From Gammaproteobacteria bacterium (GTDB lineage: Bacteria; Pseudomonadota; Gammaproteobacteria; Eutrophobiales; Eutrophobiaceae): a stretch of DNA of 64,000 nt. This document shows positions 1 to 64,000 of this stretch, in pieces. A program made the position numbers and the translations under genes. Below the pieces are notes generated by a model. The model worked only from the letters and a program-made list of their open reading frames with translations. It searched no databases and was not told where the DNA came from. The stretch spans positions 1,398,007 through 1,462,006 of the forward strand of contig CBDEUK010000002.1 of the NCBI GenBank assembly GCA_965243205.1, in the 5' to 3' direction. Numbering within the stretch: position 1 is the stretch's first letter; each line of letters opens with the position of its first letter.

Positions 1-902
1 CACAGATAGCCGGATTTTTAATCGCGTTACGCCAAAAAGGCGAAACGGTTGACGAAATTACCGCTGCTGCCCAAGTCATGCGCGAATTATCTCAAAAAGT
101 TTTGATTGATGTTCCTCACCTTATTGATACTTGTGGTACTGGTGGCGATGGGGCTAATACCTTTAATATTTCGACAACCGTTGCATTTGTCGCAGCTGCT
201 GCAGGCGCTAAAGTCGCAAAACATGGAAATCGTTCCGTTTCTAGTAAATCAGGCAGCGCTGATTTACTAGAAAAAGCAGGCGTTAAACTGGATATGTCAG
301 CAGACGATATTGCTCGTTGCGTTAAAAAAACTGGAATTGGTTTCATGTTTGCACCTATGCATCACAGTGCAATGAAACACGCAATTGGCCCACGTAAAGA
401 ATTAGGCGTTAGAACTATCTTCAATGTTTTAGGCCCTTTAACTAATCCTGCATCAGCACCTAATCAATTACTCGGAGTGTTTGATCGACAATGGTTAGTT
501 CCTTTAGCTAAGGTGTTAAAACAATTAGGCAGCGAACATGTTTTGGTCGTGCACTCTGAAGATGGCTTAGATGAAATCAGTTTATCGGCCGCAACTTATA
601 TTGCAGAACTTAAAGAAGGTTCTATTTCAGAATACACAATCACACCTGAAGAATTTGGTTTTGAACGAATTGATATAAAACAACTGGCTGTTAGTAGTAT
701 TGAAGATAGTCTCAATACCTTTCATTCAGTTTTAAATAATAATCCTGGCCCTGCCCTAGATATTGTTTGTTTGAATGCTGGTGCTGCAATATATACAGCA
801 GGACTAAGCAATTCAATTGCAGAAGGTATTGAACAAGCAAAACAAGCTCTAGCTTCTGGCAAAGCAAAAAATACCTTAGAAAAACTCACTCAATTTAAGT
901 AA
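1..902 (+). CDS. trpD: anthranilate phosphoribosyltransferase, 5'-truncated by the window edge
   Basis: Frame stays open back to nt 3 ([26 protein letters not shown]...). GTGGDG motif present. trpC follows 4 nt later. Confidence 0.93.
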
Positions 903-906
903 TAAA

Positions 907-1707
907 ATGCAAGATACACCTGATATTTTAAAAAAAATTCTCGATGTTAAAGTAGAAGAAGTTGAACATAGACAACGTGAAAGATCCTTGACAGATATAA
1001 AAGCAGAAGCAGAAGATTGTGCAGAAACACGAGGCTTCACATCTGCTATACAAAGCAAACTTGACGCTGGTTTACCCGCAGTCATTGCAGAAATAAAAAA
1101 AGCGTCTCCGAGCAAAGGTGTGATTCGTGAAAATTTCAAACCCGCTGATATCGCAAAATCCTACGCAAAAGCTGGTGCCGCTTGTTTGTCGGTATTAACT
1201 GATATTAAATTTTTCCAAGGTGATGATGCTTATCTACAACAAGCCAGAAAAGCCTGCGAATTACCTGTCTTGCGTAAAGATTTTATGATTGATCCTTATC
1301 AAATTTATGAATCACGAGTCATTGGAGCAGATTGTATTTTAATTATTGTCTCCGCATTAAGTGATATGCAGATGCAAGATTTAGTAGGTACTGCACGTGA
1401 ACTCGATTTAGATGTATTGGTAGAAGTGCATGACCGTGAAGAATTAGAGCGCGGCCTTATGCTAAGAACGCCTTTAATAGGAATTAATAATCGAAACTTA
1501 AGAACATTTGAAACCGATTTAAATACGACCTTAGGATTATTAACCGACGTATTCCATGATCGAACGGTTGTTACAGAAAGCGGAATACATACACCAGAAG
1601 ATGTGCAGTTAATGCGTAAAAACGAAGTCAATAGTTTTTTAGTTGGAGAGGCCTTTATGGCTGCAAACGATCCAGGTGAAAAATTAAAAGAATTGTTTCA
1701 ACTTTAA
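907..1707 (+). CDS. trpC: indole-3-glycerol-phosphate synthase
   Basis: 266 aa with typical IGPS blocks ([23 protein letters not shown]). Sits directly after trpD. Confidence 0.93.
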
Positions 1708-1749
1708 AATTTTGTCTACATTCACATTCCTACTCTATGGATAAGCCTT

Positions 1750-2655
1750 ATGAATAAATTCAGTTTAGCCCTTTTAACTCTTCTTTTACTACAAGCATGT
1801 TCTGAAAAAACACCAAATGAAATAACTTCCAGTGAAAAAGAACAAGCGAACAAGCTTGAATTAAGCTGGGAACTAACTGGCCTATCAACACCAGAGTCAG
1901 CACTTTATGACTCCGATAAAAACATCATTTATGTTTCTAACATAAATGGCGGTCCTATGGAGAAAGATGGTAATGGTTTTATTTCTATCATTTCCCCTGA
2001 AGGCAAACTTATTAATTTAAATTGGGTAAAGGGTTTAAACGCACCTAAAGGAATGAGCTTATTCGCTGATAAACTTTATGTTGCAGATATAGATATGCTA
2101 GTTGTTATCGATACCAATACTGGTGACATTCTTGAACAATATCAAGGCAGCAATGCAAAGTTTCTGAATGATGTCACCGTAACAAAAGATGGTAAGGTAT
2201 TTGTTTCTGATATGTTAACCAACACGATATATTGTTTGGAAGGAAGTACATTCGATGTTTGGCTTAACGACGAAAAACTCATCTCACCGAATGGCTTACA
2301 CGCAGAACCAGAACAACTTATCGTAGGTAGCTGGGGAGTGATGACAGATGGCTTCGCCACTAAAGTGCCTGGTCATATGTTATCTGTTCATTATGATTCA
2401 AAATCTATTTCAAACCTGGGCAATGGCCAATCGGTGGGGAACCTAGATGGTGTTGAACCTATCGGAGAAAATTTTCTAGTAACCGATTGGATGGTAGGCA
2501 AATTATATAAGATTGATCGCGCTGGAAATGCTGAGTTACTTCTTGAATTAGAACAGGGTATGGCTGATCATGAATTTATTACTGAAGAAAATCTTATATT
2601 ACTACCCATGATGAAGAACGACAAACTGCTGGCTTATACCCTATCTGTCCATTAA
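1750..2655 (+). CDS. lipoprotein, probable beta-propeller (SGL/NHL-like) fold
   Basis: Signal peptide with lipobox LLQAC|S. The repetitive beta-rich sequence suggests the fold only weakly. Confidence 0.6.
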   Translation: MNKFSLALLTLLLLQACSEKTPNEITSSEKEQANKLELSWELTGLSTPESALYDSDKNIIYVSNINGGPMEKDGNGFISIISPEGKLINLNWVKGLNAPKGMSLFADKLYVADIDMLVVIDTNTGDILEQYQGSNAKFLNDVTVTKDGKVFVSDMLTNTIYCLEGSTFDVWLNDEKLISPNGLHAEPEQLIVGSWGVMTDGFATKVPGHMLSVHYDSKSISNLGNGQSVGNLDGVEPIGENFLVTDWMVGKLYKIDRAGNAELLLELEQGMADHEFITEENLILLPMMKNDKLLAYTLSVH

Positions 2656-2679
2656 TTCGCCTTACATAGATTTACTTAT

Positions 2680-2708
2680 ACAGAGTTCATTCCTACACTG
2701 AACTCTGT
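2680..2708 (+). terminator. stem-loop downstream of the lipoprotein gene (10-bp stem ACAGAGTTCA/TGAACTCTGT)
   Basis: Perfect inverted repeat seen in the sequence. No U-tract follows, so terminator function is uncertain. Confidence 0.4.
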
Positions 2709-2807
2709 AAAAGCTGCTGCAAGTTATTAAATTATATAAAATTCTAGTTGATATAAATCCACGCTTAGAGTATACATTTAGAATTACATAAGCAATGGTA
2801 TGGCAAT

Positions 2808-4352
2808 GTGGGCGTAAAACTTCATACAGTTTTCAGACAAACCAAAACTGAGATTGCGTTAGGGATCTGTTTAAGTCTGCTGTGCGCTGGGTTAATTTGG
2901 CATCAGACTGAAAAATCGCAAGTCCATACATGGCTATTAATTATAACCACCATCTACGCATTACGTTATGGTTTGGTCGATTATCTAAGCAAACTGCACA
3001 GCGCCAATCGTAATAGTCTTGGTAACCAACTCATACTCGTTATCGGCCTGATAATATGTGGTTTAGCTTGGGCAGGCCTTATTATCAATACACCTTTTAA
3101 AACAGGATTCTCTGATATAAACCTGATCGGTCTCGGTATTGCTGGCGCAGTATCATTTATTGTTTTGATTGTATATCTCGGGCGTTTGGAATTTGTCTTA
3201 AGCTTTGCGATTGCTGCCCTAGCGTTACCATTTATCACTATAATTGATTCCCTTCAAAACCATATAATCACGCTCACATATCTCTTAACATGGTTAGTGT
3301 GTTTGGTATTTGGAAGCTCACGAATTAGAAAACAATTGCAATCACAACCCGTACGAAATATTGAGTCCATTAATGAATCAAATCTAAAACTACAAAACGA
3401 AAGATTAACGAACCAACTTGCAACTGCTCAAGCAAAAATCGAAGAATTAACGAATTCTTTGAAGCTAACTAACCTTGATTTAGAAACCACCCAAAATAAA
3501 GCAGATGCTCTCTCTATCACTTTAAATCAAATCAACCCTTTCGATTTAGAATCTGGACTATTAACTGAAGTTAAACATAAAACTATTCTACAACGTGAAT
3601 GGGCTAGGATGGGACGGCTCGACTTACCCATTAGCTTAATCTATTTATCAATTGATGATTTTGATAAATACCAAGAAGCGTATGATAAAAAAGCCGCTTC
3701 GATGACTTTCAAACGAGTTGTTAAAATTGTAAAAAATACTTGCCAGCGCCCTGGTGATGTTTTTGGAAAACTAAAAAATTCTATAATCGCAATTCTGCTT
3801 CCTGAAACTGAACTTGATCACAGCATCGAGCTAGCAAATACGATTTGTAAAGATGTGGAATCCTTAAATATAAAACATGTTGAGAATGCTGCAAACGAAT
3901 TCGTGACGGTGAGCCTAGGTATTGCAACAGTAATCCCTAACGATTTATTAACAGAAGGAGAATTTCTTAAACGTGCCGATTCAGCGCTTTATGAAGCAAA
4001 GTTCCAAGGAGGAAATCGAGTTTCACATTATATCAGCCATCCTGAATTAAAACTCGAGCATTGGGATGAAGAAAAAAATGGTAAAGTCACAGCCGATAAA
4101 CTTAAAAAGAGATTAGGCTCTCTTGGTTTTGAAACAGAAAATAAAACCTACTTAGCTGGCGGAGATATTAAAGATCGACGAACCCACGCTGAATTTGGTA
4201 TTGGCATTTTAACCGGAAACTTTATGGTATTGATTGATGGAGATACTATAAAAATGAGAGCCGGAGATATATTAACTATTCCTAAATCACTTAATATTCT
4301 TTGCAAAGTTAAAGGTTCAGAGACAGTTATTTGTTATGAAGGAAACCGTTAA
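2808..4352 (+). CDS. membrane protein with coiled coil, degenerate GGDEF domain (I-site kept) and C-terminal cupin-like domain
   Basis: GTG start and a multi-TM N-terminus. GGDEF-domain blocks are present (LIYLSIDDFDKY..., ADSALYEAKFQGGNRV), but KNSII replaces GG[DE]EF. RPGD (RxxD) lies 5 residues upstream of that position. Confidence 0.75.
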   Translation: MGVKLHTVFRQTKTEIALGICLSLLCAGLIWHQTEKSQVHTWLLIITTIYALRYGLVDYLSKLHSANRNSLGNQLILVIGLIICGLAWAGLIINTPFKTGFSDINLIGLGIAGAVSFIVLIVYLGRLEFVLSFAIAALALPFITIIDSLQNHIITLTYLLTWLVCLVFGSSRIRKQLQSQPVRNIESINESNLKLQNERLTNQLATAQAKIEELTNSLKLTNLDLETTQNKADALSITLNQINPFDLESGLLTEVKHKTILQREWARMGRLDLPISLIYLSIDDFDKYQEAYDKKAASMTFKRVVKIVKNTCQRPGDVFGKLKNSIIAILLPETELDHSIELANTICKDVESLNIKHVENAANEFVTVSLGIATVIPNDLLTEGEFLKRADSALYEAKFQGGNRVSHYISHPELKLEHWDEEKNGKVTADKLKKRLGSLGFETENKTYLAGGDIKDRRTHAEFGIGILTGNFMVLIDGDTIKMRAGDILTIPKSLNILCKVKGSETVICYEGNR

Positions 4353-4360
4353 CTTTTTAA

Positions 4361-4990
4361 TTACTGCTTGCCGTACGTCTTAAATTTTTCAATATTAATA
4401 TTCATTTCTTCTTCAGTTAATAAAACAGGATTTCCCAACTGGGCAGCAATACAGTATTGGTGTGCTAAATCTTCTATCAATTTAGAATTCTCAAGTGCTT
4501 CATCTAGATTAATCCCTGTTGCGATTTGACCATGATTTGCTAACAAACAACCTTTTCTATTATTCAAAGCACTGATGGCGTTAGTTGATAATTCTTCCGT
4601 ACCAAACGTTGCATACTCAGCGCATCTGATTGAATCTCCACCTAACTTCGTCACCATATAATGAAAGCCTGGTATTGATTGTCGATTACAAGCCACCCCC
4701 GTTGCATATGGAGAATGCACATGAACAATCGCTTTTACTTCTTCCATTGATTGATAGATAGCACTATGAAATCGCCATTCGCTTGAAGGTTTCAATTTAC
4801 CTTGTATAACTTGACCTTCGTAATCACATTCAACAATAGCTGATGGTTGTAAAACATTATATGGTAAACCTGTTGGGGTAATTAAAAATCCATTATCAGT
4901 TCTAACACTGGCATTACCTGAGGCACCAACAGATAAACCAGATGATTCGAACTGTTGAGTAATTGAAATAAGTTGTTCTCGGAAATCCAT
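4361..4990 (-). CDS. class II aldolase/adducin-family protein (fuculose-phosphate aldolase-like)
   Basis: 209 aa with family-typical blocks (ASGNASVR, IVHVHSPYATG, LLANHG). Confidence 0.8.
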   Translation of the reverse strand: MDFREQLISITQQFESSGLSVGASGNASVRTDNGFLITPTGLPYNVLQPSAIVECDYEGQVIQGKLKPSSEWRFHSAIYQSMEEVKAIVHVHSPYATGVACNRQSIPGFHYMVTKLGGDSIRCAEYATFGTEELSTNAISALNNRKGCLLANHGQIATGINLDEALENSKLIEDLAHQYCIAAQLGNPVLLTEEEMNINIEKFKTYGKQ

Positions 4991-5027
4991 AACGTTTCAT
5001 TGTAATTGATAAATAGGAAAGACTAAA

Positions 5028-5462
5028 TTATATGGGGGGAATTCTACCAGCAAACATCAATAAAATTTGTTTTGCTACAGTCGGTCCTTGTTTTAACAAA
5101 TTAGAATCAAAACCTTTATCTAAGAACTCTGAATAGCCTTCAATATGTTTAAAATCTTCTTGTTGAACTATATGAAATCCCATCGACCATTCTGGAAATG
5201 TTCTTTGATCAATGGGGGATAGAAAATACTCCGTTATAGCCGTATGCCGTTTATCTTTCGATATTTTTAAACGAAACAAATCTTCAATAATATGTTTATC
5301 GCCTTCTAAAAGCTGCAAAAAAGAATTCTTATGATGCAACAACATGCCTGTAATATTTTTTCTCAAATTGTAATTACGAGCCTGCTCCAATAGTGACTTC
5401 AATTCAATTTCAGTCAACGGTTCTGTTTCAGCGCTGGTATACAATAATGAGTAAAGCTGCAT
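5028..5462 (-). CDS. short BLUF-domain blue-light FAD photoreceptor
   Basis: YSLLYTS (Tyr), FLQLLEG (Gln) and FPEWSMGF (Trp/Met) BLUF signature blocks. 144 aa. Confidence 0.85.
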   Translation of the reverse strand: MQLYSLLYTSAETEPLTEIELKSLLEQARNYNLRKNITGMLLHHKNSFLQLLEGDKHIIEDLFRLKISKDKRHTAITEYFLSPIDQRTFPEWSMGFHIVQQEDFKHIEGYSEFLDKGFDSNLLKQGPTVAKQILLMFAGRIPPI

Positions 5463-5525
5463 GCAACTAACTCCTTGTAAGCCTTTTAGAGAAAGTGTAG
5501 TAGGCGAAAAGTATTAATTCAATGC

Positions 5526-6611
5526 TTATACATTAAAACGAAATAACATTACATCACCATCTTGGACGATGTAATCTTTGCCTTCAAGTCGCCATTTGCC
5601 AGCTTCCTTTGCACCTTGTTCACCGTTATTTTCAATATAATCTTCATACGCGGTTACTTCAGCACGAATGAAGCCTTTTTCAAAATCAGTATGAATAACA
5701 CCTGCAGCTTTAGGTGCAGAACAACCTTGAGGAATAGTCCAAGCTCGCGCTTCTTTTGGACCAGCAGTGAAATAGGTTTGTAATCCTAGTAATTCATAAC
5801 CTGCACGAATGATTCTATTCAATCCTGGTTCTTCTAAACCAATTTCGCTTAAAAAATCAGCCTTATCGGATTCATCCAGTTCGGCTATTTCCGATTCAAT
5901 CGCGGCACATACTGGAATCACCTGAGTACCTTCTTCTTTAGCAAGCTCAGTTAATTTTGCTAACCATTCGTTGGACTCAATACCATCTTCTTCGACATTG
6001 GCAATATATAAAATTGGTTTAGACGTTAACAATTGTAAATTACCGATTTCCATTTCAGCAAAGCCATCTAATGTTCTAACGGGTGCACCAGTATCTAAAT
6101 GTTTAGCAATCAACTCTAATTGCTCTTGTTGAGTTTTGGCTTCCTTATTTCCACTGCGAGATAATTTTAAAACTTTTTGTAATGCCTTATCTATTGTCTC
6201 TTGATCCGCTAAACACAATTCAGTATTGATGATATCAATGTCTTCTAAAGGATTTACTCGACCAGATACATGCACAATATTTTCATCTTCAAAACATCGG
6301 ACTACTTGAGCAATTGCTTGGGTTTCTCTGATATGGGCTAAAAACTGATTCCCTAAACCTTCACCTTTAGAAGCACCTTCAACCAAACCGGCTATATCAA
6401 CAAAATCCATATGCGCAGGAATCACTTCTTTGGATTGAGCAATCTTGGAAATCTTATCCAAGCGCGGATCAGGAACAGGAACTACACCAACATTTGGCTC
6501 GATTGTGCAAAAAGGATAATTCTCAGCATCAATACCAGAATTGGTTAATGCATTAAATAAAGTTGATTTACCAACGTTTGGTAAACCGACGATGCCACAT
6601 TTAAAACCCAT
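5526..6611 (-). CDS. ychF: redox-regulated ribosome-binding ATPase YchF
   Basis: [13 protein letters not shown]-loop and a TGS-like C-terminus. Conserved pth-ychF synteny. Confidence 0.95.
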
Positions 6612-6613
6612 AA

Positions 6614-7198
6614 TTACCCCTTTACAGTATGCAATGCGTTCATTGCTTTTTGCTGTTCGCCTGCAACGAATAATGGAATATTATCAACAGTATGATGAAC
6701 AGCGATATCAATTAAGTCTTGTTCATCATGACTCGCTCGTCCTAAAACATAATTAGCCACTTTATGTTTATCTCCAGGATGCCCTACACCGATACGCAAT
6801 CTTGAAAAACCATTTCCACCTAAACAACTAATAATGTCTCGAAGACCATTTTGCCCTCCATGTCCTCCACCTGATTTAAAACGTGCGGTTCCAGGCGATA
6901 AATCAATTTCATCATGAATCACTAATATCTCTTCCATTTTAATTTTATAAAACGACATTGCGGCTTGAACAGCTCTACCACTATTATTCATAAAGGTTTG
7001 GGGTTTTAATAACCAAACATCATTATCATTAATTGAAGCTTGAGCAATTTCAGATTGAAATTTAGATTGTAATTTGAAATTTGCTTGATACTTATCAGCT
7101 AATAGGTCTAAACACCAAAACCCGGCATTATGCCGGGTTTGTTGGTATTCTTGGCCGGGATTTCCAAGACCAGCAATTAATTTTATTTTGCTGGTCAT
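6614..7198 (-). CDS. pth: peptidyl-tRNA hydrolase
   Basis: LIAGLGNPG...TRHNAGF N-terminal signature. 194 aa. Confidence 0.95.
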
Positions 7199-7226
7199 AG
7201 ACTAACCCTCAAAATTTATCCTTAGA

Positions 7227-7868
7227 TTACTCTGACGCGTCCTCAGAAGAATCTTCAGCAGCATCACCAGACTCTTCTTCTGCATCCGAACCGCCTTTAG
7301 GTGCGTTCACAGAAACCACTGGCTGACTCGCATCACCGCCATGAGCTAAGGCATAGATTTCTACACCTTCTGGTAGCTGAAGATCGCCTAAATGAATGGT
7401 AGTTCCAAGTTCTACTTCTAATAAATCAATTTCGATGTATTCAGGAAGATCTTTTGGTAAACATTGAATATCCAATTCAGACATCACGTGACTGATAACG
7501 CCACCTGCTTTCGCGCCAACACATTTTTCTTCATTCACATAGTGAATTGGAACCGTCATAGAAAGCTTTTCGCCTGCTTTAATGCGCAAGAAGTCTACAT
7601 GTAGTACTTCAGGCTTATATACATGGCGTTGTAAGTCTTTCAAAACCACTTTTTCTTTCTTGCCATCAATTGATAGGTCAAGAATATGTGAGTAGAAAGC
7701 CTCATGTTCTAGGTGATGGAAAATTTCATTGTGAGGTAAAGTGATCATTACAGCATCATCACTACCACCATACACAATACCCGGGACTTTGCCCGCACGA
7801 CGTAAGCGGCGGCTCGCACCTTTCCCCACGTCAGTACGCGACTCGGCATTAACATTAAATTCATTCAT
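7227..7868 (-). CDS. rplY: 50S ribosomal protein L25 / general stress protein Ctc (long form with acidic tail)
   Basis: RTDVGKGASRRLRR...PGIVYG N-terminus. Lies between prs and pth. Confidence 0.92.
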   Translation of the reverse strand: MNEFNVNAESRTDVGKGASRRLRRAGKVPGIVYGGSDDAVMITLPHNEIFHHLEHEAFYSHILDLSIDGKKEKVVLKDLQRHVYKPEVLHVDFLRIKAGEKLSMTVPIHYVNEEKCVGAKAGGVISHVMSELDIQCLPKDLPEYIEIDLLEVELGTTIHLGDLQLPEGVEIYALAHGGDASQPVVSVNAPKGGSDAEEESGDAAEDSSEDASE

Positions 7869-7891
7869 GTTGTTTGCTCCTAATAGGTTAA

Positions 7892-7918
7892 TAAAAAACC
7901 TGCTTGCGACCAGCAGGT
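7892..7918 (-). terminator. rho-independent terminator after prs
   Basis: On the minus strand: ACCTGCT-ggtcgca-AGCAGGT followed by TTTTTTATT. Confidence 0.7.
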
Positions 7919-7939
7919 AAATAAGTACTACTTAAAACT

Positions 7940-8893
7940 TTAATCAATAAACATCGAACTGAGTGAATCACCTTCACAAATTCGACGAATACTTTCCGCT
8001 AACATCGTAGCTACACTCAATTGTCTAATGCGACCACAATTTTTCGCATCTTCACTAAGAGGAATCGTGTCGGTTACAACTAATTCATCCAGCTCTGAGT
8101 TCGTAATATTGTCAATTGCCTTACCGGATAACACAGCATGGGTACAATAAGCTACCACTCGTTCAGCGCCATGTTTCTTCAATGCGCTTGCGGCATTACA
8201 TAAGGTACCTGCAGTATCCACTAAATCATCAACAATGACACACGTTCGTCCTTCCACATCACCAATGATATTCATTACCTCAGAAACATTGGCTTTAGGA
8301 CGACGTTTATCAATAATCGCTAACTCGGTATCGTCCAATTGTTTTGCCACAGCCCTGGCTCGAACAACACCACCCACATCTGGGGATACCACTACTAAAT
8401 TATTGTATTTATGTTTCCAAATATCGCCTAATAACACTGGCGAACCATAAACATTATCCAAAGGGATATCGAAAAAACCCTGTATTTGATCAGCATGCAA
8501 ATCGACCGTTAAGGCTCTAGCAATACCAACTGATGAAATCATATCAGCGACAACTTTTGCCGTAATCGGTACTCGTGCTGACCGTGAACGTCGATCCTGC
8601 CTTGCATATCCCATATAAGGAATAATTGCTGTAACTCTGGCTGCAGATGCTCTTCTAAATGCATCTGCCATAACCAATAATTCAACCAAACTATCGTTTG
8701 CTGGCCTGCAGATTGACTGGACAATAAAAATATCCCGACTACGGACATTTTCCGCAACCTCAACCATGACTTCGCCGTCGCTAAAACGACCAACATTTAT
8801 CTTACCCAATGGAAGATTTAAATATCCGGCAATATTCACTGCTAACTCTGGGTTAGCATTACCGGTAAATAGCATTATATTTTCAAGTGACAA
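7940..8893 (-). CDS. prs: ribose-phosphate pyrophosphokinase
   Basis: 317 aa with a PRPP-binding loop ([12 protein letters not shown]). Confidence 0.95.
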
Positions 8894-8927
8894 AATAGCC
8901 CCTGAGTCGTTTATTTATTATGGAATT

Positions 8928-9004
8928 TGGCTGGGGCGCCAGGATTCGAACCTGGGAATGCGGGGATCAAAACCCCGTGCCTTAACCAACTTGGCTACGC
9001 CCCA
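8928..9004 (-). tRNA. tRNA-Gln (anticodon UUG)
   Basis: Hand-folded cloverleaf: acceptor TGGGGCG/CGCCCCA, anticodon arm CGGGG-TTTTGAT-CCCCG, T-arm CCAGG-TTCGAAT-CCTGG, encoded CCA. 77 nt. Confidence 0.9.
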
Positions 9005-9052
9005 ATAAAACTACTAAAAACCTTCCTGGTAGAATAAATTCAAAAATTACAT

Positions 9053-9907
9053 CTATTTCCCTTGTTTTGCTAAAGCAAGCCGCTCTAGTAAAGGGGAATC
9101 ATTCATTGTCCTACATGCGATACCATGCCATCGCTTCGGAAGCTCCTCTAGAGCTTGTTCGGCCATTTCTTGACCAACAAACTCAGCAAATATGCAAGAA
9201 CCGGTTCCAGTAAGCTTGGGCTCTGAATATTGAGCCAACCAAGTCATCGCTTCAACTACCTCAGGATAGCGCTTTTTAACCGCTGCCAAGCAATCATTAT
9301 GTCCTCCATCCCTGAGAAAGTCGCGTATTGTGATGGGAGGCGTGTTACGTGTCAAATCTTCTGCATTAAAAATTTCCGCGGTACTAATTTCGCAATCTGG
9401 ACGGACGACTAACAACCAAGCTTCAGCAGGCTCAATTGGAGTAAATTGTTCTCCAACACCCTCTGCAAAAGTCGCTTTACCTTGGATGAATACAGGGACA
9501 TCCGCACCTAATTGCAAACCCAACTCCAATAACACATCAGCCGAATAATCCAGCTTCCATAGATAATTCAAAGCAACTAATGTTGTTGCAGCATCGGAAC
9601 TACCTCCACCTAAACCTCCCTGCATCGGTATGGATTTTCGAATTTCCATGTTCACGCCAAACTCGGTTCCGCTACGCTCTTGTAGTAATTTAGCCGCTTT
9701 AACAATTAAATCCGACTCTTCAGAAACGCCTTCGATTATGCTTGTACGAGAGATAGTTCTATCATTAGTTATTTCAAAATCCAGATAATCACAATAATCT
9801 AAAAACTGAAATACCGTCTGTAAAATATGATATCCATCATCGCGGCGGCCAATAATGTGTAAAAACAAATTTATTTTGGCTGGCGCAGGCCAGTTAGTAG
9901 ACTTCAC
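9053..9907 (-). CDS. ispE: 4-diphosphocytidyl-2-C-methyl-D-erythritol kinase
   Basis: WPAPAKINLFLHI N-terminus and GHMP-kinase motif PMQGGLGGGSSDAA. Confidence 0.94.
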   Translation of the reverse strand: MKSTNWPAPAKINLFLHIIGRRDDGYHILQTVFQFLDYCDYLDFEITNDRTISRTSIIEGVSEESDLIVKAAKLLQERSGTEFGVNMEIRKSIPMQGGLGGGSSDAATTLVALNYLWKLDYSADVLLELGLQLGADVPVFIQGKATFAEGVGEQFTPIEPAEAWLLVVRPDCEISTAEIFNAEDLTRNTPPITIRDFLRDGGHNDCLAAVKKRYPEVVEAMTWLAQYSEPKLTGTGSCIFAEFVGQEMAEQALEELPKRWHGIACRTMNDSPLLERLALAKQGK

Positions 9908-10515
9908 TGACTAAGTTTCCAATTTTTATTCAAAAGCGTGATCGTTGCATACTGGTTAGATAGAACAATCTTTCCAGGTAAAGAATATTGTTTAACAGCC
10001 ATGTAATTAGAAAATTTTATTAACCAATTTTTTTGTTGAAGCCCTACTAACTGAGCTTTTTCATTTACTTGTTTCAGTTCAACATTTAAAGACTCATCCA
10101 CTAAACCTCTAACCCAATACATTAACGAACGAACTGGAATAGTCCAACCAACATTTTCTAACATGACTTGTTCAGGATTCTCGGTAACTAACATTCCGTC
10201 ATCAGGTGTCATCAAACTATACTGCTTATCTTCTTGTCTAATTTCATAGGTACCATGAAAAGGTGCAATGATCCGTAGCCTTGAAAGATCATCGTTATGT
10301 TGCCACTTCAATGTCGCAGACCAAGCATCTTCTGATGTTTTCACGCCAAGCCGGCCATTAATTTCCCATGCTTGAATGCTTTTTAATTCTTGTTGACGTT
10401 CAGACCATAATATTTCAGAAACTGGTTCTGTCGTTTTGTTTGAAACAACAGGATTATTACTACACGCAGTCATCAACAATAGGAGCAATAATGCTGGAAG
10501 TAACTTAATAAGCAT
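9904..10515 (-). CDS. lolB: outer-membrane lipoprotein LolB
   Basis: Lipobox LMTAC|S. 4-nt overlap with ispE. Conserved lolB-ispE synteny. Confidence 0.88.
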   Translation of the reverse strand: MLIKLLPALLLLLLMTACSNNPVVSNKTTEPVSEILWSERQQELKSIQAWEINGRLGVKTSEDAWSATLKWQHNDDLSRLRIIAPFHGTYEIRQEDKQYSLMTPDDGMLVTENPEQVMLENVGWTIPVRSLMYWVRGLVDESLNVELKQVNEKAQLVGLQQKNWLIKFSNYMAVKQYSLPGKIVLSNQYATITLLNKNWKLSQ

Positions 10516-10604
10516 CGAAAGGGAAATATATAATATGTTATCTGAAATAATATTTTAGGTTGTTAGATAATATCAATTATAACAACCTATTGCAGGCACA
10601 AAGT

Positions 10605-12443
10605 TTAATTTGTAAATCGTTTTATAACATTCAATAATTTTGTATCTTCAGGTGTTTCTTGCAAAGCAGTTTCCCAAACTTTTTTGGCACCTTCTTTATC
10701 ACCTTTTACCCATAATACTTCACCCAAATGGGCTGCGATCTCAGGATCAGCGCGTAAAGCTATTGCTTGTTGTAGGTAATCAATAGCCTCATCTAAACGT
10801 CCCAAGCGATATAAAACCCATCCCATGCTATCCAATATAAAAAAATCTTTAGAGCTTAAATCGTAAGCACGTTTTATATAATCATAGGCCTCTTGATAGC
10901 GTTCGGTTCGATCAGCCAAGGTATACCCTAGAGCATTTAACGCTTGTGAATTATTCGGATCATTTTCTATCACTTGTTTTAAATCAGCTTCTAAGACATC
11001 TAATCGCCCCATTTTTTCAGCTAACATCGCACGAGCATATAACAAATCAGCATCATAACTTTGCTCTAATGCTTCGTTATAAACATCCATCGCTTGATTA
11101 TTAAGCTTCTTATCAATAAGCATTTCAGCTTCGGCCTGTGTAATGATAGTCTGCTCTTGTTTAGAAGATGTTTGAATAGTTTTAAAGTGTTCACGTGAAT
11201 CTTTAATTCTACCTTGCTCTGCAATTAACATCCCTATTCGAATTTGAGAATCAAAATAATGTTGTCCCTTCTGAACTCCACCAAACCAAGTTTCAGCTTC
11301 TTTATAAAGTTTTTGCTCTTGAGTTATGCGTCCTAAATAGTAACCTGCTTCATCAGATTTCACACTGAACTTACTTAGGCGTATAAAGTATGGCTTTGCT
11401 TCTTCTAAACGATTCGCTTGTAGATGTAAAAAAGCTAAGGCATTAACCACATCAATATTTTCAGGGTGTTTGCTATCTAATTCTTCGAAAATCTTTTGTG
11501 CTTCTTCAAAGCGTTGTGCATCAGCAAGTAACCGTGCATGGACCAATTGAAGATTAAAACTTTCTGGCTGCTTTATTAGTTCTTGTTCTAACCATGTAAT
11601 CGCTTGAGTCTTTTTCTCTTGTTTTTGTAACAATGAAACGTAGGTAATTAAGGCACTTTCATTCTTAGGTTCTAACTCAATCACTTTCAATAATAATTGT
11701 TCAGCTTTTTCTAAATCTCCTAAACGCGTAACAACATTGGCATAAGCGAATAAAGCTTTAGGATCAGATTGCCGTTGCTCCATTAAACGTTCCATCACAC
11801 TAACAACCGTCTTTTCGTTTTCCTCACGCCCTAACATATTGGCGATCATCCACAATTTTTGATCAAACTCACCATCACCATTTTCGATAATATCTTCTAA
11901 ATGATTAACTGCTTTCTCGACCTCACCATTACGTATCGCCATAACAGCGAGTATCTGTTGTGCATCCATACTTTTTGGATCAACTTGAAACCAAAGTTCG
12001 GCAGCTTCAGCAGCAGCTTGGTTATCTCTTGCATAGACTGCAATTCTTGCAGCTCGCTCTATAACTTTAGGATCACGTGTCTGACGTGCTAGTTGTAGAT
12101 AATTTTCCACTGAAATATCTAACTTACCCCGATGTCCCGCAATTTCCGCTAGTAACAATTGATATAAAATATCTTGCGTCAATTCAACATCGGGACGTTT
12201 GACTGGATCTTGAGTTTGTATTGCTGTGGGAATTCGAGATTCTGCCTCAGTTTGTTCCACTGACTTCTCAGAGACATGGGCATCTTGCTCGGGAATCGGC
12301 TGCAAGACATTACATGCCGATAGCCAAAAGACAGCCGTTAAAAATAGAATAATCTTAGTTAACACGTTGTTCTCTACCATAATCAGCACCATACGGCGTA
12401 TGGATATAATTGACAATATTTTCATTATAGTTGTTCCAAACAA
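10605..12443 (-). CDS. TPR-repeat lipoprotein
   Basis: Many TPR-like repeats. The real start is probably the ATG at 12380 (MVENNVLTKIILFLTAVFWLSAC, lipobox). Conserved neighbour of lolB and hemA. Confidence 0.8.
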   Translation of the reverse strand: MFGTTIMKILSIISIRRMVLIMVENNVLTKIILFLTAVFWLSACNVLQPIPEQDAHVSEKSVEQTEAESRIPTAIQTQDPVKRPDVELTQDILYQLLLAEIAGHRGKLDISVENYLQLARQTRDPKVIERAARIAVYARDNQAAAEAAELWFQVDPKSMDAQQILAVMAIRNGEVEKAVNHLEDIIENGDGEFDQKLWMIANMLGREENEKTVVSVMERLMEQRQSDPKALFAYANVVTRLGDLEKAEQLLLKVIELEPKNESALITYVSLLQKQEKKTQAITWLEQELIKQPESFNLQLVHARLLADAQRFEEAQKIFEELDSKHPENIDVVNALAFLHLQANRLEEAKPYFIRLSKFSVKSDEAGYYLGRITQEQKLYKEAETWFGGVQKGQHYFDSQIRIGMLIAEQGRIKDSREHFKTIQTSSKQEQTIITQAEAEMLIDKKLNNQAMDVYNEALEQSYDADLLYARAMLAEKMGRLDVLEADLKQVIENDPNNSQALNALGYTLADRTERYQEAYDYIKRAYDLSSKDFFILDSMGWVLYRLGRLDEAIDYLQQAIALRADPEIAAHLGEVLWVKGDKEGAKKVWETALQETPEDTKLLNVIKRFTN

Positions 12444-12557
12444 ATCTCAATATAGATTAGATATCGGCAAGATTCCTGCAGATATTGAACTGATATTTAC
12501 GTCCAATACAGCTACAATGAGGACAAGAGTTATTGCAATGTTAAATGAATTTTATAT

Positions 12558-13838
12558 ATGAGTATCCTAGCACTGGGGATTAACCACACGACTGCTCCCA
12601 TTGAATTACGTGAAAAGTTGAGCATCAATGAGGAAGATCTGCCTTTAGCTTTGAGAGAATTCATAAAGCTCGATCAAGTTAACGAAGCCGCTATTTTATC
12701 AACTTGCAACCGTACTGAGATATATTGCAGTCATGAAGCTATAAAACCAGAAAAGCCGATTGAATGGTTATCCAGTTACCATGGTTTAAATGGACAGGAA
12801 ATAAAACCATTATTTTATACTCACCCAGATTCAGATGCTGTAAAACACTTACTTAGAGTCGCTAGCGGACTGGATTCAATGGTGCTAGGTGAACCTCAAG
12901 TTCTAGGACAACTAAAAAACGCTTATCAAACTGCCCTGGACAGTGGTTATATCGGCAAACATTTAAATCGTCTATTTCAACACTCTTTTCATGTTGCCAA
13001 AGTCATTCGTAGCCAAACAGAAATTGGCGCCCATCCAGTTTCAGTAGCATTTGCTGCTGTACGAATGGCTCAACAAATCTTTGGTGACCTAGAAAAACAA
13101 ACCGTTTTACTGATTGGGGCGGGTGAAACTACAGAACTTGTTGCCAGACATTTACATGATAAAAACTGTCAGAAATTAATCGTAGCAAATAGAACCGTTG
13201 AGCGAGCTCAAAAATTAGCGTCTGAATTTTCCGGCTATGCTATTACGCTATCAGACATACCTAACCATTTGCCTGAAGCCGATATCATCATCACCTCAAC
13301 CGCGAGCCAATTACCAATTTTAGGCAAAGGCGCCATCGAAAGCGCTATTAAAAAACGTAAACATCGACCAGTTTTTATTGTGGATCTGGCCGTTCCTCGC
13401 GACGTCGAACCTGAAGTCGGAAACTTGAACGACGTTTATCTATATACTGTTGATGATTTAAAAGATGTAGTACAAGAAAACTTAAATAACCGTAAACAAG
13501 CGGCGATTCAGGCGGAACAAATTATTGATACTCAAGTGAATGAGTTTATGGATTGGTTCAATTCACTTACAGCAATCTCAACCATTACCTCACTTCGAGA
13601 ACATGCTGAAAAAATTCAATCCGAAACCACTGAATGGGCTTTAAAACGTATCCAAGAAGGAGCCGATGCAGAGTCCATCGTCAAAGAAACAACTCGTTTA
13701 CTGACCAATAAATTAATTCATAAACCCAGCAGTCAATTACGCGAGGCCAGTGCTGATGGCCGTGAGGATCTGCTTGCGGCTGCCCATGAATTATTTTCTC
13801 TCTCACCAGAAACTAAAAAACCGACCAAAAAAGATTAG
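12558..13838 (+). CDS. hemA: glutamyl-tRNA reductase
   Basis: LSTCNRTEIY catalytic-Cys block and GAGETTELVARHL NADPH site. Confidence 0.95.
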   Translation: MSILALGINHTTAPIELREKLSINEEDLPLALREFIKLDQVNEAAILSTCNRTEIYCSHEAIKPEKPIEWLSSYHGLNGQEIKPLFYTHPDSDAVKHLLRVASGLDSMVLGEPQVLGQLKNAYQTALDSGYIGKHLNRLFQHSFHVAKVIRSQTEIGAHPVSVAFAAVRMAQQIFGDLEKQTVLLIGAGETTELVARHLHDKNCQKLIVANRTVERAQKLASEFSGYAITLSDIPNHLPEADIIITSTASQLPILGKGAIESAIKKRKHRPVFIVDLAVPRDVEPEVGNLNDVYLYTVDDLKDVVQENLNNRKQAAIQAEQIIDTQVNEFMDWFNSLTAISTITSLREHAEKIQSETTEWALKRIQEGADAESIVKETTRLLTNKLIHKPSSQLREASADGREDLLAAAHELFSLSPETKKPTKKD

Positions 13839-13896
13839 CTCATCTGCTAATCGCTGTTTAGAATCCGCTATCCGATTAAAGGTGCCATAAACCAAC

Positions 13897-14979
13897 ATGA
13901 AACAAAGTCTGTTAGATAAATTAGAAAAACTTGATGAACGTCTGATTGAAATTGATGCGTTAATGTCCGATCCCGATACAATTAACAATCAAAATAAATT
14001 TCGTGAAATCTCCAAAGAACGAGCAGAAATTGATCCTATTGTTCAATGTTTTAAAAACTATAGAGGTGTAACGGATACTATTGAGACCGCCAAGGAAATG
14101 TTAAAAGATGGCGATGCTGAAATACGCGAAATGGCGCAAGAAGAATTGAAAGAAGCGCAAACACAAAACGAAGAATTGGAACTCGAATTACAAAAACTAT
14201 TACTTCCCAAAGACCCAGCCGATAACAGTAATATCTTTTTAGAAATACGTGCAGGCACAGGTGGTGAAGAAGCTGCTTTATTCTCAGGTGATTTAATGCG
14301 TATGTATACACGTTATGCTGAAAGCCGCAAATGGCAAATAGAAGTCATTAATTTGGCTGAAAGTGATTTGGCTGGTTATAAAGAAATCATTTTACGTGTG
14401 ATCGGTGAAGGTGCTTATTCACGTTTAAAATTTGAATCTGGCGCTCATCGCGTACAACGCGTTCCTGAAACGGAATCACAAGGCCGTATCCATACTTCAG
14501 CATGTACTGTCGCCGTGTTACCTGAATTGGATGAAGTTGAAGAGATTGATATCAATCCTGCCGATTTACGCATTGATACCTTTCGTGCTTCAGGCGCTGG
14601 AGGACAACATGTCAACAAAACTGATTCGGCGATTCGCATTACTCATATTCCGACCAACACTGTTGTTGAATGCCAAGACGAACGTTCACAACATAAAAAC
14701 AAAGCACGTGCGATGTCTTTATTATCCGCTCGATTGATGAATGCTGAACGTGAAAAACAATCTTCCGAGCAAGCAGAAAATCGTCGTAACCTTGTAGGCA
14801 GTGGCGATCGTTCAGAACGCATTCGTACTTACAACTACCCACAAGGCCGTATTACTGATCATCGTATTAATTTAACCGTGTATAAACTCGATGAATTTAT
14901 GGAAGGCAGTTTGGATATGATCATTGAACCATTGATTAACGAGTATCAAGCGGATCAACTTGCGACATTAAATGAATAA
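13897..14979 (+). CDS. prfA: peptide chain release factor 1
   Basis: [14 protein letters not shown] motif and a PxT-type block (VPETES). Confidence 0.96.
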
Positions 14980-14984
14980 ATATT

Positions 14985-15824
14985 TTGTCTGCATCTATAT
15001 CATCATTGCTAAACACGGCCATTGAAACACTTTCATCAAGCGACTCTGCTCGGATAGACGCTGAAATATTATTAATGCATGTAATCGATAAAGATCGTAG
15101 CTATATTTACGCCCACAGCGAAGATTTTCTTGAACCTTCTCAAATCAACACCTTTGATAACCTAATCCAACAAAGATCCAAAGGTGTGCCTATAGCTTAT
15201 TTAACAGGTACAAAAGAATTCTGGTCTCGAAAATTTCATGTCACAAAAGACACCTTAATTCCAAGACCAGAAACTGAACTACTCATAGAAACCGTTTTAA
15301 AACTTGCCAATAAAAATGACGAGTTAAATATCCTTGATTTAGGTACAGGTACTGGTGCAATAGCAATTACTTTAGCCAAAGAATTACCACTAGCATCACT
15401 AACTGCTACAGATATATCTTTTCATACATTAAACGTTGCAAAACGCAATGCTGAATATCATCAAATCAATAATATTGATCTCCATGTCAGTGATTGGTTT
15501 AGTCATATTAAAGATAAGACATTTAATTTTATCATTAGTAATCCACCTTATATCAGTGAATCTGATCCACATTTACAACAAGGGGATGTACAGTTTGAAC
15601 CAATCAGTGCATTAACATCAGGCAAAAATGGTTTAGATGATCTAACGACGATTATTACTCAAGCACAGAATTATTTAGAGTCAGATGGTTATTTACTCGT
15701 TGAACACGGTTTTCAACAAGGCAAAGATGTTACGATTTTAATGGAACAAGAAAATTATCAATCTATACATGCATTATATGATTTAGCCGGTCATCATAGA
15801 GCGACAATGGCTATGAAAAAATAA
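14985..15824 (+). CDS. prmC: release-factor glutamine N5-methyltransferase
   Basis: TTG start. LDLGTGTGAIA SAM site and NPPY motif (ISNPPYI). Confidence 0.92.
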   Translation: MSASISSLLNTAIETLSSSDSARIDAEILLMHVIDKDRSYIYAHSEDFLEPSQINTFDNLIQQRSKGVPIAYLTGTKEFWSRKFHVTKDTLIPRPETELLIETVLKLANKNDELNILDLGTGTGAIAITLAKELPLASLTATDISFHTLNVAKRNAEYHQINNIDLHVSDWFSHIKDKTFNFIISNPPYISESDPHLQQGDVQFEPISALTSGKNGLDDLTTIITQAQNYLESDGYLLVEHGFQQGKDVTILMEQENYQSIHALYDLAGHHRATMAMKK

Positions 15825-15845
15825 TCAGCACGGTATGATCCTAAT

Positions 15846-16589
15846 ATGAACGAAGAACAATTATTACGATACAGCCGACAAATGATGTTGCCAGAGATTG
15901 ATGCTGCAGGTCAGTTAAGACTTGCTGATAGCAAAGTATTAATCATAGGCTTGGGCGGACTTGGATCTTCGGCATCCATGTATTTATGCAGCGGCGGCGT
16001 TGGTGAACTAAGCTTAGTCGATTTTGACACCGTTGAGTTATCCAACCTGCAACGTCAAATTGTTCATACCACACTTAATATTGGTAAACCCAAAGTTGAA
16101 TCAGCCAAAACTCAACTTAATGCTATCAATCCTGATATCCATATTAATACCATCAATAAAAAATTAGAATTTGATGAACTCTCAGCTCTCATTCAACAAC
16201 ATGATCTCGTACTAGATTGTTCAGATAATTTTCAAACCCGTTTTGAAATTAACAAAGCCTGTGTGACTCATAAAAAACCTTTAGTTTCTGCAGCAGCAAT
16301 TCGTTTTGAAGCACAAGTAAGCGTGTTTGATCTAAGAAACGAAACCTCACCATGTTATCGTTGTTTATATGATGAAACTTCTTTTACCGATCAAACCTGT
16401 ACGGCCAATGGCGTGATTGCACCTTTGTTAGGTATTGTTGGTAGCATTCAAGCTTTGGAAGCAATGAAGTTGATAATGGATATTGGTGAAGTACTTATTG
16501 GAAAATTACTGTTGTTCGATGCCTTATCGATGGAATGGCATGTTGCTAAACTCAATAAAGATACATCTTGTCCAATTTGTAGTTCTTAA
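15846..16589 (+). CDS. moeB: molybdopterin-synthase adenylyltransferase (ThiF/MoeB E1-like)
   Basis: RYSRQ..., GLGGLGS nucleotide loop and two CxxC pairs (CYRC, CPIC). Conserved position after prmC. Confidence 0.85.
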   Translation: MNEEQLLRYSRQMMLPEIDAAGQLRLADSKVLIIGLGGLGSSASMYLCSGGVGELSLVDFDTVELSNLQRQIVHTTLNIGKPKVESAKTQLNAINPDIHINTINKKLEFDELSALIQQHDLVLDCSDNFQTRFEINKACVTHKKPLVSAAAIRFEAQVSVFDLRNETSPCYRCLYDETSFTDQTCTANGVIAPLLGIVGSIQALEAMKLIMDIGEVLIGKLLLFDALSMEWHVAKLNKDTSCPICSS

Positions 16590-16606
16590 GACCAAGCTAA
16601 TAGTAT

Positions 16607-17560
16607 ATGAAGTACGACAACAGTCTTGACGCATTAATCAAACCTGGTAGTTCTGATCATTTTTTTCAATTTGAAACTTTTCCTCACTTATATTTAAACA
16701 GTCATCAGTTTGAAACCAGTAATGCGTGTTTATTAGCTGAACTGTGTCGTTTAATATATCGTAATGATCAATCGATTTATTCTGGATCAGAAAAAATTTC
16801 TTTTCTGAATACTGTTTTAAAATCCGTTAACATCGAGTGGCTTGATTGTTTTCAAAATGATGAACATTCTGTTTATGCATGGTTATTAAAAACTTCCGCT
16901 TATGACATACAAAAAAAACAAACAGTAGATTGTTTAATATTAATCTTTCGTGGCAGTAACAGCATTGATAATTGGAAACTCAATGCCAATGCAAAACTAA
17001 CTTCTCATCACACTCAAGGAAATGTTCATCAAGGATTTCTAAAAGCATTCGAGTCTATAAAAAAATTATTAGACAAGAGCGATGACTTGCATAAACTTCC
17101 AATTATTGTAGCAGGTCACAGTTTGGGAGCAGCGCTTGCCTTATTAACCATGGCTGAGTTTCAAACACATTTTTCGTTTGATAGTTGTTATTCTTTTGGT
17201 TCACCTAAAATTGGTGACCGTAGTTTTATAGAAACATTAGAATCAAATGATATATATCGAATTATTAATCGAAACGACATCATCACGATGCTGCCGTTTG
17301 ATTTTTTAAACTCTCAATATCAGCACGTAGGTGAATCACATTATTTTACGGAAGAAAAACATTTCATTGGTTATCTCGAAGACAGCATCTTTTCGATGCA
17401 GCAAGATGATTTACCGAATATAAAAAAAATAAACTCTATTGAAGGTTTTCTTTTAATGTTTAAAAACCTCGAGCGGGATATACCGACTTATCTATCAGAT
17501 CATGCTCCGATTAACTATTTAGTAAGACTCAATAAACAGTTCGAATCTTTAAAAAACTAG
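16607..17560 (+). CDS. class 3 (fungal-type) lipase-family alpha/beta hydrolase, no signal peptide
   Basis: Nucleophile elbow GHSLGAALA preceded by ILIFRGSNS, which is the layout of the Lipase_3 family. Confidence 0.75.
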   Translation: MKYDNSLDALIKPGSSDHFFQFETFPHLYLNSHQFETSNACLLAELCRLIYRNDQSIYSGSEKISFLNTVLKSVNIEWLDCFQNDEHSVYAWLLKTSAYDIQKKQTVDCLILIFRGSNSIDNWKLNANAKLTSHHTQGNVHQGFLKAFESIKKLLDKSDDLHKLPIIVAGHSLGAALALLTMAEFQTHFSFDSCYSFGSPKIGDRSFIETLESNDIYRIINRNDIITMLPFDFLNSQYQHVGESHYFTEEKHFIGYLEDSIFSMQQDDLPNIKKINSIEGFLLMFKNLERDIPTYLSDHAPINYLVRLNKQFESLKN

Positions 17561-17567
17561 ACGTTGC

Positions 17568-18968
17568 TTAAACCGCCATATCCAATTCTTTGATCTTACG
17601 TGTCAGAGTATTTCTTCCCCAACCTAATAACTTCGCTGCATCTTGGCGTCGACCACCAGTTTTTTGTAAGGCGACATCAATCATAATTTTTTCAAACATA
17701 GGCACTGCTTCAGACAATATATCGGAATTACCTTTCGATAAACTTTGCTCTACCCAACGACGTAAGCCACTTTGCCAATCACCATCTTCGGTCCTAGTTT
17801 GTTCATGATCTTTTAATTCTGGTGGTAAGTCTTCGATATGAATCTCATGTCCAGAAGCCATTACTGTTATCCAACGACAAAAGTTCTCTAACTGTCTGAC
17901 ATTACCTGGCCACTCTAATGCATTTAAAAATTCCTGAGTCTCCGGCATGATCATTTTAGAATCGATCTTTAATTCATTCGCTGATGCACGTAAAAAATGA
18001 TCAGTTAATTCAGAGATATCTTCTCGACGTTCGCGTAATGGTGGTACATGTACACGAATAACATTCAAACGATGAAATAAATCTTCTCTAAACTCACCTG
18101 AATTAACACGGTTTTCTAAATTTTGATGAGTCGCTGCAATGATTCGCACATCCGAACGTATTGGCATATGCCCACCAACTCGATAAAACTCACCATCCGC
18201 CAACACACGCAGTAAACGAGTTTGTAAATCCGCAGGCATATCACCGATTTCATCTAAAAATAGTGTTCCGCCATTGGCTTGTTGAAAACGACCAACCCTT
18301 TGGCTCGTCGCGCCTGTAAATGCACCTTTTTCATGACCAAACAATTCAGATTCTAATAATTCTTTAGGAATCGCTGCAGTATTTAATGCTATGAATGGGT
18401 TTTCCGCACGTGGACTGTGTTGATGTAAGGCCTTTGCGACTAATTCTTTTCCAGTACCAGATTCACCTGTAATCAGAACCGTTAAGTTTGAACTGGATAA
18501 TCGGCCTATTGCTCTGAATACCTCTTGCATTGCTGGCGCTGAACCTAAGATTTCCTTATCAGTATCATCACTTTTTTTGGGCAAACTGGTTTCTATAAGT
18601 TCACGTTCTGCTAAGGCTCTTTGTACAAGGTTAACTAATTCATCAATATCAAATGGTTTAGAAAGATATTCGAACGCACCACCTTGAAATGCCGAGACCG
18701 CTCTATCTAAATCGGAATACGCAGTCATGATGATGACTGGTACATTTGGAGCCATATCTTTAATTTGACCTAATAATTCAATGCCATCGGTATCAGGCAT
18801 GCGAATATCAGAGATAATCGCTTGCGGGCAGCTACTTTTAAGTTGTTCTAAAACATGGTTACCATTCTCAAAACTCATAGTCTTTATTTCAGCCTTTTCG
18901 AGGGCTTTTTCTAATACCCAGCGAATTGACCGATCATCATCAACGACCCAAACTTCCTGCTTACTCAT
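17568..18968 (-). CDS. glnG: nitrogen regulation response regulator NtrC (sigma54 activator)
   Basis: Start set at MSKQEVWVVDDDRSIRWVLEKAL, whose ATG overlaps the ntrB stop (ATGAGTAA). AAA+ motifs GESGTGKE and GAFTGA; C-terminal HTH. Confidence 0.93.
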   Translation of the reverse strand: MSKQEVWVVDDDRSIRWVLEKALEKAEIKTMSFENGNHVLEQLKSSCPQAIISDIRMPDTDGIELLGQIKDMAPNVPVIIMTAYSDLDRAVSAFQGGAFEYLSKPFDIDELVNLVQRALAERELIETSLPKKSDDTDKEILGSAPAMQEVFRAIGRLSSSNLTVLITGESGTGKELVAKALHQHSPRAENPFIALNTAAIPKELLESELFGHEKGAFTGATSQRVGRFQQANGGTLFLDEIGDMPADLQTRLLRVLADGEFYRVGGHMPIRSDVRIIAATHQNLENRVNSGEFREDLFHRLNVIRVHVPPLRERREDISELTDHFLRASANELKIDSKMIMPETQEFLNALEWPGNVRQLENFCRWITVMASGHEIHIEDLPPELKDHEQTRTEDGDWQSGLRRWVEQSLSKGNSDILSEAVPMFEKIMIDVALQKTGGRRQDAAKLLGWGRNTLTRKIKELDMAV

Positions 18969-20031
18969 CTGTTGAATCTCTCCATGGAATGAGGACGGTG
19001 AAAGTGGTTTTATGTTGGTTGCGATTGTATTCAATGATTCCTCCATGCTTTTGTACAAGCGATTGGGCGATTGGAAGTCCAAGACCAGTGCCCTCTGCTC
19101 GGGTAGTGATCATTGGGTAAAAAATTCTATCAACAAGGTTTTCATCTACGCCTGGGCCATCATCGATAATGTCTATTCTGATGCAAAGTTTATGCAATTG
19201 ATGTGCGATAGTGACTTTATGCGTAGCCCTGGTTTTTATAATGATTTGGCCTTGATTATTAACAGCCTGATTAGCGTTACGTAGTAAATTTAAAAATACT
19301 TGCACCAAACTTTCCCGATCGACAAATATTTCGGGCAAACTTGGATCATAATCAGAGATAAACTGACTACTGATATCTTTCTCTGCATGAAGCAAATGCA
19401 GTACATATTGTAATATTTCGTGAATATTCTCTTCAGCAAATGAAAGTTCTTTATCCGGCGTTAAAATTTTATCGACTAAGTTACGTAACCTATCGGCTTC
19501 ATTGATAACAATATCGGTATACTCTTTCAGCCCATCTTCTTCTAACTCTTGCCTTAACAATTGCGCAGCACCACGAATACCACCCAGTGGATTCTTAATT
19601 TCATGAGCTAATGCCCTGCCCAGTTCTTTCGTGGTTAAATTTTGAGAAATCAATGTTTCCTCACGAGCAATTCGGTTATAAAAATTACTATTCGTCATCT
19701 CGACCAACACATGTTTGCCTGACTTTTTAACGTTTATAGGCGTAAAGACACAGTCAACTGTAATCTTTTTCTCATTCAACAATTCAATTTCCATAGCCCA
19801 CTCGGAGTACGGAGAACCTGTTTCAAACGACCGTTGTAGTAATCCAGAAAATGCATTCTTTCCAGGAATGATGTGTTCAACTTTCATCCCTTTCATCTGG
19901 CGCTGACTAACAGACAGCAAATCTTCTGCAGCAGCATTCATGAGGCCTAGACGAAATGCTTCATCAAATAACAACACAGCGGTTGTTAGATGCTCGCCAA
20001 CTACTCCTGCTAAAGCCCCAGAATTAAACAT
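18961..20031 (-). CDS. glnL: nitrogen regulation sensor histidine kinase NtrB
   Basis: N-terminal PAS domain, H-box LAHEIKNPLGGIRG, and N and G boxes. Confidence 0.92.
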   Translation of the reverse strand: MFNSGALAGVVGEHLTTAVLLFDEAFRLGLMNAAAEDLLSVSQRQMKGMKVEHIIPGKNAFSGLLQRSFETGSPYSEWAMEIELLNEKKITVDCVFTPINVKKSGKHVLVEMTNSNFYNRIAREETLISQNLTTKELGRALAHEIKNPLGGIRGAAQLLRQELEEDGLKEYTDIVINEADRLRNLVDKILTPDKELSFAEENIHEILQYVLHLLHAEKDISSQFISDYDPSLPEIFVDRESLVQVFLNLLRNANQAVNNQGQIIIKTRATHKVTIAHQLHKLCIRIDIIDDGPGVDENLVDRIFYPMITTRAEGTGLGLPIAQSLVQKHGGIIEYNRNQHKTTFTVLIPWRDSTDE

Positions 20032-20045
20032 AACTCATATATTAT

Positions 20046-20062
20046 TGCACCAAATTAGTGCG
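20046..20062. promoter_or_regulatory. NtrC-box-like palindrome TGCACCAAATTAGTGCG just upstream of ntrB
   Basis: Matches 12 of 14 defined positions of TGCACCA-N3-TGGTGCA. Lies 15-31 nt upstream of the ntrB ATG. Confidence 0.55.
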
Positions 20063-20224
20063 AATTATAGATATTTATTTAGTATTTACAGATTCAGCTT
20101 ATTTTTTTACTAATAAATTCAATGATTTAAAAAACATAAAAAAATAGCTAATTACTCTATATCATAAAGAGCAATAACTAGACCATATTGGGGCAAGCTT
20201 GGTCTGATTGATGGATGGAAGTAA

Positions 20225-20806
20225 TTAGTTGGTGGGGCGATTAATGATTGAAATGCGCTGTAAATGCACAGTAACACTATTGGATTCAAAGATACTTTTA
20301 CCAGCAGCAGATTTAATTTTAGCTTGTAAGGTGTGAGTACCACGATCTACATTTGCTAAATCGAAAGATAATTGACGACCGCTTGCTACTTCAGCTCCGT
20401 CCATATACAACGCCACAGTATCATTACCACGCAACTCAGGCTCCAACGTTAATAATATTGTCATTGCCCCTGTATTTTCTCGAATATTTTCATCGTTTTT
20501 AGGACTCACAATGCTGAAATTATTGTATTTTGGTAATTCTTTTATCGTATTGGATGCAGAGCCAGCAGGAGCTGCACCGACATTTTCTCTAGGCACTGTT
20601 TGAATATCTTGAATGATAATTTTTTCTGCATTCTTCGATGGTTGATCAGAAAACACAGGATTACCGTCTTTATCACGAGTGACAAAGATCTCAGTAGCAA
20701 TAGCGTTGATTGATAGAGAGACAGCAATGATAGATAGACCAATACAACAAATACCTTTGTTAAATCGTGTTTTCATAAATGCTTTGTCTCTGCTATTTGA
20801 ATTCAT
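20225..20806 (-). CDS. DUF4124-like secreted protein
   Basis: Signal peptide, then IFVTRDKDGNPVFSDQP, a DUF4124-type N-terminal block. The start may be the second ATG at 20776. Confidence 0.7.
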   Translation of the reverse strand: MNSNSRDKAFMKTRFNKGICCIGLSIIAVSLSINAIATEIFVTRDKDGNPVFSDQPSKNAEKIIIQDIQTVPRENVGAAPAGSASNTIKELPKYNNFSIVSPKNDENIRENTGAMTILLTLEPELRGNDTVALYMDGAEVASGRQLSFDLANVDRGTHTLQAKIKSAAGKSIFESNSVTVHLQRISIINRPTN

Positions 20807-20992
20807 GGATCTTAATTGACCTTTGTTAAGTACACAAATAGTAAGACGAAAATAAATACATAAGGTTTCATTAAATAATCGAATAAAATTATTAACTTAT
20901 AGTGATATTTACTTTCTTTTCAGTCTGCTCTCACCTACTATTTTAACTATTGATACATTAATCTTACTTATCAATATTAAGAGGTCTTAAGT

Positions 20993-21946
20993 GTGACGCG
21001 TTTTCCAGAACAGCCAAATGATGATTATGCTTTAATCTACCTGGAAAATACTGACCAAGAACTACCGGAAAAACCCAATCCAAATTTACGCTATGCATAT
21101 TTCAAAACCATAGCGCGTGGTGGGAAGGCCATTATCCAATCTTGCAAAGACATGTATCTTTCTAGAACGGTCTGTTACAAAACACTCAAACCTGAATTTG
21201 CCGATGACCCCATAGAGAAAAAACGCTTTTTAAGGGAAGCTCGTGTCAGTGCAATGTTGCAACATCCAAATACGATTCCAACCTATGAACTGGGCCGTGA
21301 TAGTAAGGGGCATTATTACTTCACAATGAAATTAGTTCATGGTTATACATTAAGAGAAATCCTCGATTACCGCGAACGTTACGACTTAAGTCAATTAATC
21401 AATGTTATTACGCAAATCGCTCAAGCATTAGACTATGCACATAGCCACCGAGTTATCCATCGAGATATTAAACCAGAAAATATTTTAGTTGGTCCATTTG
21501 GAGAAGTAGTACTAATGGATTGGGGCTTAGCCAAAGTTTGGAACCCTGATGGAACCAGTCCAGAACCTGAAAGAAAACCAAATTTAACATCCAACGTTAA
21601 AATTTCTTCGATGACCGATACTGAAAATCTTCAAGGTACGATTTCTTATATGTCACCTGAACAATTGCGTCGAGACCCTGATATAGACTTCGCTACTGAC
21701 ATATACAGTTTAGGCACGGTGCTCTATGAAGTGTTAGCCGGGAAACTACCATTTGAAGGACAAACAATCAGTGAATTAAGTAAACAAATACTCGAAGATA
21801 AACCTGCAAAACCGTCGGAGGTAACCACTGCTAACGTTCCAAAGTTATTAGAACAAATAGTGATGCAGTGCATTCAGAAAGAAAGCGATAATCGTTTTAA
21901 TAGCTGTGCAGAAATAATTCGCATGTTAGAAGAAGATTGGAAGTAA
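20993..21946 (+). CDS. stand-alone Hanks-type Ser/Thr protein kinase
   Basis: GTG start. VCYKTLK (Lys), HRDIKPENIL catalytic loop, DWG in place of DFG, and SPEQ in place of APE. Confidence 0.85.
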   Translation: MTRFPEQPNDDYALIYLENTDQELPEKPNPNLRYAYFKTIARGGKAIIQSCKDMYLSRTVCYKTLKPEFADDPIEKKRFLREARVSAMLQHPNTIPTYELGRDSKGHYYFTMKLVHGYTLREILDYRERYDLSQLINVITQIAQALDYAHSHRVIHRDIKPENILVGPFGEVVLMDWGLAKVWNPDGTSPEPERKPNLTSNVKISSMTDTENLQGTISYMSPEQLRRDPDIDFATDIYSLGTVLYEVLAGKLPFEGQTISELSKQILEDKPAKPSEVTTANVPKLLEQIVMQCIQKESDNRFNSCAEIIRMLEEDWK

Positions 21947-21947
21947 A

Positions 21948-21964
21948 CGCACTATTGTTGTGCG
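21948..21964. promoter_or_regulatory. NtrC-box-like palindrome CGCACTATTGTTGTGCG; could instead be the kinase-gene terminator stem
   Basis: GCAC-N7-GTGC, matching 10 of 14 consensus positions. It is followed by TTTTTA, so it can also act as a hairpin terminator. Confidence 0.45.
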
Positions 21965-21989
21965 TTTTTATCCTTTGATTTAGCATATA

Positions 21990-22006
21990 AGCACTGTATT
22001 TGTGCA
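21990..22006. promoter_or_regulatory. NtrC-box-like palindrome AGCACTGTATTTGTGCA
   Basis: GCAC-N7-GTGC, matching 11 of 14 consensus positions. Its centre is 42 bp from box 1 and about 170 bp upstream of the -24 element. Confidence 0.55.
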
Positions 22007-22082
22007 TTATTATTTTTTTTACAAATATTTCTACTCAAATCGTACGTTCATAGTCTAAATACAATATATATAAATTAAAATA

Positions 22083-22095
22083 TAACCTATTGATT
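22083..22095 (-). promoter_or_regulatory. IHF-like site (AATCAATAGGTTA on the minus strand)
   Basis: Fits WATCAANNNNTTR and lies between the NtrC boxes and the sigma54 promoter. A chance match is plausible in this AT-rich DNA. Confidence 0.3.
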
Positions 22096-22168
22096 TTTAA
22101 AAACTATAACCACTACTGACCAATTCTATTTTATTTCCCTAGCCATAATATATAGACTATGCCGCGAC

Positions 22169-22184
22169 TGGAACGCATATTGCT
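22169..22184 (+). promoter_or_regulatory. sigma54 -24/-12 promoter TGGAAC-N5-TTGCT
   Basis: GG and GC have exact consensus spacing (TGGCAC-N5-TTGCW). About 70 nt upstream of the GSII ATG, with a GGAGGA RBS downstream. Confidence 0.7.
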
Positions 22185-22254
22185 GAATAAGTCGCACAAT
22201 TGCGGTTCAAACCTAAAGAAAATACCAACAAAGAGTGGAGGATAATTAAATATC

Positions 22255-23268
22255 ATGAAAAGCAAGTTGGAATATATTTGGCTTGATGGGTACAAGCCTA
22301 CTCAAAGTCTTCGCAGCAAAACCATGGTTAGAGAAGATTTCAGCGGCAAATTAGAAGATTGCCCAATGTGGTCATTTGACGGTAGCTCGACAGAACAAGC
22401 TGAAGGCGGTAGTTCAGATTGTTTATTAAAACCAGTTATGTGTGTCCCAGATCCAGACCGTAAAAACGGTTATCTTGTTATGACCGAGGTATTGAACGCA
22501 GACGGTACTCCACACGAATCAAATGGCCGTGCGACCATTGACGAAGCTGACGACGACGATGATTTCTGGTTTGGTTTCGAACAAGAATACTTCTTATGGG
22601 ATCCTGTTACAGATGTACCTCCTGGCTTCCCTGCAGGCGGTTTCCCACGTCCACAAGGCCCTTACTATTGTTCAGTCGGTGGTAAAAACGCTTATGGCCG
22701 TGAAGTCATCGAAGAACATTTGGATATCTGTTTAGAAGCTGGCTTAAACGTTGAAGGTATCAACGCTGAGGTTGCAGCAGGTCAATGGGAATTCCAAGTA
22801 TTCGCGAAAGGCGCTAAACGTGCTGGTGACGAAACTTGGTTAGGTCGTTATTTCCTAGAACGTACTGCCGAAAAATATGGCTTAGCCATCGAATGGCATC
22901 CTAAACCACTAGGTGATACTGACTGGAACGGTTCTGGTATGCATGCAAACTTCTCAAACGGCGCAATGCGTGAATCTGGTAAAGAAGAAACCTTCACTAA
23001 AATTTGCGATGAGTTTGGTAAGAACATTGAACGTCATATCAGTGTTTATGGCGCTGAAAATGACCAACGTTTAACTGGTGCACACGAAACTCAATCAATC
23101 GATCAATTCAGTTACGGTGTTTCTGACCGTGGTGCTTCTATCCGTATCCCAGTAGGTACAGTTGAAGACGGTTGGAAAGGTCGTTTAGAAGATCGTCGTC
23201 CTGCTTCTAACGCTGATCCATACAAAGTGGCAGCAGCGATTGTGAAAACAACTAAAGAAGCTGGCTAA
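22255..23268 (+). CDS. glnII: type II (eukaryote/rhizobial GlnII-like) glutamine synthetase
   Basis: 337 aa. N-terminus KLEYIWLDGY...LRSKT matches the GSII type as I recall it. GS catalytic blocks are present (FGFEQEYF, NGSGMHANFS). Confidence 0.85.
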   Translation: MKSKLEYIWLDGYKPTQSLRSKTMVREDFSGKLEDCPMWSFDGSSTEQAEGGSSDCLLKPVMCVPDPDRKNGYLVMTEVLNADGTPHESNGRATIDEADDDDDFWFGFEQEYFLWDPVTDVPPGFPAGGFPRPQGPYYCSVGGKNAYGREVIEEHLDICLEAGLNVEGINAEVAAGQWEFQVFAKGAKRAGDETWLGRYFLERTAEKYGLAIEWHPKPLGDTDWNGSGMHANFSNGAMRESGKEETFTKICDEFGKNIERHISVYGAENDQRLTGAHETQSIDQFSYGVSDRGASIRIPVGTVEDGWKGRLEDRRPASNADPYKVAAAIVKTTKEAG

Positions 23269-23295
23269 TCGTTTCATCATTACTCTTCTGAGTAT

Positions 23296-23324
23296 AAAAA
23301 ACCGGGGTTCGCCTCGGTTTTTTT
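23296..23324. terminator. bidirectional rho-independent terminator
   Basis: AAAAAA-CCGGGG-ttcg-CCTCGG-TTTTTTT, between the convergent GSII and methyltransferase genes. Confidence 0.8.
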
Positions 23325-23355
23325 ATACCTGGAATTTGGTGAATACTAACTATTC

Positions 23356-24009
23356 TTAGGAATGGATAATTAAATGTCGATCAGAAACATCTGTAACCTC
23401 TAAATGTTCTAACCCACATGTTTGCAATTGGACTTTTACTTCATCAACTGTAAAAGCTGCCTTTAGAGAATTAAAAAAATCTTTTTGTAATACTTCTGGT
23501 TCATCCTTGGCATATTCATAAACTAACTGTTCAGCGACAGATTCTGATTCTGGTCGCATTAAGTCCATGATAAAAATTTTTGATGATGGATTGCTAAACT
23601 GTTTAACGCCATTCCAAAAATGGAATGGCTCGTGTATATGATGCAACAAACTATTACTGATAATCACATCGTAGTTTTCTAACGGTAACTCAGAGCTTTG
23701 AATCATACTTTGATATAGCTCTATACGATGCTGTAAATCGTGTTTTGCAATTGCTTCTCTACCAAAAGCTAACATCGCTTCTGCACCGTCCAAACCATGA
23801 ATAATCGTTTCAGAAAAAGCCTTAGCAAAGCGAATGCTGATATCCGCTGGCCCACATCCCAAATCCAAAACCAAACCCTGAATAGCTTCTGGAAATGTTT
23901 GCTTAAACAATTCAATGAAATGATTATGCGGTTCAGAGAAATCAGCCATTGCATAGGCTTTGGCTTGTTCGAACTCATTCATGAGTTCTGGTTCGACTAT
24001 TCTTTGCAT
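23356..24009 (-). CDS. class I SAM-dependent methyltransferase
   Basis: VLDLGCGPADIS motif I. Confidence 0.75.
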   Translation of the reverse strand: MQRIVEPELMNEFEQAKAYAMADFSEPHNHFIELFKQTFPEAIQGLVLDLGCGPADISIRFAKAFSETIIHGLDGAEAMLAFGREAIAKHDLQHRIELYQSMIQSSELPLENYDVIISNSLLHHIHEPFHFWNGVKQFSNPSSKIFIMDLMRPESESVAEQLVYEYAKDEPEVLQKDFFNSLKAAFTVDEVKVQLQTCGLEHLEVTDVSDRHLIIHS

Positions 24010-24015
24010 AAATAA

Positions 24016-25266
24016 TTAAGGAAGCAAAACTTCATGCTCAAATAATTCTTCAATCGTTTCCCTTCTACGAATTAAACGAGGCAAGCCTTCTGAAATCATT
24101 ATCTCTGCAACACGAGGCCTCGTGTTGTAATTAGACGCCATAGTAAAACCATAAGCGCCTGCAGAACAAACAGCAATTAAATCATCTTGTTGAATAGCAA
24201 GTTTACGTGCTTTACCTAAGAAATCTCCCGTTTCACAAATAGGGCCAACAATGTCGTATTCGGCTTGCTTAGTATTTGAATTTTCATTCACCGTTAAAAT
24301 TTCATGATACGCACTGTAGAGCGATGGTCGTAACAGATCATTCATTGCGGCATCTACAATCGCAAAGTTTCTATCTTCACCTTGTTTAATGTATTCCACT
24401 TTAGTGACCAGTACTCCTGCGTTACCAACAATCGAACGACCAGGTTCAATTAACACTTCCATGTTTTCATCGTTGAGAGTTTCAATAATTGCCTTAGCAT
24501 AGCTGCTCATCTCAGGAATAGTCTCATCCTGATATTGAATTCCTAAACCACCACCGATATCCACATGCTTTAATTGAATACCTTTGCTACTCAGTTTATT
24601 AATCAATTCGACTAAACGTTTTAATGCATCAATAAATGGTGATATTTCCGTTATCTGCGATCCGATATGGCAATCCACACCAACAATTTCTAAATGTTCC
24701 AATGAATTTGCTAACTCATAAGCTTTGACGGCTTCATCGTATGCAATGCCAAATTTGTTTTCACGTAAACCTGTAGAAATATAAGGATGCGTATTGGCAT
24801 CGACATCGGGATTAATGCGTAATGACACAGGTGCTATTTTATTAATAGAACCTGCAACTGAATTTAAACGATGCAACTCTGCAATTGATTCAACATTAAA
24901 GCATTTAACACCGTACTCAAGAGCCAATTTCATTTCCTGTTCAGTTTTACCAACGCCAGAAAACACCACTTTGTTTACATCACCACCCGCTTTACGGACG
25001 CGTTCTAATTCACCGATTGAAACAATATCGAATCCCGAACCAAGCTTGGCTAATACATTTAAGATAGCAATATTGGAATTGGCTTTAACGGCATAACAGA
25101 CTAAATGCGGATGTTCGCCAAATGCAGAATCATAAGCTAGCCACTGTTGTTCCACGCTATTTCGAGAATAAACATAACACGGTGAACCATATTCATTAGC
25201 AATATCTTGCAATGAAACACCATCAAGGCATAACACACCGTTTTGGTAAGAAAGAGATTCAAACAT
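24016..25266 (-). CDS. lysA: diaminopimelate decarboxylase
   Basis: 416 aa. PLP-Lys block YAVKANSN, HIGSQ, and the EPGR and CESGD-like (CETGD) blocks. Confidence 0.95.
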   Translation of the reverse strand: MFESLSYQNGVLCLDGVSLQDIANEYGSPCYVYSRNSVEQQWLAYDSAFGEHPHLVCYAVKANSNIAILNVLAKLGSGFDIVSIGELERVRKAGGDVNKVVFSGVGKTEQEMKLALEYGVKCFNVESIAELHRLNSVAGSINKIAPVSLRINPDVDANTHPYISTGLRENKFGIAYDEAVKAYELANSLEHLEIVGVDCHIGSQITEISPFIDALKRLVELINKLSSKGIQLKHVDIGGGLGIQYQDETIPEMSSYAKAIIETLNDENMEVLIEPGRSIVGNAGVLVTKVEYIKQGEDRNFAIVDAAMNDLLRPSLYSAYHEILTVNENSNTKQAEYDIVGPICETGDFLGKARKLAIQQDDLIAVCSAGAYGFTMASNYNTRPRVAEIMISEGLPRLIRRRETIEELFEHEVLLP

Positions 25267-25278
25267 GATTGGAGATGA

Positions 25279-25401
25279 TTATTTTTCTTCAGACTCAGTG
25301 GTTTCTTCAGGCAAATACAAATCGCCTTTTTGCCCACACGCAACGGTTCCTAGTAGTAATAGGAACAATAAAGAAATTGTTTTGAAACGAATTGAGTTCA
25401 T
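25279..25401 (-). CDS. lptM: small lipoprotein LptM/YifL-like (40 aa), absent from the supplied ORF track
   Basis: Hand translation: MNSIRFKTISLLFLLLLGTVACGQKGDLYLPEETTESEEK. Lipobox plus the C-G-x-K-G-x-L-Y-L-P motif. Conserved position just upstream of lysA. Confidence 0.8.
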   Translation of the reverse strand: MNSIRFKTISLLFLLLLGTVACGQKGDLYLPEETTESEEK

Positions 25402-25438
25402 TGATAGTTCTAAAGTTGGTTTTTGATAATTGTATACT

Positions 25439-25469
25439 AAAAAAGCCCTATCCGTAATCGAATAGAGCT
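25439..25469 (-). terminator. rho-independent terminator after the 690-aa repeat protein gene
   Basis: Minus strand: AGCTCTAT-loop-ATAGGGCT (one G-U pair) followed by TTTTTT. Confidence 0.6.
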
Positions 25470-25494
25470 TTCAAATAGAAAGAGAGTTTTTTAA

Positions 25495-27567
25495 TTATTT
25501 TTGCTTATGCTTGAATAAAAATAATAGAGATGAGATAAATAACCAAGCTGCCGCAGGCAATGGAACATTAGAAGCAGGAGTTAGTAAAACAACTTTTTCC
25601 TCATATTCTCCCTCAACACCAATCACTAAAATCTGGCCTCGCTCATTCGCTAGATAAGCCTCTTTTAGATAATCCAAATCGATTTCACCTAATTCATCCC
25701 TCAATAATGTACCTAAATCTACAAAGCCATTTTCTACTGTAAAGGCGAAACCTCTTCCATCTAAATATGTGTCGTCTTGCCCCCATAGTATATAAACCCC
25801 GAGAGCTAAGCCATCATCATCTAAATAATAAATTTCACTTTCAGTAAAACCGTCTGAACGTAAAGATACATCAAATGAAAATGTCTGATCGGTATTTGAA
25901 TCATAAAACCAGGCAACTTGGCCATTTTTTTCATTTCCATTATATTTTTGAGAAAGCCCAACGACCTGCCCTATTTCGTTTAAGTCAAAAACTCGACTGT
26001 TTTGTCTTCCATCTGTTCCAGTAAATTCATTTCCAGTTAACCCAATTTGAATAGTGCCAACGCCATTAAATAACCATGAATCAGTATCATTTTGGTATTC
26101 ACCAGTAAAACGGTCGGAAAGACCAATGACGTATCCTTGATTATTGATATCGACTACTTCTGAATTACGTTCTCCTTGGCTACTGGTATGCTCACTATCA
26201 ACTAAACCTATTTGTTTTGTTTCAGAACCATCATAAAACCATGTATCTCTGCCTAGAAAATCTTGTTGATTAAAGCGCATAGAATCTCCAGTTGCCTGTC
26301 CTTGGTCATTGAGCATTTTTGCTTCACTAAATTGAACACCATATTCATCGGTATATTCTTCTCCTATGAAACCTAAACGAACAGTTTTATCGCCATCATA
26401 AACCCAGGCACTCTGACCTCTATGCTCTACTATATCTGGAGTTCCAGCGCCGCTAACAAGGTTATAATGTTCTGAGCCTCCAATAACCTGACCATTTTTA
26501 TTAATTGCCTTTTTGTCACCATTTAGTGGAAATAAAATCTCACTATATTGCCTGCTCTCATTGCTTGTGTGGTATGCATCGGTCAAACCCATTTGAGTGT
26601 AATTTCCTTGATCGTATAACCAAGCTACTTGGCCCGCATCAAATTGATTCAAACGAGTAGATTCTCCAATCACCTGTCCTGCTTCATTGATTGAAAACAC
26701 TCTACTTTGGGTTTCGCCATTGACATCTTCAAATTCTGAACCATTAAGCCCAAGTGCTATTGTCTGATTACCATCATATATCCAAGCATTCGTTCCATCA
26801 CGAAAATCACGCAATGAAAAGTCGTCTGTTTTAAACCTATCGGAATTTCCTATAATAGCGCCTTGAGAATTATAATCGTTCCATGTTGAATTCTGATAGC
26901 CATCACTTGCTCGAGTATGCCTGTCGCCTGTAAATCCTAACTTTTTAGTTTCAATTCCATTGTAAGCCCATACACTATAACCATTATCATTCATCCCATT
27001 AAATCGAGTTGAACTACCTAATACATGAGAAGAACCTACAATTATTTGAGCTTCACTGTATTCAAAACCATCAGATCTTGTGTATTCATCACTAGTAAGA
27101 CCTACTTCTCTTGTTTGGTTGTCATGATAAACCCAAGCGTGCTGACCATGTGATGTTGTAGTACCTGATACATATCTTTCAGAAACGCCTGCTACCCATC
27201 CTTCATTGTTTAGAGCAAAAGCACTGCTTGATTGATAGCCGTTTATATCCGTATATTCTGTGCCTATCAGTCCAACCTGTTTCGTACTGACGCCATCATA
27301 AAACCAAGCACTTTCTTTAGTACTTTCATTTGTGATTGGATCTTCGAAAAAAGTACGTCCAATTACCTGGCCACTATTGTTGAGAGGCTTGGGGCCAGAA
27401 AAAGCAGTAACTAAAGGCACATAGCTAAATACTGGAATATTTTGACCATCACCTTCTAATCCAAGAATTTGGATATCGTAATTTTCGAATAAATCGGCGG
27501 CTTGAGTTGAAAAAACAGCAGAAGCTAAAATAATTGAAATAAATAATCTTTTTGATAATACGTCCAT
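25495..27567 (-). CDS. secreted tandem-repeat protein (HAF-repeat-like) with VPLPA-type PEP-CTERM tail
   Basis: Signal peptide. About 9-10 repeats of about 55-60 aa (AW.YDG..T..GL.G.E.T...G...S....N..GQV.G.S.R). C-terminus reads VPLPAAAWLFISSLLFLFKHKQK. Confidence 0.8.
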   Translation of the reverse strand: MDVLSKRLFISIILASAVFSTQAADLFENYDIQILGLEGDGQNIPVFSYVPLVTAFSGPKPLNNSGQVIGRTFFEDPITNESTKESAWFYDGVSTKQVGLIGTEYTDINGYQSSSAFALNNEGWVAGVSERYVSGTTTSHGQHAWVYHDNQTREVGLTSDEYTRSDGFEYSEAQIIVGSSHVLGSSTRFNGMNDNGYSVWAYNGIETKKLGFTGDRHTRASDGYQNSTWNDYNSQGAIIGNSDRFKTDDFSLRDFRDGTNAWIYDGNQTIALGLNGSEFEDVNGETQSRVFSINEAGQVIGESTRLNQFDAGQVAWLYDQGNYTQMGLTDAYHTSNESRQYSEILFPLNGDKKAINKNGQVIGGSEHYNLVSGAGTPDIVEHRGQSAWVYDGDKTVRLGFIGEEYTDEYGVQFSEAKMLNDQGQATGDSMRFNQQDFLGRDTWFYDGSETKQIGLVDSEHTSSQGERNSEVVDINNQGYVIGLSDRFTGEYQNDTDSWLFNGVGTIQIGLTGNEFTGTDGRQNSRVFDLNEIGQVVGLSQKYNGNEKNGQVAWFYDSNTDQTFSFDVSLRSDGFTESEIYYLDDDGLALGVYILWGQDDTYLDGRGFAFTVENGFVDLGTLLRDELGEIDLDYLKEAYLANERGQILVIGVEGEYEEKVVLLTPASNVPLPAAAWLFISSLLFLFKHKQK

Positions 27568-27644
27568 TTTGAGTCCATTTTCGTGTTTAAAACACTTTTT
27601 ATATACTTTTAATTCTATATTTTTTTGATTTCATTATCATTACT

Positions 27645-28406
27645 TTAACTAACAACAGGAAAAACTCTGCCCACTAAAAATTCTTTTTTGGAGAAGTGAA
27701 ACATGGTTTGTTCATTATCTTTTCGATTATTCAAAATTTTAAAGCTCACTGTTTCTTTAGAAGTCATACAAAATAAACGGCGTTTATTTTGAGGTAGCTT
27801 TTTCTTTAACGCCTTAGGTTTGGTAATGGCTAAATTAAAGCCTTTATCAGGACAACGTGCTGATTCAAATCGAATGCCATCGCAATTATTCTCTCGTAGA
27901 TATGTCCCGACTTGTTGCGTCAGTTCATAGCTATTTTTGGAGATCATATCTTTACGACGTTTTTTAAATGGTGGCTTAGTAACATCCACTGCTAGAGAAC
28001 ATTTATAGGCTGCTTGAAATGCTGTGTGTTGAGTTTGCAATGGATTAGGCGGGGCTTTGCTCATACCTTGCCAGAAAAGAAAACGATAATAAGCAACTTC
28101 AGCTAATACTGTATTAAACGTTTCAGAACCGTAAAAAATACCGCGTTCATTTGCGGTTCCAAAACGCGAGCCCCATCGCAACGGCGGGTAACGAAACGGT
28201 GTTGATAATAAATAATCCAGACCTTTTGTGTCTTCTGGCTGCGAAGGTTTACAACCATCTAACAACTGTTCTAAAACATCTTGTTCCTCAATATTATCGA
28301 CCAAACTCATAGTAGCAATTTGTTCTTGGCTTTCTACCACACGCCAAATATCGCCTTGAAGAATCTCAGTATTAATAGAGCCCCAAGACGAGTTAAATCT
28401 TGCCAC
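27645..28406 (-). CDS. RES-domain toxin
   Basis: RES-type Arg, Ser and Glu blocks (GSRFG, FYGSETF, LAEV). 14-nt overlap with the upstream antitoxin gene. Confidence 0.8.
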   Translation of the reverse strand: MARFNSSWGSINTEILQGDIWRVVESQEQIATMSLVDNIEEQDVLEQLLDGCKPSQPEDTKGLDYLLSTPFRYPPLRWGSRFGTANERGIFYGSETFNTVLAEVAYYRFLFWQGMSKAPPNPLQTQHTAFQAAYKCSLAVDVTKPPFKKRRKDMISKNSYELTQQVGTYLRENNCDGIRFESARCPDKGFNLAITKPKALKKKLPQNKRRLFCMTSKETVSFKILNNRKDNEQTMFHFSKKEFLVGRVFPVVS

Positions 28407-28767
28407 GAATACCGTCCAGGTATCTGGAAACGCTCATGAGTCCTTCCAAGCTTTGAACTTGTTCAATAGGAATTCCGCCTGTGTGCAAATTTTTGGTATG
28501 AAACCAATGTTGCATGGCTTGTTCATCACCACCCATCAAAGCATGCAAAGCACGATAGCAACGGATCAATACCAAGGCTAATTCACCATGTTTGCTATCG
28601 GCTTTTAAACCATTAGCGCGGTATAAACTGCTTTTATTGCGACCCACAATAGCTCCGAGAACTTCAGGTGCAATATCCAAAGCCTTGCCAACATTCATTA
28701 AAGCCTTGCGAACAACACTATCTTGATCAACTGCAGTCGTATTTTTATTGAGGGCTTGAGTAGCCAT
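28393..28767 (-). CDS. Xre-like antitoxin with DUF2384-type C-terminal domain
   Basis: 124 aa, upstream of and overlapping the RES gene. The W-x-x-x-N-x-x-L-x-G-x-x-P block (WFHTKNLHTGGIPIE) is typical of RES-cognate antitoxins. Confidence 0.75.
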   Translation of the reverse strand: MATQALNKNTTAVDQDSVVRKALMNVGKALDIAPEVLGAIVGRNKSSLYRANGLKADSKHGELALVLIRCYRALHALMGGDEQAMQHWFHTKNLHTGGIPIEQVQSLEGLMSVSRYLDGIRGKI

Positions 28768-28930
28768 AATTCACTCCGTTTAGTCTATTACAGAAACACT
28801 AAACATAATTCTTATTTAAGATAATTTAAATATATAATCTTATTTTAGAATTTTCAAGATCATTTCAATTTTGAATTACACATCAGAAACTACGATACTC
28901 TCTGTTTTGAAATGAACTGAAGAATACATC

Positions 28931-29590
28931 ATGCAAGAAGCCGTCATTATTGAACCACAAACTGAACACAAAGCCACGGTTATCTGGCTACACGGCTTAG
29001 GTGCCGATGGTCATGACTTTGAACCAATTGTGCCACAATTAAAATTGGATAAAGAACTTGGGATTCGTTTTATCTTCCCGCATGCACCAATCATGGCAGT
29101 CACCATTAATGGCGGCATGCAAATGCGTGCTTGGTACGATATAAAAAGTCCTGACCTTACTCAGCGTGAAGATTTAGAAACCACAAAAACTTCCTCAGAA
29201 ACGATTAAACGATATATCGAGGCTGAAATAGATTCAGGAATCCCTTCAGAAAAAATTATTATCGCAGGCTTTTCACAAGGCGGTGCGATTTCTTTATATA
29301 CCGGTTTGCGTTTTGATAAACCTCTCGCTGGTATATTAGCGCTTTCTACTTATCTACCCATTAAAGACTCCACTGAATCTGAATTGCATGAAAGTAATAA
29401 GACAACTCAGATCATGCAGATGCATGGCGAGTTTGATCCAATCATTCCAATTTCAACCGCGAAACAAAGTTTTGACTATATGAAACAACTTGGATTAAAC
29501 ATTGAATGGATAGATTACCGTATGGAACATTCAGTTGTACCTGAACAAATACGCGATATTGCGGACTGGATTAATAAGATTTTAAGCTAG
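28931..29590 (+). CDS. carboxylesterase/phospholipase-family alpha/beta hydrolase
   Basis: VIWLHGLGADG and nucleophile elbow GFSQGGA. 219 aa. Confidence 0.85.
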   Translation: MQEAVIIEPQTEHKATVIWLHGLGADGHDFEPIVPQLKLDKELGIRFIFPHAPIMAVTINGGMQMRAWYDIKSPDLTQREDLETTKTSSETIKRYIEAEIDSGIPSEKIIIAGFSQGGAISLYTGLRFDKPLAGILALSTYLPIKDSTESELHESNKTTQIMQMHGEFDPIIPISTAKQSFDYMKQLGLNIEWIDYRMEHSVVPEQIRDIADWINKILS

Positions 29591-30912
29591 TTATTCGATG
29601 TATTCGCAGGCTTACGACGACGGCGCGGTCGTTTTTTATAGGAACGTTGTTGTGGGGCTTTTTCAATTTTTTTCGGCGGCTGAGGTTCAACTAATAAATC
29701 TTGGGTAATCGTCGCTGTCGGAATTTTATCGCCTAAGTATTCCTCAATTTCCATCAGTGAATAAATAAAATCTTCGCAACCAAAACTCACGGCATCGCCG
29801 CTAGCACCTGCCCTTGCAGTCCGGCCAATTCGATGAACGAAATCTTCAGGGTTTTGTGGTAAATCGTAATTAAATACATGGCTAACTTCTGGAATATGTA
29901 AACCACGCGCAGCTAAGTCAGTAGCAACCAAAATAGGAATTTCACCCGTTGAAAATTTCTCAAATAAACTCTGACGTTTTTTTTGCGGTACATCGCCCGA
30001 TAAGATTGCAACCTCATAATCATTACCTAATAAATAACCCGCAACTATTTCCGCATTATTTTTTGTATTAACAAAGATAATGGTCCGTTTCGGATCAATC
30101 TGTTGCAATAAACCAAGCAACAACGGAATCTTTTCATCATTTGCAACGTGGTAAAGTACTTGTGTAACACGCTCAGCTGTAACTTGCTCTGGTTTGACCT
30201 CGATCAATTTCGGGTTATTCATGTGCTCATAAGCTAGCTCAGTGACTCGAAAATTTAACGTTGCTGAAAACAACATACTCAAACGTTGTTCAGGCTTAGG
30301 ACAACGACGCAATAGATAACGAATGTCTTTGATAAACCCTAAATCAAACATGCGGTCGGCTTCGTCCAAGACAACAACTTCTATTTCCTTTAGGTGAAAA
30401 ACTCTTTGTTGGTAGTAGTCGATTAATCGGCCTGGAGTCCCGATTAACACGTCCACAGGCTCATTAAACTGAGCCAGTTGTTTTTTATAATCAATACCCC
30501 CATATACTAATCCGAGTTTAAGATCAGCAAACTGATTCAGAGAAACTGCATCTTTATGGATTTGAATCGCCAGTTCTCGAGTTGGTGAAATAATCAGGGC
30601 TCGAGGCTTGCCAGGTTCACATTGACTCTTTGAATTGAGTAAGATTTGTAGTGTTACCAATAAAAAACTGGCGGTTTTACCAGTTCCTGTTTGCGCTTGA
30701 CCCGCCACATCTTGTCGATTTAACGAGATCGGTATGGTTTCTGCTTGGATTGGGGTACAGAACTCAAAATTGAGTTGATTCAAGGCTTGTTGTAGCGAAT
30801 CATCCAGTTCTAATTGATCAAAGCGGATATTCGACGAGATAGTATTGGTCACACAATGCTCACAGTTTTTGCAGTCTGATCGACAGTATCTTAGAATTGA
30901 CTCAATTAACAA
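29587..30912 (-). CDS. rhlB: DEAD-box ATP-dependent RNA helicase (RhlB-like) with basic C-terminal tail
   Basis: Q motif (FCTPIQ), AQTGTGKT, DEAD, SAT and HRIGRTAR. The real start is probably the GTG at 30852 (MTNTISSNIRF...), because 30912 leaves only 36 bp to the divergent trxA. Confidence 0.88.
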   Translation of the reverse strand: MLIESILRYCRSDCKNCEHCVTNTISSNIRFDQLELDDSLQQALNQLNFEFCTPIQAETIPISLNRQDVAGQAQTGTGKTASFLLVTLQILLNSKSQCEPGKPRALIISPTRELAIQIHKDAVSLNQFADLKLGLVYGGIDYKKQLAQFNEPVDVLIGTPGRLIDYYQQRVFHLKEIEVVVLDEADRMFDLGFIKDIRYLLRRCPKPEQRLSMLFSATLNFRVTELAYEHMNNPKLIEVKPEQVTAERVTQVLYHVANDEKIPLLLGLLQQIDPKRTIIFVNTKNNAEIVAGYLLGNDYEVAILSGDVPQKKRQSLFEKFSTGEIPILVATDLAARGLHIPEVSHVFNYDLPQNPEDFVHRIGRTARAGASGDAVSFGCEDFIYSLMEIEEYLGDKIPTATITQDLLVEPQPPKKIEKAPQQRSYKKRPRRRRKPANTSNN

Positions 30913-30948
30913 CTTATTTTAACAACGTCAGAGGACACTTGATTACTA

Positions 30949-31275
30949 ATGAACGATAAAATTGTTGCTGTTTCAGATGCCAGCTTTGAAAATGATGTAC
31001 TGAAATCTGAGAAACCTGTTCTACTTGATTACTGGGCAGAATGGTGTGGACCATGCAAAATGATTGCACCGATTCTTGATGAAATTGCTGAAGAGTACAG
31101 CGACAAAATCACCATCGCGAAAATCAATATCGATGAGAACCAAGAAACACCTGCGAAATATGTTGTAAGAAGTATTCCTACTTTAATGATTTTTAAAGAA
31201 GGCGAAGCTTCTGCAACCAAAGTTGGTGCTTTATCAAAAGCCCAATTAATGGAGTTTATTGATAGCACAATCTAA
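30949..31275 (+). CDS. trxA: thioredoxin
   Basis: WAEWCGPCK active site. 108 aa. Confidence 0.96.
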
Positions 31276-31438
31276 GCTTAACCATTAAAAACTGGACGAA
31301 TTGTTACTTTAGTGCTAGTGTATATGTCCAAGGCGTATTAAATACTTTCCTTTTTTAATCCCCAAAACAAAAACTAATAACAATTCGGCGTAACCCGCCA
31401 TATACACTAATCCTTCTTTTACTTTTTACCATCTAACT

Positions 31439-32698
31439 ATGAACCTTACCGAACTAAAACAACAACCAGCATCTGAACTTATTAAATTATCTGAAAACTT
31501 AGGTCTTGATGGCCTAGCCCGGTCACGAAAGCAAGACGTGATCTTTGAAATCCTCAAGGCACAAGCCAAAAAGGGTGAAGACATCTACGGAGATGGTGTT
31601 TTAGAGATTTTGCAGGATGGCTTTGGTTTCTTACGTTCAGCAGGTAGTTCATATTTAGCAGGCCCGGATGATATCTATGTATCACCTAGCCAAATTAGAA
31701 GATTTAATTTAAGAACTGGGGATAATATTTCTGGCAAGATTCGCCCACCTAAAGATGGTGAACGTTATTTTGCATTACTTAAGGTAGCCGAAATTAACTT
31801 CGAGCCACCTGAAAAAGCCAAACACAAAATCCTTTTTGAAAACTTAACGCCGTTATTCGCTCAAGATCGTATGCAACTTGAGATTGGTAATGGTAGCACT
31901 GAAGATTTAACTCCACGTATTATCGATTTAGCGTCACCAGTCGGTAAAGGCCAGCGCGGTTTGATTGTAGCGCCACCTAAATCTGGTAAAACCATGATGC
32001 TACAAAGCATCGCGCAATCGATTACACATAATAACCCTGAGTGTCATTTAATTGTTTTACTCATCGACGAACGTCCCGAAGAGGTAACTGAAATGGAACG
32101 TTCTGTACGCGGTGAAGTAATCTCCAGTACCTTTGATGAACCTGCCTCACGTCACGTACAAGTTGCAGAAATGGTAATCGCTCGTGCTAAACGTTTAGTC
32201 GAGCATAAAAAAGATGTGGTTATTTTATTAGATTCCATTACGCGTTTAGCGCGTGCTTATAACACCGTCGTTCCTGCCTCAGGCAAAGTTTTGACCGGTG
32301 GTGTGGATGCAAATGCATTGCAACGCCCAAAACGTTTCTTTGGTGCAGCCCGTAACATCGAAGAAGGTGGTAGCTTAACCATTCTTGCAACAGCACTGAT
32401 TGATACTGGTTCTCGTATGGACGATGTGATTTACGAAGAGTTTAAAGGTACTGGTAATATGGAATTACACCTTGAACGTGAGATCGCAGAAAAACGCATC
32501 TACCCTGCTATCAATATCAATCGTTCAGGAACACGGAAAGAAGACTTACTCACAACCCCTGATGAACTACAAAAAATTTGGATCCTGCGTAAGCTACTTC
32601 ACCCAATGGAACCACTTGCTGCGATGGAATTTTTATTAGAACGCTTACGTGGTACTAAGAATAACGCTGAATTCTTTGATGCAATGAAAAAAGGTTAA
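31439..32698 (+). CDS. rho: transcription termination factor Rho
   Basis: 419 aa. N-terminal RNA-binding domain and P-loop PPKSGKT. Confidence 0.97.
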
Positions 32699-32743
32699 AT
32701 ATCTAGTAGCCTATCAAGTCACATACCTGCTATTTCTAGACCT

Positions 32744-34321
32744 TTATGCTTTAAAACGTAGCAACATCATATTCATATTGTTTGCTCGATTTGTCAGATT
32801 TTCACTCGCACTCAAAGTTTCTTTCGCTTGCGCACTGGTGTCATCCGTTGCATCACTGATTCGTATAATATTTTGACTCATTTCAGTTGAAACAACACTC
32901 TGCTCTTCAGTAGCACTTGCAATCATTTGATTCATTCCATTAATCTCACTTACCCGAGTACTTATAGCATCTAATTCTGTAACAACTGTTTTTCCTTGCT
33001 CAACGCAATTCATCGCCTGCTCTGAACCCAACTTCATTGTATCAACGGCCTTTTTAGCCGCTGTGCGTAACGTATTGATTATATCTTCAATATCACGTGT
33101 AGAATCTTGAGTTCTGCTAGCCAAAGTACGAACCTCATCAGCAACCACTGCGAAACCTGCGCCATGTTCTCCTGCACGAGCTGACTCAATAGCCGCGTTT
33201 AATGCTAATAAATTCGTTTGATCAGCAATTTCCTGAATGACATTTAAAACATTGCCAATTTTTTCACAATCGTTATCAAGATTTTGAATAACTTCAGCAG
33301 TATCTTTTACTCTATCAGCCAATTCGTGAATGGCATTCATCGCATTGCCAACAACTGATTTACTGGATTGAGATTGTTTATCTGTCTCTTCAGCTAATCG
33401 GTAAGCGTTCTGAACTGTTTTAGCAATCTCATTAATCGTGGTCGACATTTCTTCCATTGCCGTTGCTACAGAATGGGTATCACGTTGTTGACTAAATAAA
33501 GCCTCACTTGATGAATTACTAGCTGCAGTGGTTCTCTCTGCTTCTAATTTTAATTCTTGTGCAGATTCCCGTACTCGACCTAGTACTGTTTTTATTTTTG
33601 CAGATTGGATCTTTAAGGCTAGATCTAATTGTCCTATCTCATCTCTATTTCCAGTATAAAACCAACTCAATAATTCATTATCAATAATCTGTTTGGACTG
33701 AATCGCTAAATCTCTTAAACGTTTTGTAGTAACAAGAGAACCACAATAAGCCAACCCTGCACTTAAAGTAAGTGTTGCTAAATGTAGCTTTAATGATGCT
33801 TCAGGTATTGCTACAAGAAATGCTAAATAAGGTAATAATGATAAAAGAAACGAAATATACGTTTTTAAACCGATACTACATTCAGACCACCAGCTGACAA
33901 ATCGATTGGATTTATTGTTCCAAACTTCTTTATAAACTTTTTCGGCGCGTGTTTTCTCTTCTATGCTAGGTTTACTTCGAACTGATTCAAAACCGCATAC
34001 TTCACCATCTTCATATATCGGTGTCACAAATGCATTTACCCAATAGTGATCACCATTTTTACAACGATTTTTCACGACACCAAGCCAAGGTTTTCCCTGT
34101 TTAATCTGCTGCCACATATTGGCAAATATGGCTGGAGGTACATCAGGATGACGAACTAAATTATGAGCTTTTCCTTCTAATTCATCCCAGCTAAAACCAC
34201 TGATCTTAATAAAATCATCATTTGCATAAATAATTTTACCTTTTAGATCGGTAGAAGAAATTATTTCTGTCTCATCATCGAAATCACGTTCTATATCTGT
34301 GATAGGTAAATTTTTCCTCAT
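32744..34321 (-). CDS. methyl-accepting chemotaxis protein with N-terminal cytoplasmic PAS domain
   Basis: Start set at [12 protein letters not shown] block (NLVRHPDVP...W), two TM segments, and the MCP signalling hairpin ([28 protein letters not shown]). Confidence 0.88.
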
Positions 34322-34441
34322 TATCCAACTCCAATACATAAACGACTTAGGCTGTATCGGGATTCAATTTAAAATCCTCACAAGAAAGAATCCTACTTCG
34401 GTTAATAACTGATGTTTGCTTGATCTAGATCAAATACACAC

Positions 34442-34471
34442 AAAAAAAACCCCGCATAAGCGGGGTTTTTT
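34442..34471. terminator. bidirectional rho-independent terminator (groEL end)
   Basis: AAAAAAAA-CCCCGC-ataa-GCGGGG-TTTTTT. Confidence 0.85.
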
Positions 34472-34543
34472 ATTCACTACGAAAAGGGGGTATTACATCT
34501 ACTGCTCTTGTGCGTCCTGCACCCGCAGTATTCGTAAATCCAT

Positions 34544-36208
<1,665 letters not shown>

Positions 36209-36243
36209 TTAAATTCGTAATTAAATGTTTTTTGTAAAAAGAC

Positions 36244-36534
36244 TTAGCCTTCAAGGACACCCATGATGTCTTCTTCACGCATAACCAGTAGCTCTTCACC
36301 GTCTACTTTCACTTCGGTACCTGAATATTTACCGAAAAGGACTTGGTCACCGACTTTCAAGTCAACTGCGCGCACATCACCGTTTTCTAAAATTTTGCCA
36401 TTACCGACAGCCAATACTTCACCTTTGATAGGTTTTTCAGTAGCACTATCAGGGATCACGATACCGCCAGCAGAAGTTTTTTCTTCTTCCATGCGTTTGA
36501 CGATCACACGATCATGCAAAGGGCGAATTTTCAT
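36244..36534 (-). CDS. groES: co-chaperonin GroES
   Basis: [14 protein letters not shown]... 96 aa. Confidence 0.98.
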
Positions 36535-36586
36535 AGTATTTCACTCCTAAATAACTTATTGATTAAAAAGAAAATTTAAATATTTA

Positions 36587-36613
36587 CTAGCACTCTTAGT
36601 AATTGAGTGCTAA
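36587..36613. promoter_or_regulatory. CIRCE (HrcA operator) inverted repeat CTAGCACTC-N9-GAGTGCTAA
   Basis: Differs from the consensus TTAGCACTC-N9-GAGTGCTAA at one position. Lies 53 nt upstream of the groES ATG. Confidence 0.8.
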
Positions 36614-36692
36614 TTGTGCTACGAACTATAGTTCAAATACGTTTAAAGTCAACTGGATAGAGCGTTGACAGAGTTATTATTCGAAGTTTGCT

Positions 36693-36720
36693 AGATGGGG
36701 ATCGGGCTTGAGAATTCAAG
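36693..36720 (-). promoter_or_regulatory. sigma32-type heat-shock promoter CTTGAAT-N13-CCCCATCT
   Basis: Read on the minus strand. Consensus is CTTGAAA-N13/14-CCCCATNT. It lies upstream of the CIRCE site and groES. Confidence 0.7.
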
Positions 36721-36742
36721 CCCGATTAGAAAAGACAATAAT

Positions 36743-37927
36743 TTATGAATTTGCCTGATAGAAAGCCATGAGGATTTTAGCCACTTCAGGACGAGCAAAT
36801 TCTGGAGGCAAGTCCTCACCTGCAGCTAACATTTCGCGGACTTTGGTACCAGAAAGTAATACAAAGTCTTCTTTAGAATGGTCTTCTGCATCGCGCATCA
36901 TGACCACTTTATTTAGCTTTTTAGAATACGCAGTGTGATCCGCTCGGAAGATTTCAATTTCTAGCGCACCCTCTGGCAATTCATCAAAAATACTTTGTGC
37001 ATCAAAAGGACCATAGAAATCTCCAACACCTGCATGGTCACGTCCCACAATTAAATGGGTACAACCTGCATTTTGTCGGAATACAGCGTGCAATACTGCT
37101 TCACGAGGACCTGCGTATAACATATCAAACCCATAACCAGTAACTTCGACAGTATTATCTGGGAAATATAACTCGACCATTTTACGAATCGCTGCATCAC
37201 GTACATCCGCAGGGATATCGCCTTTTTTCAATTTGCCTAACAGCATATGAATCAATACGCCGTCTGCTCCAACACGTTCCAATGCCATTTTGCAGAGTTC
37301 TTCATGAGCACGGTGCATTGGGTTACGAGTTTGGAAAGCAACAACTTTTTCCCAACCGTTCTTTTCGATCAAACCGCGAATTTGTGGGGCTGTACGGAAT
37401 GTTTCTGGAAAATCTATTTCAAAATAGCTGTAATTGAGTACTTGAATCGGCCCTGAAATAACGTATTTTCCTAGGCCCATAAAGGTTGAAACACCTGGAT
37501 GTGCGTCATCTAGAGTACCAAAGTTTTTGGCCGCCATTGTTGTTAGTTGGTCAGTGGTAACTTCTTCAATCGCTTCAATATCTTGAATTGCTAAAACAGG
37601 ATTCCCATCGACATTAGGATCACGCAAAGCAATACGTTTAGCATCCCCAACCGAAGAAATATCATCCGTGCGATTCATCACGGTGACTGGCCAGAAAACG
37701 CCATCTGTTGTTTTCATATGCGAAGACACACTTAAAGCATCTTCTAAATTCATATAGCCTTTTAGTGGAGTGAAGTAACCTGCCCCAAGCATCACTGCAT
37801 TCGCTGCTGATGCTGAATTTAGCAATATCGAAGGTAAACCTTCAGCTTCTTTGATGAGGTTGTTTCGAGTCGCCTCATCTTCTACGAATAACGGCGTTAG
37901 CGTTTCAGAACCGTGGGGCTTTATCAT
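36743..37927 (-). CDS. sat: homo-oligomeric ATP sulfurylase (sulfate adenylyltransferase, Sat type)
   Basis: QTRNPMHRAHE and GRDHAGVG motifs. 394 aa. Confidence 0.9.
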   Translation of the reverse strand: MIKPHGSETLTPLFVEDEATRNNLIKEAEGLPSILLNSASAANAVMLGAGYFTPLKGYMNLEDALSVSSHMKTTDGVFWPVTVMNRTDDISSVGDAKRIALRDPNVDGNPVLAIQDIEAIEEVTTDQLTTMAAKNFGTLDDAHPGVSTFMGLGKYVISGPIQVLNYSYFEIDFPETFRTAPQIRGLIEKNGWEKVVAFQTRNPMHRAHEELCKMALERVGADGVLIHMLLGKLKKGDIPADVRDAAIRKMVELYFPDNTVEVTGYGFDMLYAGPREAVLHAVFRQNAGCTHLIVGRDHAGVGDFYGPFDAQSIFDELPEGALEIEIFRADHTAYSKKLNKVVMMRDAEDHSKEDFVLLSGTKVREMLAAGEDLPPEFARPEVAKILMAFYQANS

Positions 37928-38095
37928 TCCAAAGTCTCCTAAAAATCTCTTTCATGTATGTTTAAAAAACGGCCGATAACCATAATGATCTGGCGAATAA
38001 ATGCAAGCAATAACCGCTATTTTGCTAGGTTTTAGTAAGTTAGCACTGGCAAAAACTCATTTATGACTTTACTATTTCAAAAACTATGAAAATGT

Positions 38096-38320
38096 ATGGG
38101 GTGTCCTGAAATGTCACAACCAATAGAAGTTTCCTCACCTGAAGCTGGAAAAAAAACCTCCACCATTATTAATACCGTCGATAACCAAGATACCGTTCAA
38201 TTGGATGCAGAAAATGCTAACTGTTATTGGAATGATCAAGCATTCAATAAAGGCGATCGAGTTATTAATGATAGTAAATGTTACGAATGTGGCTTTGGTT
38301 TATGGACTGAAGTGAGCTAA
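38096..38320 (+). CDS. small hypothetical protein with three Cys residues
   Basis: ORF only. C-terminal half reads CYWNDQAFNKGDRV...CYECGFGLW. The start could be 38111. Confidence 0.4.
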   Translation: MGCPEMSQPIEVSSPEAGKKTSTIINTVDNQDTVQLDAENANCYWNDQAFNKGDRVINDSKCYECGFGLWTEVS

Positions 38321-38332
38321 CGACTAGGCTTC

Positions 38333-38899
38333 TCACTTCGAATTCGAACGAAAAGCATATCGTTCATCTTGTTTTATGATATCTCCAACATGAGTTGAAA
38401 ATTTCTGCGTATCTCGCTCTTGAAAATAAAAATCCAAAGTATATTTAACCGTTGAAAATGCTAACTCATCCCATGGAATTTCTGATTTCAGCAATAATTT
38501 AGTTTCTAAACTTTCAATGCCCGGTTTGAAATCTAACGTTTCTAGCTCAGACAAATACATCAAATAAACTTGATTGACATGAGGCAAACTAAAAACACAA
38601 TAAAGCTGTTGTATTTTCACTGAAGCCATTGCTTCTTCCCAAGTTTCTCTTTGTGCCGCTTCATGCGTAGTCTCTCCATTTTCCATAAAACCAGCCGGTA
38701 AGGTCCAATAACCGTATCGTGGTTCTATCGCTCGCTTGCATAATAAAACTTTATCTTGCCAAACCGGGATACAACCGCAAATAATTTTTGGATTTAAGTA
38801 ATGTATCATCCCGCATGCATCGCACACATGACGCATACGATTATCATCTTCTGGAATCATCGTAATGATTTTTCCACCACAATCACTACAAAAATTCAT
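38333..38899 (-). CDS. NUDIX hydrolase with N-terminal zinc ribbon
   Basis: CxxC...CxxC (CSDCGG...CDACG) and Nudix box GFMENGETTHEAAQRETWEEA. Confidence 0.85.
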   Translation of the reverse strand: MNFCSDCGGKIITMIPEDDNRMRHVCDACGMIHYLNPKIICGCIPVWQDKVLLCKRAIEPRYGYWTLPAGFMENGETTHEAAQRETWEEAMASVKIQQLYCVFSLPHVNQVYLMYLSELETLDFKPGIESLETKLLLKSEIPWDELAFSTVKYTLDFYFQERDTQKFSTHVGDIIKQDERYAFRSNSK

Positions 38900-39005
38900 T
38901 TATTATCCCTGAAATATTTTGAGTTTTAGTTGGCAAGTTCATCGTTGAGTTATGTTATAGCATGTAATTAATGTTACTGTATTACTTAAATTTGTTTAAA
39001 ACTTT

Positions 39006-39302
39006 ATGGCAACCAAACAACCTTATTTTGCAGATTTTCGAGTTCATGTTCTAAGTCATATAAAGGACATTGAAAAACGAGAATATGAAAGCCATTCAAT
39101 CGAATGGTTTTTATTGAAGTATTTACATCGTCTTGCTAAATCAGCCAACCCTCCAAGTCAACGTGGTGATATGGAAAATGCTATTCGTGCATTAATCCGA
39201 TTCTATGTTGATAACTTGGAAGAAAATTCCGATTTAGGCACTCGCTGTCAAACCATCTATAATGAATATCGAAAATGTTTACGACGACAACAAGAGAAAT
39301 AA
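39006..39302 (+). CDS. hypothetical protein (98 aa)
   Basis: ORF only; no motif recognised. Confidence 0.5.
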   Translation: MATKQPYFADFRVHVLSHIKDIEKREYESHSIEWFLLKYLHRLAKSANPPSQRGDMENAIRALIRFYVDNLEENSDLGTRCQTIYNEYRKCLRRQQEK

Positions 39303-39329
39303 CGGTATCATCTATTTTTGGAGATCTTT

Positions 39330-39524
39330 ATGCCTTCTAAAGAAATTACAGATTATTTGGTCATTAGCAATGCAAACCCGATGCAGCTTTCCGTTAAAGT
39401 GAATGAAAAAATTCAGGAAGGTTGGGTCCCCTTAGCAGGTGTAACTGTCGGCGCAGCTATTAGCGAACGTAATACCTTAGTCAGTTATGCGCAAGCGGTA
39501 GTTAAATATAAAATTGCACCTTAG
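39330..39524 (+). CDS. small DUF1737-like protein
   Basis: ATG at 39330 has a GGAG RBS 6 nt upstream; the track's TTG at 39318 is less likely. The GW.P.GG-type block suggests DUF1737 only weakly. Confidence 0.5.
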   Translation: MPSKEITDYLVISNANPMQLSVKVNEKIQEGWVPLAGVTVGAAISERNTLVSYAQAVVKYKIAP

Positions 39525-39531
39525 TGCTTAT

Positions 39532-40341
39532 TTATAATTTACCAACAAAAACAAAACCTAAAATTACTACGCCTAATAAAATTCTATAGACAACATATGG
39601 CAGCATGCCAGTGCTTTGTAGAAACTTTAAAAAGTAATGTATTGATAACCAAGCACTGATAGCCGAAACAGTAGCCACAACTGTAAAAGCATACCAATCT
39701 GTAGCCGCTTCTCCAGTAAAATGCCGGAATGCTTCGTGACCTCCTGCTAATAATATCACCGGGATAGCCATTAAAAATGAAAAACGTGCAGCAGCATTTC
39801 TATCAAAGCCCATCATTAATCCAGCGGTCATCGTAATACCAGATCGTGACGTACCAGGGATTAAAGCTAACACCTGAGCCAAACCAAACATAAATGCCGA
39901 ATGATAACCAATACGTTCATATGATTTTATTTGCTGGCAAGTAGAATCCGCCCACCATAATAAAATACCAAAGCCTATAGATGCCAACCCAATAACATAG
40001 GGTTCACGTAAATAATCAGCTATGTAGTCATAAAGAAATAAACCAACAAGTGCGATTGGTATTGTTGTTATGATAAAAAACAACATGTATTTATGATTTG
40101 AATTTGGACTATAAGCAAAAGGTTTTGCAATCCAAGGTTGGATAACCGTTTGAATATCTCTTTGAAAATAAACTAATACCGCCAACAAACTACCAAGGTG
40201 CGCAGCTATGTCGATAGTAACACCTTGATCATCCCAGCCCATAATATTAGGCAACAATATTAAATGTGCGGAACTGGAAATAGGTAAAAATTCGGTAATG
40301 CCTTGAATAAGCCCAAGTAAAATTAAATGTAGTGTTTCCAT
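39532..40341 (-). CDS. uppP: undecaprenyl-diphosphate phosphatase
   Basis: GLIQGITEFLPISSSAHL and PGTSRSG motifs. Confidence 0.95.
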   Translation of the reverse strand: METLHLILLGLIQGITEFLPISSSAHLILLPNIMGWDDQGVTIDIAAHLGSLLAVLVYFQRDIQTVIQPWIAKPFAYSPNSNHKYMLFFIITTIPIALVGLFLYDYIADYLREPYVIGLASIGFGILLWWADSTCQQIKSYERIGYHSAFMFGLAQVLALIPGTSRSGITMTAGLMMGFDRNAAARFSFLMAIPVILLAGGHEAFRHFTGEAATDWYAFTVVATVSAISAWLSIHYFLKFLQSTGMLPYVVYRILLGVVILGFVFVGKL

Positions 40342-40356
40342 TATTCAATAATAATT

Positions 40357-41520
40357 CTATAAACTGTATGTTAAATCTTTAAAAGAAAAGCCATCTAAAG
40401 ATTGATGATAATCTTTGCCAAGTGCTAAGACTTTAAAACGTTCACCCATTTCATCAGGCATCACTAAGCTTTTTAATTCAGAATTTAATTTTATGGTATC
40501 TAGATCCGTATTATTTATTATTTCATTATAAATAGATTGTATATCATTCCCTAATAGAAAATTCGCTTGGGTAGTATAACCTAAAATATCGTAACCATTC
40601 TGGTAAGCTATTTTTGTAAAAGCAGAAAACTCTACATCACTGGTAATATCTTGAAACCCGATATTAATGTATGGATCATCGTGCACTCTATGTTGGTAAA
40701 AACATCGCATAGTACCCTTTTGTTTATCATGCGAATAATAATCATGTTTCGCAGAGCCATAATCCATTATCAAAAATACACCTTTCTTTAATTTCTGCAT
40801 TATCTGTTTTAGTAATGGTTCATACATTAGATGTATCTCAGTTTGATACTGTTCATGTTCTAGCAACTCATTAGGAATATGTTTTTCAATATATTGTTCT
40901 ATAGAAGAATTAATCTCTATTATTTTCCAAATAAACTCCTCTTTTTCATAACTAACACTCATTTCATAGAATTGATTATTAATTACTTGTAACCGTTTAA
41001 ATGGAAGAGCATCCAATAATTCATTGGCGATAATCACCCCAGATAATTGAGGAATCTGTTCTTGGTTTATCCACTGAATTTTTGGTAAGTATTCAGGGAT
41101 ACATTCTTCAAATAATTCTTTTTGTTTCTCCTTTAAAGCTGGACTGGTTTCGATTAAAAAATAAGATTCTGGTAGCGCTGAAAATTTATGTAAATACAAA
41201 ACTATATCTTTAGTTAACTGACCATCACCCGGGCCAAGTTCAACAATACATCCATCCGATGTTTGTTCCAAAATTTGCAAACATTGTTTAGCTATTATCA
41301 TTGAAAATAATGATGAACGGGTTGGTGCAGTTATAAAATCACCATCCGCACCAAAGATTGCATGTTTATGACAATAATAGCCATTTTCAGAATCGTACAG
41401 CGCAAGGTTTAAAAACTCATCGAAACCAATCGAACCACTCTTTTGAACAGATTGTATAAGTCGGTTGATTAATGACTGACTTTTTTTTAGATTATTCGCG
41501 CTAAGTGGGGGTAGATTCAT
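40357..41520 (-). CDS. SAM-dependent methyltransferase, DUF185/MidA (NDUFAF7-like) family
   Basis: IVELGPGDGQL SAM motif, plus family-typical length and layout. Confidence 0.75.
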   Translation of the reverse strand: MNLPPLSANNLKKSQSLINRLIQSVQKSGSIGFDEFLNLALYDSENGYYCHKHAIFGADGDFITAPTRSSLFSMIIAKQCLQILEQTSDGCIVELGPGDGQLTKDIVLYLHKFSALPESYFLIETSPALKEKQKELFEECIPEYLPKIQWINQEQIPQLSGVIIANELLDALPFKRLQVINNQFYEMSVSYEKEEFIWKIIEINSSIEQYIEKHIPNELLEHEQYQTEIHLMYEPLLKQIMQKLKKGVFLIMDYGSAKHDYYSHDKQKGTMRCFYQHRVHDDPYINIGFQDITSDVEFSAFTKIAYQNGYDILGYTTQANFLLGNDIQSIYNEIINNTDLDTIKLNSELKSLVMPDEMGERFKVLALGKDYHQSLDGFSFKDLTYSL

Positions 41521-41581
41521 TTACAATATATGATAGTTTTATTTAATCAGTTCCATATCACCCTAATGTTCGAGCAGTTAA

Positions 41582-42310
41582 ATGGATAAAGTCGCGATAG
41601 TTACAGGTTCAGCAAAACGGATTGGTGCAGCAATTGTAAAACGCCTTCACCAAAACGGATTCAATGTCATGGTACATTACCATGAATCTAATAATGAAGC
41701 TGAAAAACTCTGTGACGAACTTAATCAACAAAGACCTAATTCAGTTTATGAGATTTGTTACGATTTAAACGACCAAGCTTCATACGCTTCAATCATTGAA
41801 AAATGTTTAACACAATTCCAACGTCTTGATGTTCTAATAAATAACGCATCAACGTTTTATTCAACTGATATAGATAATATTAATGAAAAAGTTTGGAATG
41901 ATTTAATAAACATTAATCTCAAAGCACCAACGTTTCTTATCAAAGAAGCAACCGATTCATTGAAAAAGACCAACGGCTGTATCGTAAACATAACCGATAT
42001 ACACGGTCACAGACCTTTAATGCATTACCCTATTTACAGTACTGCTAAGGCTGGGTTGGTCATGCTAACCAAAGCTATGGCAAAAGAACTAGCACCTGAA
42101 ATACGTGTTAATGCAGTTTCACCTGGTGCTATCGATTGGCCAGAAGCAATGGAATCGAGTACAAAAGATAATATACTTAATAAAATTGCTATGCGTAGAA
42201 AAGGCTCAACTGAAGACATTACCGATGCAGTCATGTATTTAATTAACGATGCTAAATATATGACAGGCCAAATATTAACCATAGATGGCGGTCGTAGTTT
42301 ATTGAGTTAG
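41582..42310 (+). CDS. folM: pteridine reductase / FolM-like short-chain dehydrogenase
   Basis: TGSAKRIG cofactor motif and YxxxK (YSTAK). Lies close to the folB and folK genes. Confidence 0.75.
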   Translation: MDKVAIVTGSAKRIGAAIVKRLHQNGFNVMVHYHESNNEAEKLCDELNQQRPNSVYEICYDLNDQASYASIIEKCLTQFQRLDVLINNASTFYSTDIDNINEKVWNDLININLKAPTFLIKEATDSLKKTNGCIVNITDIHGHRPLMHYPIYSTAKAGLVMLTKAMAKELAPEIRVNAVSPGAIDWPEAMESSTKDNILNKIAMRRKGSTEDITDAVMYLINDAKYMTGQILTIDGGRSLLS

Positions 42311-42321
42311 TTAAATGCTGA

Positions 42322-42741
42322 CTACTTTCTAAATTCAGGTAACTTAGCATCCAAAAACCAACGTTTCACTTCCTCTTCATACCACCAATGTTGAACATGT
42401 TTGATGGTATTCACTGTTGCATAATCTTCATCATAGTAACTAAATTCAGCAATCACATCGGCTTCTTTTAATTCTTCATTAATTTCACCATCTTCCACAA
42501 CATTAAAAGCAGTTACTTGAATACCTTTATAGTCATTTAAATTTAACTTAGGTTTATTACCATCTTTGTCCAAATGAAAGTCATACATATTTTTGTAGCG
42601 TGCCCAGCGTACTGCTTGGCCATATTGTTTTATTGCTGTTTGCAATGTACTGACCTTTTCTCTTTTTTGAACTCCCGAACATGCTGTACTCAAAATGCAA
42701 GGGATTAACATGATCAATATTAAACGCACGCAAAATTTCAT
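42322..42741 (-). CDS. hypothetical lipoprotein
   Basis: Lipobox LSTAC|S. Confidence 0.6.
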   Translation of the reverse strand: MKFCVRLILIMLIPCILSTACSGVQKREKVSTLQTAIKQYGQAVRWARYKNMYDFHLDKDGNKPKLNLNDYKGIQVTAFNVVEDGEINEELKEADVIAEFSYYDEDYATVNTIKHVQHWWYEEEVKRWFLDAKLPEFRK

Positions 42742-42769
42742 AACATTCTCCAGAGTATAAATCTTTAAA

Positions 42770-43672
42770 TTAATCGTATTCTTTAAAAATATATTCTTCG
42801 CCGGTCAATGACTCATAAACCCAAGCGGCGTATTTCATATTGCCTTCTAACGTTAGGTGCATTTTGTCGAACGATACGAAGTAATCGAGATTGATTTGGC
42901 GTTCTCGAATAATTTCATATAAGTCTATATATGGCGCACCTAATTTAACCGCAACGTAACGAATCGTATCATTATATGGAATAAAGTTATCATAATACGA
43001 CTTACGGTTACCTTGCTTGCCACGTACATCACCAATGGCATGATTTACAATATAAATACAAGTCCCATGTTTTTTAAATATTGCTCTATAGAACTCGCGT
43101 AAATTCTTTTTAAACTCATAAATACTCACCCGGGAGTATTTAGCCCAATCAAATACATTGGCATCATTCAAGCCAAACTGGATTAATACAATACCAGGCA
43201 ATAAAGGTATGACATCTTTTTTAAAACGATCAAGCGCATTAGCAGTCGTATCATTGCCAACACCTTTGTTATGTACTTTAAATTTACCTGGTTCATATTC
43301 ATCGAGCATTTCTTGCAACATTGAAGGCCAACGTAATTCTTCAGGAAACTCTGCACCTTCAGTTATTGAATCACCAAAACAAATGATATTAAATTTTTCA
43401 TTTGCTTCTAGTTCAGAAGTGTTATCAATAATATTATCGACAACTTGAATGGAATGACTTTCTTTATCGCTCTCTACAGCTGTACTAGATGTTTTTTTTG
43501 TAGTATGGCTCGATGTCTTCTTTTTAGCACGACTAGTCGTTTTCTTAGCCGTTTTTTTTGAAGTTTTTTTAGCTAGCTTTTTAGTGGTTTTCTTTTTAGC
43601 TCGCTTCTTTTTTGTTTTTTTCTTGGTGACCTTTCTCTCAGGTTCACTTTCATTTACTGGATCATCATCCAT
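42770..43672 (-). CDS. SGNH/GDSL hydrolase with a roughly 70-aa Lys-rich (histone H1-like) N-terminal extension
   Basis: Blocks I (FGDSITEG), II (GVGNDT), III (FGLNDA) and V (DKMHL). N-terminus reads KKKTKKKRAKKKTTKKLAKKTSKKTAKK... 8-nt overlap with folK. Confidence 0.8.
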   Translation of the reverse strand: MDDDPVNESEPERKVTKKKTKKKRAKKKTTKKLAKKTSKKTAKKTTSRAKKKTSSHTTKKTSSTAVESDKESHSIQVVDNIIDNTSELEANEKFNIICFGDSITEGAEFPEELRWPSMLQEMLDEYEPGKFKVHNKGVGNDTTANALDRFKKDVIPLLPGIVLIQFGLNDANVFDWAKYSRVSIYEFKKNLREFYRAIFKKHGTCIYIVNHAIGDVRGKQGNRKSYYDNFIPYNDTIRYVAVKLGAPYIDLYEIIRERQINLDYFVSFDKMHLTLEGNMKYAAWVYESLTGEEYIFKEYD

Positions 43673-44183
43673 TGTGTTTCTCTAATCGTTTATAATCCCA
43701 TACAAAATCAATCTTCCAAAGATCATTTACAGGTTTATCATAATCATGCCAAAGTTGTTTATAACTTTTTTGCTCTATTGGATGAATCAGATCTGGCGCT
43801 AATTCTGCCATTGGAAACAACACAAACGAATACTTAAGCAAATCATTACGTGGTAATTGTAATTCCGAACTATCACTAACTAAATCATCATACAGCAACA
43901 AATCGATATCTAAACTTCTTGAGGCATATTGTTTGGTTTTTTGTTCTCTGCCAAATTCGATTTCAATCTGTTTTAAGTGTTTATTAACTTCTTGCACGGA
44001 TAATTCTGATGAAAAACCTGCAACTAAATTATAAAAATTTTCACCATCGAACCCATACGGTATGGTTTCATAAACGCTGGATACTGAAAGTTCATTAAAA
44101 AGTCGATCAAGAGCTGAAACACCGTCATTAATATTTCTTTCGCGATCAATATTACTACCGATCCCAACGTAAACCGAATGCAT
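43665..44183 (-). CDS. folK: 2-amino-4-hydroxy-6-hydroxymethyldihydropteridine pyrophosphokinase
   Basis: VYVGIGSNI N-terminus and LDIDLL block. Confidence 0.92.
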   Translation of the reverse strand: MHSVYVGIGSNIDRERNINDGVSALDRLFNELSVSSVYETIPYGFDGENFYNLVAGFSSELSVQEVNKHLKQIEIEFGREQKTKQYASRSLDIDLLLYDDLVSDSSELQLPRNDLLKYSFVLFPMAELAPDLIHPIEQKSYKQLWHDYDKPVNDLWKIDFVWDYKRLEKHNG

Positions 44184-44543
44184 TTAAGGCCTTACGCCTC
44201 GTTCGATGATCACACCAACATCTCGAACCCCCTGTACGGCTCCTTTTTTATTTAGACGAAGACGTACCCATGGCACATTAAATTCAGTCAGAATAATTTC
44301 AGCAACGCTTTCGGCCAAGGCTTCTACTAACTCGAACTCACTTTCGCCTACATAAGAAAATAATCGTTTAGCTACAGATTTATAATCCAAAGTATCATCA
44401 ATATTATCGGAATTGGCAGCTTTCTTTATATCTGTTGCCATTTCGATATCAAAAATAATAGTCTGGCGCATACGGCGTTCCCATTCGTAAACACCTATCA
44501 CCGTATCGATTCTTAAATCGTTTAAATAAATAATATCCATCAA
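44184..44543 (-). CDS. folB: dihydroneopterin aldolase
   Basis: IGVYEWER block. 119 aa. Abuts folK. Confidence 0.92.
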   Translation of the reverse strand: MMDIIYLNDLRIDTVIGVYEWERRMRQTIIFDIEMATDIKKAANSDNIDDTLDYKSVAKRLFSYVGESEFELVEALAESVAEIILTEFNVPWVRLRLNKKGAVQGVRDVGVIIERGVRP

Positions 44544-44650
44544 ATATCTGTTTCAGTAATTTTTATAATCTGCCATTATAATCACTTGTTGATACGCAGA
44601 CCATGTCCGTTTTTATATTCAAAAGATCTTAAACATACTCATCAAACAAC

Positions 44651-45256
44651 ATGTTGATATATAGCTTCATTATTCTTGGTTATTTATTTGGTTCAGTCGC
44701 CTCAGCCATAATTGTCTGTAAAAGCTTAGGTTTAAGTGATCCAAGAAGCGGCGGTTCCAATAACCCTGGCGCCACCAATGTATTAAGACTACATGGCAAA
44801 CAAGCTGCGGCTCTTACCTTAGCAGGTGATGTACTAAAAGGCGTATTTCCAGTTTTAATCGCTCATCAATTTACCGATTCACATCTAATCATAGGTCTCA
44901 CAGGTTTAGCAGCGTTTCTAGGACACTTATATCCTATCTTTTTCGGTTTTAAAGGCGGCAAAGGCGTTGCAACGTTTATCGGGGTCTTATTTGCGACGCA
45001 TTGGGTGTTAGGACTGGGATTTGTTGTGATTTGGTTATTAATGGCAATGTTATTTCGATATTCCTCTCTTTCTGCTTTAACCGCTGCTACGGCAATGCCA
45101 TTCATGAGTTTTTACTTTTTAGGCTCTAAGGAATTAATCATCATCACATCGATTATGGCAGTATTATTATTTTGGCGACATCAAAGCAATATTCGTAATT
45201 TGTTATCTGGAAAAGAAAGTAAAATCGGTAAGAAAGAATCTGATGAAACTAATTAA
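44651..45256 (+). CDS. plsY: glycerol-3-phosphate acyltransferase PlsY
   Basis: GSGNPGATNV-like motif ([11 protein letters not shown]). Multi-TM protein. Confidence 0.93.
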
Positions 45257-46263
45257 CCAGTAACATCGGTCAATGGCCAACGCGCTCTAGCCTGAAATCC
45301 TAAACCTTGAGCTTCACCACCTAATAATTTCTGTGCTCCCGCATAGGCAATCATTGCCCCATTATCCGTACAAAACTCTGGCTTTGGAAAGTTAATAGCC
45401 ACTTTTTGTTTTTCACCTAACTGATACAAAGCTTCGCGTAATTGTTTATTGGCACTGACGCCACCAGCAACAATTAAACGTTGCATCCCTGTTTGCTCTA
45501 ATGCTCTCCGACATTTGATAACTAACGTATCAACTACTGACTCAACAAAACCACGAGCAATATCGGCTCGGGTTTGTTCATCATCCGATTCTTTATTAAC
45601 CAGATTCATGGTAAAAGTTTTTAAACCACTGAAACTGAAATCCAAGCCTGGCCTATCGGTCATCGGCCTAGGAAATTGATATCGTTTTGGATCACCATCA
45701 TCCGCTAACTTCGAAATGGCAGGACCTCCTGGATAACCTAAGCCCATGAGCTTGGCAGTTTTATCAAAAGCTTCACCTGCTGCATCATCCAATGTTTCTC
45801 CGAGTAATTCATAATCTCCCAATGCATTCACTTGCATCAACTGCGTATGTCCTCCAGAAACCAATAACGCTAAAAAAGGAAAATCAATTGATTCATCTTC
45901 TAATAGAGGTGCTAATAAATGTGCCTCCATATGATGAACTGCTACCGCCGGCACACCTAAGCCATAGGCCAAACTACGACCAGTTGCTGTACCTACCAAT
46001 AGAGCACCGATCAAACCCGGCCCTGCCGTATAAGCGACTGCATCGATATCTTCTTTGGCTAACTGCGTTTTTTTCAATAATTCATCGATTAACGGCAAAA
46101 TACGCACAATGTGATCCCTCGAAGCAAGCTCAGGCACCACGCCGCCATATTGCTTGTGAAGGTCAATTTGACTAAACAAAGTATGCCCAAGCAGGCCTTT
46201 TTCGGTGTCATAAAGACCGATTCCGGTCTCATCACAAGATGTTTCTATACCTAATACACGCAT
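45253..46263 (-). CDS. tsaD: tRNA N6-adenosine threonylcarbamoyltransferase
   Basis: [11 protein letters not shown]-terminus and HHMEAH metal site. Confidence 0.95.
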
Positions 46264-46375
46264 TTTTGAGATTTTTTATAAAAATATGGGTTTGATCGTT
46301 GCAATTCTGGATTCATTCACTAGAATTAGCCACCTTTTTACGATACCAGTAACATTTTTAGGAACTTACAACTAT

Positions 46376-46591
46376 ATGCCTTCTGTAAAAGTCAGAGAAA
46401 ACGAGCCCTTCGATATCGCATTACGTCGTTTCAAACGTTCATGTGAAAAAGCTGGGATCTTGGCAGAAGTCCATCGCCGTGAATTCTACGAAAAACCAAC
46501 TCAAGTACGCAAACGCAAAGCTGCTGCTGCCGTGAAACGTCATCAGAAAAAAGTTGGTCGCGATCGATTACGTCCAAGCCGAGCCCACTAA
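46376..46591 (+). CDS. rpsU: 30S ribosomal protein S21
   Basis: [27 protein letters not shown]... 71 aa. The 30-codon upstream extension in the track is not S21-like. Confidence 0.95.
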
Positions 46592-46614
46592 GCTTAACCT
46601 CCATTCATTAGCTT

Positions 46615-47061
46615 ATGTCAAACCTTCAAGAACAGATCAAAGATGCTGTTAAAAACGCTATGCGCGAAAAAAATAAAGAGCGCTTGGGGGCTTTACGTCT
46701 GATTACAGCTGCTTTTAAGCAAAAAGAAGTGGATGAACGCATTGAGATTACCGATGATATTGCTCTAGCCATTCTCGATAAAATGTCTAAGCAATTACGT
46801 GACTCTATCAAACAATACCAAGAAGCTGGCCGAGACGAACTAGCAGAAAAAGAACAATACGAATTAGGCATAGTTTCTGAATTTCTACCTGCTCAATTAA
46901 CCGACGATGAAATTACTCAATTAATCAGCGAAGCCATCGCTGCTACAGGTGCAAGCTCAATGCAGGATATGGGTAAACTCATGGGTGTTTTAAAGCCCAA
47001 GTTACAAGGTCGAGCTGATATGGGTAAGGTTAGCGGGCTAGTAAAATCTCAGCTTTCCTGA
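46615..47061 (+). CDS. yqeY: GatB/YqeY-domain protein
   Basis: Family-typical 148-aa protein in its conserved slot between rpsU and dnaG. Confidence 0.85.
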   Translation: MSNLQEQIKDAVKNAMREKNKERLGALRLITAAFKQKEVDERIEITDDIALAILDKMSKQLRDSIKQYQEAGRDELAEKEQYELGIVSEFLPAQLTDDEITQLISEAIAATGASSMQDMGKLMGVLKPKLQGRADMGKVSGLVKSQLS

Positions 47062-47155
47062 TTTATTTCGTTAGTAACCAATTACTTTCTATATATTTTT
47101 CCTTATAAAAATAAGTCTCTGATTCTCAGCTTTAGCTTTCTGTATACTTAAGCCC

Positions 47156-48880
47156 ATGGCTGGCCGAATTCCACAATCGTTTATTGATGAACTCTTATCT
47201 CGGATCGATATTGTCGATGTGATTGATGGTTACGTGCCTTTGAAAAAGGCTGGCAAAAATCATCAAGCCTGCTGCCCATTTCATAATGAAAAAACACCTT
47301 CATTTACCGTCAGCCAAGAAAAACAGTTTTACCATTGTTTTGGCTGTGGTGCGAACGGCACCGCCATCAGCTTTTTAATGGAATATTCGGGCATGAGTTT
47401 TCCAGAAGCCGTAGAAGAGCTTGCACACCGTTGTGGTTTGCCGATTCCTAAAGAAGCCGCTCATATCGAAATCGATAAAGACCGTGCTGAACTGTATGAA
47501 TTAATGGAAATGATTACACGATTTTATAGCAAACAATTAAAAGAACATTCTGAATCAGCTACAGCCATTGAGTATTTAAAAAACCGAGGCTTAACCGGCG
47601 AGATCGCCAAACAATTTGAAATCGGCTTTGCACCACCTGGTTGGGATAACTTACTTAATAATTTCGGCCAATCAAATGAAGCAAAAGCACGACTTGAAAA
47701 AATTGGTATGACAATTAAGAAAGATAACGGTGGTTTTTATGACCGTTTTCGCAATCGTATTGTGTTCCCGATTCGAGATGTAAGAAATCGTGTCATTGGT
47801 TTTGGTGGTCGCGTATTAAGCAAAGACGATACTCCCAAGTACCTTAACTCACCGGAAACTATTTTATTCCATAAAGGCTACGAATTATATGGGCTTTATC
47901 AAGCTCGCAAGGCAGCTGGGCAAAAAGTCTATATCGTCGAGGGTTATATGGACGTGGTGTCTCTCGCACAGTTTGGCGTTAACAATGCAGTAGCGACTCT
48001 TGGTACTGCTGCCACAGCAGAGCAAATAGAAAAACTGTTTAAAAAATTTCCACAAATCGTTTTTTGTTTTGACGGCGACAAGGCAGGAATTAAAGCCGCA
48101 TGGCGCGCCCTGGAAACTACCTTGCCTTTATTGAAAGACGGTCGTCAATGTCATTTCTTATTTATTCCTGAAGGCGAAGACCCTGATAGTTTCGTCAGAC
48201 AACATGGTAAGGAAGGTTTCGAAAGACCTGAGCTCTTAATGCCTTTGTCCGACTATCTTTTTCAACAATTGGAGCAAGACTTAGATTTAAGTACCGCTGA
48301 AGGACGTGCTAGTTATGTCGAAAAAGCCAAACCGTTTGTGCAAAAACTTCAGACATCCGCATTTCGCGAACTCATTGTTGCAGAAATTTCAAAACGATCA
48401 GGAGTGAATTTCAATCAATTTGAACCACAAGCTTCATCAAAACCACGAACTCAAACAACCACTACTAGACCACGAGTAAAAAATCCAAAGCTACACACTA
48501 TGACACCTGTCCGTCGTGCGATACGTATGTTGTTGAATCACCCTGAGATCGCGAAACAGACAGAATCCTTGAATGAATTAAGTCACTTAAAAGAACATGG
48601 TATTCCATTTCTACTCGAGCTTATTCAATACATTCAAAATCGCGAATCCACGACAATTGCTAATATCATGGAGCATTGGCGCGATACTCCTACCGAAAAA
48701 GCCTTAATGGATTTAGCACGCTCTGAAGAATTACTCAACGAACCTGACGAACTTATTATTGAATTTAATGGCTTGCTCAAAAAAATGATTTTGGATGCAA
48801 AAAAACAGGAACGCCAGTGGCAAAGCCAGGGTCTAAAAAACCTAGATGACCTTAAAAAACTTCAAGAAAGCAACAAATAA
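47156..48880 (+). CDS. dnaG: DNA primase
   Basis: Zinc ribbon CCPFHNEKTPSF...CFGCG and TOPRIM block (EGYMDV). Confidence 0.96.
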   Translation: MAGRIPQSFIDELLSRIDIVDVIDGYVPLKKAGKNHQACCPFHNEKTPSFTVSQEKQFYHCFGCGANGTAISFLMEYSGMSFPEAVEELAHRCGLPIPKEAAHIEIDKDRAELYELMEMITRFYSKQLKEHSESATAIEYLKNRGLTGEIAKQFEIGFAPPGWDNLLNNFGQSNEAKARLEKIGMTIKKDNGGFYDRFRNRIVFPIRDVRNRVIGFGGRVLSKDDTPKYLNSPETILFHKGYELYGLYQARKAAGQKVYIVEGYMDVVSLAQFGVNNAVATLGTAATAEQIEKLFKKFPQIVFCFDGDKAGIKAAWRALETTLPLLKDGRQCHFLFIPEGEDPDSFVRQHGKEGFERPELLMPLSDYLFQQLEQDLDLSTAEGRASYVEKAKPFVQKLQTSAFRELIVAEISKRSGVNFNQFEPQASSKPRTQTTTTRPRVKNPKLHTMTPVRRAIRMLLNHPEIAKQTESLNELSHLKEHGIPFLLELIQYIQNRESTTIANIMEHWRDTPTEKALMDLARSEELLNEPDELIIEFNGLLKKMILDAKKQERQWQSQGLKNLDDLKKLQESNK

Positions 48881-49079
48881 CATTGTAATAAAATATGAAT
48901 TTCTCATAGCGGGAACAATGTTCACATGCTATAATTGACTGTTTAACTTTGGCCAAAATTAGATCAACGAAATCAAGTAGTTACAAATCCAAGTCCAAAG
49001 TTCTCGACTATAATAATTAGAACACCAACGCTCGAAATTAAGTTTAACTACAAACAATTTTTCACACTGATAGATACAT

Positions 49080-50927
49080 ATGGAACAAACTGAACAACAA
49101 ACACCTAAAGTTGATGACCAGTCTCAGCTCAAGCTGCTTATCACCAAAGGAAAAGAACAAGGCTTTCTGACCTACCATGAAGTCAACGATCATCTGCCCG
49201 ATGACATCGTTGATCCTGAGCAAATCGAAGACATCATAAACATGATTAATGACATGGGTATTGCCGTGCATGAGTCTCCGCCTGAAACGGATGTCATCAT
49301 GACCGACAGTACCGATGCGCCTGATGAAGATGCTGCAGCAGAAGCAGCAGCGGCACTTGCCAACGTTGAAAATGAATTTGGTCGTACTACTGATCCAGTT
49401 CGCATGTACATGCGAGAAATGGGTACCGTTGATTTATTAACTCGCGAAGGCGAGATCAAAATTGCTAAACGTATTGAAGAAGGACTAAACCAAGTCCTGG
49501 CTGCCCTTGCTTGTTACCCTGGCACTATCAACTTCTTGATGCAAGCACATGAACAAGTCGAGCAAGAACAATTAAAACTCAGCGATATCGTTATTGGCAT
49601 CAATGACTATGAAGAAGAATATCCTGATGAAGGTATGCCACCACCAGAACAAGTAACTGCTAATAATTCAGAATCCGGTGATGACGATGATGATTCTGAT
49701 GAAGAGCCAGAAAACACACTGGATCCCGAAGAAGTCCGTACCCGAATCAATGATATCTCTAAGCTATTTGCAAAGGTTCAAAAGAACGCTAAAAAATACG
49801 GTCGTAGTGACAGCAAAACTGAAAAAGCCCAACAAGAATTAAGCGATAAATTTTTAGAGCTTCGTTTATCGCCTAAATTGATCGAACAATTAACAGAAAA
49901 TGCTCGGTTCATCATTGAATCAATTCGTCATGCTGAAAAAACCATTATGGGTTTATGCGTGAAACAATCAAAAATGCCTCGTAAAGAATTTATTCAATCT
50001 TTTCCTAGTAACGAGACCAACACGAATTGGATTCAAGAAACTATCAAAGATAGTCCCACATACAAAGATGCATTGTTAGAAGTTGAACCTGAAGTGACAA
50101 AGATTCAGGAAAAACTAGCGACCTTATTCGAAGACAGTAATTTGGAGCTGACTGAATTCAAAGAGATCAATCGTCGAGTATCAATTGGTGAAGCGAAAGC
50201 TCGCCGCGCTAAGAAAGAAATGGTTGAAGCTAACCTGCGTTTAGTTATTTCGATTGCGAAGAAATATACCAACCGTGGTTTGTTATTCTTGGATCTAATC
50301 CAAGAAGGCAACATCGGTTTGATGAAAGCCGTGGATAAATTCGAATACCGTCGTGGTTATAAATTTTCGACCTATGCAACTTGGTGGATTCGCCAAGCTA
50401 TCACGCGTTCGATCGCAGACCAAGCTCGTACCATACGTATTCCAGTACATATGATCGAAACGATTAACAAGTTAAATCGTATCTCGCGTCAAATCCTACA
50501 AGAGATGGGGCGCGAACCAACGCCAGAAGAATTGGCTGAAAAAATGGAAATGCCGGAAGATAAAATCCGCAAAGTCTTAAAAATTGCCAAAGAACCAATC
50601 TCTATGGAAACACCTATCGGTGATGATGAAGATTCGCACTTAGGTGATTTTATCGAAGACCAAAACATTGAAGCACCTGTAGATTTTGCTGGGTTTGAAG
50701 GCTTACGACGTTCTACACGCGATGCATTAGAAGGCTTAACACCGCGTGAAGCAAAGGTTCTTAGAATGCGTTTTGGAATTGATATGAACACTGACCATAC
50801 TTTGGAAGAAGTAGGCAAACAGTTTGACGTAACTCGTGAGCGTATTCGTCAAATTGAGGCTAAGGCATTGCGTAAATTACGCCACCCTTCTCGTTCCGAA
50901 CAATTAAAAACGTTCTTAGATCAGTAA
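49080..50927 (+). CDS. rpoD: RNA polymerase sigma factor RpoD (sigma70)
   Basis: Regions 1.1 to 4.2 present, including the acidic spacer. 615 aa. Confidence 0.98.
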
Positions 50928-50934
50928 AAACAAA

Positions 50935-50964
50935 AAACGATGTGGAGCAATTCCACATCGTTTG
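50935..50964 (+). terminator. stem-loop after rpoD (ACGATGTGGA-gcaat-TCCACATCGT, short T tail)
   Basis: 10-bp perfect stem seen in the sequence, with a weak U-tract (TTTG). Confidence 0.55.
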
Positions 50965-51008
50965 TAATGAATAAAAACACTGTTACAATCCCGCCAGTCT
51001 TTACATCA

Positions 51009-51085
51009 GGGCCCTTAGCTCAGTTGGTTAGAGCAGTGGACTCATAATCCATTGGTCGAAGGTTCGAGTCCTTCAGGGCCCACCA
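51009..51085 (+). tRNA. ileX: tRNA-Ile2 (anticodon CAU, lysidine-dependent, ileX-like)
   Basis: Hand-folded cloverleaf: acceptor GGGCCCT/AGGGCCC, anticodon loop CTCATAA, T-arm GAAGG-TTCGAGT-CCTTC, encoded CCA. C4 and C5 in the acceptor stem, GAGCAG and the TTGGTCG variable loop resemble E. coli ileX as I recall it rather than elongator tRNA-Met. ileX also follows rpoD in E. coli. Confidence 0.85.
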
Positions 51086-51421
51086 ATAAAATCAATGGTT
51101 TAGGCTAAATATCTAACTAACCTTCACTTTATTTTCCCGATCTGCTTACCCTTAACGAGTTTGTGAGCACAAATTTCTATATAAATCACTTGTACCTATA
51201 GTTCGATCCTCTCTTAAGACTATGTTTATCGCTCATAATCAAGAATAGTTATTTATGTTTTTGATTTGTATAGATTTATCGAGGGAATATATAGTGAAAT
51301 ACCCTCAAAAATACCCGCTTTTTATTTTTTCAATACAGGATGAATTCTTATTTTAATAGATACGTAATCTCTTTAAGATATAAATTATTCTAAAAATAAA
51401 ATATTAATATAAGGAAATGTC

Positions 51422-52051
51422 ATGAAGACACTAGCAGTTATTTTTATTCTCACTTTTTCGTTAATTACCAATTCCTACTCAGCCGTTATCTATGATGAAT
51501 CAATAGATGGAGATCTCCCTATAATAATTGATTTCGATGTCAATAATTCGAATTACTTAGGTGTTCTGGGTGCCGGCCAAAACCAAATAAAAGGCTCGAC
51601 TTTCACCCGAGTAAGGCCAAGTATTTTTTCGGATGAAGATCATTTATTTTTCTCAATTTCTGAAGGTTATGAATTCACTTCTATTTCTATTTTATATGAT
51701 GTTACTCGAGATGTTGGTCTTAACACTTCATTCGCACTGCTAAGTCTTGAAAAGGTAAGAGGTAGATTTTTTGACGAGATAGCTATTCTTACTGGAGAAT
51801 TAGTGAACAGACCTGATTTGGCAACCCCCAAATCAGAATTTTTTCTTCCTAGCCTAGGCGAAGGAGATTATAGATTAGGCGGTTTTTCAGGTGCTCATAC
51901 ATTACTCTCGAGTACAGATGCCGTTGTTGTATGGGATTACACAATAACTTTAGATGTTACTGCCCCGGTTCCAATCCCAGCCACATCATGGTTATTCATT
52001 TCAGGCTTAGGTTTATTAGGCTTTAAAAGAAAACATAACTCATATAGGTGA
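51422..52051 (+). CDS. secreted protein with VPIPA-type PEP-CTERM tail
   Basis: Signal peptide (…NSYSA|V), YDESIDGDL block, and C-terminus VPIPATSWLFISGLGLLGFKRKH. Confidence 0.75.
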   Translation: MKTLAVIFILTFSLITNSYSAVIYDESIDGDLPIIIDFDVNNSNYLGVLGAGQNQIKGSTFTRVRPSIFSDEDHLFFSISEGYEFTSISILYDVTRDVGLNTSFALLSLEKVRGRFFDEIAILTGELVNRPDLATPKSEFFLPSLGEGDYRLGGFSGAHTLLSSTDAVVVWDYTITLDVTAPVPIPATSWLFISGLGLLGFKRKHNSYR

Positions 52052-52096
52052 TTAACTAATCCTTCTCAATAGATAACTCCCTAAAAAAGCGACTTT

Positions 52097-52576
52097 ATGA
52101 CAATATACAAACATCTATTCATATACTCATTGTGTATATTTTCAACTACGACTTTTAGTTATTACCCTGACTCAGCTAATCCTGATGAAGCCGTTGGCCA
52201 AATGAAAACTAGAATCATAACAATTGAAACACATAAACAAGAATGTTTAAGGTTTAATCCAGATTTAAAAATTGAAATCGAAGATAAATTTACACAATGG
52301 GAAGAGATTGAAAAAATATATATTGAAAAAGCAGAATTTTATACGTTCGAACTCAAAAAAAAGAATCCAGAACTGATAAATCAAATTAATAAAATTTCTG
52401 AAATGATATTGAATCAGACTAAATACACCTTTGATAATGTCGGTGAAGTTGGCGGTGAAAAATTAGTAAATGAGTATTGCTTAAACTTTTTTGAAGAATT
52501 AATTAATGGTAGTTGGAAAAAAAGAACTCCGAACTTATATAAATACTTAGATCAGTTGCCAGAAATATACGATTAA
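52097..52576 (+). CDS. hypothetical secreted protein (159 aa)
   Basis: ORF with a hydrophobic N-terminus; no motif recognised. Confidence 0.5.
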   Translation: MTIYKHLFIYSLCIFSTTTFSYYPDSANPDEAVGQMKTRIITIETHKQECLRFNPDLKIEIEDKFTQWEEIEKIYIEKAEFYTFELKKKNPELINQINKISEMILNQTKYTFDNVGEVGGEKLVNEYCLNFFEELINGSWKKRTPNLYKYLDQLPEIYD

Positions 52577-52625
52577 AATTACAAATAATAACTTTATTAA
52601 AACTAAAATCATTAGTGACTTAAAA

Positions 52626-53186
52626 ATGAATCTTCTAAAAACCTTATTTATATTATCTTTAATATCACTCTGTTCTTGTGTAGATACTAAAACTGTTAAA
52701 AACTACTCTATTAATGAAGACATAACAATTAATGAAAACGAAGGCTTAATAGTTGTAGAAATTGATTCTAATGATCATCGAACTAGATCACTTATCTATC
52801 AAAATGAATGGGGTTCAGGAACCAATAACCCATTCGGCGCAGCACTTATATCATTAGAAGGAACTGTTGGTGACGATAGATTTAGGATATTTAAAGTAAG
52901 CCCAATCGAAGGAGGATTAAAGTTACAATTTTTTCTAACTTCAGATGGAGCAACATATTATGCTAAAGAGCAAGAGTATAAATTTGATTTCATGCCAGGA
53001 GAAATCACATATATAGGACATATTCGTATAAGTTGGGATTTTGTTAATCAAACAATTAATACATACGTAACAGATAAAGAAAAAGAAATACTAGAAGAGA
53101 TAGAAATCAGATATCCATCCTTATTACGAAAATATAAATTTAATAACATGGTTGATGCTTCCATTAAATCCCTCGAAGATAGGTAA
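52626..53186 (+). CDS. hypothetical lipoprotein (186 aa)
   Basis: Lipobox ISLCS|C. Confidence 0.6.
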   Translation: MNLLKTLFILSLISLCSCVDTKTVKNYSINEDITINENEGLIVVEIDSNDHRTRSLIYQNEWGSGTNNPFGAALISLEGTVGDDRFRIFKVSPIEGGLKLQFFLTSDGATYYAKEQEYKFDFMPGEITYIGHIRISWDFVNQTINTYVTDKEKEILEEIEIRYPSLLRKYKFNNMVDASIKSLEDR

Positions 53187-53221
53187 CTATCTCTTATTTA
53201 TTTTATATATGTGCTCCAACC

Positions 53222-53279
53222 ATATAACAAGTAAATTCATCCGACCGCTGGCTCAGCCGGCTAAATTCAAACGTTAAGG
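53222..53279 (+). mobile_element. candidate integron attC ('59-base element') recombination site
   Basis: 58 bp: ATATAAC-AAGTAAATTCATCCGAC-CGCTGGCTCAGC-CGGCTAAATTCAAAC-GTTAAGG. It has an inverse-core-like left end, a core-like GTTAAGG right end and an imperfect internal palindrome. It is GC-richer than its flanks. Confidence 0.5.
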
Positions 53280-53291
53280 ATCATAAGACTC

Positions 53292-53678
53292 ATGGATCAA
53301 TATTCATATCAAGAAACCAAGGATGATGTGATCTCATTAATGAATGAGACTATCGAGCATGGAGGTTCAATATGTGATGGTTTGGGGCGTGCTGAAGTTG
53401 AGTACTGGCTTGGGCCACTAGAGATAAATGAATCCGAACCAACTCCATATAACCTTAAATTGTTGGCCGCAGTTTCAATTGGCAGCTTGAGGCAGGAAAA
53501 TAGCTTGGAAATAGATGATCTTTATCAAGTTGTTGAGAATCTCCTCGTAAATATGGAAGCACCCGATGTTGCAGCTATAGCGCCTGATTCAATAAATCAG
53601 CTTGTTTGTGAAACATCAAAAGCTTTCGGAGAAAGTCTCGCAAATAAAGTTAAGTCAGTAGTGACAATCAATGCTTAA
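53292..53678 (+). CDS. hypothetical acidic cytoplasmic protein (128 aa), cassette-like
   Basis: No signal peptide. Visibly GC-richer than its neighbours. The stop codon sits inside GCTTAAC, which fits RYYYAAC. Confidence 0.55.
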   Translation: MDQYSYQETKDDVISLMNETIEHGGSICDGLGRAEVEYWLGPLEINESEPTPYNLKLLAAVSIGSLRQENSLEIDDLYQVVENLLVNMEAPDVAAIAPDSINQLVCETSKAFGESLANKVKSVVTINA

Positions 53679-53719
53679 CAAATCATTCCGCATGACAAAT
53701 TAAAAAGTAGATCTAATAA

Positions 53720-54382
53720 ATGAAGTTAAAAAATATATTATCTAATACAAAGAATGCCTTTTTCCTACCATTAATTCTCATAACTTTATCTAGCTGTGGT
53801 GGTGTTGATCAATATAGAGATAACCTAGTTAAAGTCACGGCTCCTAGTTATTTCGTATTAGAAAAACATCTTGAGTATACGTTTGATATTGAAAATGTTT
53901 TTGGACAAGAAGTAGTACGAATAGTTAAATTCAAAAGAGGTAGATATACAGCTTTCTCTGAAAATGAAAATGGGACTTACTATACTACTGAAGATGGTGA
54001 TTATAATTTCTTAAATATTATTAAAGTTGAAGGAGAAGTATTCGGTCACCCTGATACAGGTTTCCATATGGGTGGGTTATGGATTACGAAAGAACAAAAT
54101 CCAAAGGCATTTCCATATCTTATCAATGGAGGCACTAAATCCATTGAGGAAGGTTTAAACTATTTTAATAATAGTAATCTTGAAGTTCCTAGAATAGAAG
54201 AAAATGGTTATGTATATAAAGACCATATACCGAGTATGGGTACTGATGAACTAATATTACATAATGCTGCTTCAAGCACAGTAGTAGGATATCTTGCAAC
54301 TATGGACATTGGAAAGCCAACATTAGAATTAGAAATGCCACCAGAAGTATTTAGAAAAAATATTAAAATTATTCATCATTAA
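53720..54382 (+). CDS. hypothetical lipoprotein (220 aa)
   Basis: Lipobox TLSSC|G. Confidence 0.6.
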   Translation: MKLKNILSNTKNAFFLPLILITLSSCGGVDQYRDNLVKVTAPSYFVLEKHLEYTFDIENVFGQEVVRIVKFKRGRYTAFSENENGTYYTTEDGDYNFLNIIKVEGEVFGHPDTGFHMGGLWITKEQNPKAFPYLINGGTKSIEEGLNYFNNSNLEVPRIEENGYVYKDHIPSMGTDELILHNAASSTVVGYLATMDIGKPTLELEMPPEVFRKNIKIIHH

Positions 54383-54962
54383 CAATCATAGGCCATCGCT
54401 TAAACTTTAATTCAGGCGGTGGCACTGTAATTACATAGACTCTTACCTCATCTCCACTTGATACTAAGAGTCCTGCTATGAATTGACCCTCTTTTAATTC
54501 AATCCAATGAGGATTCTTATCTAAGTCTCTTTCCATAAAACTATCAGCGGGGATTTTAACCTCGAAAAGCCGCTCCTGTTGTATTCCAACGAGTCTCAGT
54601 ACCTTTAAGTTTAATAGCTACACACATTGGGAACTATTATATATAAATACCAGGAGCTGGTCCTTTTTAGAAAATGCTTATATATATCGATACTTCTATA
54701 GAGGTTTTTTGGTTTTAAAGGATAATTCATGGAGTCACCAACTGTTTGTTTGAAAACATTAAGTAACGATAAAGGAGAATAATTTCAAGCAAACTTTAAA
54801 TCAGTTATTCCTTTTTAAAAATAATATTTTTACTTCTAACACATTCTTTTAGAAAACATATCTAATCGTCATATTATTTTAATGATTATTTACTATTATT
54901 AAATTACTCATATTCAAACAGAATATTAATTACACTTTATTTTGGAACAAAGGAAAAAAGGA

Positions 54963-55739
54963 ATGAAAATCTTTCTCACATCATTATTATTTTTGAGTCT
55001 AAATATCTGTCACGCTGCCCATATAAACGTGTTTTTTGCGGGCGGACAGTCTAATGCTAGGGCTACATGGGCTAGCGCTATTGAAAACTCTCTAGTCGAC
55101 TCAGGCGTAGAAAATGTCATGATGGTTCATGATTATCATGGTGGAAACTGGCTTGGCTCTTGGTGGAATCCCTATACAAACTCACCCTCTGATAACTATC
55201 TAAACGACTTCTTTAACCCTGCTGGAACAGGCCTTTTACAGCAAACTCTAGAGAATATTACCAATAATGGTGACACCTTTAGTTTCTCTGGATTCTTCTG
55301 GTTTCAAGGGGAGGGCGATCAAAACGGCGCTGCTCATAGAGATAGATATGTCGATAATTTCGTGGAAATGACGAACCGCCTTCAGTTTGATATCTCAGGC
55401 GAAAGTACTAGAAAATTCCCCATAGCAACCGCTTTAATCGATGTTTCTGATTATGACTTGTATTTAGAATTAGCACTTCAGTCTTACCCAGATCCCGATT
55501 TAAACGAATTAAGACAGTTTATATCCGCTTACGCTGATTCAAATCCTGATGTTGTGGCAGTTGATTCAAGAGGATTCGATAGATACGACCTGTTTCACCT
55601 ATCACAAGCAGGCTCTACAACCTTTGGAACTCAGATGGGGCAGGCGTTTAGCAGTTTATTAGTGCCTATTCCTGCGGCTTTTTGGCTGTTTGTCTCGGCT
55701 TGTATTAGTTTAGTTGGACTAAGAAGAAATAGCCTTTGA
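54963..55739 (+). CDS. SGNH-type esterase (sialate O-acetylesterase/DUF303-like) with VPIPA-type PEP-CTERM tail
   Basis: ATG at 54963 has an AAGGA RBS. Signal peptide, FFAGGQSN block, DLFHL (DxxH), and C-terminus VPIPAAFWLFVSACISLVGLRRN. Confidence 0.7.
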   Translation: MKIFLTSLLFLSLNICHAAHINVFFAGGQSNARATWASAIENSLVDSGVENVMMVHDYHGGNWLGSWWNPYTNSPSDNYLNDFFNPAGTGLLQQTLENITNNGDTFSFSGFFWFQGEGDQNGAAHRDRYVDNFVEMTNRLQFDISGESTRKFPIATALIDVSDYDLYLELALQSYPDPDLNELRQFISAYADSNPDVVAVDSRGFDRYDLFHLSQAGSTTFGTQMGQAFSSLLVPIPAAFWLFVSACISLVGLRRNSL

Positions 55740-55754
55740 ACAAAAATTTTATGA

Positions 55755-56351
55755 TTAATGTTTTCGTTTAAAACCTAATAGACCAAGTAAGGCTGGAGTT
55801 AATAACCAAACTGCTGTAGGGATAGGGACAGATGTTGGTGTAAAGATAGCATACGAAATAGGGCCGTATCTTCCTAAATGTATAGATGAAACATTACCCA
55901 ATAAAGTAGTCCCAATAGCTTTCCATTCAGTGTATGGTGAATATACATCAGCTTCACCAAAATAAGTCCAGTGAGAAGTATAAGATGATTCAAATGGAAG
56001 AAATGGTGAGCCGCCTAAAGTATGAGGAATGACTATAGAATGTGCTACAAACCCAGAAGAATCAGAAACAACATAAAATGGCCCAGAATTTAAAATATCT
56101 GAAATGAAGCCAGTTGATAACAATGCTCCCGAACTATCACCTAAAAAATTAGGTGTTCTATCTAGATCTGGTATCTCACCAAATATGCTAGTAAAAGAAC
56201 CTACATGAAATGTAATGTCATAAACTACATTCGAATACTCATAATTAGTGATTTTAATTACATGACCATAAGGGTTTGTAATAACAGCAGCATTAACAGA
56301 GTTCGATAAACTGAATATTCCAAGCAGAATAAATATTATTTTCTTAATCAT
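55755..56351 (-). CDS. secreted protein with VPIPT-type PEP-CTERM tail
   Basis: Start set at MIKKIIFILLG, whose ATG overlaps the upstream stop (ATGA). C-terminus VPIPTAVWLLTPALLGLLGFKRKH. Confidence 0.7.
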   Translation of the reverse strand: MIKKIIFILLGIFSLSNSVNAAVITNPYGHVIKITNYEYSNVVYDITFHVGSFTSIFGEIPDLDRTPNFLGDSSGALLSTGFISDILNSGPFYVVSDSSGFVAHSIVIPHTLGGSPFLPFESSYTSHWTYFGEADVYSPYTEWKAIGTTLLGNVSSIHLGRYGPISYAIFTPTSVPIPTAVWLLTPALLGLLGFKRKH

Positions 56352-57055
56352 CTTTTCCTTTTTATTCCAACTAACCCAATCAAAGCAGAACCGAATAACC
56401 ATACTGCTGCGGGGGTGGGGACAACTGTGACTGAGAATGTGGGCGAATAGTCTCTATATTCTACGTCTGTAAATTTGTAACGTTTACCACCTCCACCTAA
56501 TCCAAATGTCGTAATTCTTGGTATAATCTCTTCTCGATAAGTGGTATCCATTAAAAATGAACCACCAGTATATTCTGCGAATTGAAGTAATGCTGGGAAA
56601 TCGGGATTGCCATCAAAATTAAACAGGCTCAGTGGAAAGTGAAGGTTGCCTCCCCATCTAAAAGTTGATTCACCAATATCTGTTCCCTGTAATACATTTA
56701 TCTGATCAACCGCTGCAACACCCTCAATAAAATCAGTAATTACAAAATCATTCCCACAGCATAAAGTGTTCCCCCCTCCTTGGTAAATATTATCGAAGTC
56801 TGAGCCAGACAATTTTAATGTCGCGCTTTTCAAATCATATTCAGTTACTTCGAAAGTTCTAAAATTTCTATAACTGTGATCAGAATCATCAATGATATAC
56901 GTAGCATGATAATTAGCTCCATTAAGACTCCATACATAGTCTAAATTGGATTCGGTGGTTTCTGTTAACGTTCCTAAGATTTCAATCTTATATATAGCTG
57001 ATTGAGCTACGTTTGAAGACAACAGTATAAAAAATGTTATTAATATTTTATTCAT
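56348..57055 (-). CDS. secreted protein with VPTPA-type PEP-CTERM tail
   Basis: Signal peptide. C-terminus VPTPAAVWLFGSALIGLVGIKRKR. Confidence 0.7.
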   Translation of the reverse strand: MNKILITFFILLSSNVAQSAIYKIEILGTLTETTESNLDYVWSLNGANYHATYIIDDSDHSYRNFRTFEVTEYDLKSATLKLSGSDFDNIYQGGGNTLCCGNDFVITDFIEGVAAVDQINVLQGTDIGESTFRWGGNLHFPLSLFNFDGNPDFPALLQFAEYTGGSFLMDTTYREEIIPRITTFGLGGGGKRYKFTDVEYRDYSPTFSVTVVPTPAAVWLFGSALIGLVGIKRKR

Positions 57056-57067
57056 TTCTATTTTCTT

Positions 57068-57829
57068 CTAGTGGAGCTTACGACTTTTGAAAACTAATCC
57101 AATTAAAGCTGATCCAAATAACCATATAGCTGCCGGAATTGGTACTGGCTGAGGCAAACTTATAAAAGATAAAGCATCATCACCAATCGAATAATTAAAG
57201 AAATCCCATTCACTACTCGACAATGGGTTATTAGAAAAGCTTTGCCATCCAGATAGATCGAAAGTTCGGGCAGCAAGTTCATATGGTATATCAAATATTA
57301 AATCTGTATTTGCGTAGACTTGTATATTTTCACGCCGATTTTTAAATATCGTATAGGTATGAAAATCTGATGTATCGAAAGGACTAACTATATCAGTTCT
57401 ATCAGGAGAAGAGCCTGCTCTTAACATAAGTTCACCGTTACGTAAGAACAAGAGTAAGTTTCCACTGTCTTTGCCCCCATTCCCCCATCTAAGTTGTATA
57501 ACTCCTCCAGGAGATAGTCCTTGGATAGGTAAAATAGCATTAGGAATTCTTGCTCTAAATTGAAATATTGCTAAATCTGAACTAAAGAACGGATCATTTC
57601 TAACATTTGTAATAGAACCAGTAATCTCTTGAACTGACATTTTTAATATCCCGTTTTCAATTGCTCTGGTATCAGTTCGACTATCGTTATAATTAAAGGG
57701 CTGAGAAGATACATTAGGTAACACACTACCATCATATTCCACAAAGAGAGTGGCAGCCTTAATATTAAATTGAATTGAAAGAAGAGCTAAAAAAAGAGAA
57801 AAGCGAGAAATTGAATTTATATTTAGCAT
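57068..57829 (-). CDS. secreted protein (possibly LamG/concanavalin-like) with VPIPA-type PEP-CTERM tail
   Basis: Signal peptide. C-terminus VPIPAAIWLFGSALIGLVFKSRK. The fold guess is weak. Confidence 0.7.
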   Translation of the reverse strand: MLNINSISRFSLFLALLSIQFNIKAATLFVEYDGSVLPNVSSQPFNYNDSRTDTRAIENGILKMSVQEITGSITNVRNDPFFSSDLAIFQFRARIPNAILPIQGLSPGGVIQLRWGNGGKDSGNLLLFLRNGELMLRAGSSPDRTDIVSPFDTSDFHTYTIFKNRRENIQVYANTDLIFDIPYELAARTFDLSGWQSFSNNPLSSSEWDFFNYSIGDDALSFISLPQPVPIPAAIWLFGSALIGLVFKSRKLH

Positions 57830-58190
57830 TGTTTTATCCTTCCATGAACGAAGTACAAATATTTTAACAAATTTAAATTACCGAGCTATTACAAGCACAA
57901 GTATATTCTATTGGAGATTTAGCTTATATATTATTTTTTCCCTCATCTGCTCCCAAAGTATGAATGACATTTCTTATTCTGTAATTAATTTTTAATACAA
58001 ATGTAACTCTAATCAAACTATATGGGAGTATTTTCCGTAATAGTTTTCTGTTAATTCTCTTTTGAGTTGATTTGAAAACTCACCACTTCTATTAAATAAA
58101 GAATGCTGATGTTTAGTTTGCTTATCAAGTATGTGTTGAACTGAAGGATTATTTATTTTTTTATCAATTTTTATTTAAGGATGTATAAAG

Positions 58191-59807
58191 ATGAAATTAA
58201 CTTATATTACTAAAGTAGCCCCATTACTCCTGGCATATTTTTTTTCTAGTCAATCTTTTGCCTTTGATAGTAGTACTACTACCCCTGATCTTGTTATCAA
58301 TATCTCAGGCTCCTCTTCTCAACAAGAACCATTGGAAGATTTAATAATTTCTTTACAGATCTGTACTGGTAACATTACACAGTATCGAGAAATTAATGAT
58401 GATTTTCGTGCCTATTTTTGTACTGCTAATTCCAATACTGGTGTTGCGAGTAATACAAAAATATTGATCAATGTTCGTTCTAGTGGTGGTTCAATCTGGG
58501 GAGTGGTTCCCATAGCGCGTGATTGGCCTGTCCAATTTATGAATATTTTTAATAGTAATTGTTCAGATACTACAGTGTATCGAAAAACCGCTTCTGGTAG
58601 TGATATGGTTAATCCTGCTGGCGATGGTATCTTTGGTTGTGAAATATTCAATCCAGCTTCTGGATTAGTAAATAATGAATGTCCTAATGGCGTTGCTTAT
58701 GCAACAGACGGTTCTTCTATTGCCTATCCTGGTGGCTTGTTAACACATAAAGGCACTGGGTTTGGTGATACAGTATGTTTACCATCTCACGGTGGTGTAT
58801 CTGATGTTGAAGCATCTTTGTTCTCACACCCCTCAAATTTTGCTTTCTCAGGTCAAACACCCCTATCTGATATCGAAATAAACGCATTAACTACAGTGTC
58901 ACAATATGCTGTTATTTATGGTGTCAAAATAACTGAGCATGAATATAAGTGGTTACAACAAATTCAAGGTTTGGTTGATTATACTGCCGGCGGTACAACT
59001 CTAAATGATGATATTAAAGCAGCATCCGTAATAACAGGAACTGGTACTGTTCCAAGTTTAACCAAAGCTGAAATTGCTGCCATGTTAACCGGCCAAATGT
59101 CATTTCAACAACTTGACCCCAGAATTATTGCTGCTGATATTAATAATCCTATAAATAACAGCGGTATTTATGCCGTTTGTCGCCATAATGTTGGTTCCGG
59201 TGCTCAAGCCACAAACCAAGAGTATTTTTTACAAACTGCGTGTTCTCAAGGTGGTTTACCTATGGTTACTAATGGTCTGTCTGATGACCGAGCTCAGTGG
59301 AATGGTAATACTCTTATTGTTAAAAGGAACACTAGCTCTGCTAGAGTTGATAAATGTTTAAATGACGCTGTAAATGGCAATATTTCAGACGAACCTGGAG
59401 TAGGCTTTAATGATGCAAGCCCAGTTGGCGCTATTGGCTTCGGCCCAATTAACCGTATTTTCGACCCAGGTAAGGATAAATGGTATTTTGTAGCCATCGA
59501 TGGTGTTGAGCCTACTCGAGAGAATGCTCGCCTAGGTTTATATGATTATGTTTATGAACAGTTCTTTCATACCCTAAGCTCCTCTCCAAATAACCCGAGT
59601 CATATTAATACTTTTCTTGATTCTTTGGCTGTTCAATCAGGTAGTCCTACTACTATTGGTACTGTACCAATTAACGGTACTTTAGCTTTAAGTGCAAATG
59701 GTTTTAATTGGGATAACAGTTTGGTTACATGGCGTGGATCACGTGGCAGCAACAGCTGTAGAGCGGTACGTTCTGCTATAGATAATCCAAATATTTCTAA
59801 TCTTTAA
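58191..59807 (+). CDS. large secreted hypothetical protein (538 aa), possibly a PstS/PBP-like fold
   Basis: Signal peptide (…SQSFA|F). INISGSSSQ, SSGGSIWG and GGVSDVE blocks are loosely PBP type-2-like. No CTERM tail. Confidence 0.6.
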   Translation: MKLTYITKVAPLLLAYFFSSQSFAFDSSTTTPDLVINISGSSSQQEPLEDLIISLQICTGNITQYREINDDFRAYFCTANSNTGVASNTKILINVRSSGGSIWGVVPIARDWPVQFMNIFNSNCSDTTVYRKTASGSDMVNPAGDGIFGCEIFNPASGLVNNECPNGVAYATDGSSIAYPGGLLTHKGTGFGDTVCLPSHGGVSDVEASLFSHPSNFAFSGQTPLSDIEINALTTVSQYAVIYGVKITEHEYKWLQQIQGLVDYTAGGTTLNDDIKAASVITGTGTVPSLTKAEIAAMLTGQMSFQQLDPRIIAADINNPINNSGIYAVCRHNVGSGAQATNQEYFLQTACSQGGLPMVTNGLSDDRAQWNGNTLIVKRNTSSARVDKCLNDAVNGNISDEPGVGFNDASPVGAIGFGPINRIFDPGKDKWYFVAIDGVEPTRENARLGLYDYVYEQFFHTLSSSPNNPSHINTFLDSLAVQSGSPTTIGTVPINGTLALSANGFNWDNSLVTWRGSRGSNSCRAVRSAIDNPNISNL

Positions 59808-59823
59808 TGTACATATAATAGTT

Positions 59824-59850
59824 TAGCCCTCTTTAGTGGAGGGCTAATTT
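59824..59850 (+). terminator. rho-independent terminator after the 538-aa gene
   Basis: TAGCCCTC-tttagtg-GAGGGCTA followed by ATTTAT. Confidence 0.6.
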
Positions 59851-60109
59851 ATCACTGGGAAAGCTTTAAGTGTTGTTTCCTTCGATGGATGGTTTTCTTA
59901 CGTTCAAGGGCGGCTATTTTCAATATTAATTAATCTACTTATATAGTCGCTTGGTATCCTTTCTTTTTGACTATATCAATAGCTTGGGAAGCTCTCTTCC
60001 TTGATATAAACCAAGCAGACTCATATTCTTTGTTGTCAGCAGAATCATTTTCCTTATTAAATGAATTCTCATTCTTTGAATAACTGTTTTTCCACGAAAG
60101 GAGTAAGAA

Positions 60110-60421
60110 ATGAGTCTAAATAAAATCTTTCTTTATGCTGAATACCAAGTTTCAATTCCATTTGATCAAATAGATTGGAAACCCATTAATGAAAATATGA
60201 AGCAGTTTGATGGTTTGAAAAGCAAGACCTGGCTGAGTGGATTAAATAATAATACGGTTGGTGGTTTCTATGAATTTTCATCTCAGGATTTAGCACAAAA
60301 ATACATTGATGAATTATTGCTACCTTTTGCAGAAAAGATTAGCGGAAATCTTTCTGTAAAGTTATTTGACGGGAATGTTGTAGCAGAGGCGAGCAAGGGT
60401 ATGGATTCGCCATTTTTCTAA
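60110..60421 (+). CDS. small YdhR-like / ABM-fold protein
   Basis: 103 aa. GLKSKTWL...GGFYEF block resembles the YdhR family as I recall it. Confidence 0.5.
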   Translation: MSLNKIFLYAEYQVSIPFDQIDWKPINENMKQFDGLKSKTWLSGLNNNTVGGFYEFSSQDLAQKYIDELLLPFAEKISGNLSVKLFDGNVVAEASKGMDSPFF

Positions 60422-60470
60422 GGTTATATGGCCAGCAGAATACACAGAATGACTACCTTTTCCAAAAGCA

Positions 60471-60487
60471 ATGTTATAACATAACAT
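60471..60487. promoter_or_regulatory. Zur box ATGTTAT-AAC-ATAACAT
   Basis: Perfect 7-3-7 palindrome containing the GTTAT-N3-ATAAC Zur core. Lies 31 nt upstream of the COG0523 GTPase ATG. Confidence 0.75.
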
Positions 60488-60518
60488 ATTGGATTAGAGT
60501 TTTAAAAGAGATGAGTTT

Positions 60519-61733
60519 ATGCAGAGTAATGAGATAAATAAGCTTCCAGTAACCGTATTGTCAGGTTTCCTTGGAGCTGGAAAAACCACTGTACTTAGCC
60601 ACATTTTAAATAATAGAGAAGGTAAAAAAGTGGCTGTAATAGTGAATGATATGAGCGAGATTAATATCGATTCCAGCATTATCAAAAATGAAGTCTCGCT
60701 TAATCGCAGTGAAGAAAAACTAGTCGAAATGAGTAATGGATGTATCTGTTGCACCTTGCGAGAAGATTTATTGATAGAAGTCAATAAACTAGCTCAAGAA
60801 GGTAAATTTGATTATCTAGTTATTGAATCAACAGGGATTTCCGAGCCTCTGCCTGTGGCTGAAACGTTCACATTTGCTGATGAAGAAGGTGTTTCTCTAT
60901 CGGACGTATCAACACTCGACACAATGGTAACCGTTGTTGATGCGGTGAACTTTCTCAAAGATTATGAAGAAGCACAATCATTGCAAGATACGGGTGAATC
61001 GTTAGGTGAGGAGGATGAACGCAGTGTTGCAGACTTACTGATAGACCAAGTGGAATTTGCCGATGTCATTCTCATCAGCAAAACTGATCTGGTTGAGTCT
61101 TCTGATATAGAACGTCTCATGGCTATTCTCAAATCACTCAACACAGATGCGCGCATGATTCCTATATCTCAAGGACAAGTTGATATAGATAAAGTCTTAA
61201 ATACGGGTTTATTCGATTTTGAACGTGCTCAACTAGCGCCAGGTTGGCTTAAAGAAATGCGCGGAGAACACGTACCTGAAACAGAAGAGTATGGAATCAG
61301 CAGTTTCAGTTATCTCGCCAGACGACCTTTCCACCCAGAAAAATTCTTTCAGTTTCTACACAGCACAGGACAATTCGGTAAATTAATCCGCTCAAAAGGT
61401 TATTTTTGGTTAGCCTCACAACCTGAAGCAGCTGGACAATGGAGTCAAGCGGGTGGTATTGCTCGATATGGTTTTGCTGGAATGTTTTGGAAAGCGGTTC
61501 CTAAGAAAGACTGGCCTGATGATGAAGAATACCTAGCATCGATACAGAAACATTGGGTAGAACCGTTTGGTGATATGCGACAAGAATTGGTCTTTATCGG
61601 CCAAGGTTTAGATGAAGCGAAAATGACTGAGGCATTGAACAATTGCTTACTGAGTGAAGAAGAAGTTCTACGCGGCAAAGACTATTGGATGACATTAAAT
61701 GATCCTTTTCCTTATTGGAGAGAGACAGAATGA
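60519..61733 (+). CDS. COG0523-family G3E GTPase (ZigA/YeiR-like zinc metallochaperone)
   Basis: P-loop GFLGAGKTT, CxCC metal motif (GCICCTL) and CobW C-terminal domain. Confidence 0.88.
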
Positions 61734-62413
61734 GTGCCGTTATTCATCAATTTCCTCAACAAAACATATTATCGCCCCTAAAATATCGCTGCTCCGCTGA
61801 ATCGGAGCAAGCCTCCATTTTTGCCGATGTTTATCGTGACGATACGAATATCATAGTATGGAAACGTCATCTTTCGGATAGCTTTCAAAGTGCTATTCAT
61901 GAATTTATAAAATCTAACGAAAATTTTCGACTTGTACAGGCTGTCAGTCCAGAATCAGTTAATGAAATTCTACATAAATCATTAGACGATATGAGATGTA
62001 AAACAGAGCTAAGTAATAACATTACTGAGTTAGTCGAAATGTTTTGTGATTTATTTGATCTGAAATCAGTTGGTTTACGATTAACTACTCTAGATCGTGC
62101 CATGTGTCCTAAATTCCATTTCGATCGAGTTCCTTGCCGACTAGTCACCACCTTTCACGGTGTTGCAACAGAATGGCTACCACATAGCGCTGTCGACAGA
62201 ACGAAACTTGGTCCCGGCAGCCAGGGACTAAGCGATGATAAATCAGGCCTTTATAAAGAAGAGCAAGATATCCAACAATTAAATACTGGTGATGTAGCAT
62301 TATTAAAAGGTGAACTTTGGGAAGGTAATGAAGATGCAGGCTTAGTACATCGCTCACCAGCAGTTATGGAAGGAGAAAATCGTTTATTACTCACGCTTGA
62401 TTTTTTAAACTAA
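61730..62413 (+). CDS. DUF1826-like protein
   Basis: The ATG overlaps the upstream stop (ATGA). This family commonly accompanies COG0523 genes in Zur regulons; the assignment is from memory. Confidence 0.6.
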
Positions 62414-62446
62414 GCCTTTAAACCGCAACTAAGGCCATTATCTAAA

Positions 62447-63040
62447 ATGAAATATGAAACATACTTTGTATTTATCATTTTGTTTTTATGTGTGAGTTTC
62501 AATCTGAAAGCAGAACCCCATAAAGAGCACCATGACCATGGTAATCAATCAGCACATGTTCATGGTTTAGCCAGTTTAACGTTAGCAATAGAAAATAATG
62601 AACTTGAAATAGAATTAAACTCTCCTGCAGTTGATTTGGTTGGTTTTGAGCATCGTGCAAATTCACTGGAAGAAAAAAGCATGGTTGAAAAAACAGAAGC
62701 ATTATTGCATTCACCTGAAAAAATATTTTCTTTTAAAGGTTCTAAATGTAAAGCAAAAGAAATAAATATAGATACGTCTGATGTCACGGCCATAAAAAAT
62801 AAGCATCATGCTCATGATGAACATGAACATCACGACTCAGACAGACATAATCAGGACCATAGCGAAGTCACTGCTCATTACCATTTTAGTTGCGACAAGA
62901 CCAATAATTTAACTACGGTAGTTGTTAACTTGTTTGAACATTTCCCAACTTTGGAAAACATTAACAGTATGTGGGTTACTGAAATTCAACAAGGCGCAGC
63001 AATGCTTAATAAAGATAAAAATATAATTAATATAAAATAA
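62447..63040 (+). CDS. zrgA: ZrgA-like (DUF2796) His-rich periplasmic zinc-binding protein
   Basis: Signal peptide. His-rich runs (HKEHHDHGNQSAHVHG; HHAHDEHEHHDSDRHNQDH) and an LEIELNSPAVDLVGFEH block. Confidence 0.75.
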   Translation: MKYETYFVFIILFLCVSFNLKAEPHKEHHDHGNQSAHVHGLASLTLAIENNELEIELNSPAVDLVGFEHRANSLEEKSMVEKTEALLHSPEKIFSFKGSKCKAKEINIDTSDVTAIKNKHHAHDEHEHHDSDRHNQDHSEVTAHYHFSCDKTNNLTTVVVNLFEHFPTLENINSMWVTEIQQGAAMLNKDKNIINIK

Positions 63041-63046
63041 ATATAA

Positions 63047-63454
63047 ATGATTAAAAATCTACAAGTATTCACGGATAAAATAGCGATAAGTCTTTCGATG
63101 CTTTGCGCGATTCATTGCTTAATACTGCCGTTATTCATTTTATCATTACCGAACTTAAGCTTATTACAATTCATTAATAATGAATCGTTTCATTTATGGA
63201 TGTTATTAGTGGTTATTCCTACTAGCCTATGTGCTTTAACTTTAGGTTGTAAAAAACATGGTCGTTATCATTTATTCGTATACGGAGTTATTGGTTTAGC
63301 AGTGATGATTCTAGCGATTCTATTAACTGAGGTATTTCTATCAGAATCTTGGGAAAAGATATTAACTGTAATAGGCGCAAGTATTATTGCAATAGGACAT
63401 TACAAGAACTATCAATTGTGCCAAAAACACGATTGTTGTTCGTGCTCTGTATAA
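63047..63454 (+). CDS. MerC-like four-TM metal transport protein with Cys-rich C-terminus
   Basis: LCAIHCLILP motif in TM1 and a CQKHDCCSCS tail. Confidence 0.6.
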   Translation: MIKNLQVFTDKIAISLSMLCAIHCLILPLFILSLPNLSLLQFINNESFHLWMLLVVIPTSLCALTLGCKKHGRYHLFVYGVIGLAVMILAILLTEVFLSESWEKILTVIGASIIAIGHYKNYQLCQKHDCCSCSV

Positions 63455-63478
63455 AACTATATAATATAAAAAGATATT

Positions 63479-64000
63479 TTATTCTTCAGTATAAGGTTCT
63501 AATTCCTGACCTGACATACTGTAAGCAGAAGTCGCCATATCATTATTAATCAATGTAGTTTTAAGGATACCCGATACCCAAAATGGATCATATAAAGCAT
63601 CCAGCGTAAAACCCTTTGGATATTTAACATAAATGATCTGATTAGGTGGCGGTGGTGGGACATGAATACAAGCGCCGAAATATGGCACCAGAAAAAATTC
63701 TGTTATCACTTGATCATCATTATATTCCAAAGGCACTATAAACCCTGGTATTTTTACAGCCTGGCCATCGAATTCTTCAATGACCCGGGTAGAAACTAAC
63801 GCTTGTTGGAAACGATCAGCCGTTTCTCTTTGACTTTCATCTTCAAGCGGTTTTTGAAGTTTAAAGGTAACATCATCTTCAGGTGAACCGTCTTCAATCT
63901 CTGATAGGTAGTCTGGAGGGTTTAATAATGCCTCCAAATCATCTTGCGGTAATAGGTCATCCCAATCGACAGATTTATATGAGTATTTTTCAGGCTTAGG
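63479..64000 (-). CDS. DUF3299-like (ZrgD-like) protein, 5' end beyond the window
   Basis: Frame stays open to nt 64000 (PKPEKYSYKSVDWDDLLPQDD...). PGFIVPLE...FFLVPYFGACIHVPPPPPNQ block. Confidence 0.7.
   Translation of the reverse strand, partial: PKPEKYSYKSVDWDDLLPQDDLEALLNPPDYLSEIEDGSPEDDVTFKLQKPLEDESQRETADRFQQALVSTRVIEEFDGQAVKIPGFIVPLEYNDDQVITEFFLVPYFGACIHVPPPPPNQIIYVKYPKGFTLDALYDPFWVSGILKTTLINNDMATSAYSMSGQELEPYTEE

Follow-up and report, generated by a model that had tools for sequence, protein, structure and literature searches.

The closest described systems for the proteins reported here include the PEP-CTERM/exosortase A system of Haft et al. (2006; PMC1569441) and the VPLPA-CTERM signal (TIGR03370) with its own sortase family, the membrane enzyme XrtD (TIGR04152, "VPLPA-CTERM-specific exosortase XrtD"). 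Both the VPLPA-CTERM signal and XrtD are already curated, so the locus adds little new biology in itself; our search of the literature returned no experimental work on XrtD or on VPLPA-CTERM processing. The window analysed here, a 64-kb stretch of a 2.33-Mb contig (2,333,710 bp), encodes six proteins with the same kind of tail. These are very probably sorting signals of the VPLPA-CTERM type, a branch of the PEP-CTERM/exosortase family.

A six-frame regular-expression scan for VP[ILT]P[AT]xxWL[FL] followed by a hydrophobic helix and a K/R cluster finds exactly six ORF ends in the window, each on a protein to which an earlier, sequence-only reading had assigned such a tail and each at the place given there:

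51422..52051, + strand: T1, secreted protein of 209 aa, fold unassigned, recognised by its ORF and tail; tail VPIPATSWLFISGLGLLGFKRKHNSYR at 51968-52051
54942..55739, + strand: T2, predicted SASA/SGNH-type carbohydrate acetylesterase (PF03629, GQSN motif); tail VPIPAAFWLFVSACISLVGLRRNSL at 55662-55739
55755..56351, - strand: T3, secreted protein of 198 aa, start MIKKII (56351), as in the database gene call (P0009, 198 aa); tail VPIPTAVWLLTPALLGLLGFKRKH at 55755-55829
56348..57055, - strand: T4, secreted protein of 235 aa; tail VPTPAAVWLFGSALIGLVGIKRKR at 56348-56422
57068..57829, - strand: T5, secreted protein of 253 aa, first gene of the T5-T4-T3 operon; tail VPIPAAIWLFGSALIGLVFKSRKLH at 57068-57145
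25495..27567, - strand: T6, DUF3466/HAF-repeat protein of 690 aa, outside the island (TIGR02913 and PF11949 matches); tail VPLPAAAWLFISSLLFLFKHKQK at 25495-25566

Every tail is 23-27 residues long and ends at the stop codon. It opens with the motif V-P-x-P-A/T, the second Pro is followed four residues on by a Trp, and the alignment shows V, P, P, W and L unchanged in all six. Positions 6-20 are hydrophobic, with a mean hydropathy of 1.1-2.2 across the six; the C-terminal end holds 2-5 K/R/H, and D/E are absent throughout. All six proteins also begin with a signal-peptide-like N-terminus, as judged by eye and by hydropathy. That they are otherwise dissimilar, as had been proposed, is borne out by all-against-all BLASTP, in which their likeness is essentially limited to the last 23-50 residues, the exception being a weak T2-T4 alignment at 25% identity. 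The DNA of the T3, T4 and T5 tails is only 69-78% identical yet still encodes the peptide motif, a sign that selection acts on the peptide. The presence of an SGNH esterase among the cargo holds as well: T2 exceeds the gathering score of PF03629 (35.9 bits against 24.8; E 7.8e-9) and carries the GQSN motif. From the start-codon context its true start is probably the ATG at 54963. For T3 the most likely start is MIKKII (56351), whose ATG overlaps the T4 stop (ATGA). A structure predicted for T5 from a two-sequence alignment was unusable (mean pLDDT 37.9).

How these tails relate to catalogued signals depends on the kind of model that is applied. A profile built from the six matches 24,861 cluster-representative proteins at E<=1e-3, and the best of these nearly all end VP[VI]PAA[AV]WLFGSALIGLVGxKRKK. 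Of 152 proteins retrieved, 148 have a C-terminal VPxPxxxW[LM][LF] tail; the NCBI name for such proteins is "VPLPA-CTERM sorting domain-containing protein" (TIGR03370). In the reverse direction, a profile of external tails, with those of the window excluded, recovers the six at E 2.7e-19 (T4) to 6e-9, T1 and T3 scoring 5e-14 and 5.9e-13, and the next segment only at 0.02; a profile of eight NCBI-named VPLPA-CTERM proteins gives E 9e-17 to 2e-5 (5.6e-9 for T1, 8.8e-10 for T3), with the next at 0.18. Both profiles thus single out exactly the six window tails, far beyond chance.

The curated models behave differently. The TIGR03370 cutoff of 25.35 bits is reached by no window tail, the scores being 11.7 (T1), 14.2 (T2), 16.8 (T5) and 22.3 (T4), with no match reported for the T3 or T6 tail, and the PEP-CTERM cutoffs are not reached either (TIGR02595, maximum 13.6 bits, scored by T1, against 16; PF07589, maximum 13.7 against 20.7). 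The sequence-only reading had held that a failure of the tails against PEP-CTERM-family HMMs would count against it, and at curated cutoffs they do all fall short; since profiles built from members recognise every one of them, the low scores reflect the calibration of the models and not missing homology. The only models that match at all are VPLPA-CTERM and those of the PEP-CTERM family, which, together with the NCBI names of the relatives and the XrtD genes found beside this tail in other genomes, upholds the proposed resemblance to VPLPA-CTERM. The window tails are thus sub-threshold members of an already catalogued signal, not a new one. Automatic annotation would miss all six. As even relatives close to the consensus escape the curated model in about a third of cases (7 of 10 tested pass TIGR03370), this sorting system is under-counted by automatic annotation in AT-rich lineages.

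There is no exosortase in the 64-kb window, as had been noted: no ORF combines at least eight transmembrane segments with the CxG, NxxR and HxxxG motifs, among ORFs of 100 aa or longer, three or more segments are predicted in just four, which encode a GGDEF protein, UppP, PlsY and a MerC-like protein, and the best six-frame match to an XrtD profile has E 0.35. EpsI, PrsK/R/T and EPS genes were likewise not found in the window. Such an absence is expected, because substrate genes of these enzymes lie dispersed and the window covers just 64 kb of the contig. Of 80 genomic loci that contain this tail, two (L017 and L040) encode an exosortase no more than 10 kb from the tail gene. In both it is XrtD, at a distance of 4-6 kb; it scores 582 and 540 bits against TIGR04152 (cutoff 400), has a fused EpsI domain and carries the CxG, NxxR and HxxxG motifs. 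Their neighbours are glycosyltransferases and EPS genes resembling, below curated cutoffs, proteins of the XrtA system, namely a chain-length determinant, a tyrosine autokinase, an ATPase and a PrsT-like TPR protein. No sortase lies near the tail gene in L001, L002 or L003. Clusters of tail genes are common too, as 22 of 83 loci from other genomes contain at least two. The suggestion that the island represents a dedicated system whose sortase and function are unknown was therefore overstated.

The island itself is a low-GC islet (about 51.1-60.5 kb; GC 29-35% against 37.5% for the whole window) that holds T1-T5, and a tRNA gene marks its left edge. Its remaining features are:

51009..51085, + strand: tRNA with anticodon CAU, directly after rpoD (ARAGORN, Rfam)
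52097..54382, + strand: N1-N4, four small ORFs without the tail, between T1 and T2
58191..59807, + strand: N5, secreted protein of 538 aa without the tail, divergent from T5

Two of N1-N4 have lipoprotein-type signals (..SLCSC.. and ..LSSCGG..), and no family assignment was found for the four. N5 has no relative in the PDB that could be found by sequence; in a Thiohalophilus MAG, the gene that immediately follows a tail gene (L067:18392-19636) encodes a homologue with 26% identity, which shows a weak PBP_like_2 match. We considered the islet as a mobile element and rejected this, as neither an att-like direct repeat of the tRNA end nor an integrase was found. Neither the window nor the islet contains a c-di-GMP or other riboswitch, elements of a kind that in Methylophaga precede VPLPA-CTERM and PEP-CTERM genes (PMC12530212). 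The sigma-54 consensus is not enriched (27 matches, 28.7 expected), and the sigma-54 activator/kinase pair of the window is NtrC/NtrB, not PrsR/PrsK. The islet groups varied cargo genes, for a predicted acetylesterase and several small proteins, and is not a separate system.

Tails of different types replace one another on homologous cargo. The only full-length homologue of T5 (P0002, 36-37% identity) has a PLPEP-type tail at the aligned position. In the homologues of T6 the tail follows a common AYLLTP motif and is of the PEP, VPxPA or PEPxxWA type: among the 120 proteins listed (T6 and 119 homologues), 64 have a PEP tail, at least 23 have VPxPAAxW and five have PEPxxWA. The DUF3466 body even carries a GlyGly-CTERM in Shewanella (PMC3237569).

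Taking the published model for PEP-CTERM proteins as a guide, we infer that Sec would export each protein by way of its N-terminal signal peptide, and that the protein would then be held with the K/R cluster on the cytoplasmic side and the VPxPA motif at the periplasmic face. There a polytopic Cys/Arg/His exosortase, most likely an XrtD whose gene lies elsewhere on the 2.33-Mb chromosome, would recognise the tail, cut it off and pass the protein on in the direction of the cell surface or the exopolysaccharide matrix. As a compact operon of small cargo proteins, T5-T4-T3 would offer a convenient test substrate for such processing.

The tails could instead be exosortase signals read by an enzyme other than XrtD, of an XrtA-like or an undescribed subtype, which would have co-evolved with the locally divergent tail. 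All of them score under the VPLPA-CTERM cutoff, and they deviate at positions with more than 90% conservation elsewhere. Rich in K and poor in Gly, they lack the consensus GS and G positions; the near-invariant Gly at tail position 11 is missing in four of the six, and further departures occur at positions 16 and 19 in several. The lineage is very sparsely sampled, with Rho and ZigA forming singleton clusters at 90% identity, and PEP, PEPxxWA and VPxPA tails alternate on homologous cargo across lineages. Yet T4, the closest of the six, and T5 agree with the 24-residue family consensus at 21 and 18 positions, VPLPA-CTERM, never another named variant, always gives the best model match, and the sortase seen beside this tail is XrtD. 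We consider a different exosortase unlikely.

It is more improbable still that the host genome, from a low-GC, gammaproteobacterium-like lineage, has neither XrtD nor another exosortase, its consensus-deviating, sub-threshold VPxPA tails being cut by an unrecognised enzyme or acting as permanent periplasmic tethers; if this were true, a very large tail family would be uncoupled from exosortases in at least one lineage. Slightly less credible still is that the tails are orphans of an exosortase that was lost or never present, serving as permanent C-terminal inner-membrane anchors of periplasmic proteins or simply decaying. The window without a sortase and the sub-threshold score of every tail would fit this reading, and there is a precedent in Chlorobium tepidum, which has PEP-CTERM domains without EpsH (Haft et al., PMC1569441). 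However, that case involved two copies, and EpsH was always present in genomes with more than two (PMC1569441); here 64 kb contain six intact tails that all share V, P, P, W and L, the T3-T5 tails bear the mark of selection described above, and a plain anchor would have no need of a conserved VPxPA..W motif. A sorting enzyme of another class (rhombosortase with GlyGly-CTERM, a CPBP-type myxosortase with Cys-containing tails, or sortase with LPXTG) can practically be dismissed: all these systems have the tripartite motif-helix-basic design in common and the DUF3466 body of T6 is a GlyGly-CTERM cargo in Shewanella, but the aligned tails lack a Gly-Gly motif, an invariant Cys and LPXTG, no NCBIfam model of those signals matched T1-T5 even at E<=10, and no rhomboid or CPBP protein is found among the polytopic ORFs of the window.

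Four known systems come close to that of the window. The GlyGly-CTERM/rhombosortase system (PMC3237569) likewise directs many cargos to one enzyme and includes DUF3466 bodies; it differs in its motif, in the absence of Gly-Gly from the window tails and in its unrelated enzyme class, a rhomboid serine protease. PEPxxWA-CTERM, the NCBI name borne by a Thiobacillus homologue of T6, has a Trp soon after the proline motif and DUF3466/HAF cargo, whereas it retains the Glu and places its Trp one position earlier, with no match of its model to the window tails reported. The PEP-CTERM/exosortase A (EpsH, XrtA) system shares the tripartite design, signal peptides and a diverse cargo with no assigned function, its PEP tails occupy the equal position on homologous cargo, and XrtD loci hold EPS genes like those of the XrtA system; in the window, however, I, L or T stands in place of the Glu of P-E-P with a Trp four residues further on, the scores of the PEP-CTERM models stay at 9-14 bits (under their cutoffs), and both PrsK/PrsR and upstream enrichment of the sigma-54 motif are absent. 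From VPLPA-CTERM/XrtD the window tails, compared here from 64 kb that do not include XrtD, differ in being K-rich, Gly-poor and sub-cutoff. They share with it the VP[LIV]PAAxWL[LF] motif, the helix and the basic end at the extreme C-terminus of signal-peptide proteins, the occurrence on several unrelated cargo proteins per genome and the arrangement in gene clusters, and their nearest relatives pass TIGR03370 and bear the NCBI name of that family.

Exactly six ORFs of the window (T1–T6) end in a tail of 23–27 residues that reads VP[ILT]P[AT]xxWL[FL], about ten hydrophobic residues and a K/R/H cluster. A six-frame regular-expression scan returned the same tail strings at the same positions as the sequence-only reading. 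The tail-bearing ORFs and the neighbouring genes discussed below are as follows.

T6: 25495-27567 (-), tail-bearing ORF 25 kb from the others; DUF3466/HAF-repeat protein
T1: 51422-52051 (+), tail-bearing ORF without a family
T2: 54942-55739 (+), tail-bearing ORF; carbohydrate esterase of SASA/SGNH type, GQSN motif present
T3: 55755-56402 (-), real start 56351, tail-bearing ORF without a family
T4: 56348-57055 (-), tail-bearing ORF without a family
T5: 57068-57829 (-), tail-bearing ORF without a family
N5: 58191-59807 (+), secreted ORF of 538 aa without a family
20993-21946 (+), Ser/Thr protein kinase adjoining ntrBC
22255-23268 (+), GlnII-type (type II) glutamine synthetase adjoining ntrBC
27645-28767 (-), toxin-antitoxin pair directly upstream of T6: RES-domain toxin (PF08808) and Xre/MbcA/ParS-type antitoxin (PF09722)
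60519-63937, zinc-homeostasis genes bordering the islet on the right: ZigA GTPase (706 bits), DUF1826, ZrgA-like, MerC-like membrane protein, DUF3299

The alignment of the six tails shows no variation at V, P, P, W and L, none of the tails contains an acidic residue, and all six proteins begin with a signal-peptide-like N-terminus. BLASTP among them aligns essentially the tails only, apart from a weak T2–T4 match (25% identity), in keeping with the earlier description of the bodies as otherwise dissimilar; the SGNH esterase named among the cargo is T2. T1–T5 lie in an islet of 29–35% GC (window, 37.5%) flanked by rpoD with tRNA(CAU) and by the zigA zinc cluster, and neither an integrase nor an att repeat was found there. 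T5, T4 and T3 make up an operon in which 12 nt separate T5 from T4, while T4 and T3 overlap by ATGA. Because the tail-coding DNA of these three genes (57092-57145, 56369-56422 and 55776-55829) is still 69–78% similar over 54 nt while the gene bodies are unrelated, the sequences suggest that the tail segment was duplicated or transferred between adjacent genes. A sub-threshold Rfam match to 'Plastid-ycf2 5UTR' at 51009-51083 (-), antisense to the tRNA (36.9 bits vs 65.7), can almost certainly be dismissed as an artefact that tRNA-like structure produces.

The six tails are beyond chance: a profile built only from tails outside the window finds T1–T6 at E 2.7e-19 to 6e-9 (next segment 0.02), and one built from eight NCBI-named VPLPA-CTERM proteins finds them at E 9e-17 to 2e-5 (next 0.18). 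Their NCBIfam and Pfam matches are confined to VPLPA-CTERM (TIGR03370), PEP-CTERM (TIGR02595, PF07589) and full-length PEP-CTERM protein models, every one below its curated cutoff (best T4, 22.3 bits vs 25.35). Searched against 1.84 billion cluster representatives, the six-tail profile matches 24,861 proteins at E<=1e-3; the motif is C-terminal in 148 of the 152 examined, mostly small proteins with a signal peptide, and has a very sharp consensus, VP[VI]PAA[AV]WLFGSALIGLVG[IFL]KRKK. Seven of ten tested relatives pass the TIGR03370 cutoff, and relatives from Porticoccus, Chromatiaceae, Desulfosarcina, Mangrovimicrobium and others carry the NCBI name 'VPLPA-CTERM sorting domain-containing protein'. 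By these sequence comparisons, the window tails thus belong to the very large VPLPA-CTERM family already on record, as divergent members rich in K and poor in Gly; T4 agrees with the family consensus at 21 of 24 positions, T1 at only 10. Some database proteins (P0004, P0005, P0006, P0011) match the profile twice, once internally and once C-terminally, and are probably fused gene calls spanning tandem tail genes; a Nitrospira MAG (L080) has nine tail-bearing ORFs inside 20 kb.

When one genome of each GTDB species was scanned with tail peptide patterns, at least 600 matches came back, of which the best 80 loci were examined. These are mostly gammaproteobacterial (Methylococcales, Thiotrichaceae, Halieaceae, Thiohalobacterales, Thiodiazotropha), with a few from Desulfobacterales, Nitrospira and Desulfuromonas. 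Among their polytopic ORFs, a screen for CxG and NxxR, exosortase motifs described by Haft et al. (2006; PMC1569441), singled out two proteins, L017:6053-7669 and L040:10671-12209. Both are XrtD, the VPLPA-CTERM-specific exosortase (TIGR04152; 582 and 540 bits, cutoff 400), with a fused EpsI domain and the motifs CSG, NSFR and HDFEG, and a tail gene lies 4–6 kb away in each. Around them are glycosyltransferases and EPS genes resembling, below curated cutoffs, XrtA-system proteins: a chain-length determinant, a tyrosine autokinase, an ATPase and a PrsT-like TPR protein. Since two loci place an XrtD above the curated cutoff near a tail gene, the cognate enzyme family is one already known and curated. 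The PEP-CTERM/exosortase-type, VPLPA-CTERM-like reading thus gains support from model matches, NCBI-named relatives and XrtD linkage elsewhere, and the sortase it left unknown is probably an XrtD encoded elsewhere.

As had been noted, no exosortase occurs within the 64 kb. The window also lacks PrsK/R/T, NtrB/NtrC being its sigma-54 pair, and has no EPS genes, no riboswitch and no window-wide enrichment of the sigma-54 motif (27 matches vs 28.7 expected). These absences are not unusual. PEP-CTERM genes are typically dispersed (PMC1569441), three other tail-match contexts examined likewise had no sortase near the tail gene, and 2–9 tail genes cluster in 22 of 83 examined loci. The 64 kb of the window belong to a contig of 2,333,710 bp. 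One sigma-54-like element, TGGCACTGTAATTACA (54420-54435, +, one mismatch), lies in the 560-bp non-coding gap upstream of T2 (54383-54962). A different exosortase subtype, co-evolved with the divergent window tails, is an unlikely alternative to XrtD, the enzyme found beside tail genes of the same family.

The tails also behave as exchangeable suffixes. T5's only full-length homologue aligns end to end (36–37% identity) and carries IPLPEPATSVLL...GLRRG in place of VPIPAAIWLF...KSRK. Among the matches listed for T6 (120 proteins, T6 and 119 homologues at <=40% identity), the common AYLLTP motif is followed by PEP tails in 64, VPxPAAxW in at least 23 and PEPxxWA in 5; the DUF3466 body has GlyGly-CTERM in Shewanella (PMC3237569). 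Swapping of this kind is how sortase-type signals, as suffixes, are expected to behave. That the tails are orphan anchors, left unprocessed, would fit the lack of an exosortase in the window and is improbable; service to another sortase class is scarcely credible, with family matches only to VPLPA- and PEP-CTERM models.

The surroundings offer further observations. In a Thiohalophilus MAG (L067:17453-19636), a homologue of N5 (26% identity, with a weak PBP_like_2 match) immediately follows a VPLPA-type tail gene; N5 may recur alongside tail genes. Only 77 bp lie between the RES gene and the T6 start, and the kinase and GlnII beside ntrBC are both uncommon for a small gammaproteobacterium-like genome. 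Sampling of the window's lineage is very sparse: at 90% identity, ~15 billion proteins leave both Rho and ZigA as singletons, two relatives of T5 can be detected (one full-length, one a tail-only match), and the GTDB species representatives matched by the tail patterns do not include the window's own genome.

We found no demonstration of sorting by any XrtD in the searchable literature, and the huge VPLPA-type tail family is still without experimental study. Under the published PEP-CTERM model (PMC1569441, PMC12188702), the tail proteins would be exported by Sec and tethered by the C-terminal helix with its basic end cytoplasmic; an exosortase would recognise VPxPA on the periplasmic side and cut off the tail, and the freed protein would pass towards the surface or the polysaccharide matrix. 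The TIGR03370 cutoff misses AT-rich versions of the tail. What is new here is the sub-threshold members, and the kind of tail is already known.

Follow-up and report, generated by a model that had tools for sequence, protein, structure and literature searches.

The bottom strand of an integron attC site folds as an imperfect hairpin, and the integrase IntI cuts the site between C and AA of 5'-AAC-3' (G|TT on the top strand) and joins the incoming circular cassette there. As the crossover takes place at G|TT in the R' box, the cassette keeps a TTRRRY leader and takes on whichever attC lay upstream. Solitary attC sites, or SALINs, are hidden by default in tools of the IntegronFinder type, owing to false positives. 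A SALIN is a single attC with an adjacent CDS and with neither intI nor any other att site nearby (bioRxiv 10.1101/2022.09.11.507474), and a census of 21,105 complete genomes gave 3400 of them (Loot et al., bioRxiv 10.1101/2022.09.11.507474). SALINs and small CALINs, a CALIN being a cluster of attCs without integrase, are classes described with IntegronFinder 2.0 (PMC9024848). Moreover, cassettes are frequently inserted at attG sites, for which GWT suffices (Loot et al., bioRxiv 10.1101/2022.09.11.507474).

The locus studied here lies in a window of 64 kb (the whole stretch of DNA that was analysed) from an uncultured, marine-type gammaproteobacterium, whose RpoD finds its best match in a MAG, at 74% in the best segment and 72.5% over the full length (local tblastn). 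The preliminary description of this DNA had proposed a solitary attC-like site in front of a compositionally distinct ORF of 128 aa, either as a lone attC or as a decayed cassette array. This proposal is supported by a covariance-model match, a junction at G|TT, homologues of the cassette and the lack of a second attC in the window. The locus is a single-attC, SALIN-type relic of at least two cassettes (Table 1). Very probably, the 58-bp segment is an integron attC and the unit that follows it is an integron gene cassette inserted there, the locus having decayed since.

Table 1. Features of the locus, and of the loci used for comparison and control. Positions without a locus number refer to the window.
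Feature	Position	Strand	Remarks
186-aa ORFan	52626..53186	+	lipoprotein-type signal peptide; ends 35 nt before R''; GC 30%, GC3 19%
attC site, 58 bp	53222..53279	+	ATATAACAAGTAAATTCATCCGACCGCTGGCTCAGCCGGCTAAATTCAAACGTTAAGG; runs from R'' to R' on the + strand
R'' box	53222-53228	+	ATATAAC, followed by the L'' arm
GC-rich centre	between L'' and L' arms of the 58-bp attC	+	CCG(ACC)GCTG-GCT-CAGCCGG
R' box	53273-53279	+	GTTAAGG, after the L' arm
Cassette junction	53273..53274	+	IntI crossover G|TT inside R'; similarity break against homologous contexts
Former cassette body	53274..53679	+	18-nt leader TTAAGGATCATAAGACTC, 128-aa ORF, orphan R'' GCTTAAC
128-aa ORF	53292-53678	+	stop TAA inside GCTTAAC (53673-53679)
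Expected attC position	53680..53733	+	AT-rich spacer running into the next ORF (ATG 53720)
220-aa ORFan lipoprotein gene	53720..54382	+	right limit of recognisable cassette DNA; GC 31%, GC3 18%
Homologues' own attCs, 96-bp type	L001 10379-10480; L002 488-585; L003 4316-4413; L090/L092/L093		CM-positive
Homologues' own attCs, other types	L096 584-676; L097 848-958		CM-positive
R2 control matches	L036 16565-16695 and 17151-17248	-	tandem pair, looks like a real cassette array
R2 control match	L046 21664-21724	+	strong attC-model score

Within the 64-kb window the locus agrees with the SALIN definition, having one recognisable attC, no intI, attI or second attC nearby and small ORFs of no assigned function. 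It differs from a simple CDS with an attC at attG in that a proven cassette, with its own site lost, lies downstream of the attC, which makes at least two units. The other classes do not apply: there is one attC in the window rather than the two or more, close together and without intI, of a CALIN; a complete integron would have intI, attI and Pc beside an array, and no intI was found within the 64 kb; and the cassette is not intact, since its 5' TTRRRY boundary is present without its own 3' attC.

The 58-bp segment occupies part of the 105-bp spacer between the 186-aa and the 128-aa ORFs and stops 12 nt short of the ATG of the latter; on re-reading, both the letters and this distance proved to be exactly as first described (53279 against an ATG at 53292). 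Its ends had been called inverse-core-like and core-like, and TAAC of the left box indeed pairs with GTTA of the right one, each box being one position off the consensus RYYYAAC/GTTRRRY. Thus the complementary core boxes of an attC, R'' with ..AAC and R' with GTT...., are present. The resemblance to aadA-type attCs, noted at first, was borne out by common sequence blocks when checked on attCs fetched from class 1 integrons. The sites of aadA1, aadB, catB3 and catB8 measure 60 bp against 58 bp here and have the same TAAC...GTTA R boxes, and the block order TAACAA..TTCA..CCGAC-(GC palindrome)-CGGCT.AA.TCA..CGTTA is common to the window site and to the attCs of aadA1 (GTCTAACAATTCGTTCAAGCCGAC...CGGCTTAACTCAAGCGTTAGAT), catB8 and L002. 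On the other hand, the window site reaches 12.2 bits on the model of this subgroup against 73-90 for its members, the top-strand bulged C and A are not reproduced, and the folding energy is -6.2 against -18.8 kcal/mol.

The 5' boundary of the cassette was defined by comparison with about seven distinct contexts of homologous genes (L001-L003, L090/L091, L092, L093, L094/L096 and L097). Nucleotide similarity between the window and these contexts begins at GTTAAG(C/G)ATCA(A/T)(A/G)AGA, that is, from 53273 onward, while 5' of the junction GTT each locus is different and has the 3' arm of its own attC. The homologous junctions read GTTAAGC and that of the window GTTAAGG. In L001, L002 and L093 the attC match also stops 12 nt before the ATG, which is the same geometry as in the window. 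Integron recombination leaves just such a break of similarity at G|TT. The GTTAAGG with which the segment closes is therefore a real cassette junction, and in these alignments the cassette boundary expected of an attC lies exactly at 53273|53274.

Covariance models of attC were home-made from real attCs; their calibration is rough, and they are not the curated model of IntegronFinder. Model R1 was seeded with seven aadA-type attCs of 60 bp found on four plasmids in class 1 integrons (aadA1, aadB, catB3, catB8, orfD, aadA16 and aadA11), as an ungapped alignment with the structure, including two bulged bases, set by hand. Model R2 came from one Infernal iteration starting from R1 and was trained on 19 attC hits at E<0.004 (duplicates included, window left out) from class 1 integrons and chromosomal arrays, including those of Thiodiazotropha and metagenomes. 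Seeds from a MAFFT alignment of 12 attCs were dropped, the L boxes being out of register and RNAalifold giving only 10 pairs. A scan for AAC...GTT hairpins by folding energy, also home-made, gave too much noise in GC-rich loci and was employed only for collecting known attCs.

A search with an attC covariance model had been suggested as a check of the site, and home-made R2 gave a significant match. Its best match in the window coincides exactly with 53222-53279 on the plus strand (21.7 bits, E 0.013, full length 1-64/64); the runner-up has 11.9 bits, and on the minus strand this site reaches 9.6 bits. The E-value depends on the search space, ranging from about 0.01 to 0.3 (0.013 in the window; 0.31 in a 1.5-Mb control search). 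R1 also places this site first in the window, yet with 12.2 bits and E 1.7, which is at noise level; run on the array loci, R1 detected attCs outside its seed with 16.7-40 bits. True attCs outside the training set of R2 scored 15.7-46.9 bits, for example 15.7-27.1 for the homologues' own 96-bp attC, 22.9 for arr-3 and 15.7-24.9 for VCR-like sites of Enterovibrio, and the 21.7 bits of the window site fall within this range. As a control, R2 was run on 1.45 Mb of unrelated gammaproteobacterial DNA around rpoD (2.9 Mb of strands), where only three matches reached 21.7 bits, two of them as a tandem pair in one MAG that probably represents real attCs. These control matches (23-39 bits) come from two other MAGs of gammaproteobacteria, at a distance of a few kb from rpoD. 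Taken alone, the R2 score is modest evidence for an attC at 53222-53279. The chance that so strong a match ends on the exact base and strand of the junction is about 1e-6, and we identify the segment as an attC because the model match ends exactly at a cassette junction that was defined independently. Rfam, at gathering and E<=10 thresholds, returned nothing at 53222-53279 and only two tRNAs in the window, a result of little weight, no attC family having been returned.

With regard to the fold, the bottom strand of the segment has an MFE of -6.2 kcal/mol (z -1.5), and 17 of 200 shuffled sequences fold as well. Its layout is the right one for an attC, an R box of 5 bp being followed by a 2x2 spacer, by an L box of 8 bp and by a GC stem with a bulge, but the energy is not significant against the shuffles, and G.T wobbles account for three of the bottom-strand pairs. 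On the top strand nothing but the central stem is formed (-4.2 kcal/mol), so that end-to-end folding is seen on the bottom strand only. The arms, said earlier to pair imperfectly, do pair, but weakly: the bottom strands of reference attCs reach -12.6 to -30.3 kcal/mol (z -2.0 to -6.1), with -13.8 to -18.8 kcal/mol (z -2 to -4.9) in one comparison, and the short ones mostly have two single-base bulges on the 3' arm. A look for such extrahelical bases in the bottom strand had also been recommended; the MFE fold of 53222-53279 contains neither of the two canonical ones and no single-base bulge, its R''/L'' arm having a 1x1 mismatch and a 3-nt bulge (GGT) instead. When the canonical register of the covariance model is imposed on the segment, 5 of the 17 window-aligned model pairs are broken and 6 further pairs are deleted. 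Weak attCs do exist in arrays, since the true-looking array site L002 1392-1446 likewise folds poorly. The segment is a recognisable but degraded attC, and this surviving site is probably crippled.

A search of the 128-aa ORF against known cassette ORFs, likewise proposed at the outset, found its homologues in integron arrays elsewhere. Among 5.8 billion proteins there were 11 full-length or near full-length homologues, with 64-78% amino-acid identity; they belong to Enterovibrio makurazakiensis, to two species of Candidatus Thiodiazotropha and to marine metagenomes. The family is rare and patchy, an exhaustive search by profile having yielded only 19 clusters at 50% identity from 1.84 billion representatives. 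In every context with enough flank the homologue sits within a row of small co-directional ORFs. Like those of integron cassette arrays, the spacers in these rows contain AAC...GTT palindromes (50-130 bp), and the small ORFs of the homologue arrays are separated by CM-positive attCs. The row in Enterovibrio adjoins a divergent tyrosine recombinase and holds Barstar, GNAT and Imm11 genes, and the homologue in Thiodiazotropha is placed among PIN/VapB and HipA toxin-antitoxin genes. By these contexts the 128-aa ORF is a bona fide cassette ORF, present in arrays of unrelated gammaproteobacteria. The sedentary chromosomal arrays of Enterovibrio and Ca. Thiodiazotropha share with the window the 128-aa family, the 18-nt leader and the G|TTAAG junction 12 nt before the ATG. 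However, their cassettes are numerous, stand one behind the other and are each followed by an attC, whereas in the window a single attC and a single provable cassette lie between AT-rich ORFans.

Two features of these arrays were observed besides. In the array of Ca. Thiodiazotropha taylori (L003), a group II intron (Rfam RF02005 D1-D4-6, 101 bits) at 2528-2788 (+) stands just after an attC-like TGGCTAACAAG and has the look of a group IIC-attC intron. Next to the array of Enterovibrio, the tyrosine recombinase (L001 5167-6048, minus strand) reaches 162.7 bits with TIGR02249 against an NCBIfam integron-integrase cut-off of 265, and by eye an IntI-specific insertion appears to be absent; the spacer on its cassette side (6040-6267) already carries an attC-like repeat.

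The 128-aa frame is intact, and with a dN/dS of 0.11-0.27 against the homologues the gene is under purifying selection. At the nucleotide level the window copy is 18-24% off every known relative. Pfam and NCBIfam contain no family for the protein, and an exact look-up gave no record of it; its AlphaFold model is all-alpha (pLDDT 82), and a fold comparison of the model with the PDB gave no match with E<0.9. As to the composition of the ORF, described as distinct, it is true that its GC content exceeds that of its neighbours (39.5% vs 28-31%, with a window average of 37.5%), but the ORF is host-like and the AT-rich neighbours are the outliers: GC3 is 31% in the 128-aa ORF, 32-35% in rpoD, dnaG and the CobW-family GTPase gene (60519-61733), and 18-24% in the ORFan neighbours.

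The 3' side of the cassette is different. In the homologues a CM-positive attC of about 93-111 bp comes right after the ORF, and the motif GCTTAAC, in which the window ORF had been seen to end, is the R'' box of the cassette's own attC in all of them. These attCs are of three unrelated types, one of 96 bp in most homologues, a second in L094/L096 and a third in L097. All three diverge directly after GCTTAACAAG, and the window diverges at the same point, its similarity to the homologues ending near 53685. Since at least three unrelated attCs are attached to it in different genomes, the 128-aa ORF and its attC did not always travel together. In the window no attC was found 3' of the cassette: the stretch 53670-53733 is unfolded on both strands (z -0.02 and +0.74), and neither R1 nor R2 matches there at E<=10. 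A second 60-bp attC running from GCTTAAC to GTTAAAA (53672-53731) was considered and rejected, having no fold and no model match. The 128-aa unit is a former cassette, of which the 5' boundary is present and the own attC is lost save for the R'' GCTTAAC and a few bases. Because of this loss the cassette is not excisable by the normal route, and the gene is probably fixed and no longer mobile.

No integrase gene was found beside the site, in agreement with the earlier statement that the window lacks intI: with IntI1 and two further tyrosine recombinases as queries, tblastn gave nothing at E<1 in the 64 kb, the positive control having worked, which leaves an IntI-free stretch of 53 kb upstream and 10.7 kb downstream. 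R1 and R2, run with filters off, showed no second attC in the window either. The 186-aa ORF finds no homologue but itself among the 5.8 billion proteins. By integron logic, the 58-bp attC would belong to this upstream unit, if the unit is a cassette. No attC or GTTRRRY was found upstream as the left boundary of this presumed cassette, so that one attC and one junction are all that supports the reading as a relic of an array. The 220-aa ORF on the other side, the ATG of which follows the stop codon of the cassette ORF by 41 nt, also matches only itself. These two ORFs and a third co-directional one (52097-52576, 159 aa) have a GC3 of 18-24% and, by eye, N-terminal signal peptides. All three may be decayed cassettes or other foreign DNA.

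On a larger scale, synteny with the nearest relatives (tsaD-yqeY-dnaG-rpoD-tRNA-Met) stops at the tRNA-Met (51009-51085), and nothing downstream is common. About 9 kb after the tRNA-Met (51086-60500) are lineage-specific, without integrase or tRNA-end repeat; as no repeat of the 3' end of tRNA-Met was found, there is no classical signature of a tRNA island. The stretch 51045-60000 is covered with zero mismatches by an independent Logan contig (58 kb) from the source metagenome, and the locus is therefore not an assembly chimera; at about 5x depth the metagenome contigs are too shallow for excision variants. A search for an empty site or a syntenic counterpart gave none, both flanking ORFs being ORFans and the relatives having 74% or less in RpoD.

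Several other features were noticed in the same region. A PEP-CTERM-like tail (VPxPAAxWLF..GLxGxKRK) was seen by eye on five proteins, encoded at 51422-52051(+), 54942-55739(+), 55755-56402(-), 56348-57055(-) and 57068-57829(-); the tail DNA of the three minus-strand genes constitutes a 54-nt repeat family (D1), and one of the tailed proteins also has a SASA sialate-esterase domain. The 220-aa ORF is followed by an unusually long non-coding gap of 559 bp (54383-54941), the start of which is overlapped by a 55-aa minus-strand ORF, and a small hairpin at 54649-54661 was called terminator-like on both strands. Further downstream (60519-63937) there is a zinc-related-looking cluster with genes for a CobW-family GTPase, DUF1826, ZrgA, a MerC-like protein and DUF3299.

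Other readings of the locus have to be weighed against decay. The attC may still be active, with IntI encoded elsewhere in the genome or on a plasmid, so that the lone site is a landing pad and the 128-aa cassette a recent capture. Such a state would fit the intact R box (TAAC/GTTA), spacing and orientation, the full hairpin on the bottom strand only and the R2 score within the range of true attCs, and SALINs from integrase activity in trans are documented (bioRxiv 10.1101/2022.09.11.507474). However, a recent canonical insertion would have kept the cassette's own attC, which is gone. Moreover, compared with reference attCs the hairpin is weaker by a factor of two to three and has no single-base bulges, the divergence of 18-24% from all known relatives and a GC3 equal to that of the host also speak against a recent arrival, and the nearest 53 kb upstream and 10.7 kb downstream contain no IntI. 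An active site is in our view quite improbable.

It is also conceivable that the cassette was inserted at an attG (consensus GWT) and that the 51 bp upstream are host spacer resembling an attC by chance, as insertion at attG is frequent and needs GWT only, the stability of the hairpin is not significant and R1 gives E 1.7. In that case, attC x attG recombination would have left the cassette's attC on the 3' side, which is precisely the empty side here. The 21.7 bits of R2 exceed any other position of the window by 10, at most three such matches occur in the 2.9 Mb of control strands and the chance of one at the junction is about 1e-6, and the upstream segment has blocks in common with the attCs of the aadA type and of Thiodiazotropha; a chance resemblance is thus highly improbable. 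Finally, an intrinsic terminator or a REP-type repeat with no link to integrons is suggested by the GC-rich stem in an AT-rich spacer straight after a gene. The terminator scan made no call, though, and on the plus strand the stem is followed by CTAAATTCAAAC rather than by a T-run. A genome-wide REP-type repeat, named at the outset as the finding that would speak against an integron, is not favoured in the window, where the 20-nt GC-rich core occurs once even with up to 3 mismatches allowed, and in metagenomes the 20-mer has 12 exact matches, which have unrelated flanks and are due to chance. Since a terminator or repeat would also leave the junction unexplained, this reading is largely refuted and retains almost no probability.

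We return to the reading as a degraded attC beside a former cassette, for which we infer the order of events. The 58-bp attC would stem, as the 3' site, from an older unit with the 186-aa ORFan in it, and the 128-aa cassette would have been captured there by attC x attC recombination, with IntI supplied in trans. The cassette's own attC would then have been lost, leaving the inverse core GCTTAAC, which may owe its survival to the stop codon inside it. The attC that remained would have gathered mismatches, three of them kept only as bottom-strand G.T wobbles, and would have lost the two single-base bulges that direct strand choice. The end state would be a fixed, probably non-excisable cassette gene under purifying selection beside a solitary attC. 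Its neighbours run in the same direction, and the gene is probably expressed, or read through, together with them.

The 58-bp segment is a real, though weakened, attC, located exactly at the junction with a genuine former cassette. No new mechanism is revealed by the locus, which is an ordinary leftover of cassette traffic and a further example of the SALIN and small-CALIN class. A more far-reaching interpretation, which we find rather doubtful, is that it represents a snapshot of cassette domestication in a small (~2.3 Mb) uncultured genome, where a cassette has lost its own attC and kept that of its neighbour as a weak site, and that the switching of attCs after GCTTAACAAG could point to turnover or replacement of attCs at the R'' end. 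If true, such turnover would lie outside the standard model, in which ORF and attC move together and exchange takes place only at G|TT of R'. At this locus, comparative evidence beyond the model score proves that a single weak attC match is real. Cassette traffic reaches a deep-branching, uncultured gammaproteobacterium without close sequenced relatives, and the locus illustrates how a cassette gene becomes fixed through the loss of its recombination site.
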